NCBI GenBank assembly: GCA_000165425.1
Contig: CT868021.1
Span: 1-64,000, forward strand
DNA: 64,000 nt
Direction of reading: 5' to 3'
DNA from: Paramecium tetraurelia
Taxonomy: Eukaryota
Below the pieces are notes generated by a model. It was given only the letters and a program-made list of their open reading frames with translations, was not told the origin of the DNA and ran no database searches. The position numbers and the translations under genes were made by a program. Positions 1 through 64,000 of the stretch are shown here, in pieces (positions within the stretch are counted from its first letter, which is position 1; each line of letters begins with the position of its first letter).

Positions 1-3000
1 CAGTAATCAAATTAATACAGCCGAATGGATAGAAACATTTAAAAATGTGGGACCATTTTAGAGAGGTTGATGCCAATAGTTAGCAAAATAAGTGAAGGGA
101 AGCAGAAATGGGCACGAACAGCTTCTTAAGTGCTTTATATTGGAAATTATGCTATACAACTTGAGAAATTCAGCATACTTCTCAATCCAATACACACAGC
201 ACAGAATTAAAAATATTATCAGCCTAATAGCCATCAATATTGTTACAAAAAAAATATGTGATATCATAAATTATCACAAGTACACACTTATATATTTTAC
301 TCAAAAATGGATGCATATATGATTCATTCCTAATACGAATCTATATGAGAATATGAAGAAGAATAGAATATGATAAATATTTGAATAAGTCTCTTATCGA
401 AGATACTAGCAGTAAATTTAACTCTACAAATCAGAATATGATTCCTCTTAATTTGGCAGAATCAATGAATTTGATGATAAGGTGTTATGTTCATTAATAT
501 CTTTAGCAGAAATAGTAGAGATAAGTTACATATCCTAAATTCATCTCAGTTGATTAATATTTGAAAATTCATCCTTGTAATGGTTACTAAAAATTCTTGA
601 ATATTTATTAGTGGCATAATGATAGGATTTGATGCATGATTAGTAAAATCTTTGTAATTGTCCTCAAAAAACATTGTAATTAAAAGATATTAGACTTGTT
701 GATGAGCTCTTTTACTGCGTAATCCTTTGCTAAATTTAATGTAGGGATTGAACATGTTGTACATCTAATATAAAGTGTACAACAATCAAAAATTATGGAT
801 AATAAAAATCTTTACAGTTCATCCAATTACCTAATCAACTAAACACAAGCTTTTTGATAAGAAGAATCTACCAAACCATAGTTGTTTAGTGAGCAAGGAT
901 GTAAACAATAGGCGAAGATTCATCAGAATAATATCCTGCCTACGAGGATCAACAATTATTTATTAAGTGTTATTGCACAATGAATCAATCTGATATTACT
1001 CGTGGATAACATGTAATATACGTCAACATACTACTTACTATAACACGACTATAGCAACAAGAGTATTAGTAAAGTATATAATTGTTCCATGTTTGAGGAA
1101 GTACACATTCAGCAGAGATAAAATGAGTGCTTAAGCGTAGCTGATATAAGTTTCATTAACTAAGACATTGACCAGATGATAAATATTGGTGACAATATTG
1201 CTGCAGCAAACAATACTTATTCACAAGATTCATTGATTGACCAAGTGAAACCTGGAAGTCAACATCCTCTTTTGCACACATTTATTACATGCATTTAAAG
1301 TAATGGTAGAGACCATCATTCATTCCACAAACAAATAGAAAATATCACTATTCATGTTAACGCATTTAAGAAGTACACTTCATAGATCTATGAGGTAGGA
1401 GGTTTACCAAGGAGAACCTATACTTGAACAGTAATTGGAGATAGGGATTGATATAATCTTTGACCAAATCAATCTAAAAAATCCTAAATTTAATCATCAG
1501 AGTCTTAATATCTTTGATATAGAAATGGTTTAGCAAATTGCATCATTGAATTTTGGAGTTGATTATAACAACTCATTGTGTAATAGGTGCTACATGCAAC
1601 CAAATGTTAGAACAAAGCAGAATATCTAAAAGTAATATGTATTCCTGAGAATAGCCACCTCATTCATTTAATAAGAATAAATCGATCTCTAAATTAAATT
1701 TGCAAAAATCTAGCAACATGAACCAGAAAAAGACTCCAAGGAGTACTTTGAGAGCGACTAAAGTAAAAAGTTATATTGGGTCTACTGGCTCTATATTAAA
1801 TTTAGGACTTTACACAGATTCCAAGAGATTTGATAAGCATTCATTGGCATAATCTTCATCATGGCGTTAATGAAATTGCTCACAAATGATTTTTAACTAC
1901 AACCAGCAAAATTTTGGGACATGAATAAATAGAACAAAGATGGGTTCGATTTTTAAATTACTATCCAGGAATGCTTTATTGCCATATCCTAATTCTTTAT
2001 TTTAAAGAATACTAAGTGAATTTAGAGGTAATTGTACGAAACAATTTTTATTACTCAATAACAATAATGTTTTGTATGGTTACAAATTTTCTCCAAACAT
2101 TGTTTTTCAGGTACAATAAAAAGCTGGAAAAGAGTATGCAAGGTCTTAATAATTGAACAAATGAAATAGAGTTAAACAACACAACATATAGTTAACAACC
2201 ACTACATATATTTGCTATTGCAGAAGTAGATAGGAGCTAATAGCAAGAAATTATCTAGAAACACTATGCAAGAGAATTGTGTATTTTCTTTCTAGCTAGG
2301 AATCACAATATAAATAATTTTTTCACATTGAATTTTTGGATTGAGATTAAGAAGAACAATTGCTTGGAATATTTTATTAAATGAGAAAGTGATGATGTTG
2401 GTTTACTGTGACTCTTATACATTCTGCTAAAGAATGAATACAAAAAGTAGAATTTTTCTCTAAAGATTGTAGCAACCTGTTATATGAAGATACTGACCTG
2501 GAGAATGATATAACTAAATAATAATGCAGAAGACAGCCATAGTTAATATTCCAACAAACTGCACGAGTATTTAAACGTTACTTAATAATGATGGGATATT
2601 AATTCTAAAAAAACAGGATGAAAGTTTAGACCCTCAAGGATGAACCTTTATATTACATGCTCCGTCAACTAATATTAAATAATTCTTAGCTTTAAAGTAT
2701 CAGGTTTCAATTTGTTCCAAATTGAATTTCTTAAATTAGAAGAGTAAATGGGTTAATGAGTGCTACATTTGTAAGCGCCATCAAACAAAATTTCTCATCC
2801 TCGTTAATAATAGATTTTGTGTAAACCTCTAATAAAATGAACCAACAACAGACTTGAGATAGAGAGGTTGCATAATATTACATTTTCTGAAATCGCTACC
2901 AGAAATTTTCAAAAATGGTTCCTGAGATACAGATAGCAGAATTGAATGCCTTAAGAAAGTAATTATGATCTTTTAATTAAACATGAAGTTCGGGCTGGTT

Positions 3001-6000
3001 AATTTAGGAGGTCTAATCATTACCCAGCATTTCTATTTTCAATAAGCGTTTGATCAGAAGTGATGTACATTTCATTTTTGTGTTGTAAGCATTCAAACAT
3101 CGTATTTGAATAAAGAAGCAACAATGGAATCATTAGAAGACACAAATCATACACAACTTCTTGAGTAAGAGCAATAAAAATTCATATCGGAGGACAATTC
3201 TAAACCGTAGGTTATGTTTAAGAAGACGTTGCTACTTATAAAAAATGTTTAGAATCATCCCACATAAGAATTTGGTGTTTATAATCTGATGCCTAAAAAC
3301 TCAGTAAATAGAGTTGAGGTGTAGTAATAAACTAAGACAAGGAATAGGACTCATGGCATTTAGGTCTAAACAAACATTATACTAGTACAAGAAGTAGTTG
3401 ACAGAGCAACAAAGCAATATCTCTCGAAACAGGAAGTAAATTGGATAAAAATGCAAATCTAAATATTAAGTGAATTTTTTTGCTACACTTAATCACAAAT
3501 ATGTTCTGCAATGCACTTTATGCGTAACAGTAATATATTATTTAAAAGTATTAGCAATTGAAATTTAACTGAAATTAACCTTCTAAAGAGGCAACAATCT
3601 TCACCCTGATATTATTAAAGAAGATCATTATAATTTGAAAACCTAAATCTCAACCTATGAATTTAATATAGGCATCAAATTAAGTAAAGTTGAGAACTCA
3701 CTACAAGTAAATAGAAATTATTTGAAATGAAGTTTAATCATAAAGGCATATCATATCTGAAAATTTCTTAAGCAGGCACAACATTTCTGCAGTTCAGATT
3801 AAATAAATAGGTAGTTATCTGAATATAATGCCTAAAATATCTCAAATATTCATCGTTCCATAGTTACAAATAGCATAGGTTGAGTAAGGTTTAATGGAAT
3901 AATACTCTTATTATGGCACTATAATTTGGACAAGAGATTAGAGGGTATTGTGTCTTAAAGGGTATTCAAATTAACAACGTGCAGATGATTGGTCAGATGA
4001 ATACCAATTATATATTAAAATAAACACTTTTTCAATTGCATCCCATCAATTTTGCTTGATGATAGCTAAGGAGGATTAGTAATTATTGCATATATCAAAT
4101 ATGACAGCGCATATCTTGAAAATAGCTATTTGACCAAAAAGGTGGAAGCACTTTACATTTAGTTTGTAAATTTAATCTCAAGGATTTATCATAATTTGAA
4201 GAGATTTGAATAAAGTTAATTGCACAATTAAGATTATCTAAGTAATTGTAATCAAGAACAAAGCATAAGATGGTAGACAGATGAGCTCTAGTCCTCAAGA
4301 GACTATCGGTACAAATTTATATCATGATGAGGATGATAACAATTAACCACAAGAATACATTACGGCGAAGCTCTAAACACAATAAGCAACGGTTGGTGCG
4401 ATATATCCTTAACAGAAATAACAAGTTGTTTTGCAAAATTGAATAAACTGAGCTCATTTTGTGCATCCTTTATTAGATCCAGTCCAAGGAAATTATGCTG
4501 ACAACATTTATTGTAAAAAGGAGACCGAAACTGATCAATAAGGTTGTTTTCAATTATTTAATCATTATTTCTTACAGTTAAATATAAAGAAATAACTTTG
4601 ACCTCGTTTGTCAATTTAATATTTTTGAAAGAAATGAAAAAAGCCTAAATTTTAACAAATGATGATCAATGTCTTATGCATAACCGAAATTATCGATCGA
4701 GCTAAGAATATTTTTGAGAGCATTCTTTTTAATCCTACAAAATATGCTTAGCGTTATTGTACTTTCATAAAAGAGATAACCGCTGCTAGGAATTCTGAGC
4801 TTTTGAGAATAGAAGAAGCCCTTCAGTAGAATCGAAAGTGCATTTATTGCGAAAATGTAAGATGCAATTACACTTATATTTGGTTGTGATGATGCACCAC
4901 AAGATAACGAGCATTATGAGTTGAACTTGACGAAGATTCCTGTAAAAAAAAACAAGGAAGCAAAACAACAATCAGTTCATTTGGTGGTACAAGAGTAGAT
5001 GCTTATTTGCATTCCAAGGATCAATGGAATAAAAGCTCTTCATAGAAGTGAGACTAAACTGCAAAGATGCAATCTCCATTATCAAGTTTGTATGCAGAAC
5101 ACAAGACATCATCACATAATGAATCAGTAATAACAGTTGCAGCCTTAAATTACGATTAGCAAGATAATCATCAGAAGCATTAAATATTGCTAAATCTGTT
5201 TTAGTGAGGATCAAATTAGTACCGCTTCCATCTCTAGATATTGATGGTGTGCTTGATACCGGGACTTCTTGAACAAGAAATGAATTTAGGGCTGTGCTAA
5301 AGCTAGTTGCTCTCTTCTAAGCCCTTATATAAAATTACAACCATTACGTTATTGATAATGGTTTCATTAATAAGAAACCAATATATGTAGTGTTCAAGTT
5401 TTATTAGTTTAAATATATATCTTGCACTTTAATGGTAATGATTGAGCAACAAAATTTTGTAATATTGATACCAGATATTAAATGAAAATAAAAGGATTTA
5501 CCAGAAGATAATGTCTTTCATAAAAAACATATTTAAATTAGAGTTGATATACATTATTATTAATCGTAACTGTTTTTTAAGAATCTACTGATACAATTAG
5601 AGTAATTTGCTTAAGAAGGTTAACACAAAACCATAAGCCTTCTTACTTTATTATTCAAGCGATACTAGACCTAAATATAGCAATCTCATTGAAAGAAAAT
5701 GCATTGTTTTACGCAGAATTATAATTAAGGCTTAACATGTTGATCATTCAATAGCCTAATGTGGAGCATTCTTTAATGTATAATTTCAATGCACTCATTG
5801 ATTTATGATGGCATATATTCATGGATATTAATATTATGAATCGGAACACTCTTTTAGTGTATTAAAAGAAGAAAAAAACTGCAAATATGCCTACTAGCCT
5901 TTCATGAAATATGTTTACTATTAAAATAAAAATGTGATGCAACAGGTCACAATTGTTCCAAGCCATATAAAGATCAAAGCAATAATTTTATCATTGACTC

Positions 6001-9000
6001 CAAGAGAACAGATAATATGAGAGAGCTATAATAAAATCCTTTGCTATTTTTGCTCAGCTTTAGAGTTAATTTCTACATAAAACCTATGCAGTTAAATTAA
6101 ATGTGCCAAGACAGGATTATAATTACTATGAAATGTATGATTTAGATAATGAAATGTTAAATGACATTCATAAAGCACATCGTTGCTTATTGCAAGAGGC
6201 ATACAAAGAAGGGAGATTTTTTATAAAATTACAATTTATAGATATTGTAGCCATTGAGTTAAGCATAATTCCAAGCCTGAAATACATAGATATGCTAATC
6301 AGCCATATGAACATCGGCTCACAGGGGAGGATCATTTTCGAATATGCAGTTCATCATTTTAAGGATAGATAACGACTGAATAAACTGTCTCATCTAGTCG
6401 AATGATCGTCATAACTTGTATAGCCTCACTATTTTATAATTTACAAGTAGTATTATAATATAAAGGTTTAATAAGATCATTCTTGTAATTCTACTTCGCT
6501 GAGCGAGAGTTTCGATTTTGAACCTTATTTATTGGGTTATCTTTCTGTGAGTATGATTGGCTTGATATCAACTTTTGGACCCATCACTTTTTTTTGCAAT
6601 GTTTAAGGTTGTCTATTTTCATTAATAAAACACATATTTCCTGAATGGTTAATATCAACTTGAATGGTGGTATAGAAGTTTAGCGCTTCAATAAGTAATT
6701 AATTTAGCAGAATGTTCTAAGGAAAATTGTGCTTTAATTGTTGGTGAATTAAGGAGATAATATTTTAAACCAGGTTTCTACAGATTCACCAAATGATATT
6801 CTGAACTGTTATTGTGAGTGACAACTGAAAATAACATGAAGTAAATCATATGATATTTAATCTTATTGGTACAGCTTCAAATATATGTTTCATAAATGAA
6901 TAAGCATTTATATTAAGAGTCAAGTAAATTGTGGATTAATTGATCTAAGAAATTGAGAATAAAGTCTTCCTGTTCCACTATTGAATTTGAGCAAGATTAA
7001 TTGTAATCATCATCTTTTCAGTAACTGACTTAACAACATATCAAAGGTTTACAAGTTTTTATAGTCTATGTCTTGCAAGAGGACTTTGAAAAAAATGCCA
7101 GTTTAATCCTCAACATCTATAAGATACATAAAAATAAATATAATGTCAGAACATTTTAAATAATTATAGAAAATGAACTATGAAGTTAACAGCCTCAATT
7201 TCAATATAATATTATTAGCTTGAAACTCCTACTTACTTATAATTTTACAACAAATCAGAATATCAAACTATTTTTTACTCTTTGGATTTTATGTTTTGAC
7301 CAGTATAAATACTGCCCTTGTGTCTAATCCTTCCACAATGTTTTATATTGATTAAAGTTCTGATGCATTAAGAGAATATATTATGTACAACTTGGAATAA
7401 CTACAGTTAACTCTTGTAGAAAGGTATAAAGAAATAATAATCACTCGGGTCTGCAAATATGTAATACATGTCGTCCTCTTATCAGAATTAAGTATCTCCA
7501 TGACTATGAAAATTTAAGCAAGCTCTAATTGTTAAAAGGAAGATACACGAAGGCAAGCTCATCATGTATTAATTGACATTGAGACGGAAACCGCCTACAT
7601 TGTTCTTAAATGCAGCGAAATGACTAAGACTAAAGAAAACGACAAAGATTCGACATTTTAAGTTGGCTTAATATATTTACTAATCATTTTTATAAGTTTA
7701 GCCTAATAGTGCTATAAAGATTAGTGCAAGGATGATATCACAAATCTGAAAATCCAGTAAATACAAACTATCACATCTCCAGTCTAGTCATCGGCACATG
7801 ACTTTTGTCTTACTTTTATAAAATGAAATATAGTTTGCTAGTAATTGTTAAGCTTATTTCCCTCCACATCAAATAATTGATGGTAGTCTCATGGCTAAAC
7901 CATTTGCGAATTATATTTTAAATTACTTCTATTATTCAAATACCCTCCCCTTAATCAAAGATTGGTTACATATGAATAATGCACCTAGAATTCTAATAAA
8001 TATTTTAATAGTATCCATATGTTATAGCAGGTGCAAATGTTAGATGTAACATTATCATGACACAACCAATGCTAGAATTAAAAAAAATTGCACATCTAAT
8101 AGACAAAGATGTACAAGCAAAATTGTATTTAATAAGTGCGATAAAACAAAATAACACTAATAAGCAAGAAAGACAACATTTTATAGGAGAAATTTGTTAA
8201 TTACCCTAAGGAATAGGGTAGCTTGTAACTACTCACCCTACAACTTTTCTTGCATGAAGAAGTGGTTCATTTATTGAAATTTACATCATAATCATTCATT
8301 CAAATTATAGTGAGTATATAAATCGATGCTCAAGATTAATTAATCGTTGAGGATAAGAAATAAAGTTAGGATATGGCTATTGTATTTTGCAAGAAGGAGA
8401 TGATTGGTTATAACCTGAAAATACAAGATATGTAACAAGTAATAATATGTTGTGTCAATGTTTGAGCATATAAATGCAATAAAACATGTGATGCTCCGTT
8501 TTAACTAAATTCAGGAAAGCAGTACCCAGTATAACTTATAGGCTAAAAGACAGGGTGATGAACAGAATTTTCTAATCATCAGAGCATAATGTACTGAATT
8601 TGAGTTTCAATTACAGTCCTACAAGAATGATTATAATAATACAAAAAGAATCTAGTCGGGCAGCCATTATAAAATCTAAGTTGTATTTAGAAGGAGCTCC
8701 ACAATATTATTCGGCTCAGATGAGTTGAAAATAATTCAAGGTAATGGGCACTGAAATTCTGAGTTCACTAGTTAAAATATGAAAATGATTTGAACACTTA
8801 ATATAACTTGATACCATTCATAATTGCCAACATAGTAACTAGTATTATTCTATATCTTGCATGTTAAACATGTAGTAGCTGATCTCAGAATTGCACTACC
8901 TTATTTGTAATTATGTATACTATCCACTTAAAGACTGAATACTATTTCATTGCAAAGCCTTTTTCTAACAGAGAGTGATCATACGGAACTTCCATTATAG

Positions 9001-11200
9001 CTAGATTGGTAATTGAGAAAATTAGGTTAACATAGCAATCATACTTATATTTTTATAACCACCTTATTTGCAGATCATCTAAAATTGGTAGCATAATTTC
9101 GATAACCTCCTAAATTTATCTGTAGCATCAATATGTGACAACGATATTGATGCAAAATAAAGCATCGTTAACTGTAGAAAATCTTATCCATAAAAATCTA
9201 AATTGGAGATAGTTATTTTGATCTAAATATTTAGTAATTTCAAAATGCAGCACAATGATTAAAGTTTATGGTAATTTAACTACATTGTAGTAAAACATAA
9301 TTGGTTGAGTCAAGCGCAAAAAAATCATATTTTTTGGAACTGTCTATAACCAAAACTATTAATGCATATCTGATCATAACCATAAACTAGCAGTACAAAT
9401 GTTACATAATTGAATAGGAAACACAAAAACAGAAAAAAGTTTTGAATGCTAGAGCATAGAGTTTATAGCTGATAACAACAAGTATTAATGGTGACATTAT
9501 GTATAGATAGCTGGCTCCATCTTACAGATTAGTAATTAAAAGGTATGCAGTAATCCTTTAATTATAGATACATCTTGGAGGTCATGACAATTATATTTAA
9601 ACAAGATTTAAATTTTAGAGAGGAACAGAAATTAATAAAAATCTGGAAAGTGTCACTAACAAGAGTGAAGCAAGAAATTACACATAAGTTGCACGAAGAA
9701 TAAGCTAAATAGATGCCTAAATGTAATCAGAAATAAGCACCAATATCATAATATTTTAAGTGATAGTTTGAGCATAAGAATCAGACACGATGATTCTATT
9801 ATTAAAAATGGTGGAAAATAAGAAGATACACAATGCGGTGCTAGTAAATCTCATATACGATAAATCATGCTTTTTTAGTATTTTATTTCATAAGTGATAT
9901 AGTTTTGTACAATATTATTAAGAATCATTTGTAGATAAACATGGAGCCCACTCTTTATTATATTAAGAATAGCTGCCACCTCAATAAAGATCCAATATTT
10001 AACTTAGGAAGCGCTAATACAAGATCTGTTTCAGCACTGCCTGACTTTATTGGTAAAAGAAGAGCAGAGCTGTTGTTCAGGTTAAGGATATGATCATTAG
10101 AACGATAACTTAATTAATTGCAATTATCAATCCCAAAAGAAAAATGCTGCATTTTAATTGGCCTGTTCCAAATATAAAATGTTTAATGAGGAATAAAGTT
10201 GGAGATTCAGTACACTAAATTCATTTCCATATAACAACTCACGTACATAAAATGACACCATTTTGAATTCTAAAACAATTAATGCCTTGAAAAATTTTTC
10301 ATAATGATATAGGAGATTTTACCTACACTATTTAGCATTATGATCTTATGTAGAAAAGCACCTTCATAATTATAAGTGCCATCATGATATGAATCACATT
10401 TATAGTTATTCCAATAGGTAAATATCAGATACATCATCTGAGAATATTTATTGAGTAAATTTAGTAAGGAACTGGAAACTGGAAACTTTCCAAATTGCAA
10501 AGTGCATTTAACTAAGCAGCCACCGTCATCTTAACAGGTACTAATTAAATTATGTGTATTTAATTAAGTATCTCATTTAGATTGAATATGATTTTGATTG
10601 GACAACAGTTAAAATTCTAAGAAAATTTGCAGAACTTGTTTCGGATATCAGTAATCAACAATAAAAGATCTGAAGGCTTACATCAGAGGTAACTTATGAT
10701 ACATAAAGTACATATAGTCGAGTTCTTGGTCCAGAATTACTTTTTTTATTTTAATGTAAGTCAGAAGATTAATAGAATTAAAGTATATGTTTGCCTTTGT
10801 CAGCAAGTATGATTAAATTTGGATCCTCAGAACATTTCTTGATTGTAGAGAAGGAGTAGTTATAAAGACATGATCTAAGTCAGCAGGACTATATATATTA
10901 ACCTGTGAGGTTAGAGTTAGAAAATTTTTGATAAACTTCTTAAAGATTACTAGAATGCTGATATTAAATATGTGTACATGTTTCAAAATAGTTAGCGCAC
11001 AAGTATAAGATGCTTAGCTGACTTTTATGTAACACACTAATTGACACCGGGAAACAAGACCTATGTTTATCAATTAAGTTCGCAAATTTCAAATGAGTTC
11101 CAGTAGCTGATACAATCAGGAATTGAAAAGTTAAAAATTAATTAATGAACAAATAGCCCATATTTATTCTGTTGTCGAGACATTCTAAAGATAGCAAACG
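1..11200 (+). pseudogene. Decayed large coding-like region with Cys/His-rich remnants; one or more pseudogenes of a giant protein
   Basis: In the stretches translated I found no long frame open even in code 6, but protein-like pieces recur on + between TGA stops and frameshifts, e.g. LQRCNLHYQVCMQNTRHHH (~5060-5115), LQICLLAFHEICLLLKQKCDATGHNCSKPY (~5880-5970), RCKCQMQHYHD...CTSNRQRCTSKIVFNKCDK (~8030-8145), EEQSCCSGQGYDH (~10060-10097). Boundaries and family are uncertain. Confidence 0.4.
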
Positions 11201-11239
11201 GTACAATATTTTAATTAGGATAGTATATAGTATCAATAC

Positions 11240-11470
11240 CTGCCCGAGATAATTTTCTTAGGGTAAATTAAATATATTAGTATAAATCTATTACATATAT
11301 TATTAATTAAATACTATGTTTTTATTTAAGTCTTTTAATTTATATATATGCTTGTTAAATAAAAAATGAAGATGCATAATTTGGGTGGATAAAGCGTTAT
11401 CTATTGATCCTAAACATATTTAATCCTTAAATGAGAAAGGTAGATTGGATTATAATTAAATTTATAGTTT
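11240..11470 (+). pseudogene. Isolated TPR-exon relic
   Basis: IWVDKALSIDPKHIQSLNEK followed by G|gtag...ag, the same junction type as the TPR genes downstream; frameshifted just upstream and no intact gene context. Confidence 0.55.
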
Positions 11471-12300
11471 AATGTTTATAAAATATTATTAAATATTTTA
11501 TCTTCTGCTTATCATTTTTAATATTTCCAAATTAACTAAGGTGAATTTTCTTGAATTATGTGTTCTTTTATTTAATTTAGAGCTTATAAGAACTATCAAT
11601 TTTTCCTTTTCCGTTTTATTGCGAATATGAGTTCGAATTCCATCGGTTCTTCTAGAATTACATTCAGACCTAATTTAAAGCTTATCAAATGTAGCTTTAG
11701 CGATAAACATGGTTCCGTCAGATAATTTCAACAAATGTCTAGCTTTTCAGCTGACGTATTCGAAATGATTTACATAGTAATTCAAATATTTTAAAAACAT
11801 ATTATGATAAGATATAATTATATAAACATTCGTTTATATGCACTTATTACATTTATGAAATCTATGAAAAATTTATTCATAATTCATTACTAGCTTTAGT
11901 TTTCAATGTAAATGAATGTCATATTACAAAATTTCTTCTTGCTGTGTATTATTTAAAGGAGAAGTCTTACTCTTATCAAATCTCTGTCTCCTCAATTTGC
12001 TTAAGTATGAATTAAATAAATAGTACAATTATTCTCTAATTAATTATTTAATTATAATTATAACCATAAAATAGAGATCAATTCATAGATTCTTAAATGG
12101 TTAGAATAAACTTCAGATGACGAATGTCGTCTCACTAATTAAGAATTACCTAACTAAATAGTCGATAGTTAGTCCAATTGAAAAAAGCGGAGTGATATAT
12201 TTTGAAATATAATTCATTTTTGAATGCTCTTGATGACATCTAATGTATAAATTTTTGATATAAATTATTCGAGATACATTCAACTAAAAGTTAAGGAATC

Positions 12301-14710
12301 ATGAATATAGTTAATTTACTATATTATGTTTTAGGGCAGTTATAATTCACAACCACCTTAGGTATCTCGAAAAGCAGTCTTCTATTAACTTAAAATTATT
12401 AACAAGCAAATCAATTTTAGTAGTTTCATTATGAAAAATTGTCAGAATTGATCAGAAAATCTCTTGAATTTAATTAAAAAAGAAGAAGAAATATCTTATT
12501 AATATAAATAAAAATAATAGAAATACAAAAATATCTTTCTAACTAAAAGAAAATGATTTAGTATGATTAGCAAGAAGAGACATCATAATAATAAAATATT
12601 ACAATAACAAATTAAGCCAAATAAGAATAAAACGAGGCGATTGACGAAGAATCATTAAAATGTAATCTCATGAGTATATCAATTTAAAGAAATAATTAAT
12701 AATTAATATCAGTTTGATGAGATATATTATGAATTAGTTTTATTAGAGACAGAAGAAAAAATCAAAGAGAACGAACTTCTCAAAGACAATTAAAAGAATG
12801 ATGAATTATAAAGGCGCAAAGGTAGAATTATTTTTAACTCTTAAGGAAACCTCTTAATAAAATTAGGTAAATATGACGAATATTGGGAATATATTGATTA
12901 AGCAATTGCAGTAAATCCAAAAAACTAACTACTGATTCTTCACAAAGGTAAAATTTATCTACAAACTATTTAAGGGATTGCATTAGCTCAGTTAAAAAAA
13001 TATGAATAGGCTTTTGAATGTTTCAATGAAGCAAAAAAAATAGATCCTACAAATCAAGAATTTCTAATTCAGTTAGGTATTATTTGTTTTTATTTTCAAT
13101 TTAGCGTAATCACTAGAGGACTTTGATGAATTTGATGGAGCTTATAAATTTTATAATGAAGCTCAGAAACTTGGTGACAATGTAGAGATGTTAAATATTA
13201 ATAAAGGTAATTTTCAATAGGATTTAATTTTAGCCTCTGCATTAATTAATTTAAAGAGATGTGAAGAAGCCATTGAATTGTGTGATAAAGAACTTTCAAA
13301 TGCTACTTGTCATAAACGTGCTTATGCTACTAAGGGTATTATATAATTAAATTAATAAAAGCAAGGGCATTATATGTATCACTTAGATATGAAGAAGCTC
13401 TTGAAATTTGTGATAGGTTAATTTAAATGGATGAAAATTTTTAATTGGCTTATGATATCAAGGGTAAGTCTAGTAAAGTTTTATATCTTTTTTAGGAAGG
13501 ACCTTAGCCTCATTACAGCGACCTCAAGAAGCAATCTAACAATGTCTAAAAGCTATTCGATTAGATTAGAAGAAATATATACCTTATGCTACCATAGGTA
13601 AAAATAATATTGAAAGTTTACTTCAGCTGGAGCATTAGTTTAATTAAAACGTTATGAAGAGGCGATTGAATTTGCTGATATTTCACTTAAGTTAAACCCA
13701 AGGGGAGATATAGCTCTCGGCAACAAAGGTATTTTTACAAATTAATAATTAAGGAATGGCATTAACTAATTTAGATAGACTAGAAGAAGCTGTTGAGTGT
13801 TTTGGTTAAGCCCTTTCAATAACAAAAGATCATCCTATTCTAAATTATTTAATGGGTATGGTTAATTTTGAATAATTATTTTAGGATCTACATTAATAAA
13901 TCTAGATAGAGAAGAAGAATCTATTGAATATTTAGATAGGGCTATAAAAAGTAATCCAAAAAATTCTGAAAACCATTTGAAAAAAGGTTGAATTTAATTT
14001 AGCATAATTGCTTTAGGAATAGCATTATTTAGCTTAGGGAGATATGAAGAGTCAATTGAGATTTTTGACTTATCAATTGCTTTAAATTCAAATAATCTTT
14101 ATGCATTTTTTTACAAAGGTAAATGTGTTAAAACTAATAAATTTAGGAAAGTCTTTATTTAATTCAGGTAGATTTAAAGGTGCAGTTTTAACTTTAAGTG
14201 AAGCCCTTAAACTCCATTAAACAGAATTTGGAATATGGAATCTAATGGGTATATTATAATTTGACTAACAAATAAGGAAGATCATTACTAAACTTGCATC
14301 TCTTTGACTAATCGATTATATATTTGTTGAAAGCACACGAATTAAACCCATAGGATGAAGTAGTTATTTTTAACATAGGTAAATTTTTATTCTCAAACTT
14401 TAGGTCTTTCATTAGAACGTCTAAATAAAAATGATGCCGCCATTTTTTGGATTAATAAAGGTCTAAAGATTAGTCCAGACACTCATTATGCATTAGATTT
14501 AATGGGTCTATATTTTAATCTTATAATTATAGCAAAAACCTTAATAAAAATTGGGAAATTTAAAGAAGCGATATTATTTTCATAAAAAGCTGTAAGTCTA
14601 GATCCTAGTAACGAGGAGTATTAATAGAATTATTGTAATTATGAATATCATCTTTAGTGAAAGGTCTATATATGTTGGAATTGGAATACGCATCTATGGA
14701 ACACTAATGA
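12301..14710 (+). CDS. TPR-repeat protein with 14 consecutive 102-nt exons
   Basis: ATG 12301 (start uncertain), intron 12662-12689, then phase-1 introns delimiting 102-nt exons starting at 12846, 12975, 13105, 13234, 13362, 13496, 13627, 13754, 13885, 14017, 14147, 14277, 14404 and 14533; TPR consensus e.g. GIALAQLKKYEQAFECFNEAKKIDPTNQ; TGA 14708-14710. Confidence 0.85.
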
Positions 14711-15666
14711 TGAAATAAATCGACATGATTAGAATTATTATATATAAAATAATAGATATTTCTATTGAATTATCATTTTTACATTTATATAGCAATTGTC
14801 TATAGAAATTTATAGGTGTATATTTTATTTAAACTTACTAACTAATAAATAATTGCAAATATATTGAAAGTAACCTTTTCATTAAATACTACCATTACGA
14901 ATACATTAAGAATAAAGATCAATTAACATCATAAATTAAATGGATACCATTGCAGCCAAATTTCTCAATTTTCTTCACATAAATTAATGCAATGTGTAAA
15001 TATATCTTGCTTTGACTAGATGGAATAGATTTTGGATTGTTAACTAAATCAATTAATTTGGTTAGACATTTTCTTTTCTTCAATATTAAAAATTGACTAT
15101 ATCAAAATGAAATATATATTTATTCAATAAAACAGAATAAATATAAAAATTTATCCCCTATCATGAGCTAAATTAAAATTCTTTTTGATTTAAGCTATAT
15201 ATATTAATTAAATACTTAGTCATGAATTTTATAATATTCTATAGAATTATCACTTCAAATATATTTCCACTTAAGAGGATTGACGATTTATTAAAGTGTC
15301 TCGATTAGATATTTAAACTATCGAAAAGTTGAATTTCTAAAATCTAAGGCATTATTTGTAACAAAAAAGTAAGGGTGCTCACTTTGAAGTAAAGTATCAA
15401 AAATAGGGAACCTTATTGTAATCAATGTATATGATTATTATTTAATGCGATCTCTTTAACAGAGTTACAATCAATCAGCTTTGAGAACCGAATAGATTAA
15501 AGATGGCTCAAAATTTTATTTCACTTAATTCAGCGGAGTTAAAAATATTATTTTATTCTGTTAAGTAGAGATTTTTAAATTTATATTAATAGGAAATCAT
15601 TTATTTTAACTAATAAATGTAAATAAATGTAAATACTATTTGTTTTATTTTTTTAATTTAATATAC

Positions 15667-16887
15667 TCAACTCTTCTTTAAGGCTTACTCACATTTATCT
15701 GCAATGAATTAATATATGTACTTTTTCTCATTTTAATAAATTGATCAACTGGAGAGATTTTTAAAGCTTACTCAAAGCAATTTAAAGCCTCAACAAAGTT
15801 CTATTTTTCTTGTAAGCACACACCTTTATAAGTTGATTATATAACTTTAAATTACCTTTGGATTAAAGTGAAAAGTAATCCTTTGGCTAGATTTAAAGAG
15901 CTTGATTCAACCATTTTAAAGATTCATCATATTTACCAAGCTCTCTTAGACAATCACCTAATTGATAAGGAAACTGCTGTTACCTTTACCATATAAAGAG
16001 TCCAAATGTTTTGGATTAATGGATAATGCTTAATCATACAGGATTATGGCTTCATTGAATTATCCAAGTCCTCTTAAGCAATCACCTTATAATTTTAAGG
16101 ATTTATTTACCTTTAGATGAGAGTGAGTTCAAATGCTTTGAATCCACTGATATGGCTTAATTATAAAAATTCAAAGCTTCCTTTAAATTGTTTTTCATTA
16201 TTAAACATTCACCTATTTTTAAACTATGAATTACCTTTACACCATAATGAATCTCTATTGTTTGGATTCAATTTCAATGTCTAATCAATTACTTAAATGG
16301 CATCATCGAATTTTTGATTATTAAATAAGGCAAAACCTAAATTAATTCAACAACCTACCCTTATTGAATAAATTCGTAGATGACTTCTCGTCATCTTTGC
16401 TGACTTCAGAAAAATTCACAGTCTTTATTAATAATTCCTATTTTAATTTGTCGATTTTCAACTTGTATTCATTTGATAAATCCGTGATAATCTTTGAGAT
16501 AGATATTTTATAATCAGCAAGAGAAATCATTTAACCAATTGCTTAATTCAGTTAATTAGAATCTATCTTCAAAAGTCTTTCCTTTGAGATGTGATATTTG
16601 TTTTTAATTTCATTTTTCAATTTTAAGTATGAGTCCAAAACAAGATCACCTTATTTGCTGATCGATTCACATAGACTATCACATTACTTATTATTATTAT
16701 CAATAAAATTGACTAATTAGTTCAATCCTTGAACATCTTTCATGTGTTGTTAATGGAGTCCTTTTTTAAGACATTAATTGCAAATCAATCTTAAGTCTGT
16801 GCACTATTTATTCAAACAAACCTATTAGATGAATTGAGTATGGTTTTCAATTAAACATTTAATATCTGGGATTTCGACTTCTATCAT
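15667..16887 (-). CDS. TPR protein with N-terminal Cys/His zinc-binding motif and coiled coil
   Basis: MIEVEIPDIKCLIENHTQFIQQVCLNKQCTDLRLICNQCLKKGLHQQH; five tiny introns; 102-nt TPR exons at 16235-16336, 16111-16212, 15984-16085 and 15856-15957; TGA at 15667. Confidence 0.88.
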
Positions 16888-17202
16888 TTTAAAATAATAC
16901 TTATTTATAATTTTTTGCACTAGGAATTTCAAAAGAAACAATTCAATTTTCATTGAAATTAAACTTTCTTAGTTTTTTTAAGAAAAGACTTATGAAAATC
17001 CAAAAAATTTTGAATCAATGGTTGGCTTTATAAGAGTTAATTTAATCATTTTAGTCGAATTTTTAAATTTATAGAAGAAGTGAGAAGTAAAAATTTTATA
17101 AAATAATTTAAAGCAAGATTGTGATTGATAGTATCACCTAAAAAGCAAAAAAACGCAATATTATTTGAAGTAAAAAATGATTTAAATTATATTTTTCTGA
17201 TA

Positions 17203-18258
17203 TCATAATTTCTTAATTTTTGCAATAAACATACCACCTGTATTTGATACTTTTGGATCGAATCTAATCGTGTTAAAAATTTTGCCCGATTTACATTATT
17301 ATTAGTTCATACTATAAAATGGATTAACTAAAATGGCGTCATTATTTAATTCTAAAAACTTGATTATTTAATCTTCATTTTGCTTTTAAGAAAAGGAGCA
17401 TGTGCTATAAATTAACATTCCATTTTATTTAAGAAGTCTATATCCATTCTCTAATAAAGAAAATTATAAGTCATAGATTTATTATAATTTCTTTTAATCC
17501 AAAAATCTGCTGTTAAAATCCTCCTCAGTCCATTCATTTGCTTTTGTTTGTTCAGTTGTGTAGGTGTTAGTGTAATTTTTTTACAATTGTTTTTTAGAGG
17601 CCTTGTTATTTTTCTATTGCTTTTTCGTATTTTTTTCTTGAATGGGTTTATTTATGTATTTTTTTAAATGTTTTATACTACCCTCATGTGTGCATTCAGC
17701 GTCAATCAAAACTTTATCAAATAGTATTTCGCTTTTATATTTTGTTCCATCTTCTAATATCAATTCAACAAATTTTTCTAATTTATATTTATTAACTATT
17801 GATTGAGTAATATTTAATCTATTTTATGAGATGTCAACTCCAAATACCTTTCTTTAAATTCCATCTTCTTTCGTTTAGAGTCTCAATAAATCTGCTATAA
17901 AAGTTAATTTAGCTCCTGGCGCACAACAAATCTCCAATAAATTAGTGTCATTTTTATTGATGTCCAATGAATAAACCACTGCAGCACTTGATTTATCAAT
18001 TCCATATAAGTTTCCATCCTTATACAATTAGAGATTACTGATTTTTTCATCTGCGGGAAGAGAGTATAATGTTGGGATTTCATAAATAGGTAGTATTTAA
18101 TTTGACACTTGTTGTTAAAGTTATTCAAAAGTAATCTAATAATCAGGCTTTATTCGAATATAACGAAGGGTTTACTCAAACAAAAAGATTTCTTCGTCGA
18201 TTCCTTCCTCTTAAAGAAATTCCCTAAACTGTGGTGATAATTTATTTAAAATATTCAT
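17203..18258 (-). CDS. RsmB/NOP2/NSUN-family RNA m5C methyltransferase (351 aa, intronless)
   Basis: Motifs LEICCAPGAKL, FDKVLIDAECTHEGS, YSTCSFSQKQNE and C-terminal GGMFIAKI; 1056 nt in code 6. Confidence 0.9.
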
Positions 18259-18268
18259 AATAATAAAA

Positions 18269-19485
18269 ATGTAAAAGACCACTATAAAAATGATAAAATA
18301 AATAAATTTCTAAGCCTTAGGCCATGGCAATTCATCTTACTATCAAGAAATTGATGAATAGTATTAGTTCTTAAGTCAAATGAATATAGCTATTGCAGGA
18401 AGCTCAATAATAAATTATTGGTTAACTCTGTTTGAACATTTTATCATTCAAAGAATTTATCCTGATTTCAGTACTACCACAATAAATATTGATTGTGCTT
18501 ATTTTTAAAAGTTGATTAGAACTTCATTTTTATTTACAATTAATTAAAAGAATGTACCTAAATAAAACAAAAATAAATAATTGGCAAACATGATTAACTT
18601 AGAAATTTTGGAATTAATTCCTAGTTTCTGCAATTAAGAAGTTTCATCCAATTTTAGCTTCAATTAATATTTTTATTAGTAATTGATTTTTGATAAAATC
18701 TCTAAGAACTAAATCTATCTCTGATATGTTAGATAAATACCCAATTCAAAAATAATTCCATTATTAATAATCTACTATTATTTATTATTCTAACCATTTA
18801 AGAAATTAACTTGGATAACAAAATCAGATCAATAGAAAATAATTTGTATAGTTGAAGTAAATTCAATATTTGAGGATCAAATTTTTTCATTCAAATTGTC
18901 TGCATTAGTAAATAGTCAGTCAAATTCCTACCAAGGAAGAATAATTTAATTTTACATTTTTTAAATAAAATGAATTAAAATTCAACTTAAGTGCCAATTC
19001 TAAAACATCTTATTTAGATTCGAAGATCAGTCATCCAAAATTTCAAATCAAAAGAGAGATGTCGATTTCATATGTTAGAATTGCTTTTACTAATTGAGAA
19101 TGTAGAAAAGGAGTTCAGAGGAGTTGTGTATAATGAAGAATTTATATTATCAATAATGAAAAACTTGACTTAGATAGATTCGGATGAATTAATGATTGAA
19201 ATTCTGAGGTAATCCCTTCCTTATTGGAATGTCACCATTTAGATGATGTTTGTGAAACATACTTTGACAATTCTTTCTGTAATTTGCAAAACTCAAAATA
19301 TTCAACTTCGAGTGGCCATACTCTAATTTGTTATGGATGTGAATATTAAGAGTTACGAGCCAGCTTTTAGATTGGCTATCAAGGATGGGATATTAAAAAT
19401 TATACTGCAAATTTTAAAATCTCCCAAGGAAGTTAAGGAACTTGCTTTGATTGCCTTGGATAGTTTTAAATATTAATATAAATGA
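18269..19485 (+). CDS. Hypothetical protein, helical/ARM-like C-terminus
   Basis: Open in code 6 after removing introns ~18361-18390 and 18679-18706; start 18269 or in-frame 18290; TGA 19483-19485; no recognised motif. Confidence 0.6.
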
Positions 19486-19532
19486 AATAATTTGTTAACC
19501 CAGTTTTTCAACCTCTAGATCATTCCATATCA

Positions 19533-22051
19533 ATGAGTCATCGTAGAACTGAATACATACCCAAGATTCCTCAACCAACAATTGGACAGGAGTTGCCATG
19601 TGATTTTGAAAAAATATTTTCATCAGAAACAGACATTTCATCTCGGCTGAATGATAGCATGATATAACCATTTGATAATAGGAATTTCTACATTGATTAA
19701 TCTCCTGCTTACAGAGGAACCACAGAGAGCTAATTCCACAATAATACGCTCACTCTAACACAAGTAGTTGACTAGAAAAAATATAATTAAGAAATCATCA
19801 AGTATTCTGATGATGATAGTTTAATTAATTCTTCGTTTTTTGGTGTCCTAAATTAGGATGCTTTCTAAAAACCATTATAACAGATGGATTCAATTTACAG
19901 AAAACTTGAAGAACCAAGTTAATTTAATCATAATACCAAAAATGCCCAAACACTTTGTGATGAAGAATTAAGAGCCGAATTGTAAGATCAAGTTTAAGAT
20001 CTCCACATTAATAATAAATTTATTTCTCCTACACTTTATTAACCATTTAGTTAACCGATACAAGATAGTTCCAATAGAATTAATAATTTCAACAATACCA
20101 ACAAGTACTCAACCATACAAACTTATGAAAATAAACCTATTGATGCATACAAACCATATGATTAAAATTTAAGATAATAATCCAATTTACAGTAGCCAAG
20201 TTAGTATACTTTACAGGGTAACGAACAAATAAAGTACAATTCAACCTCATATAACAATAATTATCCAACATCTGTTGAAACTAATATGATCATTTAAAAT
20301 ACACCTCCAAGAAGTAGGTTCGTATCCCCAACCTTATAGAAATAAATAGAATAAAAATAGTATTCTGAAATTAAATAAAACACTTATAACAATTCCAAAA
20401 CAGAAAAATTAAGAATTAACAGTCCTGACTAATTTGAAACCATAAAAATTACTGAAATTGTCAACGTTGAAAACTCATAAAATTAATCTCTAACATCACC
20501 CTCGCCTTCTGCACCAGTCTTGCCACTAAGGCATTCAAGCTTTATTAATAAAAATTCTGAACCTTTAGCCAATAAAAAAAATTCAGATGTTTATTACTCC
20601 TAAATGGTCTAACCTATGACAAATCAAAAAGTATTACAAAGAACTATTGTAAATAAAGGTTAAGATAATAATGAATATGTATTAGATGCTCAATTATAAT
20701 AATACTCTAGAAAAATTCAGTCTCCGCACAAAAATAACATTATTTTAGACTAATAATCTGAATTATAAAGTAATCGTACTTCTTAACAACAGATTATTAT
20801 TCCTTAACCTCAAAAATAAATCTATTCAGTTTAATCTCCTACTTAATTACCTCAATCACCAAAATTAATAACGAAACAACAAGAAAGGTTGGATCAAAAG
20901 GAATTGTTTTTATAAGCAGAGAAAGCAATAAAATTTTAAAGAACTCAACCTAAAGCTATTCTACCTGAATGGTAAAAATAATCAAATTAAAAGGATACTA
21001 AACAAACACAACAAACAAATCAAACATTCTCAAAGAATAATGGCAATAAATAAGATGATTTACAAGTATTATGCGTAATATGTGAAGATCTTATCCCTTT
21101 TGAGGATGTAGATTCCCATTCTATTAGATGCTTAGCAAAATCTAAGCAATAAGCAAAAACTCAAACTGCTCATACTTTAATTCTGAATTTGAATCACAAA
21201 TTGGAACAATTAAAATAGAATATCATTATATAATCTAAGTAGTTAGGAGATGATTTGGTGAATAGCGAGGAGATAATTGGTTGCATTACAAAAATCATCT
21301 AATGTTCTTATAATTATAAGAAACTCAAGTAATATAATGAATTATTGGGTTAACAATATCAAAAGTACTAATAAAACTTCGATCAAAAACGATTTATTAT
21401 GATCCTTACATTGTAAAGGGTCTTAGCAGTGTCATAAGAGAAACAGTTAAAATTATAATTCGTTGAAGAAAGCTAAAATAATTAAATGGAAGATGAAAGT
21501 TTTTTATATAATGAACTTAATAGATTAAATAAATAGGTCGAAATAGAAAAAGCGTAACATAAATAATATTATTTAGTAATTTAGAACAAGCCAAATTAGA
21601 ATAAGAATTGTTTAAGAAAATTTAAAAGGAAGACCTTGAAAATATGAAGTATTTGAGAGCATAATATTTGGAATAAAACGTAGATAATGAAGTGCTTTCT
21701 TAAATAAACTCGGAATGGGATGTAAGGAATCCTGAGACAAAAACCAACAGAATCTCTAATAGTATTGTATCGGATATTTAATACTAAAGGGATTTTGATG
21801 GGATGGCAGTTCGAAAAGAGGGAAGCAGTCCAACAATAATTTAAAATGAGGTTACACAATTGAATATTATTTAGGATTAAAAAAAAGCATTTTATTAGTT
21901 AGCCGTCTAGATAAAATTAAATCTACCTCATAATCATCCAGGAAAAAACTTATTACTTTAGGATGCCTATGAGAAGGCTGTAAATTTAAAAGTACCAAAG
22001 GTTGGATGGGAGATGTTTATTATTGAAGAAATTAGAAATATCTAATAATGA
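19533..22051 (+). CDS. Q/N-rich low-complexity protein with a CCHC (UBZ-like) zinc finger and coiled coil
   Basis: MSHRRTEYIPKIPQP...; CVICEDLIPFEDVDSHSIRC at 21072-21131; one intron near 21851-21874; C-terminal FYQLAVQIKLNLPHNHPGKNLLLQDAYEKAVNLKVPKVGWEMFI; TGA 22049-22051. Confidence 0.75.
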
Positions 22052-22328
22052 TAACGTTTAATATATACTTATTGTATTGTTATTTGAGATTATGTTGTTT
22101 TCATTTTGATAATTTGTATTTATAAACTAATCATAAATGCTAAACAATAAGAACCGAAATTTTAATATAGAAATTATTATTAAGTGAAATATGAACAACA
22201 ACATTAATCTATATGTTTTTTTAGATTATTATTCTAAAGTGATATAGAAATGAATTTATGGATAGAATTTCAATTTTTGATAGTGTATTATTAATAAAAT
22301 AAAACAGGGGATTGCAAATAAAATCATT

Positions 22329-23490
22329 TCAAACATAGTTGTTGAGGTTGCTACGATGATAATATGCTTTATTTATTTTCCATAACTTATAGTGGCTAGT
22401 GAATTTCCAATTGTAATAAAATTAGATAATGTCTTATGCATTTTTTGTTTTAATCTATGTCAATAAAAGAGAAATATTACTAGATGTGATAAGAATTCGT
22501 ATTATTTGCCATATCTACATAATCCACATTCAAAAATGGCAATTTCTTTTGTGGTCCACGTTTCTATGAGATAAAATGGATAGAATACCGAATGGAAAAT
22601 CGTTCCTTAAGGGAGAAATAAGTATATCTAGGACATCTTGCTGTAAAAGAGAGTAAACATTCTAGCTGTTTGGCTACTATTATTCTATTTGTTCTTGATT
22701 AGGAGAATCGTTATCAAGAATTTTCTTCTTTCTGCCTGGTTTCTTTTCCTTTTATACTTATAAAAAATACTTGCTTAATGTCCCTTTTGCTATCAATCAA
22801 AACCTTTTCTTTCATAAATTCAGCTAATTTCTGATCACTCTTGTAATACAATTAGACCACAACACTTAGGAGACTTTCAAACGCATTTACCCACAATGGT
22901 TAAGTTCCTTTTTGGCGATACTGTCCTCCTTGTGGTAATTTCTTGGTGAAAATAAGTGGAGTGATTGAGTTTGGTGGTAAAAACTTACTAAGTAAAATAT
23001 TATGAAAAAATAAATGATGAATATAAGGAAATAGTGTTTTGGAGAGTGATGAAAAAGTACTTACTCTAATAAAACTTCGTCTATCAAGGCATCCGAATTG
23101 GCTTTCTTTTTATATTACTTTATTGTCTCTGTTGGAAGCTCCAAATATCCGGTGCTAAAATAATAATAAATATGCAATAATCTAATATAAAGAATAAGGG
23201 AAACTGTATTCACAGCAATCAAAATAAAATATAAAGATAGTTACATACATATGTGAGCCTTATCGAGCAAGATGCTTAATTTGTTATATCACTTATTTTT
23301 GTTATTCTGTGACTATTTGCTATTTGTATTGCAATTTGGTGGCTAAATTAATGCTGATTCTGTTACAAGTCTTATCTCCATTCTCTCCTAATTTTATCAC
23401 TTTGCGTATGCCCAAATCAATTCCATTATTGTCTTCGAAATATGCGCTATTATTTTAATTTTCCTACTATTCATCATGTTAATTCTTCAT
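22329..23490 (-). CDS. SANT/Myb-domain protein
   Basis: C-terminal ETWTTKEIAIFECGLCRYGKQYEFLSHLIKTKNAQDIIQFYYNWK is a SANT repeat; 3 tiny introns plus two long intron-like segments; 5' structure uncertain. Confidence 0.75.
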
Positions 23491-23572
23491 TGTTAGCTAC
23501 TAACTTAATATTATCAAATCCAGAACCTATTTATTCGATGAAGAAATGCTTATTGAAAATAATTATTTGTTT

Positions 23573-24577
23573 CATAAATAATTCTTTGCCCTTATATTGA
23601 TAAGCCTAAAAACAATCAATCCATCCAAATCTTATTCATTCTCCACTTATTTCTTGAGCCAATTCTCATACTTTAATTCATATATGCATTTATTTATCTT
23701 TTTAATTTTCCAAACCATCATTGTGAGTAATTTCATATCAATCCCTTTTCATCGATCCCAATCAATTTCATTAACTGTTGACTTCTTGTGAACAACACCC
23801 TTAAGTCTGTCTCACCTTTCCAAAACCATAAAACAGCAAAATCAGTTCATCAACTCACTTCAAAGTGAATACGCCATGTTTCACTCTTTTGATACATAAT
23901 GAATGTATATTGAAGATCTCAATCATTCTGAAGATAATAATTTAGTATTCTTCAAGAGAAGAGTCCAAACCAATATAAAATGATAGATCTTAATATTATG
24001 TGAAAATGGGAAAATTCTTATTTGGATTATTTAAACACACTCAAGCATCTTATTTATGCTCTTATCAATTCAAATTTTGTATTACAACACCTCTATACAC
24101 TAATTAATAAGTTAAATTAATTTAAAATATATATCACTTTTCATATAAACCAAATGCAGAAATCTTTCATTAGACAAACATTTTCTAATAAGACTTCTTT
24201 GAACTTTTGAAACTGCCACAATATTAAAATCATTCCTTGAAATCTCTCAAAATCTAAGCAAAAAAATAACAAGATTTTATAAGCGTCATCAACTTAAATT
24301 AATATAATTGTATGAGCCTTCAAATTTCGAGTTCATACTTTTCTATCCAAAGTTGAATCAAAAGAAAAAATAAAATCATTTAAACAGTCTATTCTTGTGC
24401 ATCTTCTTTCTTTTTCGAGCTACGTCCTATCAACTAGGTTTTTTTATTAGCAAGTCTGTTGAATTTCATGATATTTTTCATACAAACACTGATCATCATA
24501 ACCTTAAAATTTGTCTTTTAGATAAACTGACTATTATAAAGTTTTTCTCTTTGCAATTTTTACAATTTAAGTCATTT
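23573..24577 (-). pseudogene. Degenerate hypothetical gene
   Basis: Protein-like 5' (MTQIVKIAKRKTLQQSVYLKDKF) and 3' (MKLIGIDEKGIDMKLLTMMVWKIKK...NYL*) segments, but internal TGA stops that I could not resolve with tiny introns. Confidence 0.35.
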
Positions 24578-26036
24578 GATCTGAGTTTGGCAAGTGAAAT
24601 ATCAATCTTGTGATAGAGCAGATTTAACAATAAATTTAATAAAAAAAGTAAATATAGACATAATATTATTATGTCTATATTTATTATGATTATATTCAAA
24701 ACAAATTATTGATATTTGCACTAATACAATCTCTATCTTTAGCATCATAAATTTGTACTAATTTAAATATTTTCATTCTTGAAAATATTTTGCCCTATCA
24801 AATTCAACTAAAATCATTTGAGCCTTAAACTATTTATATGTGAAAAAGGGCAACTTTAGATTATATCTATATTCAAGTGTTAAATATTGATTTATTTTGC
24901 TCTTTTTAGAGTTTTGAAGTCACTAGTATGATTAAAATCAATGATTATTGCTAAAGTACTTTCGAATTCGTAAATAGAGTTAAAATTTATTGTAAAAGAG
25001 AATTGTTATTTCTATAACTATGTAAAAAAATGAATATAGATAGAAAACACTGACACAAAGTTTTGTCACTAGTAAAAAATAAATGTTTGAATAGGGCATT
25101 TAGATTTTAGCATTTCTCATTAAATGAGACAAATCATTCACCATACAAATATCAGAGTTCTTATTGAAAATTAAACAATTAAGTCAGTATTCATTGTTCT
25201 TAATTCACTTTTTGATTAAGAGATATCTAAAAATTCGACAAAGCATAAAATTTCCCCCAACAAGCAGGCTATGGAAGTCTAAGATACAAATAAATATTAT
25301 TTCGTCTTATTTTTCCGAAATAACAGATGAATATTATTAATGTATTTAGATTGCTTTTTAAAATCTATTGACTAATATAATGATTATTGAATCTATAATA
25401 GGTTTATAAATTCATATATAAAAATAAAATATATTATTTCAATTAGAGAATAACAATCATCAAAAGCTTTAGAAATTAATAATCACCTTTCAATTATTTT
25501 AATTAAATGTATGAAAAAATTCAATCTAAGTTAGATCAAACTCCAATTTTATCTCTTAAACTAATTAATGATAAGTGACATGATATTTCCAAATATGATG
25601 AAATAAGAGTTTAACCATAAGGATAATTGTTGTTTCATATTTCAAAGAGTATTTTTAATACTCCTGGATGAATAATAGTAATAAGATTTCTGTGTCTCAA
25701 TACACCATTTTTATTAGAAATTCTAGGAAAAGTTCTCTATTTGAAATATTAAATAGCTTTTATAGCTTATTAGAATTACAAAACATCTCTAAACTTAGTG
25801 TGTTAAAGATTTGCTTCATACTTCATTGTTGAAATTAAAGAGGATGTATTTTTAGATCATAATTTCTGATTGAGCAATAAATCATTCAGAACAATTTTAT
25901 TCAAGGATAAAGGAGATATGTAAAACATGATTTATATGAGAGAAGAAAGCATAATGGATTCAAATATGAAATATATATTTTTTTTCTAACAATTAATTAA
26001 ATTTCATAAATTAAGTAAAATCTAAAACTTTATTCG

Positions 26037-26763
26037 ATGAAAAGCTCTATGGAACAATTCGATGCTCTAGATGAATTAGCAGATTTTCCAGAAGAATTAA
26101 ATGTCAAAGCTATTTTATAGAAGGTTAAGGCATTTTTAGTCGTGAAACAGCTAAAAGAAGATAGTTCGCCAAATTTGGTCATACCAAATCTATATATAGG
26201 GTGTTTAGGAACAGTATTAAATAAAAAAAAACTATGTGAATGTATTTAGATGTATAAATTAAAGTTTAAATAACCCACATACTTAGTGTGTGTGAGATGC
26301 CGATATTTCCGTACTAAACAGAAGATTTTAAATCTCTTCTCATTAATATCAACGATAGCGTAGATTAGGAAATCAAGTCAAAGTTCGAAATGGCTAATGA
26401 TTTCATTCATTCAGCTATCCAAAAAAATTCAAACGTACTAATTCATTGGTATTTTTACATATTAATTAAAGTTTTGCTGGTAAATCTAGATCTGCTTCCT
26501 TCGTTATAGCTTATTTAATTAAATATCAACAAATGACTCCACTATAAGCCCTCAAACTCCTTCAATCAAAGCGAAGAATAGCCCAACCTAATATGGGCTT
26601 TATGAAATAGCTTGATGCTTATCATAAAGAACTCTATAGACAGCCACAGATACAAAATGAATAAAAAGAAGTCGAAGTCTCTCCAGTAGAAAAAAAAGTC
26701 AAATTAAATCAAGAAGAAGAAGAAATTTAATAATAAGGAGATAAATAGCTACTAAATTCATGA
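26037..26763 (+). CDS. Dual-specificity protein phosphatase
   Basis: PNLVIPNLYIG, ITHILSVC, VLIHC|FAGKSRSASFVIAYL, AQPNMGFMKQL; two tiny introns; TGA 26761-26763. Confidence 0.92.
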
Positions 26764-27790
26764 TTATTATTCACAGAATACTTATTTTTCATACAAGAAC
26801 CTTTATTTTTTACTGATTGAATTATAATTTTAATTCTATAAAATTAACTTTCGAATATAACTAGGTGAACCATTAAACGTAGATAAAAGAAAAATACTAG
26901 AATCTATAATTCTTCTCTGATTATTGTATCATTATTTTACGAAATATGGACAATCAAATACTTATAATAATTTAAAAATAATTCATTATGTTTTTAATTT
27001 TTAAGCATTTAAAAAGTCTTCATATCTTCAAAAATTGAAAAGAGTGTTAGGGATATATTATTTTAGTATTGACTGCATATTAAACTTTGAATAAGTAAGA
27101 AAAATAATGTTTTAATATACTGTAATTTTATAAAGAATTAGGAAGTATTTAATGTTCAATTTTTATCCTTTATAGTAAATTTGATGTAAGTCTAAATTCT
27201 TGACATATTAAGATTTATCTTCAAACCTTTATTAAAATTACTTGCAAATTTTAAGAATTGGCTTGATATCTTTTAGTTTTGAAACATATTTAGGATGGGC
27301 AATATTGAAAAGTGTTACTTTGTAATTTAAAAATAAGACTAGAGTTAATGGAATTGCATTGAATAATAATTCCTTTTAAATTGAAATTTTAGCAATTTTT
27401 CCTGTATGACATTCAACTTGATCGTTTTAATCTATTCATGAAATTTTAAAAATAATTGATTATTAAGTTTAGTATTTATTATATCTTTTGCATTTATTGT
27501 TAGGAAATTATGTAATTGTCATTTGCTGAAATATATTTTATCTTTTAGATTATTCGATTTTATTTAATATTAATTGTAAAAATTAATGAGTCAAAAAGTA
27601 TGTGTTTAAAAGCTATATTGGAGATTCCAAATTCTTATAATTCATTAAAGTTATTAAATATTTTGATTTACAATAATAAGATTAATGTTGATTTGTTTAG
27701 AGATTCATGAAGATTTGTAATAGTTTAAACATTAAACATCAAATCAAAAAAAAGTGATTGATAGAAATAATTATGTCTTATGATTATAAA

Positions 27791-29863
27791 TCAATCAAAT
27801 CTGATACGTCTTAAATTTGCAGCAAGGACAGAATCATCGGCTTGGATGATTTCAAATTTTTTTTGGATGAATGAAAATTAGATTTCTTCTAGACAATCTT
27901 AACTTTATGAAAACTTGACAGTTTTTCCTTTGTAAACTTCTTCATCAAATCCTTAGACAACAACTCCAGGGGGAATCTTTATTGATTTGACTTAACTTAT
28001 TTTTTCCTAGAGATTATATATTAATATTTACTCTCGCAAGGGATGGAGTATCTCTACAGATTTCAAATTTTGTTCCCTTGAATCCACATTCAGTATATAA
28101 TTCAACGCAATCTTCTTTTAATTCATAAAGGATTTGGAATTCTCTGAAACCCCATGATTCATCATCAGCAGCTTAATCTAATGTAGAACTTAAGACAACG
28201 TTGGCAGTGGGGTTAGTGTGTTCAAGAATGACATCAACGTTGAAAAAGTAAGTCATCCAAGTGCTTTAAGGAGCTCCACAGATTTTGGCTTATCCTGGAG
28301 TACTGAATCCAAAGGATCTTTCAAAGACTACCTTGCCATCAACGAAGAGTTAGAATTTCTCATCATCCCATGAATCTATCTTCCAGAATTAGAACTATAT
28401 TCTGAGTCTTGAATGTTTGGGAAGATTGAAGTTTCTCTCGGCCTTACCCTTGGCACCAAATCTTTAATAACCACCAAACAATTTCTTTTATCCACATGTT
28501 GAAAATGGATTTTAATTTTAGAATACATTTGATGGAACCCAATCATACAATCCTTAGAAATCTTATTCATCATTAAAGAAGAATCTGTTCAATGTCATCC
28601 ATTTAACTAATCAATTTATATATCTATTTAATTACTTCCTTCTTTGCATTCACCATTGACGAGATCGAAACCTTATCCACATGAAGTACAATCAGATTTA
28701 GCTGGTCCAGTACAACCGGTACATCCTTTGAAACATTGGGCAGCAAATAATTAGAAGTCTCTGACTCCCCATGATTCATTCTCAGGTGGTTCATCCAATG
28801 TAGATTTCATTAAAACTTTGACTTCAGGGAATTTGTGAGGGACATTAATTTCAATATTAACTATCTTTTCAGCCCATCCTTCTCCTTATTTAGCACCTGT
28901 ATCAACACCACAGAGATCTACTCCTTCATTATAAGCAAATGCTTGTCTGAATTTCTCTTAGTCATCAATTTCCATTAAGAACAACTCGTTATCCCAAGAA
29001 TCAATCTTCCACATTTAAACTTTCACCTTGACTTAATAGTGGGGTGGTAAATTTGTGAATCTCTTCCACAAATTGGCCTTTCTTCCTAATTTTCCAAAAC
29101 CACCAAAGAGTTGTACTCCTGCACATTCATTTGATTCAGCTTTTCCTTCTCCATCCAATGTCCATCCTTCTAATGAAATTTATTTATTCCAATTAGTAGC
29201 TACATTTGTCCAAAAGAAACAATTATCTGGTTTATTATCTCCACAAACTGCACATTCTGAATGACATCTTTGGAATGACAATTTGAAATCTCTGAATGCC
29301 CAAGATTCCTATGATACATAGTGAATTTTACATTCAAAGCATCTTCATCCAAATTAGATGTCAAAACTATACTTACTGTTGGTGAATTGTGTGGGACTTC
29401 AAATTCAATATTATAAAAGGCTTCTTTCCAGTCATTTGCTGCTCCACATAAATTTGCTCCCTCTGAATAATGCCATTTTGCTTGCCATATGAATCCATCA
29501 ACCAAAACAAACATAATTTCATTATCCCAACTATCTATTCTAAAGGTTTATTATAGAAATTAATTTGTACTTCCATAACTGCACATTAATCTTTAATTTA
29601 TAATGTGGAGGAAGATTCAATTATTTTAATGCTGTTGCTCCTTTTCCAAATGCTCCATAACCACCAACCAAACTCACTTTATCACACTTACTAAAAGTGT
29701 TTCCTTTAAATGCCTTCTTTACAACCCAGCCTTAGAATAATGATCATTCTTTACCATCCAAATCAGTTATTTCTGCTGATGTAAATGCTGTATAATGAGT
29801 TACCCAAGGGTCCTGAGCCAGCAAGATCTGCATGCCCAATAAAATAAGCAGAATTGTCTTCAT
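27791..29863 (-). CDS. Secreted protein: 3 WKIDSWD repeat domains, furin-like Cys linkers, C-terminal beta/gamma-crystallin domain
   Basis: Signal peptide MKTILLILLGMQILLA; three repeats with LPPH...WKIDSWD(N/D)E...LD(E/Q)...ESWG.R; linker CSKGCTGCTGPAKSDCTSC; tail CVELYTECGFKGTKFEIC...VKSIKIPPGVVVQGFDEEVYKG; several tiny introns. Confidence 0.85.
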
Positions 29864-30491
29864 AATATATTTATATTAATGCTTATCAATTCTCTGTAAA
29901 AACGAATAATTTATAATTTGTATTAGCAGATTATCCAATTTATCAATAATTTATCTACTTCCACTTCATTAATTCTTCATAAGCGACCTTTCATAACACA
30001 TACTAATCCAAACATGCATATTCCACGAAAATCAATTAAACGTTTCTCGCTAATCTCGTGTATTTAATGAATTAAATTATGAGTAATCTAACACTTACAG
30101 AGTCATTAACTGCTATAATCATTTGATAAAACAATAGATGATTTGATGGTTAAAGTAAAAATATAATCAACTAGAATAAGTTTTACAGTGTTTTATTCTA
30201 ATTTATTTTAAGATACAAGTTTGATTTAGAGCTTGATAATAAAAAGTAGATTGATTCTTATTTGAAATACCCTTTATTGAGTGAAATAAGTAAACTGTTT
30301 AAACGACTAATTTAAAATGAAAAGATAAACCTAATTTCAATGAGAATTATCTCATGTTCAAATTAAGATATATTTTATAAGGATGACTTCAGATATCCAC
30401 ATAAAGAACCTGTTTGAAAAATTCAATTAAGTTGTATAATTGGATTTTGTACATATTAAATATCAGGAGAGTTCTTTATATACTGATTTAT

Positions 30492-32787
30492 ATGAATAAT
30501 TATAAAGTTTATTTAAGAGTAAGACCAATTGAATATGATCAATCTATGCTAAGTATAGATTAGAATGTTATCTCTATTAAGGTATTTGTAATGAAAATAA
30601 TGGCAGGATCCAACAAATAAATAAGCAGAATGGCAACAATATCGGTATGATAAGATTTTCCCAGCATCCTCATCATAATAGGAACTATTTGAAAGTGTGT
30701 TTAATTTTGATTATGAGAATAAGAATGGGTGTATAATATCCTATGGACAATCAGGCAGTGGTAAAAGTTACTCCTTATTTGGTAATGTTTAAAATCCAGG
30801 AATCGTTCCTTTATTGATTTAACAGATTCTTCAAAAAGGGTCAAATGTTTAAGTTTCATTTCAAGAGATTTATGTGGATTAAATAAGAGATTTAAATACG
30901 AATCTCATAACTGAGGAGTTTACTAAGCGATAAATATTGTTAATCAATGACTTTTGGGACATGATCAAAATTGTTAGAAACACCGACATCAAAAGATAAA
31001 TGAGAACTCACATTATACTCACATTAGAGATAAACTCCAATACTAAGTTGCAATTTGTAGATTTGGCAGGATCTGAGAGAGTGGCAAAAAATATAACTGA
31101 AGGGGAGAAATTTCAAGAGGCCATCCTTATAACTGCCAGTCATCAAGTACTTAATCGTTGCTTAAATTCTTTCAACCAAAATCCAAGCAAAATATTACCA
31201 AAAAAGGAATCCAAATTAACATCAGCATTAATCATTGAAAATAATACTCAAGTCTTTTTAATAGGAGCAATCAACCCTAGTCAATCAAACTATGAAGAAT
31301 GCTTATTGACATTGCAATATTTAGATAGAACCAAAAATATTTAAGTTTCAATTAAAAAATAACAATCAATGTTAGGTTTAGATTCTTAGATTAACGTTCA
31401 ATAAGAAAAGGAAATCAAGAAATTAAAGGATGAGATAGAGGAATTTAAAATTAAAATAGAACAATTAAATGCTGATAGGAAGAAGAGATTTCTTGAACTC
31501 TAACGACTTTTAGGGTTGGATATAGATTTAGAAAGACTATCTGCAAAAAATGCAAAGGATATTACCATATTCAAGAATTAATAGGAAGCCTTATTAAAAA
31601 ATGTAAGTTTATCCCAATAAATCGATGAATATCATTATGAAAATGCACAATTAAAAAAACAACTGGAAGATATGAAAAGGGATACTCATTCTAAGTTGGA
31701 GAGATACTAATAGCAAGTCTTAGAATAAAAGGAAATCAATAAAAAATTGAAAGATCAATTACAATTATCTAAAATGAGTGGAGATGATGCACTTAGATTA
31801 TTATCCTCAGATAGAGATCAATTTATTAAAAAATTGTAGGATGAATCAAAAAATTTACTAGAAGACAAAGTCGCTTCTATTCTCAATCTTCCTTAAACAG
31901 CTTAAACAAAAAATGTTGAAAATCAAAAGCTTCAAGAATTAAAAAAGTAAATCAAAACTGAAATTGAAAAGGATTTTAATAAAAGCCTAGAGATTATTAA
32001 AGCTGAATATAATAAGTCATTAGAACATTATAAATTTTAGTACGAGTAAAAGTTAAATGCTAAAGTCGAAGAAATTGAAAATTTCCTAAATTAATTCAAG
32101 AAATATAGAGAGAAAAAGAAGTATGATCTTTAATATTATATAGATCTTAAATAAATGAAATTGTTGAAGAATTATTGGATTTATATGATATTATAACAAA
32201 GCAAGGCAAAGTAATTGATAAAATTGAAACAGGAGGATATAGTGGTGGATTAAAATCTTTCAGTATTCCCAAGCAAGACAAACCTAATTTGCCAAACAAA
32301 GTTAAACATAAACAGTATGCTCTTTCATATCAATTTAGCTTATTCCATTTTCTTGATACTAATAGTGTGACTGCTACCTTAACCAAAAAGGCGTCAACTA
32401 TTGAAAAAACAATTAAAACAGCTACGAAATAATTAAGATAATCATAAAGCTAAATTATTTTAGAAATCGATTATAATTAATTGGATTCTATTAATTTTAT
32501 GTCCATGGATTTCAGTACTGTGAGAGCATATGCAAACAAATTAAGGGAGATGATTAAAGAACTTCAAGATTAAATTACTATAAATTCAGATAAATTTAAA
32601 TAATAAATTGCACAACTTTAGAGAGGTATAAATTCAAGTTTTTAGATTACCTAAAGAACGTGATGATGCTTAATAGAAATATAATATGGAAAGCAGAAAA
32701 TACAATTAAACAAGGGTCGTGATAGAATCATAAAATAGAATTTTGTAAAAGGTTAGACCACTTAGTTCAGTTTCAAGGAAATAGTGA
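30492..32787 (+). CDS. Divergent kinesin motor protein with coiled-coil tail
   Basis: KVYLRVRP, P-loop YGQSGSGKSYS, FQEIY, switch II FVDLAGSER, ESKLT, AINPS...EECLLTLQY; long coiled coil; TGA 32785-32787. Confidence 0.88.
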
Positions 32788-32816
32788 CTTGAATAATTTT
32801 TAATGTAAAAATCTTA

Positions 32817-35648
32817 TCATTAAATACTCCAACTCATTTTAGTTTAAAAAAAGCCAAAGCTAATTCCTTCTTATGATTCTGGCACTTCTTATGTTTATTT
32901 TTTTATATTTTAATATTTTTCCTTCCAAGTATTCTAATAATCAATATCATTTCTTACATAAATTTATGCCCATTATTATTTTTCTTAAAACTAATCAAAT
33001 GTTTATTGTTTATAACTCTAAAGCATAGCTTAAACCTACAGGTTTTCCTTTTGACCGTCATACAGTTTCTTATTGAGCTTGAGCATTTTAATTATATCAT
33101 CAATAGATTTTTTATAGGTTTAGAAGAAAAGTTCATTTTAGGAATGGTGCAGTTAATTTTAATTAAATTTCTTTTCCCCAAAAGAATGTCTTTGTATCTA
33201 ATGATAGAAAATTGTATCTTACTAATTAAATTAGAAACTGTTAAAATTACTCTAATAAATTTAGAGTTAATTCATAGTTTGAAAAATCAACAATCCAACC
33301 TAAATTAATAGAAAAGATCTTTTAAGTTATCTAAAATAGTTTCATGAAAAAGAATTCTTTCCTTATATTGAAAATCTTATCAAATTGATTTTAAATTTAA
33401 TCTATTTTAGGCCATAATTGGTTTGGAATTTCCGATTAGAAATCTGCCAATTTGATTTGCAACAATCTTTGGCAAATAGGTTTTAGTATTTGGATGTCAT
33501 TTGAATATTTCTTTTTTAATTCAAAATCATTTAACAATGAATTAAGGATATCCTGCAATATTTTTCTTTTTCTATCCAAACTTACATCTAAAATAGATTT
33601 TTATTTCAATAACTAGAGTATCTTACCCACATGTTCAAGCTAATATTCATTTTAAAATTCTTGTAATAAATTGACATGATCTATCCATAATGTAATTTCC
33701 TGAATAAAACTGTCTGTTTGTATTTTTGCAATATTTATTTATTTTTCGAGACTATTTAAATTAAGTGTCCAAACTGTGATTGTTTATTTAAGATCTTCAT
33801 CGGACTAGGTTAAATATAACAATATACAAGGATGTTGTCTTCAATTTTGTTTTTGTTTTTTAAAAATACTAATTTTTTTTAGGGTGGATTATAATTAGCA
33901 GGTTTAATGAGCCATTATTCTTTTTACATTTGTTCTTAAGTGGATGGGCGTGATTTTCCAACTTTTGAATAAAACGAGTTTTTCAAAAAGCTTTCTTTCA
34001 TATTTGAATCATTAGTAGTAGCTTGACTAATTTGATCACTATCAAAAATCATCATATTCCAGACTTGATACGTTTGTACCATGTAAAATGAAATTCTACA
34101 AACTAAAAATAGAATGATATTCAACCTGATCGCAATTGCATCTACTCCTTTTTATTAAGATAAGAGATGATTTCATCTCCACAGATTTCAAAAACCTTCC
34201 TAAATTTTTCAGATTGGTCAGGCAGAATTTATTCTTATTTTTTGATGTCTTTTCTTAGGTCCTTTTTCGAAATTATTGATCTTCTAATTTACATATTAAT
34301 ATAAAATATATTTATTGTGAGTATATATATTTATGAAATTGGTTGTTCAGGTTGAAATCTACTTGCGAAAATTTGACTTCTGCATTTTCTTAAAGATATT
34401 GTTAATTAATTACCACAATTTCCTCTTAAAATTCTTTAGATAACAATTCTTTTTATTTATCAGCTTCTAATCTCAGCCTTTGCCTTTCTTTCAATTCTTT
34501 TTCTTTTTCTTATTTCAATTTTTCAACTTTATCAAGTTTTTCATCAAACATTTCTCCCTTTTTCATTCTCTCTTTTTATAAGTTTTATTATTATTCTTCA
34601 ATTTACTTGAAATAAGTTTATAATTTTTATTATTCTTACTTCTATCTGTCACTCAGTTGCTTGTTCAAATTCTCTTATAACTACGTTAGAATTAGAGAAA
34701 TATTTACTTCTTGTGAGGATTTAAATTTTGCATCTAAAGATTGACTTAACTCTTTTAACTTCTTGTTTTCTATTTTTTTTTTATTTTCCAATACTTGTTC
34801 AATCTAATGATTGTGTTCTGATTTCTTTTTCAGTAAGACATCCAATTATTCTTTTTAATATTCATTTTCAAATTTTACAACAGTTTCAATAGTTTTACTA
34901 ACTTGAAGTTGTGATTGCTATAATTATAAAATATATCTTTACTTTTAATTACTCTAATTCGATCATTTTAGCTTGACTTAAATTTTTCTCGAATTCAATC
35001 CTCTTTTGTTCAGCTTTCTGCTTTAAATCTTCCTTGAATTTCAATTATTTCATGGATATGTCTTAGAATTTTTCTTTTTTTTTCATCAACAGTTGCGAAT
35101 TTCTAATTTCCTTATCTCTTAATTATTTCTCATATTCCATGAGATGTTACATCTCTCTTTATTATTTTTATCTTAGCTTTAAAAGCGGATCAATTTTTGA
35201 CATTATTCACGAACAATTATAATAAATAATAAATTATAATCATATAAGTTGTAATTTAGCATATACTTTTTTTCGATCTCCTTCACCATTATAAAATCTT
35301 ATAATTTATGTTGGATCCTTGAGATTAGTTTCTTTAATAAATTAGGTTTTTTTCCCATTTCTTTTTACTTAACAGTACTTCAACTATCAGCATTATACAC
35401 CTTTTGAATTGTTTGATTAATATTTTTCAACTTTTAATTTGAAACTCATTTTATGATAATAACTTGATTAATTTACATCAATATTCATTTATTATTTAAG
35501 CATCATCTTTATCTATTCCAATTTATGACTTGATGCTTCATAAATTGATATACTGAGTATTTATAGATTTACTCCCTTAAGATTTGAATATTTGATGATT
35601 CTACATATGTTCAACAAAGAAATTCGTCGAAATCTCATTTTTTGACAT
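32817..35648 (-). CDS. Large Q/E/K-rich coiled-coil protein of unknown function
   Basis: Starts MSKNEISTNFFVEHMQ, ends ...GISFGFFQTKMSWSIQ*; several tiny introns; interior not verified codon by codon, so it could be two genes. Confidence 0.65.
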
Positions 35649-35821
35649 TTATCTATATGATAACATTCGCAACCCCTTGCATGATTTCAAGAGTGATTGA
35701 CTTTTTGATAATTCCTCTGCTTTAAAGGATTGTTCATATTAATGAGGCATTTAGAATTGATTGTGTTGTTTGTGCTAGTAAAATGATAATGAGTGCATGA
35801 GTTTAATTAATAAATGAATTA

Positions 35822-37048
35822 ATGAAATAAATAATAACAATTTAAGTGGGGTAGAGTGGAAATCAGATTGGAAATGCAATATGGAATTAGATGATGGACG
35901 ATTGTGGAGAGAAATTGGATGAAAAGTTTTTTCGTAAAGGGATTCCTCGAACAATCCTAGTAGATAATGAGGAGAACACATTGGATAAGATTAGGGGAAA
36001 TAAGAATTTATCTTATTATGATCCAAATAATTTTGTGTGTGGAAAGAGTGCTAAGTGTTTGACATTTGCGAGTGGTTACTATGGTTAGAATGATTTATTT
36101 GATGAGATCGTGGAAAGGGTAAGAAAAGAATAAGAGCAATGTGATGGAATATAAGCAGTGTAATTGATTCATTCAATAAATGGTGGAACAGGATCTGGAA
36201 TAGGAGCCAAATTAGTATATTATACAAGTGATAATTTTTGTGATTGCTCCAAAATCAACATTTCTATTTATCCATCAAAATATGAAAATAGTGTGATTTA
36301 TCCATATAATTGTCTACTTGGTTTGATGCATCTAAATTACAATTACAATATGGGATTCTACTTTGATAATGATGCCTTACAACAAATGACAGAGAATATG
36401 TTTATTTATGATCAAAATTACGAAACTTACAACCAATTATTGGCTTTTGCAATGGATGGGATCTACAAATCCTTCCGTCACAATTCCTACTCCAATACGA
36501 ACTTTTATAAGATCTAAACTAACATCACTCCCTTTCCGAAATTGCATTGTTACACTGTGTCACTAGCTCCTCTATTTTCATACATCAATTCTCCAAGTCT
36601 ATTACAAGTGAGTAAAGAAATCTACTCTAAGCGAAATCAAACCTTCTCAATGTCCTTATCCCAAGGCTTGTTTCTAGCCTAGCAAATAATGGTCTATGGG
36701 GATACTGATGTGTTTTCAGTCTAGTAGGAATTCAAGTAGACTTTAACTTCAGATGAAGTCCAATTTGTCAGATGGATTGCAGATCCAATCACCTACACTG
36801 TTTGTCCAGTGAAGCAGAAACAATGTGATTTGATGGCCTTCTCTATCAATCATCATACGGCTATAGGAAACAAACTTAATTTATTGCAACAACAATACAG
36901 GACTCTTTTTCAAAAGAAAGCGTATTTGCACTTGTTCTTACAGGATGGCCTTGATGAGTTGGAACTTCAAGAGGCAGAATCTGCATGCGGAGATGTGATT
37001 TCAGAGTATTGTTGTTACAATGATTACACTGATACTACAGATGAATGA
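35822..37048 (+). CDS. Highly divergent tubulin (408 aa, intronless)
   Basis: MKQIITIQVGQSGNQIGNAIW, PRTILVDNE, CDGIQAVQLIHSINGGTGSGIG, VIYPYN, FDNDAL, TPFPKLH, KKAYLHLF...GLDELELQEAE; three supplied ORF fragments share this frame. Confidence 0.92.
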
Positions 37049-37108
37049 TTATATTGTTTGTTTTATTATAATTTTATAAACAAATCGAATATGTTATGCT
37101 GACTCCAT

Positions 37109-37849
37109 TCAATAAAGGTACTAATCACGATCCCATCTGTTCCCGTATTCGTTATCGATGTTGGAGTTGCAGCAAAAGTTTTTTAACTAAGGACGCGAAT
37201 CCTCATAGTTTGAAATGTAATCATCACACTCATCATAGCATTGATCTTATGAGTATTTTCATCAATCATACCTAAAATGGGTTTTACCGTTGGAGTATTG
37301 TATTGCACCACTGGTTTGGCTGTCATGTTTAACAGTATCTCCCCGTCTGCATTTTAATTGCCCATTCTCCTTCTGTTTCTCTTGTTCCTCTTTTGCCCTG
37401 CTGCTGTATAAGGATTGAATTTCTGGTGGTGAGATCTACTTAATACTTTATTTTACCTACACTACGACGGAGATCTGGTTCCTATTGTTAGTGACATCAG
37501 TTTGAAGATTTTGTTATTCTTTCGATTTTATTGACTCTACATCGACGTGCTGTGGTGCTACTCCAAGAACTCTACGTATATTTGATGTTCCTGACTAGTC
37601 CAATGACCTTGATTCTTCATCCCAATTTACCCTTGCTCCTTATTGATTTTCTTTTTCGCCCCCTCTGTCTTCTTGCTCCCTTCCTATAAATCATCACAAT
37701 CCCCTTACTTTTTAACTAAAATCAGCGCCACTCTGACTGTTGGTCCTTTGACTGCTGTGGGTCTCACTAACTTCATTGTGTTAGCCATCTTGATTTTCCA
37801 AAGGATGAGATGAATATGAAGGTAAGCTTAAGACACAGCTGTCTTTCAT
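37109..37849 (-). CDS. Single-repeat Myb (SHAQKYF-class) transcription factor
   Basis: GHWTSQEHQIYVEFL...KIFKLMSLTIGTRSPSQCRSHHQKF; three tiny introns. Confidence 0.88.
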
Positions 37850-38679
37850 TTAAGGTATTAAAATAATTATTATATTCCCATCTACATATCACACTCATAA
37901 GTCCAAATTCGCTATAATATTTTCATCTACCCCCCTACATCCTCACTTTTTATATTTAATAATTTACAATTATTTTTATATTATTTTATATCACCCTTCA
38001 AGTTTTCTAATATTCTAATAGAATATTTCATTTTTAGTCACCCAATTCTCCTTCATACTCAAGTTGGTTACAGAATTCTACCCATCAAATCCAATACATT
38101 GAAGCAATACCAAAAATTAAAATTCTTACGGATTAAATAAGATCATACATATGCTAATTCATTGTGAATTATTCTATAGTATTCATTCAACTCTTGACTA
38201 GTCTCAAAAACAATTCCTTTTAATCATTAAACTTCTATTGATTATATTTAAACAAGATATTAATTTAGATCAAGTCAGATTAGATTTAATAATATACTGT
38301 AATATCATGAGTAAATATAGGAATAATTTCAAATTTATGAATATAAAAATCATCCTTTCCATAATTATTATCAATTCCTAATTCCTCATTAGTATGCATT
38401 ACTCATATAGAAATTAGGAACCAATATATGTTTTGTAATTGACAAATAGGAAAGTATTTCTTATTAAAAAAGTTATGCAATAATTCATATAAATTTATAA
38501 AATATTATTATTAATGATGATTTAAAAATTTAAAATTAATTGGATCTAATTGCAATTGATAGGTATTTGTTGCAGTTTATTTATTATGTAGAGGTGTTGT
38601 AATACTATAAAATATAAATTATAAAATATAAAACAATTTGGAAATTTAATATATTAACATACACAAGTGTTGTAAACAA

Positions 38680-39592
38680 TCAGAATCTCAATGACTTCTC
38701 ACTCTTCACAGCTCCAAACTTCTCATTTAGTAAGCTCTTAATTTTAGTATAGTCATTGTAACTCCATGATTTCTTTGTGTCCTTTTCATTCAACATCTTA
38801 AGAGCCTAGATGGATATCAACAAAATAGTAATACTTATCCCCATGTGACAAATCTACCCTTGACTCGTAATCTCTCTTCAGCAACCTTTTATCTGATGTG
38901 ATAGTGAACTTTCTTCTCGTAAGTTCGATTGTGTTTCTTTTCTAGATATCGCTTGACTTTTTATTTTCTCGCCATTTCCTTGAGTGATTCATGATTTGTT
39001 GAAGTACACAATTGTTCGACCCAATCTTCAAACTTCAAAGTTTCTTCATCATTTAGGATATCATCACACAATCCCACTTTGATTCTCAATAGATCATCTC
39101 CCTTCACATAGTTTGAAACAAATTCATCCTATTTTTGGGACGGTGTGAAGCGCATATTCAATTCATCCAAATGATTATCGACGTTAGAAGGAGCAGGCAA
39201 ATTCTTGGGGTATGAATATTTCTTTTAATTTTCACGTTAGAGCATATCAGCCAATCTCTCCAAATCTCCCATTGGTTGTACTTCTGATTGTTCTGCTGTG
39301 GTGCATTCCAATTAGAGACAAACCTTTTTTTTGGGATCTTCATCGAGATTGAATTCCTCAAAAGTAATTGCCTTTGGTCTTTTGAAATGTGATAACTACT
39401 GAGGGGAAAAAACAGGGAATTGAATCTCCTCTTACAACTCTTCCTACTAATACAATGATAAACAAATTGTTTTACTTATTCATCATCTGCCATATAATGA
39501 GGTTCGCTATAAGTAAAGGAGTTGTCCTTCTCTATTTCTAATTTCTCATCCTTCTCGATTACTATATCACTTAACACTTTTTGGGTGTTCAT
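38680..39592 (-). CDS. CCT-motif protein
   Basis: RKQKVKRYLEKKHNRTYEKKVHYHIRQKVAEERLRVKGRFV matches the CONSTANS/CO-like/TOC1 motif; two tiny introns; TGA at 38680. Confidence 0.88.
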
Positions 39593-40077
39593 TTTATGCA
39601 CAAGATTTTATTTGGTTTAAAAATCTTTTTATTTATATCCAAATTATCATAAACCTTTAAATATTGCCTCTTCCAATGTATTCAAATATGCTTCAAATTA
39701 AGAAATCTCTTTTTTTTAAATGGAACCAACCTAACAAGCTGGTTCTTTGAATGAATATTTGAATTTATTTCTAAATTTTTATAATCTCAATAGCAATAAG
39801 AAGAACCTCAGATCTACATTAATTAAAAACATCACCTTCGATGTTGAACAGAAAATTGCTTAGAAAATTAATGGTACACAATAAAAATGAATAAGACATC
39901 GTAGGGGTGTAAGAAAACTGTGTAATGAAATTGTTGAAATGAATATTTTTCACCATTTGGGGTTTTAACACTCAATCGATGATGGATGAGAGAGACTTTT
40001 TTAATTTTATTGTATCAGATTTAGATGATAATGTTTTTGAGGATTATTTTAATTTTGTTATTATAATTATATAAATA

Positions 40078-41284
40078 ATGTATTAAGACGCCAGTTACTA
40101 CTCATAATCTTAGTAGAAATAATCAGTCAAGAATAATTCAATGAAAGTCGCACGATAATGGTAGATAAATGATTAAAAAGCAGAAAAAAATGGATTACAC
40201 AAAGCTATTTATTGGGTAAAGAGTTAAACAAAGAACGAAGATGGAACTTAAAAATAAGAGAGATGGGTGGCTGACTAAAAATATGTTGGTGATTGGAATC
40301 AAAACAAAAAGTGTGGCTTTGGTGTATAATACTATGGGAATGGTGATAAATATGAAGGTGGATGGTTTGACAATCAAAGAAATGGATAGGGTACATATTG
40401 GGTGAGTGAAGGGAAGAATAAGTATAGACATTCAAATTTATGATTCTAGAATGAGAAGAGAATATACAGGAGATTGGGTGAATGACAAGAAAACAGGCAA
40501 GGGAACCATGTTTTATTAGAATGGAAATAGATATGATGGTGTATGGTAGGATGATAAATCACATGGAGAAGGACGTATGATTTATGCCAATGGCGATGTT
40601 TACGAAGGCTCATGGTTTAAAGGCTTAAGAAGCGGTTATGGAGTCTTAACAAAAAGAAATGGAGATCATTTTGAGGGCTATTGGGTAAACGATAAGAGAG
40701 TAATAAATATACATTATTATTATTCAGGAAGGTCAAGGATCCTACTTCTTTGCTACCAAGAATCAAGTATTTGTTGGAGAATGGGTCGACGATATGCCCA
40801 AAACTGGAGTGTATTCTGAAGTAGAGGATCCCTACACAGTCAAGGAGGAGAGGGAGAAGCATTTCATGGATCCTTATGTGTTGCCAGATATTCCTAAAGT
40901 TGAATTGCATGATCCTACCAATGTTCTTAAGGAGTCTATGGAGTTGGCTAGAAAGGAGCGAATCATTTACAGAGCCATTCACATTCCATTGGATGAAATG
41001 TATTCTAAGTAGGAGATGGAAGACTTGGCTTTGCAATTTGAGTCTGCTTCTAATTAGGAACATAAAATTACTTTAATTAATAGCAAAGCCATTTTTTAGA
41101 GCATGGGTTTTGATATTGAAGGTAATTAATTGGTTTTATCTTAGAAAAAATACTTCAAAGCTATTTAAAGCATTTGCAATAGGATAAGTACAACGAATTT
41201 GAAATAGAGTTGGAAACATTCATGAGATTAGTAGCAATTATATTAGAAAGTCAAGGGTATGATCAATCTGAGATTAATATTTGA
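40078..41284 (+). CDS. MORN3: MORN-repeat protein, MORN3-like
   Basis: DQKAEKNGLHKAIY, multiple YEGxWxxxxRxGxG repeats, IPKVELHDPTNVL; three tiny introns. Confidence 0.8.
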
Positions 41285-41757
41285 TATAGATTATTATTAG
41301 TATTAATTTCAATAGAATAAATTACTAAAGGAAGTGCAGATTTTTTATTTTTTTTTTTAGATCTAAAAAACCGAAAAATTGACTGCTAATTTTTATAAAT
41401 TTATTCTTCGATTTTACTAAGAAAGGTCAAAAAGTAATAATATATTTTAACTTTTGGGTCGAATATTATTAACCTATACATTCTACACTCATTATATTAT
41501 TGTTAACAATAATATGATTTAGAGTCATCATAATCAGTAGGGTTGTAGTTTTGATTAATGAGGATCCTAATTTTTGTAAATGAGATATAAGGCATAATTT
41601 TTACTTTGAATATGAAACATCACAATCACCCATTGATGTTGTTTTGGTTTCAAGTGTTTGAAAAAGCGAATTCACATTATTTTTGAAAATTATGATAGGT
41701 TGAGATCTTGATAAATTAAATATAGTTATATATATATTACAGTATATAATATTTAAT

Positions 41758-42132
41758 TCATCCGCATAAAAATTGCTTTGTTCCAATAAGTTTTGTGCAT
41801 TTTGAACATCTGTGTTGTGCATCTTTGCACCTATCCCAAACGCAAGGCAAAATTGCAAAAACAGCTGTTATGATGAATGCTAACAATATGAACATAACTA
41901 TGTAACTACACTTACCCATTTCGAATAGAACATCAGTTTCTACCAATTAATTGCATTTCGTACACAATAATTGTTCCTTACTTCTTGATTGCGGTACTTT
42001 AGGATATTCAGCATTTTCTTCTATTTATTTATTTCCAACCGACAATTCCACATGTACCGGTTTGATTGTTTGCTAAAACCCCTAAGATTGACAATAACTT
42101 GTCTATTAATTATGCTAATCACTATCAAACAT
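41758..42132 (-). CDS. LITAF-domain protein (124 aa)
   Basis: CTKC, hydrophobic stretch, LPC, then KDAQHRCSKCTKLIG; intronless. Confidence 0.9.
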
Positions 42133-42859
42133 AAGATTGGAAAATAATTAAATATTTATATATATGATTATAGATCAATTCTAGTATCAAATTTAGTTAA
42201 GTGTATTTACTTACAAATACTAATTTATTAGATGTGAGGAAAAAAGAAAAGAATAAAGAACATTGTGAAGAATTGTTATAATAACAAAAGTCAAATAGAA
42301 AAAGATATTAACAGGAATTTAAATAATTAACAAATTATTAAAAACAACCTACGTCCAACTGATTATTAATCTTCTTCATATATCACCTAACCTTTAATTT
42401 TAATGGTAACCGTAGGATAGAAATTGAGAATTTCATTAAGAGGGATATTTATTAAACAATCCTGCAAATCAAAGTAATATAATTTAAATAGTAAATTAAT
42501 TTCAAGTTGTTAAAACTGTCTTATGATATTTGATAATAAAGATCTAAAAAACTTTCAATGAATTTATATTATTTAATACATTTTACAAACACTACACCAA
42601 TATTGCAGAAGATCCATTGAATAAAACAATTTATTCATTGAGTTTATCCTTAGAATAATAATATATTGAATTAGTATTGTTTGTTAAAAATTTTCAATTT
42701 AATTTTGTCAGCCTGTATTCTATTCTTTAATAAAAATAATTCAACTTGTTTTCTTATTGTTGAAAGTGATATGTTATTACACATAAAGTTTGATAATAAG
42801 ATATTCATTTATGAGCATCTTAGATATTTGTGATATATATTAATTTTAAAATATTATTA

Positions 42860-44096
42860 ATGGGCTGTTGCATGAAAGGGAAGGCTCATGTGGCAGCGAG
42901 TTCCATAAATGCAAGTCAGAGACAGACTAAGAAATTCGATACTCAACGTTCTCGAGTGGATGAAATGAAGTTTGAGGTGTTTGAGAAAACTATGTATGGA
43001 AACGAGGATAATTATTATGATTCAGATGAATTAACTTGCATTGATCGCAATTAACTATTAAGTCTTATTAAAAGTGAGCCAAAAAAGATTCGTTGGACTC
43101 CTGGCTAAGTAATTGGGTAAGGCTCTTTTGGAAGAGTAATAGAGGCTATGAATTTAGATACTGGAAAATTGATGGCCGTCAAATAAGTGATGGTAGGTAT
43201 TCGAAATGAGGATCGCATTATGGCACTTGAGATCGAAATCGATTTACTTTCTTTGATCAAGCACAAGAACATAGTTTCTTATTATGGAATGGAACGAACA
43301 GAGAAGACCCTGAATATCTTTCTGGAGAGAGTGGCAGGAGGATCCCTGAGTTCAATGCTCCAGAAATTCGGTTCATTTTAGGAATCCCTAATTAAAGTTT
43401 ATATGCGTCAAATTTTGTAAGGGTTGGAATATTTGCATCAAAATGGCATTATGCATAGGGATATTAAGGGTGCAAATGTGCTAGTTGACAATCAGGGAGT
43501 TTGCAAATTGGCCGACTTTGGGAGTAGTAAGAAGATTGCATTAAATAGCGATAGCACTATATTTGGAACTCCTAATTTTATGGCTCCCGAGGTTGTACAA
43601 TAATAGAAGTCTGGGAGGAAAGCAGATATTTGGAGTCTGGGATGTACCATGATTGAATTGGCAACAGGTAAGCCTCCATGGCATGAGATAACAAACTAAT
43701 TTGCGGTTATGATCAGGATAGGAAAAGGCGAGATACCACAAATTCCAGAAGGGTTTTCGGAAGAAGCCAAAAGCTTTGTTTCGCATTGTTTAGAGTATTT
43801 AAGGGTGAAAATATATTGTTAGGGTTGATGAAAGGAAGCGTTGGAATGCTACTAAATTATTAAAGCATCCGTTTCTGATCCAATAGAATAAGCTCGAAAT
43901 TCCTTAGGGAAAAACTTCATTACGTAATACCCCTGGAAGTAAATCGAAGCAACAACAGCGGTCATTCAAATATCCAGAATAAGAAACCTCTCATTCTCCT
44001 GGTTAGGCGAAAGAGTTTGAATAACAACACTCAGACAACTTGTAGCCCATGAATGACAGTTCCTTTGTTCTCAAATAGAAAAGGTAGTAGGAATGA
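42860..44096 (+). CDS. STE11/MEKK-type MAP3K with N-terminal MGCC acylation motif
   Basis: [77 protein letters not shown]; one intron ~43795-43822. Confidence 0.92.
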
Positions 44097-44528
44097 TAAA
44101 ATTCTTTATGTTTTTAATTAGTTTCATATTAATATATATTAACAAAAGAAACAATAAATAATTCCTATTATTTTATTTTAAGAATTCCTTTTAATAGCTA
44201 AGAATTTGAATTGATAAATAGATCTACGTATACTACATATCTATGCTATGCAAGTGATCAATATCTGAAGGTTTAACTAATTCCTTGTTTTAAGAGAATA
44301 TAATTTTAGGTAATGCTAATATATCGATTACTGTATTTAATAGTTGTATTTAAGCTTAGAAATTTCTTCAAAGTTTGATAGTTATTTCAATTTTATCGAC
44401 AAGATTAATTGTGTTATAAAAAGAGAAAAGTTGATTTGATTATTATTAATCGTATCGTATTTAATTACATAAAGAATGAGGCTTATTACCAATTGATTTT
44501 GTTTGGAGGATTATTAATATTATTATAA

Positions 44529-46297
<1,769 letters not shown>

Positions 46298-46400
46298 TTA
46301 TTTACCAAATTTCATATTGTTCAACATATGTATATTCTAATTCGATAAAAAATATTATAAAATCTAATAAATTTCTTGTTATAATTAATTGTCACCATCA

Positions 46401-47806
46401 TCAAAAAAATCCCCCAGACTTTATTTCAGTTCCCCCAGGATTCGATTTCTGTGATTGAGCTATTGATTTAGGTCCAGATTTATTAGATTTAGAGACAGAC
46501 TTTTATGATTTCTCACTTCCTTGTCTATATACTTATGGAAACCTCACTTTCCCTTAAGAATCATTCCGATTTTAACCATTCTCCTTAAAGTCAACCCCTT
46601 CAGGTATGCTCACCTCATGAATAGGAGCATCAGAGCCTGACTTTGTCATCTGCACCTTATCCCAAGAATTCAGAGGAGGTTTAGGAGGCAATGCCTTAAC
46701 AATGTGATCAATTTCTGGTTTCTCCAAAGTAATGATATCGAATTCTATTTGTAAATTTGTTAATAATTATTACCTTTATCATATTTCTTGATCAAATCAT
46801 CATATTTATGTCTCTTTATCAATCTGTCTTGAGTTCTGAGTTGATCCTAGAGATCCCTTTCTCTGTATTCGTTTTCCAAGACATGCCTTATTTCATAACG
46901 TTTCTTGTGATTTCTATTGATCTCATCAATCATTTTGATTTCCTCTGGGATCTCCTTCGTTTAATCTAAATAAACAGATTCTCTAAACTTCCAAGAGGGT
47001 GGAAATCTATCGTTGAAGTGTTTGCCATGATTGAATTAGTCCTATTTTAATTTCCTCATTTTTATTGGAAAAAGTACTATTAAAATTCTTATTCCTTTTC
47101 ATCATTATAAAAAGTTCCTGCAACAATATCATAGTTCCTAACTCTTTTACATTTATCATTGATATCAGACATGACTGCGGTCTCCTATTCTTAAGCTTTT
47201 GATTCGTGATTTTCCAGAAACCTGAAGAATACTAATAATTTCTAACTTGTTTGTAATAATATTAAAATCTCTCTTGTTCCTATTAATCACAGGCTTCTCA
47301 TGAACTCTTTTCTGAACTACTACCTTCATGTTTTTGTAATATTCTTCACTCTTCTTCTCATTTGTAATTATATTATAATCATTAAAATTGGGTGGTAACT
47401 AACATAAAAATCAAATTGTATACTAAACATTATTTGGTCTTCTCTCTCTCGTCTGGTCTCTCTATTCCTTAAACTTGCTCCAAATTAACTAAATCATATT
47501 CGTGCAAGTATTTCTTAACCATTTCCTATCAAATCTAAACTCACAATACCATTTTCTTTTATGCCAATGTGGATGTTTTCTGAAAATCTTTCTCCTTCTC
47601 CTTAACATCCCTTTCTGGATTTTGAAAAGTCTGCAAAACAGGATTGAATTCTGTCTGTTTCAATTTCATCTCCTTTTGTGTATAGATCTTGGGTTTCTAA
47701 AAATCCACCTTTTGTTTCCTGTTCCCTTGATAACTAGGATTAATGTGGAATCTTACTCTTTCAATTCCTCCGCCCATGCCTTAGTGTCAGCTGGATCAAT
47801 GTACAT
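46401..47806 (-). CDS. Hypothetical protein with repeated (Y/F)(D/N)I(I/V)T-like motifs
   Basis: MYIDPADTKAWAEELKD...; motifs FNPVLQ, YDLVNL, YNIITN, FNIITN, YDIVAG, FDIITL; ends IKSGGFF*; multiple tiny introns. Confidence 0.75.
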
Positions 47807-47946
47807 CAAGCAGTTATTAATTTATTACTTAAAATGATAAATATACACAATATAATACTACTACTCTCTCTTTATTTCTCATATTGAGATTTTCGTCCAA
47901 AAACAAAAGAGAAATCACGATCAATAGTTATTCATTAATTTTTACA

Positions 47947-48533
47947 ATGTAATAAGATGATAAAAAAATTGATTTCATTCCTGTCCCAAAAAAAAATCAA
48001 ATTATAGTTCCATATGATTGCAAAATGCAAAAATACGATCTCACGGATAATGATATCAAAATACTGTTCAAGTATTTCAAAGAGTAATCACTATACACCC
48101 TATTAAAGATTAGCAATATTGAAACAAATGCGCAAGGATCTCTCCCAATCTAAGAGTTTGAACCCTTACAAAAGCTCCTTCAAAAAAGTTTCAATCTATT
48201 CTATTATTTTAGATTGCCTTGAAAATTCTATTACAAGTCTTGAGTTTCTTGATTCTTCTGCTCTTCATCTATTTATGGATTGGCTTGTTTATCGTGGTTT
48301 TGGCAGACCCCATCATTATGACTCTCTATAGTTATTTGGTGCTGTACTTGATTTGGTACAAGGGAATAAGGCTTGGGATTGAAATGATGTTGGATTATGG
48401 AAAACTAATGCCCTTACAAAAATATCTAAAATCAATGAATAAGAAATATTTCGGTAGCAACGGAATTCAATGGCATGTCGGAGGAGGAGGAAAATGGATC
48501 CAAATAGATTACTTAACATACTTGAAAAAATGA
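47947..48533 (+). CDS. Small two-TM membrane protein, ERF4/GOLGA7-like C-terminus
   Basis: Two tiny introns join MQQDDKKIDFIPVP... to the supplied hydrophobic ORF ending MNKKYFGSNGIQWHVGGGGKWIQIDYLTYLKK*. Confidence 0.7.
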
Positions 48534-48676
48534 ACATAATTCATCCAGAAACTCATTTCTATTTATAATTACATCTTAGCAAATTTATTCAACATAAATT
48601 ATTTTAAGCAAAATAAAAAAACACACCATTTAAATACAAAGTTCAAATCTATTGATCCTTATTACATTTCTTTAGA

Positions 48677-48933
48677 TCATTCCTTCTTTACACTTTATTT
48701 ATTATTCTACAATCTGTCTTATGTTTGCAATACTTATTTGAATTTCCTTTAAACACTCTTCCCAACGATTCCAATGAAATCCCCCTCCTCTTTGCCTCCT
48801 GTGTCCTCTGAATCACATACCTTATAGAGGAACAATCCAGTTAAATCAGCAACTGATTAGCCTCTTTTTTGATTTTATTATGGAATCTGTTCTTTCTATC
48901 GTATTAGTTTGAGTTGCATTCTTTATAATCCAT
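48677..48933 (-). CDS. Possible small hypothetical protein
   Basis: MDYKECNSNQYDRK... with one 22-nt GT-AG intron gives ...GGGFHWNRWEECLKEIQ...KKE*; no known motif. Confidence 0.35.
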
Positions 48934-49049
48934 AGTCACAATAAGTCCTAAAGGATATTTAATATAAAAAATAATGAACTTTTTAAATTTAAATGTGCTC
49001 ATATGAGAATTAAAGTAAAATAATGTTCTATTTATAAAAAATGAATTAA

Positions 49050-49973
49050 TCAGATAGACTTCCGACAGAATGGACATGTATTGTTGATGTTGATCCAAGA
49101 CTGAAAATTGAAAATAACTGAAATACCATAATGCAGCCTTCATGGTAATGATGCAGTTGGGAACATTTCAGAACAACCACCTCCTCGTTTAATTCATATG
49201 GACATCTGCAAATACAGCATTCTTGTTCTCCTTCGATTAGATTTGGTTTGTATTTGATTGGTTACAGTCGAGTTCTGATTTCGTTTCTTTGTTGCTCCTT
49301 GCTAAATCTACAATTTAAATAAGTGTGATTACAAATTGGCACAGTAATAACAACTGAGGATAATGAGGAATGGGGAACCTAGGATTGCCAAGACCAATAT
49401 CAAGTAAAGATCAATATATTGATAGAGTGAGATTACAAGGATTGCACATAAAAAGCAATATTAATACATTAACTCCTCTGACTTCATACTGTAATATATA
49501 CAAAATAAGTATACACCATAACCAAATATAAGTTAGTATATGATTGCTATTATTCGGCAACACCACTTGCCAAAGATTGTCAACTTCGCTACTTCTAGTT
49601 TTATTTATCTCGATAATATATTTAATTTCCTTTATTCAATTACTTACTCTACATTTTCAGCAGGTACAATTTGATCTAGTTTGAATGCCAATATTCTCTT
49701 ATTCACATTCAAATATTTTAAGTGATTCCTCTGGACAATGATCATAAGAAATGCATGGAACATTATCGCAAGAATCCAATAATTCATTTGGTTTTATTCG
49801 TGATTCATATACAGTAATGCAAATCCACATCCAATTTTCAAAGCGTTGTATGAGATATAATAATATTAAGTGGTCCTAAAATGACACACTGCCTCTTTAT
49901 AAATAGGGGTTTCTATATACATTTATTATTCTTCCTGTTAATTTAGATTCACTTCACGAAAATCATTATTCAT
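49050..49973 (-). CDS. Transmembrane RING-H2 E3 ubiquitin ligase
   Basis: Hydrophobic segments, then ECCICRCPYELNEEVVVLKCSQLHHYHEGCIMSWININNTCPFCRKSI*. Confidence 0.88.
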
Positions 49974-50903
49974 TTTATATTATAAATATTGTTAAAACGA
50001 ATCTCATTAAATATAACACAAAAAATTATAGCACTCAGAAACATTATTGTAATCCTTTAATTTATCATAACATTCTAATAATTTATTAACTCAACTAATT
50101 AAGAGCGAAACTAGTGACAAAAACATTATTAAAAATTTATAAAATTTAACAATTATATTTATTAATATTATACATTTATTGATCTACAAAATATCAAAAT
50201 ATTAAATTTAATGAATTCAATTAAAAAATTGTGAGGATAAATGCTGATAAATATTGATTAAAGAAATTTTAATGGTTTATAAGATGTCTTCAGGGATATT
50301 ATTAACCCACAAACATTTAAAGGAAATAACATCAATAATAAATAGTGAAATCTATAGATCCAAAAGCTTGTTTTGAAATACTTGCGTCTTTCTTTATGCT
50401 GATTAATCCATAAGTTGCATTCTTCTAATTAAATAAAAATATTATCTACTTAAATTCTATTTTCCTTATTATTAATTTCGTATTTCTATTGTTTACAAGG
50501 AGAAAATCAAAAAGATTAGATGAGGCTAGCCATCATGGTACTAATGATTATAATTTATTACAATTTACGCAATTTAAGAGTCAGAAATTTAAACTGATCC
50601 TGGTTCATAAGAATATGTGATATCAATTTCAAGTAAAGTAGAATGATTTCAGTTAATTATGATCTGAAATTGATTAATTCATAATTTTAATAACATAAAA
50701 AATGTGTAAAAATAAAAATCTCATAGATCTCCAGCTTATTTTAAATAAAATGATTAAGAAAATAAGTATCATTTTAAATTCGGTATTAGAAGGATTATGA
50801 AATTCTACTTGTTTAATTTTATATCTTAATTAAATTCAATGGGTATATTAGTAGGTGTTTCAATTCATTAATATTTCTATTACTATTATTGATTTAATTT
50901 ATA

Positions 50904-53900
50904 ATGAGCTAATAGAAAAACTTCATAATAACAGATAAAGGGATTACCTATGTAATAGAGAGTATGCTCGGTAGTGGGACTGGAGGATAGGTTTACAAAG
51001 CATACAGAGATGAATAGAATTAAGTTTAAGAATATGTGGCTCTAAAAATTTAGGGTAATTTAGAATTTTAAGAACATTAAACTTTAAAAACACTTAGCGA
51101 ATATAAGTTGAATCACATCGTTAATATATTGGACTTAGATTCCTATAATAATTATATTATAATCATAATGGATTTAGCTACAGGTTCTTTTCAAGAATAT
51201 TGGAGGAATGAGAAAATATTTGATATAAAAGTAATTCTACACTATTTCCTTTAAGTAAATATAGAATCAATAATTTAAGATAGTTTAGGGGACAGAGGAA
51301 TTACATAATTTATCTTTAATTCATAGAGATTTGAAATTAGATAATGTAGTTTACATGGAAGTAAATAACCAAAAGCATCTAAAATTATGCGATACTGGAC
51401 TAATGAGAGAGAAAAGTGGCAGAAAAACAATTACAGTAGGAACACCATATTACATGGCTCCTGAGTAAATCAATTAAAATATCTATGATGAGAAGGTCGA
51501 TATTTGGTCATTGGGTATGATACTGTACGAAATGATTGGCAAAAAAAATATGGTGGATGGTAAAAATTATAATTATTTTACAAGGAAATTCAATACAATC
51601 GATATTGCAATCAATCTTAAATCTAAGGTAGGATTAAATCAATTAACAGATCGATTAATTATTTATTAGCAATTTTGAATATTCACAGGATATTAAATTG
51701 TTATTAAAATAGATGATAAATGTAAGGAGTAGTGAAAGGCTTAAAGCAAGTGCGGTAGTAACGAAACTGAAACAAATCTTGAAAATTGATGGGATTCAGT
51801 CGAGTGGTAATGGATTATAATAGGCTTAATTTCAGTAATTTCAATTTAATACGTCTTTTTTTAAAGAACAAATAAAATAGGAGATTTAAAAAGAATTTGA
51901 AGAATAGAAAAATTAAGAGTTCTTAAAATTAGAAGAATAACATCGAAAGGATTTGTAGTAAATTAAAGAGCAATCTGAAGAGTATAATCAAAAATAAATG
52001 AGAGATGAAATTAATAAAATTCGAAAATAAATAGAGGAGGAATAGAAAGTTAAATTTGAAAAAGAACTAAAATTCAAGGAAGAATAATTATAATAGGAAT
52101 ATCAATTTTAGTTGACTTAGGTAAATGAGAAGTAAAAGCAGGAACTTACAAATAAATACGATGATGATTTGTTGAATCAAAAAAAACAAATGGAATAATA
52201 ATTTTAATAAAAAGTTGATGAGCAAATATCAATATAGCAGTAGCGTCTCTTAAAAGAAGCGGAAGAGAGGATTAAAAATGAATAACAGGATAAGGAGCAA
52301 TTTCTTAAAATACAGCTTTAGGAAAAATTGTCAAAACATTATTAGTAAGACTTTGAATAGAAAGTAAAGGATTTAACAAAATTTTAAAATATGCTTATTG
52401 TTACTCAATAAAATATCTTGAAGAGTACAAATCTCATTGAAAATTAATTAAAGGAATTAAAATTATAACTTTAACAATAACAAATACCATCCCAAACATA
52501 TTCTCATTATAATTAAGACTTTTAAAAATAATTAGAAGAGAAGTTATAGTAATTGTAGTCATTAAGTGATGAACTTTCTCAATTTCATTTCAATTTTTCT
52601 TTACAAAAAAATTAAAACTAAAATTAAATTGATTAAAATCTTAAAAAGTTGACAGGAATCGTAAATTCTTAATAACAATTGTTAAATCCTGTGAATGTTG
52701 TTAGCTTTATTCAGAAATTAAATCTATAACTCACAAATATCGCTGAAGAATATACCAGGTTGTCCGTAGAACATGAACAATAACGATTAACAGTCTTATT
52801 AGAATAATCTAAAAATTATATTGATGAAATCAAAAAAATGATTTCAGAGAAATAGTTACATTTATAGTAATTTAATGAAGATGCTGACTTGTTAATTTAA
52901 AAAGATAAACAATAATAAGAATAAATCCAAAGCATAAATCAATAGTTTAATTAGATTAGTATAGAATTCAAATTACTTCATTCAATGATGGATACTTCTA
53001 ACGTAGAATAATCTCAAACTGAAAAGTTAAATCAATCTTTTTTAAATATAAAAGATCAACTTACTAAATTTGAAACACATTTAGAAAAAGCCAAAGAAAA
53101 AGTCTCTTAATAAAAAATTAAAGAACTATAGATGATTCTGAATGATTTAGAGAGACTCGTTTTGTAAATCAACGAATGGGAAGAAAAAATAGATTACAAT
53201 AATAATGAATAATAAATGCAGATCTCAAATGAACAGAAAGAAGTACTTCAATAGTTAACATAGTAGTTATAAAGTTTTAACCAAATCAAGATTAAAATAT
53301 AATTATTAACATAATAATTAAAATCAAATCAAATTTAGTATTCAAACAGGATTTTTATTACAATCAAAACAGAATTTGAAATTTCTGCCTTTAAAATAGA
53401 GTAGATATATAATAACTATATAAATATGTTAAATAGAATTTAAGCCTAAGATTTATAATAAAATTAAGTAAAAACGGAGCAAAAAAAGCTTAATGAAAAA
53501 TTAAGAAAACACTAACAAAGTTTATAGTTGAATTATGATCAGTTAGTAGATGAATACAAAGTTATATAGGATGTATGTAAAAATGAAGAAAAATTATAGC
53601 ATTTATGGTTTGAAATATAAAGATAAGAAAAGATTCTTAAAAATGGATTTAAAGAGAGAACCACTTCAATTTATGTGGAGATTGCTGATTTTGAAAAGAA
53701 AATCTTTCAGAACTTAGTAGATGTTGAATTAGCAGAAAGTCAAATATCCTTTAAATTGGAGTTTATATCTAACCATCTTAGAGATGAATTATAGAAACTT
53801 ATTGTAATTAAATAACAAGCAACAGAATAAAAAGAAGGCTATTTAGCATAAAATTTTTAATTTTTTTTAACATCTTTAGAGGAATTGAATACAATATCGA

Positions 53901-54967
53901 ATAGCCTATTACTATCTCAAACAGAATAGCAATGCTATGATTGTATAGACAAATAGTAATCCTTACTTAAAAAATTAATCAAAGAGTATCAATAAAAATT
54001 AGCGGAAGATGAAATAAACGTTCATTTAGGCTCGCTTATGAATAATTCTAAAAATAAATTAACAATTTTATAATAAAATATATAGGAATAAATAACTCAG
54101 TTACAGAAGAAGGAAACAATTTATAAGGAATTGATTGAAGATTAAAAAGAAAGGATTTCTTCAATTGAAAAAAATTAAGTTAATGAGTTCAAACATGATG
54201 AAATTGTGGTAAGTGTTAGAAATTACTTAGATAAACTCAACAAAATTACTTAAAATATTAGTTCTCTGTAACAATAAAGTATAAACTAAAACGAGTAATA
54301 CCTCAAAGCTAACATAAATGAGTTTAATAAATAAATATAAATTTATAGGGAAGAGATCAAGGAATTGCAAAAATAGAAGTAAGAAAATACTGTTTACTTT
54401 AAAAAACTTTAATTTTACGATATAAAAATTGAAATAATCAAATCTTTTGAATTTCTTTTTTAGTTATTTTGCATCCATAAGAGGGAAATGCGATAAAGGT
54501 AGAAATCTTAGAATTTAAAGTCAAAGACAAAGCAAGAAGATCTCAAATAACATAGATTGAAATTTGGAATATTAGAAACATGCTTTAAATAGTATTTTTC
54601 ATAGAATTCATCTTAAGATTAGCTTTTAGTTAAATCTATTAAAAAGTATCTTATCACAAATGATTCATCTAATTAATAATCATAATTAGAAATATCATAT
54701 GAAATGGATCTTTTGAAGGAATTGTAAGAGTTAAATAAATAATTGGAAGATAAGAGTTAAAAACTTAAAGACAATGTAAAAACTCAAAATTCCGTGAAGT
54801 TCAAAGGTAAAATATAATTATTAGCTGAAAAATCTGAGAGGACTCTTAATGATGAAAAACGATAATTTTTCTTAAATTTGCAGAAAGCATTTGAATAACC
54901 CCTCCCTAAATTAAAAGAAATAAATTTAGAAGTATTGAGAGAAAAGTTAAGACATGGAAACAACTGA
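50904..54967 (+). CDS. Ser/Thr kinase with very long C-terminal coiled coil
   Basis: LGSGTGGQVY, VALK, IHRDLKLDN, KLCDTG, GTPYYMAPE, DIWSLG; then about 3.2 kb of Q/E/K-rich coding sequence; TGA 54965-54967. Confidence 0.85.
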
Positions 54968-55338
54968 TAAAATTATTAAAAAAAAATTATAAAGTTATTA
55001 TGAATAATATACCTACTCAAAAAAGGAAAAAACATTGAAATTTCAAAATGTTAGCCTTCTGTATTCCAAATTTGCAATTTTTTAATAATTCCATTTCAAA
55101 GTATTTTGGTACTCATTTGTTCTTACCTCAAATCAATTGGTATTTTAGATTAATTGTTAATTATTCATTCTTTAAAACCTTTCGTCTTCTCGTGTGTGCT
55201 TTAAGAATACCCAATTTCTTAAGAGAATAATTTTGTTTTGTATTCAGTAGATCAGTTCTAATTTGTTGATAGAATTGGTAAGAAATTAATTCAATGATCT
55301 AAGATTTTAATTATCTAAGTAACATATTTATAAATAAT

Positions 55339-56916
55339 TCATGTCTTTCTATTTCTGATATTCTTGACAGCTTAATTGAGTGCTACCTTATAAATTTAAG
55401 AGTCAAAGGTATTAGTTAATTTCATCGATTTTCCTAATGTTTTGGCGGTGGCTGATTTTTAATGGTGAATTTGTTAAGATACAGATTAAGCATTAACTTA
55501 TTTGAATGTGGTGGTTATTTATTATGAATTTATAGCTTATCTAGCTGATTGGACTTATTGATAGAAATTAATTTTATGATCACTGCTGATGTTGATGCTT
55601 AAATGTTTATCATTGGACTTAGATTTAAAATTTAATTTCCTTGGTGGATCTCTATTGGACAAGGGTTCTTAGATTTTGACTCTTCTGAATTGATTAAGGT
55701 CTTTAATGCTGAGTTTCTTCTTTGCAAGTTGCGTTTTAGAATTATTGGCAGATTCAAATCTTTATGTAAGACTCCTAAGATCTTGGGCTCCGGTAATACT
55801 ATCGAAATGGACAGTGCAATATTATTTGGAATCTCTGGTTTATTTTTTGGCAAGCAGAGTTTGTAGGTCAGTCATAACTTTGATTTCTAATTGTTGCACC
55901 TTTTTTGGGAGATGGGGACTTTATTGAGGTGCTCTTGGAGTAACACATTTTGGGGATTTCAAAAGAGTTGCAATTCTTTATTAATTTGGGAGTAGAGTGC
56001 GATTGGTTGGGGACTTAATATCGATGTCTCTTGGTGTCTAATTGATGAGATTAGAATAAATACGATGTGTAATTGATCTGATTTGATTGATTAATTTTTC
56101 TTTTTAATCGTTTTTTTAGGAACTTTGTTCTTGAGCATATTGAGTATATTGGTAATGCTAGATTTGCGTTGTTATTTATCTGGATTGTTCGGTTTTTGAA
56201 ATAACATAGCTTGTTATTTTAATTGGGGTTTATAACTTTCATATTTGAAATTTGGAATTGCTTACTGCAATATTTGGTATTGTTAGAGTTACTATTTGAA
56301 ATTGACAAATTATGGTTTGGTCTCAATGAAACTGATGCCTTCAAGGATCTTGTCACATTTAGATATCGGCTAGATTGAGGAGCTGTTTTACTTCATCAGA
56401 GGAACTCGCCTCTTGAGCCGTCATTTATTGGCTGGACTAAGGCAATGGCGAGTCACCCACGATGCCCTTTGGAGGTTTATCAGGATTGTTCTTGTTCTCG
56501 TTTGCAATGAGTTTGGCAATTCGATAATACTCTAATCTCCTCTTTTTATCATGGTAATAATTGAGTGGGATGATGGCTGGCACCATAAACAAACGTGGAA
56601 TGTCGTTGTGAAACTAGGGATAGGATTGATCGATACTTTGTAGTACTCACCCAGCATTTGCAATTTATCAGATAAAATAGTGGAGTTATACACTTTACAA
56701 AGCAGTTCTTCTGGTGAGTAGTAGAGCAGTACATCCTTATAGAGAATATTATTAGATGTGCGATAATTGTGCAATATTTCACTGATGCCTTTAGTGTAGT
56801 GGTAGTTTTGAGACTGAGAGTATTTCAAGAACAATGAATGACGCATGATATCTTGCAAATAACATATTGAATCTACCTATGATTGGAGTATTCTCTTCAC
56901 AAAAATCACATTTCAT
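55339..56916 (-). CDS. Hypothetical protein with structured N-terminal domain and low-complexity tail
   Basis: KYSQSQNYHYTKGISEIL...GEYYKFHNDIPRLF...HDKKRRLEYYRIAK after two tiny introns; S/P/Q/K-rich tail. Confidence 0.75.
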
Positions 56917-56949
56917 TTTGAATTTATGATAATTAAAATATATATAAAA

Positions 56950-57566
56950 TCACTAAGACTTCTGAGTCATTTTCTGAATTACTTTATCATCCTTGCCATC
57001 AATGATAAAGTCCTTCTTAGGATTGTATCTGCATTTCTTCAAGATGTTCTCGACTTCAGGTTCACTAGGTGTTCTTAAGATTGAGCCATCATATCTGTAA
57101 ATGATGGATTTTACAGGCTCATAATAACCTTCACCAACATCTGAAATTCAATTTCAAAAATTCATACCATAAGTGCCCTCAGGGATTTCAATCAGTATGT
57201 CGTCCTTGGTCATTTGAGTAATTCCTGCTGGTTTGATACTTTGTTTGATTTCCTAATGAAATCTTCGGTCATCCCCAATGCAATATTTCCAATCCATAGG
57301 TTCGTATTTCAGATGATCTTCAAAAAAATAGGTTCCATCCAACATCTTCCCTCTCTCCCATTTGGCTTTGTATTATCCCTAGAGTAATATTAGCATGCAT
57401 CTCAATGTACCCCATTTGGAAATATGAGAGTTCCATCTCCGTGAAATTCTCCCTTGAAAAAATCACCCTCGTAGATGACTCCATTGCTAAAGTAATATTT
57501 GCCTTTTCCATGAAACCAACCTTCGAGTTGCTCTCCCTCGTATTTGCTTTCAGCCCACTTTGACAT
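56950..57566 (-). CDS. MORN5: MORN5-like protein
   Basis: MORN repeats, then WKYCIGDDRRFHQEIKQSIKPAGITQMT...IPEGTYDVGEGYYEP...ILRTP...ILKKCRY, which matches the MORN5 C-terminal pattern; two introns. Confidence 0.88.
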
Positions 57567-57737
57567 TATATATTAATTAAAATAAGTTATATGTTAAAAA
57601 TATATATAAATCTCTGTTTAATATATTAATTTTATTGCATTTCCTCACTCCATTCGTCAAGAATCTAAAGATTGAATTAGTTCAAAATTTTAATTTTTGG
57701 CTAGGAATTAAATACAAATATAATACCCAAATAATTA

Positions 57738-58777
57738 ATGTTTCCAAGTAAATTGTATGATCTACAATTGACCCCCTCTTTGAACTCTCTAAACTGCGAT
57801 TTGGAGAGTGCCAAATTGATGGAATCATTCAAAAAACTCCTAATGGAAGACGACAAAGAGGTCTTGACTCCAGCACTGGTACATTTAATATTCACCATCC
57901 CCCTAGGACTTAATGAAGGCCATATCACACGCTCTCTACGGGACAGTGGTCTATTGGAAATCATTAAGCGAGAAATGCAAAGAAGAAGACCTCAACACTG
58001 TGAGTCAACTGTTGCAGAGGAAAATAGTCATTTATGATATGTGCGAGAATGAGGATCTCAGATGTCAGATCATCAATTTTGGGTACAAAAAACGCATCTA
58101 TTTGGCACGTTATCTCAACTATTTTTATGTCGTCGGCAAGAAGGGCAGTGGGGAAAAGCATAAATTGATCAAAGATATTCTTCTGGATGTAATTAATGAC
58201 ATTATAGGTTTACCTATAAGAAGACACAAGCGATCATACTCCGATCCCTTCAAATACCTATCTGATCAGAAGGACAATCGAATCAATAAGGTGAATGTTA
58301 AGAATGTACCCCTCTCTCCATCCAATATATCGCGAACCAGTTTGCAAATGCAACTCCTAGATGAAATCAACCAAGACGGGGATCTCCTTATGAAAGAATG
58401 CAATTCACTCATCAATTCATCCACTTCTCAGAATGATCTGTTGCAATCTCTGAACTTAAATTTATAGGAAGGCACCAATATTCTCTCGAATGTAAGTCTA
58501 TGTGATTCAATTTTAGATCAGGTATTTCGGTACTCTTAAGTTTTATGACGAGGCCAGAGCATATGGGTTTATTATCATGGATTTGGATGGCAGTGATTTG
58601 TTTGTTCATTGTGACGATCTCACCAAAGCAGGAATGACCAAAGATTTTTTAAGGACTGCTAAACATGGAAATATCATTAGATTTTCATTTCTGATACTGG
58701 AATATTTTGGAAAGTATAACAAGAGCAAAAAAGCGGTTGACTTGCAATTTATTCAAAGTTAACCTTATTTCATGTGA
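57738..58777 (+). CDS. Cold-shock-domain protein with possible degenerate OTU-like N-terminal segment
   Basis: Introns 57879-57906 and ~58493-58517 join three supplied ORFs; CSD RYFGTLKFYDEARAYGFIIMDLDGSDLFVHCDDL. Confidence 0.85.
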
Positions 58778-59216
58778 TATATTTTTTTATATCTATTTAC
58801 TAATATATAGTTTAATGATTAATTTATATCACTGAAATGAAAGAATCACATTCTAACATTCTAGACACATCTATTACAATAGATATGGCTCAATAAATTT
58901 ATCAAAATCTTTGAATTTGGAATGATAAAATTAAGAGTCAAAATTAAGAGGATGAAAATAGTCTCACATTATTATATAAGACCATATTAATAGGGACAAC
59001 ACAATAGTAATGGAGTCAGAGAGTAAGTCATTTTTGAATACCATCAACTACCAAAATGATTAGTATTCATTTTGATTGAAATGGTTTAGTTGTTTTAAGT
59101 TGATCCAGCAGGTTGTTTTAAGAATTTGGCTTTAGTTTGATACAAGAAGACTTGAAGATTATGATTTAACGCATATTTAAATTTGCATTTTAGAAATGTC
59201 ATTTTAATATATTATT

Positions 59217-60791
59217 ATGAATTATATTGATTAAGGTTCTGCACTGTCTAGAAAAGTGCCTAATAGAAAATTATCAAAAAAGAATTCTTTATTTTATTAG
59301 GTATGAACATAGCATTTTACACCATTAGTAATCGGTATTGGAGAATGAAGAGTTTCTGCAAAAGTACGAGAAGAATGTTGATTAATTGCAGACTGTAATT
59401 GAAGAGCCTGAATTGAAAGAAGTAATACAGAGCAGAAATGAGAAGTTCTTTTAGCTTTTAGAATAGATCATTAAGGTTGAATCATCAATCAAGGACTTTG
59501 CTAAAGGGTAAATGAGTTGGAATTACATAGATATCAAAAGTTTGGGTTTATCGTGTCAGACAATGGAATCACTTATAGAGAATGGGCTCCAAATGCTCAA
59601 GAGTTGAAATTGAATGAGTACAGCTGTACAACAGACAACGGTGGCAACTGGGAAGTTTTTATACCAAAGGATGACGACGACAATCATTAAATAGTGCATG
59701 GAAGCACATTAACTACATATTGCAATGATTTATAGAGAGCATCAGTTTGGACTTAAGTAAAAAACGGAGAATAAGCTATATTTTGGAATCCTGAAAACAA
59801 ATACGAATTCCAATAAAACTAATTATAATAAAAGCAATAAAGTAGAGGATTGAAAATAATCAAACAAAACATCAATGAACTCCAGAACATCCCTGGATTC
59901 AATGCAATATTGATAACCCAACAAGTCTTGATGACTGTCGATACACACTAAATCAATCCTGACGAATTGAAAAAGACCATTGAAAATCTCCATCAATAAG
60001 GACTTTCAATTCTCATGGATATAGATCATTAACTTATATCTTAGCATCTAAAGAGTTGGGATGGAAGTGAATACTAATATCATAGAGAAGGCACAGATTC
60101 CTTAGATTATGGAAAATGGGAGGTGTTGAGATTGCTACTCTCGAATCTGTCCTTCTGGATCTCAGAGTATTAGATAGATGGATTCAAGTTTTCAAATATT
60201 GATATAACCGATAACATCGATATTGCTGTCTATTTAATGTTGGCTAATGATTTGATACATGACATCTTGCCAAATGGAATCAGTATCATTCAAAATTTTG
60301 ATTATCCTGCCTTATGTAGAACCATTAAGGAGGGCGGATTAGGATTTGATTATAAACTCTCCTAATTGCAATCAAAGTAATACTTGCCCAAAACATTATT
60401 CCACATTAATGCAGATGCAACTCAATCTCAATAACTGAATGCTTTGGTCTTAGGATAAGTAAGCATCAATACACATTATTTAGGGAGTGATTTCAGATAT
60501 TAGAGATTCCCATTTGTTATAAGTGGAGTCCTAGCTTGGATGGCTGGAAAACGAATTTGCTGAAGTGAATGACATTGATTTCGTAATTGAAGTCAAGAGA
60601 TCAAAATACACCTTTTTGTTAAATCCTACTGATTAAGTAAAATCTCAATCTCAATATTATAGAATAGAGTAATTAAATTGAATTACAAAATTAACAAAGT
60701 CCTAAATAATGAAGGATAATAATGGGTGCAAATCGATGAAAACTCTACAGAAATATCAATTCAATCAGGATAGGCATTGATCATTGAATGA
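59217..60791 (+). CDS. Shortened glycogen branching enzyme (GH13) homolog, probably catalytically inactive (490 aa)
   Basis: FAKGYQKFG, ITYREWAPNA, IFWNP, PDELK, MDIDH, DYGKWEVLRLLLSNL, VYLMLANDLIH, PALCRTIKEGGLGFDYKL; open across four tiny introns. Confidence 0.88.
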
Positions 60792-60996
60792 TTACCTTAA
60801 AACTATCTGAATTTACAAAATGTGTTAAACAAATACCGATCATTTAAATATCAATATATTTTTTAATTGAAGAATAAATAATAATTTTCAATCAATTCTA
60901 TTTTAGTTGGGAAATGATGCTCTTATCTATCTAAATTTACTTTTTTGATCTTTTCTTGCATACACTAATATCCTCTTGTTTCATATTATGTTATTC

Positions 60997-61795
60997 AGCC
61001 ATTTAAATAATTACCACTATAATAGGATTCTGATAATGTAATAAGTATTTTATCCCCTACCTCTAAACTTAAGATTTGTTTTTCAAAATGACAGCACTAT
61101 AGTTGATATTCTTTATTCTCTATCGTATATTTTATCAATATTCTATTCTAACCAAAGTCATCTTTCATCTACTAAGCAATTTCTGAATTCAGTTAAATTT
61201 CAAGTTAAGTCAATACTGAACTTATTTATTCAAATTATTTTTCTGTTTATCCTCTAATTAAATTCAGATAAAATAACAGTATTAATTGAGGAAAATTAAT
61301 AAAATTTATCAACTCGAGTAGATTAAATAAGAATTATTTATTTTACAACTTAATGCTGTGTATTATATTAATTTCTGTTAAGAATGATAAATAGTAGGAA
61401 TAGTAAGTTTAAATGGGTATCCAATATCATACATCAATAGAGATAATAAGGAAAACCATTTTGTATTATTGAATGGGTAATATTATGAAAAAATTAATTC
61501 TAAAATTTATAATTCTCTGTAATTTTTAATTTAATATCGAATTATTACCCCTAATAGCGTTTTTCTTCATTAAAAAAATTGAATTTGAAATTCTGAAGCA
61601 TATTATCAGGAATCATAAGAGGAACTTTGACATCACTTATTAGATTAATATATTCTTTTTCTTAATCAATCTGCAAATTAATTTTACTGATTTAGAGACA
61701 TAATATTCAGATGTCTTTTATCCATTATTTTTCTTTATCATTTTCAGTCTTCTAGTGAAATAACATTGCTAATTTATAAGTTTATCTGTGCTCAT
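60997..61795 (-). pseudogene. Degenerate hypothetical gene, weak SH3-like tail
   Basis: Starts MSTDKLINQQCYFTRRLK; internal TGA stops; 3' segment INYSAVILKKQILSLEVGDKILIT loosely resembles SH3. Confidence 0.3.
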
Positions 61796-62277
61796 TTACT
61801 TTTGAATTCAATAAAATATAAATATATTAACAAATACTCATTATATCTTAAGTACAAAAAGAACGCTTGGATCTGAAGCTTAATAATGAAGATTTGTTCT
61901 AATTAATATAATATTTAGAAGTTTATGAGATGATTTTCCTTCTATTATTGCTATATGATAATAGAAGAAATCAATCATTCTTTATAATTTAATTTAAAGT
62001 ATGTTTACATCCGTTAGATCACAATCTTATAGGATTCATGCAATAATTAATTATGAATTCAAAAAGTAAAAATAGTAAGTATTGATGGAGGTTGTGTAAA
62101 TTATTTTAATTATTTTTCATTCGATGTTAATTCTACAAATTTAAACATGTTTAAAAACGAAAAATTAGACACATGTTCATTTTTTATTAAACATTTACGT
62201 ATATCCTCTTAGAATATCTGACAAATAAAGCATCAGAATAATTGCTAATTAATTTCATAATAGATATATTTAATAAA

Positions 62278-63258
<981 letters not shown>

Positions 63259-63298
63259 ACTAAATGAATATTATTGCAAATAAACCATATATCATTTA

Positions 63299-64000
63299 TC
63301 ACTTTATTTAATATATACTAAACAAGTCATTAAGTGAATGACACTCTAATAATTCTTTTATTAATGCTTTCTCTTTTTTTGTAAACATATTTACACATAA
63401 ATCAAATTTGTGAGTTTTTGGTAGACGATCTCTTAGAATAGCTAAATTTAAGATAAAAAAATACTTGTCAATTTTTCATTGTAACTATTATCTTATTTTA
63501 ATGCTAATCCTGCATTTATGATTAAGAATAAGATGTCTGTAGGCAAATCTTTTTTGGAATACAATTATTAAAGATTATCAACTTAAAATACATAGTCAAT
63601 GATTTAAGAAGGAGTTGCCTTCTTGAATGTATTCATGTTCTTCTCAAATATGGTTGCAGTTTCTGGCAATTGTTTCTTATTCAATAAATCTTAAATCACA
63701 TTAACTGTTAAATTTTATCCGATTTAATCTATCTATTATTAATTAACACTCTTCTATTTAGGTTACTAGCCTTTCGCTTATTATTATTCTGTTTTCTCTT
63801 ATTATGAATTGTTTTATTCATCTTTCTTATCTTATCTTGGTTATGATTCTTGATTCTTTTTTAATTTTACTCTGCATTCTGCATGTTATTTTTAAACCTC
63901 CAATAATTTTTCTTTTGCCTGCTTATTTTCTGAATCCAAATAAACAAGTCTCTCTAAATCCTTTCTTCCATTTTCAAATAACTCGTTTTATTCTTCCAAC
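63299..64000 (-). CDS. 3' part of RPAP3/SPAG1-like TPR co-chaperone (truncated by window edge)
   Basis: TPR-like end LFENGRKDLERLVYLDSENKQAKEKL, then RPAP3_C-like LPETATIFEK...IIDYV...LYSKKDLPTDILFLII...LPKTHKFDLCVNMFTKKEKALIKELL. Confidence 0.7.

Follow-up and report, generated by a model that had tools for sequence, protein, structure and literature searches.

The window analysed here, a 64-kb stretch of Paramecium tetraurelia DNA taken as a whole, contains two TPR genes that converge on each other: gene A on the forward strand and gene B on the reverse strand. The features of gene A are as follows.

12660..14710, + strand: gene A, TPR protein of 535 aa plus a TGA stop, 16 introns (working model)
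12712..12746, + strand: upstream intron, 35 nt, phase 1, the public model's 16th; uncertain
12822..14657, + strand: array of 14 exons, each exactly 102 nt, within 15 phase-1 mini-introns
12822..12845, + strand: intron 1, 24 nt, divisible by 3 and free of in-frame stops; public model agrees
12948..12974, + strand: intron 2, 27 nt, divisible by 3 and free of in-frame stops; public model agrees
13077..13104, + strand: intron 3, 28 nt; public model agrees
13207..13233, + strand: intron 4, 27 nt; coding in the public model; RNA loose end (4 reads) at the exon 3 end
13336..13361, + strand: intron 5, 26 nt; public model agrees
13464..13495, + strand: intron 6, 32 nt; read through in the public model, giving a frameshift
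13598..13626, + strand: intron 7, 29 nt; public model differs
13729..13753, + strand: intron 8, 25 nt; public model agrees
13856..13884, + strand: intron 9, 29 nt; public model agrees
13987..14016, + strand: intron 10, 30 nt, divisible by 3 but containing an in-frame TGA; public model differs
14119..14146, + strand: intron 11, 28 nt; public model differs; unit 11 collinear with P. primaurelia protein P0002
14249..14276, + strand: intron 12, 28 nt; public model differs; RNA loose end (3 reads) at the exon 11 end
14379..14403, + strand: intron 13, 25 nt; public model agrees
14506..14532, + strand: intron 14, 27 nt, divisible by 3 and free of stops; public model reads through
14635..14657, + strand: intron 15, 23 nt, after the last unit, splitting a Leu codon; public model agrees

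The 15 array introns all have GT..AG ends, measure 23-32 nt and lie in phase 1 (15/15), and every exon between them is exactly 102 nt long (14/14). An earlier reading made from the sequence alone had described 15 divergent introns that cut the gene at one register and leave symmetric 1-1 exons, and this description holds throughout, including the divergence: the intron cores resemble one another no more than shuffled sequences do. The same sequence-only reading placed the introns mostly after a lysine and within a glycine or alanine codon. This is accurate for the 14 unit-opening introns, where the preceding codon is Lys in 8/14 (Met in three, Ile in two, Leu in one) and the split codon encodes Gly in nine and Ala in five, but it fails at the fifteenth, which splits a Leu codon. 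The statement that each exon holds one TPR is correct for length and incorrect for boundaries, since the split codon corresponds to TPR profile position 8, inside helix A, and the exon is therefore offset from the repeat boundary. A chain scan covering every exon length on both strands of the whole 64-kb window returned a 14-exon chain only at 102 nt, beginning at 12822. The runner-up on the + strand had 4 exons, and apart from a 102-nt chain of 5 on the - strand, nothing else in the window exceeded 4. As a control, 45 TPR-coding metagenome loci (212,830 bases), which are generic intron-less TPR genes, contained no 102-nt chain longer than 3.

Gene B repeats this layout on the opposite strand.

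15667..16887, - strand: gene B, 356 aa, convergent to gene A; model identical to public protein P0121
16235-16336, 16111-16212, 15984-16085, 15856-15957 and 15722-15823, - strand: the 102-nt exons of gene B
16337..16358, - strand: intron 1, 22 nt, phase 1, K|G
16213..16234, - strand: intron 2, 22 nt, phase 1, K|G
16086..16110, - strand: intron 3, 25 nt, phase 1, K|G
15958..15983, - strand: intron 4, 26 nt, phase 1, K|G
15824..15855, - strand: intron 5, 32 nt, phase 1, K|G
15699..15721, - strand: intron 6, 23 nt, phase 1, K|N

A Cys/His N-terminal domain and a coiled coil, encoded by a 176-aa exon, precede five TPR units, and the codon before the intron is Lys in all six cases. With five 102-nt exons in phase 1 and in the same register, gene B makes the design common to both TPR genes in the window (2/2), and the earlier proposal of a family-type design present in more than one gene is upheld to that extent. 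All introns of both genes are in phase 1 (16/16 in gene A, 6/6 in gene B); at a probability of 1/3 each, 22 of 22 introns would share a phase by chance with a probability of 3e-11.

Gene A corresponds to the public P. tetraurelia macronuclear protein P0001 (NCBI, a 581-aa model), and the parts on which the two models agree are 100% identical, which bears out the assignment to Paramecium made in the sequence-only reading. The public model misreads seven of the 15 array introns (4, 6, 7, 10, 11, 12 and 14). Four array introns (starting at 12822, 12948, 13207 and 14506) have a length that is a multiple of 3 and contain no in-frame stop, so reading through them keeps the frame open. At the disputed places, the spliced frame is the one that yields recognizable units: units 6 and 7, in the frame set by splicing intron 7, match P0002 at 22/30 and 26/34 residues, unit 10 matches TPR_1 with E=0.001, and unit 14 matches P0002 at 19/34. 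The 5' end is less regular. The start at ATG 12660 is taken from the public model and is unsettled; an in-frame TGA lies at 12671-12673 in the downstream frame, and 12712..12746, when read as coding in another frame, resembles the N-terminus of P0002.

Stranded RNA reads (271 + 169) show that gene A is transcribed from the + strand. With reads of 58 nt at a depth of 2-19 over the gene, four of the 15 junctions have direct support, consisting of one joint and three loose ends at predicted exon ends. The joint skips the 32 nt of intron 6 with GT..AG ends (4 + 7 reads), and the loose ends fall at the ends of exon 3, exon 11 and exon 14, the last of these (3 reads) at intron 15. Three of these four junctions are ones that the public model missed. 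The remaining 11 junctions are drawn from the reading frame, Pfam TPR matches and conservation in homologues. A further loose end at 13335 (3 reads) is not accounted for by the model. No exon-skipping joint was seen in gene A at a 2% threshold, at which 58-nt reads of low depth have little power. Eleven RNA runs contained 0.56-0.59 of the sampled words, a tentative agreement with the 0.51-0.53 expected of spliced mRNA.

The incomplete read support and the seven introns left unused by the public model are what an artefact would also produce, with GT..AG pairs picked out of A+T-rich repeat DNA and the introns not real. We regard this as hardly credible. A chain of 14 is unique over all exon lengths and both strands, and control TPR loci reach at most 3; the reads back four junctions, most of them absent from the public model; the disputed units match TPR profiles and homologues in the spliced frame only; and the identical design of gene B is already present in its public model, with a length conserved in three species.

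TPR units repeat with a period of 34 residues and carry small residues at positions 8, 20 and 27 and a proline at position 32. All 19 units of the two genes (14 in gene A and five in gene B) are exactly 34 aa long, and their consensus shows the A, F/L, A and P signature. Unit position 1, equivalent to TPR position 8, is Gly in 14 and Ala in five; position 13 (TPR 20) is Ala in 14 and Ser in four; position 20 (TPR 27) is Ala in 13/19; and position 25 (TPR 32) is Pro in 11/19. P0001 scores 137.2 bits against TPR_2 (cut-off 27), 130.6 against TPR_8 and 125.8 against TPR_1. Peptides translated from single exons of gene A match a Pfam TPR family at E<=1 in 12/14 cases, exons 3 and 4 giving none, and these matches share one register in which profile positions 10-34 equal peptide residues 2-26. 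Gene A encodes an all-TPR protein of ~535 aa with 14 regular units and a degenerate N-terminal part. By analogy with TPR proteins in general, the predicted fold is most likely a TPR superhelix that would serve as a protein-binding scaffold. Pfam gave TPR-type families alone for P0001 and P0002; NB-ARC, ROC and other signalling domains were not among the matches. Outside Paramecium, gene A is matched best by generic TPR proteins of bacteria, with 22-36% identity, and none of the best 120 matches is a specific orthologue from outside the genus.

The N-terminal domain of gene B has eight Cys/His positions that vary little or not at all across 34 sequences. Its family comprises 71 representative clusters in which a B-box-like knot and a coiled coil are joined to varied repeat arrays. 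The domain was predicted with a pLDDT of 87.3, and each of the top seven Foldseek rows is a TRIM or B-box entry, at weak E values of 1.3-6.1. VIA-align returned KAP1 first (Z 6.9, rmsd 3.0, 83 aligned) and TRIM72 second (Z 6.4, rmsd 4.8, 82 aligned), both below the tool's reliable level. Pfam assigned this domain to no family and found no zf-B_box, a weak KorB hit (E 0.036) being its only match, and a PDB sequence search gave nothing below E 0.26. On these predicted structural grounds, the domain and its coiled coil may weakly recall TRIM proteins.

The repeats show little trace of recent copying. Amino-acid identity between units averages 24% and peaks at 47%; in-register nucleotide identity averages 47.7% and peaks at 59.8%, compared with 29% for shuffled sequences, and is flat with distance along the array. 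No recently duplicated units were found in the arrays, where no pair exceeds 47% aa or 60% nt identity. Between species, the gene B proteins of P. tetraurelia, P. primaurelia and P. sonneborni all have 356 aa and align without gaps; identity is 86.5% (P. primaurelia) and 81.8% in the TPR part and 75.6% and 66.5% in the N-terminal domain. For gene A, the best match in P. primaurelia P0002 sits at the collinear position for 11/14 units, and 205 of 349 aligned residues in collinear units are identical (~59%). The collinear partner is not the best match for units 9, 10 and 13; P0002 is mis-framed at units 9-10, and unit 13 is missed by 44 against 45. P0002 also lies on a different contig from the P. 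primaurelia orthologue of gene B, and this, together with the ~59% identity, suggests that it may be a paralogue rather than an orthologue of gene A. Judged from this divergence and collinearity, the repeats of gene A are old and the array is stable.

In proteins of the wider family, 74 of 94 pairs of neighbouring units are spaced exactly 34 residues apart, and none of 133 units carries an indel. An indirect search of 74 family proteins for the 5-12-residue inserts that read-through introns would leave at the K|G site gave none, an uninformative result. Separately, P0050 shows by back-reading alone a possible 8-residue insert directly after K-G, a putative read-through intron. When metagenome DNA was scanned with the alignment of gene B, 591 pattern matches came up and none of them was confirmed.

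These observations bear on the proposal that the cassettes form a TPR recognition repertoire that is actively shuffled or skipped, for example in sensing symbionts or pathogens. Several features are compatible with it: the 1-1 phase symmetry makes the gain, loss or swapping of a unit neutral to the frame, the design recurs in gene B, and the TPR part of gene A is much less similar to its P. primaurelia homologue (~59%) than that of gene B (86.5%). The N-terminal family of gene B, weakly TRIM-like with its knot, coiled coil and varied arrays, and precedents described in the accessible portions of two publications (PMC3341825, PMC6564038) point the same way. We nevertheless consider it very unlikely. 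The order and number of units are conserved, gapless in three species for gene B and collinear for 11/14 units of gene A, which speaks against shufflable cassettes, and the lack of any unit pair above 47% aa or 60% nt identity speaks against shuffling by recent duplication. At 22-35 nt, the introns are too short to house spare exons and hold no pseudo-exons, and the opposite strand of gene A gives no significant TPR-like match (minus-strand matches all have E>9). Skipping, which the symmetry of the exons had been taken to allow, is absent from our reads within their low power; according to the available text of a study of P. tetraurelia transcriptomes, 99.9% of introns measure 20-35 bp and exon skipping was not observed at all (PMC5663052). 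Finally, gene A has TPR families only in Pfam and lacks NB-ARC, ROC or any other immune-type signalling domain, leaving a symbiont or pathogen recognition family unsupported. Nothing points to present-day shuffling or skipping, and in large part this is the outcome that the sequence-only reading itself had named as contrary to its proposal.

A second alternative concerns the origin of the introns. The repeats might have multiplied without introns, with mini-introns later inserted into each unit at a proto-splice site of the form AAA-G|G. This would fit the lack of sequence similarity among introns and the AAG|G-like exon context at most junctions (Lys 8/14 and GGN 9/14 in gene A, Lys 6/6 in gene B). 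It would, however, require ~21 independent insertions at the same position and phase and none elsewhere in 19 units. Sites in gene A that lack Lys (6/14) or carry GCN (5/14) all bear introns nonetheless, both genes, with just 24% identity between their units, carry introns at this one site, and lost similarity is expected of introns of 22-32 nt and 81% A+T after long divergence. Such parallel gain is in our judgement quite unlikely.

The best reading is an ancient tandem duplication of an exon and intron unit that is now frozen, to which we assign a probability of roughly 80%. The ancestral unit would have consisted of one 102-nt exon and one mini-intron in phase 1, placed within the Gly/Ala codon at TPR position 8. 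Tandem duplication at the DNA level would have multiplied it, the 1-1 symmetry permitting the past gain of units, and the same intron-bearing unit may have seeded other TPR genes such as gene B, as the shared site suggests. The copies would then have diverged until the TPR signature alone was left. Exon length probably stayed at 102 nt because a TPR tolerates no indels (0/133 family units), and intron positions would seldom shift. Each intron of 22-35 nt is presumably now removed singly by intron-definition splicing, and the arrays act as a fixed and ordered series of repeats, conserved between species. Since the introns have no detectable similarity and no young duplicate pair is present, the duplication itself is something we infer from the two genes examined at the DNA level in the 64-kb window.

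Taken further, TPR genes of Paramecium at large, possibly hundreds of them, may be built from one clonal cassette of a 102-nt phase-1 exon and a mini-intron, an extension that we hold tentatively and at somewhat less than even odds. If true, it would represent a second, independent expansion of exon arrays in a ciliate after the LRR genes of Tetrahymena, preserved in an old and frozen state, and its arrays would be partly hidden in public models by the read-through of stop-less introns whose length is a multiple of 3. Because the public model of gene A misreads 7/15 introns and introns of this kind stay open, a '102-nt rule' could correct Paramecium TPR models. A genome-wide design would also offer a natural data set for dating the stability of intron positions and the growth of repeat arrays. 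To our knowledge, Paramecium has the shortest spliceosomal introns known. In its arrays, the design outlasts the divergence of its copies with no sign of shuffling. It thereby draws a line between two notions that tend to be run together, one in which symmetric cassettes are the fossil trace of an array's growth and one in which they are a working generator of diversity.

The Paramecium arrays are a further case of an already known exon-per-repeat design, and they show that single-phase arrays with one repeat per exon are not limited to Tetrahymena LRR genes or brown-algal receptors. A literature search restricted to sources outside subscription journals found no paper on 102-bp TPR exons in ciliates and no account of Paramecium TPR exon structure. 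The closest parallel, cited by the sequence-only reading and confirmed in the accessible text of the source, is that of the Tetrahymena LRR genes, whose exons are exactly 90 bp and have phase 2 introns on either side in >96% of cases (Xiong et al. 2019, PLoS Biol, PMC6564038). As far as that text goes, its authors considered such exon uniformity unique. Both systems are ciliate, with tandem arrays of one exact repeat-length exon, a uniform intron phase and junction codons that interlock the exons, and for Tetrahymena a clonal origin by expansion of an exon-intron unit was proposed (PMC6564038). Going by the same portion of the paper, the Paramecium arrays differ in encoding TPRs rather than LRRs, with exons of 102 rather than 90 nt and introns in phase 1 rather than 2. 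Their introns are 22-35 nt, whereas those of Tetrahymena are much longer, with a peak at ~257 bp in some young copies. Paramecium exons are old (48% nt identity), whereas young Tetrahymena groups keep nucleotide similarity; the Paramecium arrays are also conserved between species rather than species-specific, and no retrotransposon link is seen in them.

Brown algae offer two other parallels. In the available part of the Ectocarpus study, functional exons of NB-ARC-TPR genes are 126 nt long and encode a TPR of 34 residues together with a linker, while 21 exons of 102 nt (34 aa) are called truncated and probably non-functional (Zambounis et al. 2012, Mol Biol Evol, PMC3341825). These arrays share with Paramecium one TPR per exon in tandem, equal-length and frame-preserving form. 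Unlike in Paramecium, they lie behind an NB-ARC domain with inactivated exons in long introns, and they cannot be aligned between paralogues where the Paramecium arrays are collinear. Some positive selection is also described for the Ectocarpus arrays (PMC3341825, as far as accessible). Brown-algal ROCO genes have 72-bp phase-2 LRR exons with alternative splicing variants (Teng et al. 2024, PMC11378527, in the text available). Together with the LRR exons of vertebrate gonadotropin receptors, they likewise combine one exon per repeat with a single phase and are read there as duplications from a prototype exon. Both are LRR systems in phase 2 and alternatively spliced, whereas in Paramecium skipping is reported not to occur, at least in the available text of PMC5663052.

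Ordinary multi-TPR scaffolds of the Pfam TPR clan, for their part, share with the Paramecium proteins 34-residue helix-turn-helix units, a small/hydrophobic signature and long unbroken arrays. Set against them, what is unusual in Paramecium is the regularity of the gene structure and not the protein that it encodes.

The TPR gene on the plus strand (gene A, 12660-14710) lies in an A+T-rich region (G+C ~25%) that, under the ciliate code (TAA/TAG = Gln), reads as short coding pieces alternating with GT..AG mini-introns. The sequence-only reading had described 15 introns of 23-32 nt enclosing 14 exons of exactly 102 nt, all in phase 1. A coordinate-only script recovered all of these introns, 14/14 exons measured 102 nt, and 15/15 array introns are in phase 1, as is one additional upstream intron in the public model. 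We then scanned both strands of the 64-kb window, at every length, for the longest run of Paramecium-sized GT..AG segments at one fixed exon spacing. Under a strict filter, a chain of 14 appears at 102 nt and none exceeds two at any other length in the range 30-299 nt. A loose filter returns the 102-nt chain of 14 on the plus strand at 12822 and a 102-nt chain of five on the minus strand at 16358, with the remaining chains in the window all at four or fewer. TPR coding sequence alone does not generate this pattern, because 45 intron-less TPR-coding metagenome loci (212,830 bases) used as a control reach a 102-nt chain of three at most. The array is genuine and far above chance expectation.

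Each exon encodes a 34-residue unit, numbered 1-14 along the gene. Translated singly, 12 of the 14 exon peptides match Pfam TPR families (E<=1), while exons 3 and 4 give no Pfam match in this single-exon search. The register is constant among the matching exons, with profile positions 10-34 falling on peptide residues 2-26, which places the split codon at TPR position 8, the small residue of helix A in the customary numbering of the TPR signature. This codon is Gly in nine units and Ala in five, and Lys precedes it in 8/14, in keeping with the earlier description of introns mostly following Lys and splitting a Gly or Ala codon. The proposed one TPR per exon holds for length, but structurally each exon is a permuted unit, running from the end of helix A through helix B and the loop into the beginning of the following helix A.

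The N-terminal exon piece of gene A matches P0001, a 581-aa NCBI entry titled 'unnamed protein product (macronuclear) [Paramecium tetraurelia]'; our 16-intron working model encodes 535 aa. The two models agree at 8/15 array introns and disagree at 7/15. P0001 reads two 27-nt introns through as coding, reads through a 32-nt intron with a resulting frameshift, and is in the wrong frame across units 10-11. In stranded RNA-seq primed with oligo-dT (read length 58 nt), 271 and 169 reads on gene A show that the plus strand is transcribed. One RNA joint with GT..AG ends skips 13464-13495 (4 + 7 reads), and three loose ends agree letter for letter with the ends predicted for exons 3, 11 and 14; together these directly support four junctions, three of them absent from the public model. 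Direct read evidence thus covers 4/15 of the junctions first proposed from sequence and is lacking for 11/15. In the remaining disputed units, it is the spliced frame that carries TPR matches and conservation in a P. primaurelia homologue. At the end of exon 4 (13335/13336), three reads (run X22) extend 24 letters beyond the exon; the first 11 repeat the opening letters of exon 5, and the remainder matches no gene A exon start. These reads may come from the mRNA of a close paralogue.

The 5' end of gene A (12560-12821) is provisional, with ATG 12660 as a putative start. The frame leading into the TPRs contains a TGA at 12671-12673 with no ATG downstream of it. The public model gets round this by starting at ATG 12660 and removing a 35-nt intron (12712-12746). 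Translated as coding sequence, however, that stretch is similar to the N-terminal end of the P. primaurelia homologue, and RNA read depth is nearly zero 5' of ~12708. Within the array, five of the 15 introns have lengths divisible by 3, and four of these lack an in-frame stop:

Stop-free array introns with lengths that are multiples of 3
12822-12845, plus strand, no in-frame TGA
12948-12974, plus strand, no in-frame TGA
13207-13233, plus strand, no in-frame TGA
14506-14532, plus strand, no in-frame TGA

Retention of any of these would lengthen helix A internally by 8-9 residues with no premature stop, so nonsense-mediated decay would miss it.

A profile built from the 14 gene A units detected more TPR-like pieces on the minus strand just downstream, at a spacing of ~124-131 nt:

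Neighbouring TPR gene
15667-16887, minus strand, gene B, convergent to gene A, with TPR-like pieces found by the unit profile

The gene B model is identical letter for letter to P0121, a public 356-aa protein. An intron-free N-terminal exon of 176 aa comes first, and beyond it six phase-1 introns bracket five exons that each measure exactly 102 nt; the introns (22-32 nt, none a multiple of 3) sit at the same Lys|Gly register as in gene A. The canonical Ala/Phe/Ala/Pro signature is present in the 19 units of the two genes. Mean identity is 23.7% between gene A and gene B units and 36.5% among gene B units. Because both TPR genes in the window (2/2) share the intron site despite their distant relationship, the site is better read as a property of an ancestral unit than as a quirk of one gene, and it points to a unit that already carried its intron.

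We favor, at roughly 80% for the reading as a whole, an origin in which one exon-plus-intron unit was multiplied through tandem duplication and the copies then diverged, with a 34-residue constraint holding every exon at 102 nt and intron positions unchanged. None of the 133 family units contains an indel, and 74/94 neighbouring family units lie exactly 34 residues apart. The main rival, in which a recurring proto-splice site acquired introns independently in each unit, appears improbable: it would require ~21 homologous insertions, some of them at sites without the Lys or Gly codons, and none elsewhere.

The first exon of gene B (16360-16887, minus strand) encodes a Cys/His-rich domain, with eight conserved Cys/His positions, and a coiled coil. 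Among 71 representative relatives of this N-terminal domain (32 of them at E<=1e-10), the C-terminal parts are TPR, WD40-like or other. Its confidently predicted fold is a small knot with a long helical hairpin (pLDDT 87.3); TRIM tripartite-motif (B-box/coiled-coil) structures top both aligners, weakly and below reliable levels (Z 6.9, 6.4; Foldseek E >1). Upstream of gene B lies a 351-aa open reading frame (17203-18258, minus strand), which by eye resembles a NOL1/NOP2/Sun-type, SAM-dependent RNA methyltransferase and is a candidate for this group.

Duplication by tandem copying would be old. Gene A units average 24% protein identity (maximum 47%), and their DNA in register is 47.7% identical (maximum 59.8%; shuffled sequence 29%), independent of distance along the array. 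Alignments of intron cores are no better than those of shuffled sequence, bearing out their description as divergent. With units and introns this diverged, there is no sign of recent duplication. The P. primaurelia and P. sonneborni orthologues of gene B are 356 aa each and gapless, with TPR-part identities of 86.5% and 81.8%, respectively; the N-terminal domain is less conserved (75.6% and 66.5%). The nearest relative of gene A is a 533-aa P. primaurelia protein, encoded on a different contig from the gene B orthologue; it may be the gene A orthologue or a paralogue of greater age. The collinear position is the best match for 11/14 units (205/349 aligned residues identical, summed over the 11); units 9-10 coincide with a mis-framed stretch of the P. 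primaurelia annotation, and unit 13 falls a single score point short. Under either relationship, unit order has been retained.

Symmetric 1-1 exons make skipping or swapping of units frame-neutral in arithmetic, as had been proposed, but the biological evidence runs against it. Introns in P. tetraurelia average 25.1 bp, with 99.9% at 20-35 bp, and Saudemont et al. (PMC5663052) report seeing no exon skipping, which they attribute to machinery recognizing only very short introns; skipping one gene A cassette requires the removal of ~155 nt. No exon-skipping joint is listed among the gene A RNA reads at a 2% threshold, a comparison of little power. Present-day shuffling at the DNA level is likewise disfavored: units keep their number and order between species, and no two of them are closely similar. 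As for symbiont or pathogen sensing, the proteins carry no sign of such a function, and Pfam gives only TPR families in gene A.

The Tetrahymena LRR precedent cited for this design is correct: the exons of exactly 90 bp described in those genes number in the tens of thousands, >96% of them flanked by phase-2 introns (PMC6564038). Ectocarpus NB-ARC-TPR genes are a closer precedent for TPR exons: 124 such exons are reported at 126 nt and a further 21 as truncated, at 102 nt, while introns harbor spare exons and the order is scrambled (PMC3341825). Brown-algal ROCO genes are described with 72-bp phase-2 LRR exons (PMC11378527). A literature search, with most subscription journals outside its coverage, found no paper on 102-nt TPR exons in ciliates. 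All three systems have an exact exon length and a single phase in common with the Paramecium arrays, which differ in repeat type or size and in phase and, unlike the others, combine mini-introns with an old, collinear and conserved organization. The one-repeat-per-exon, single-phase design is already known, and the Paramecium 102-nt TPR array adds a further case.
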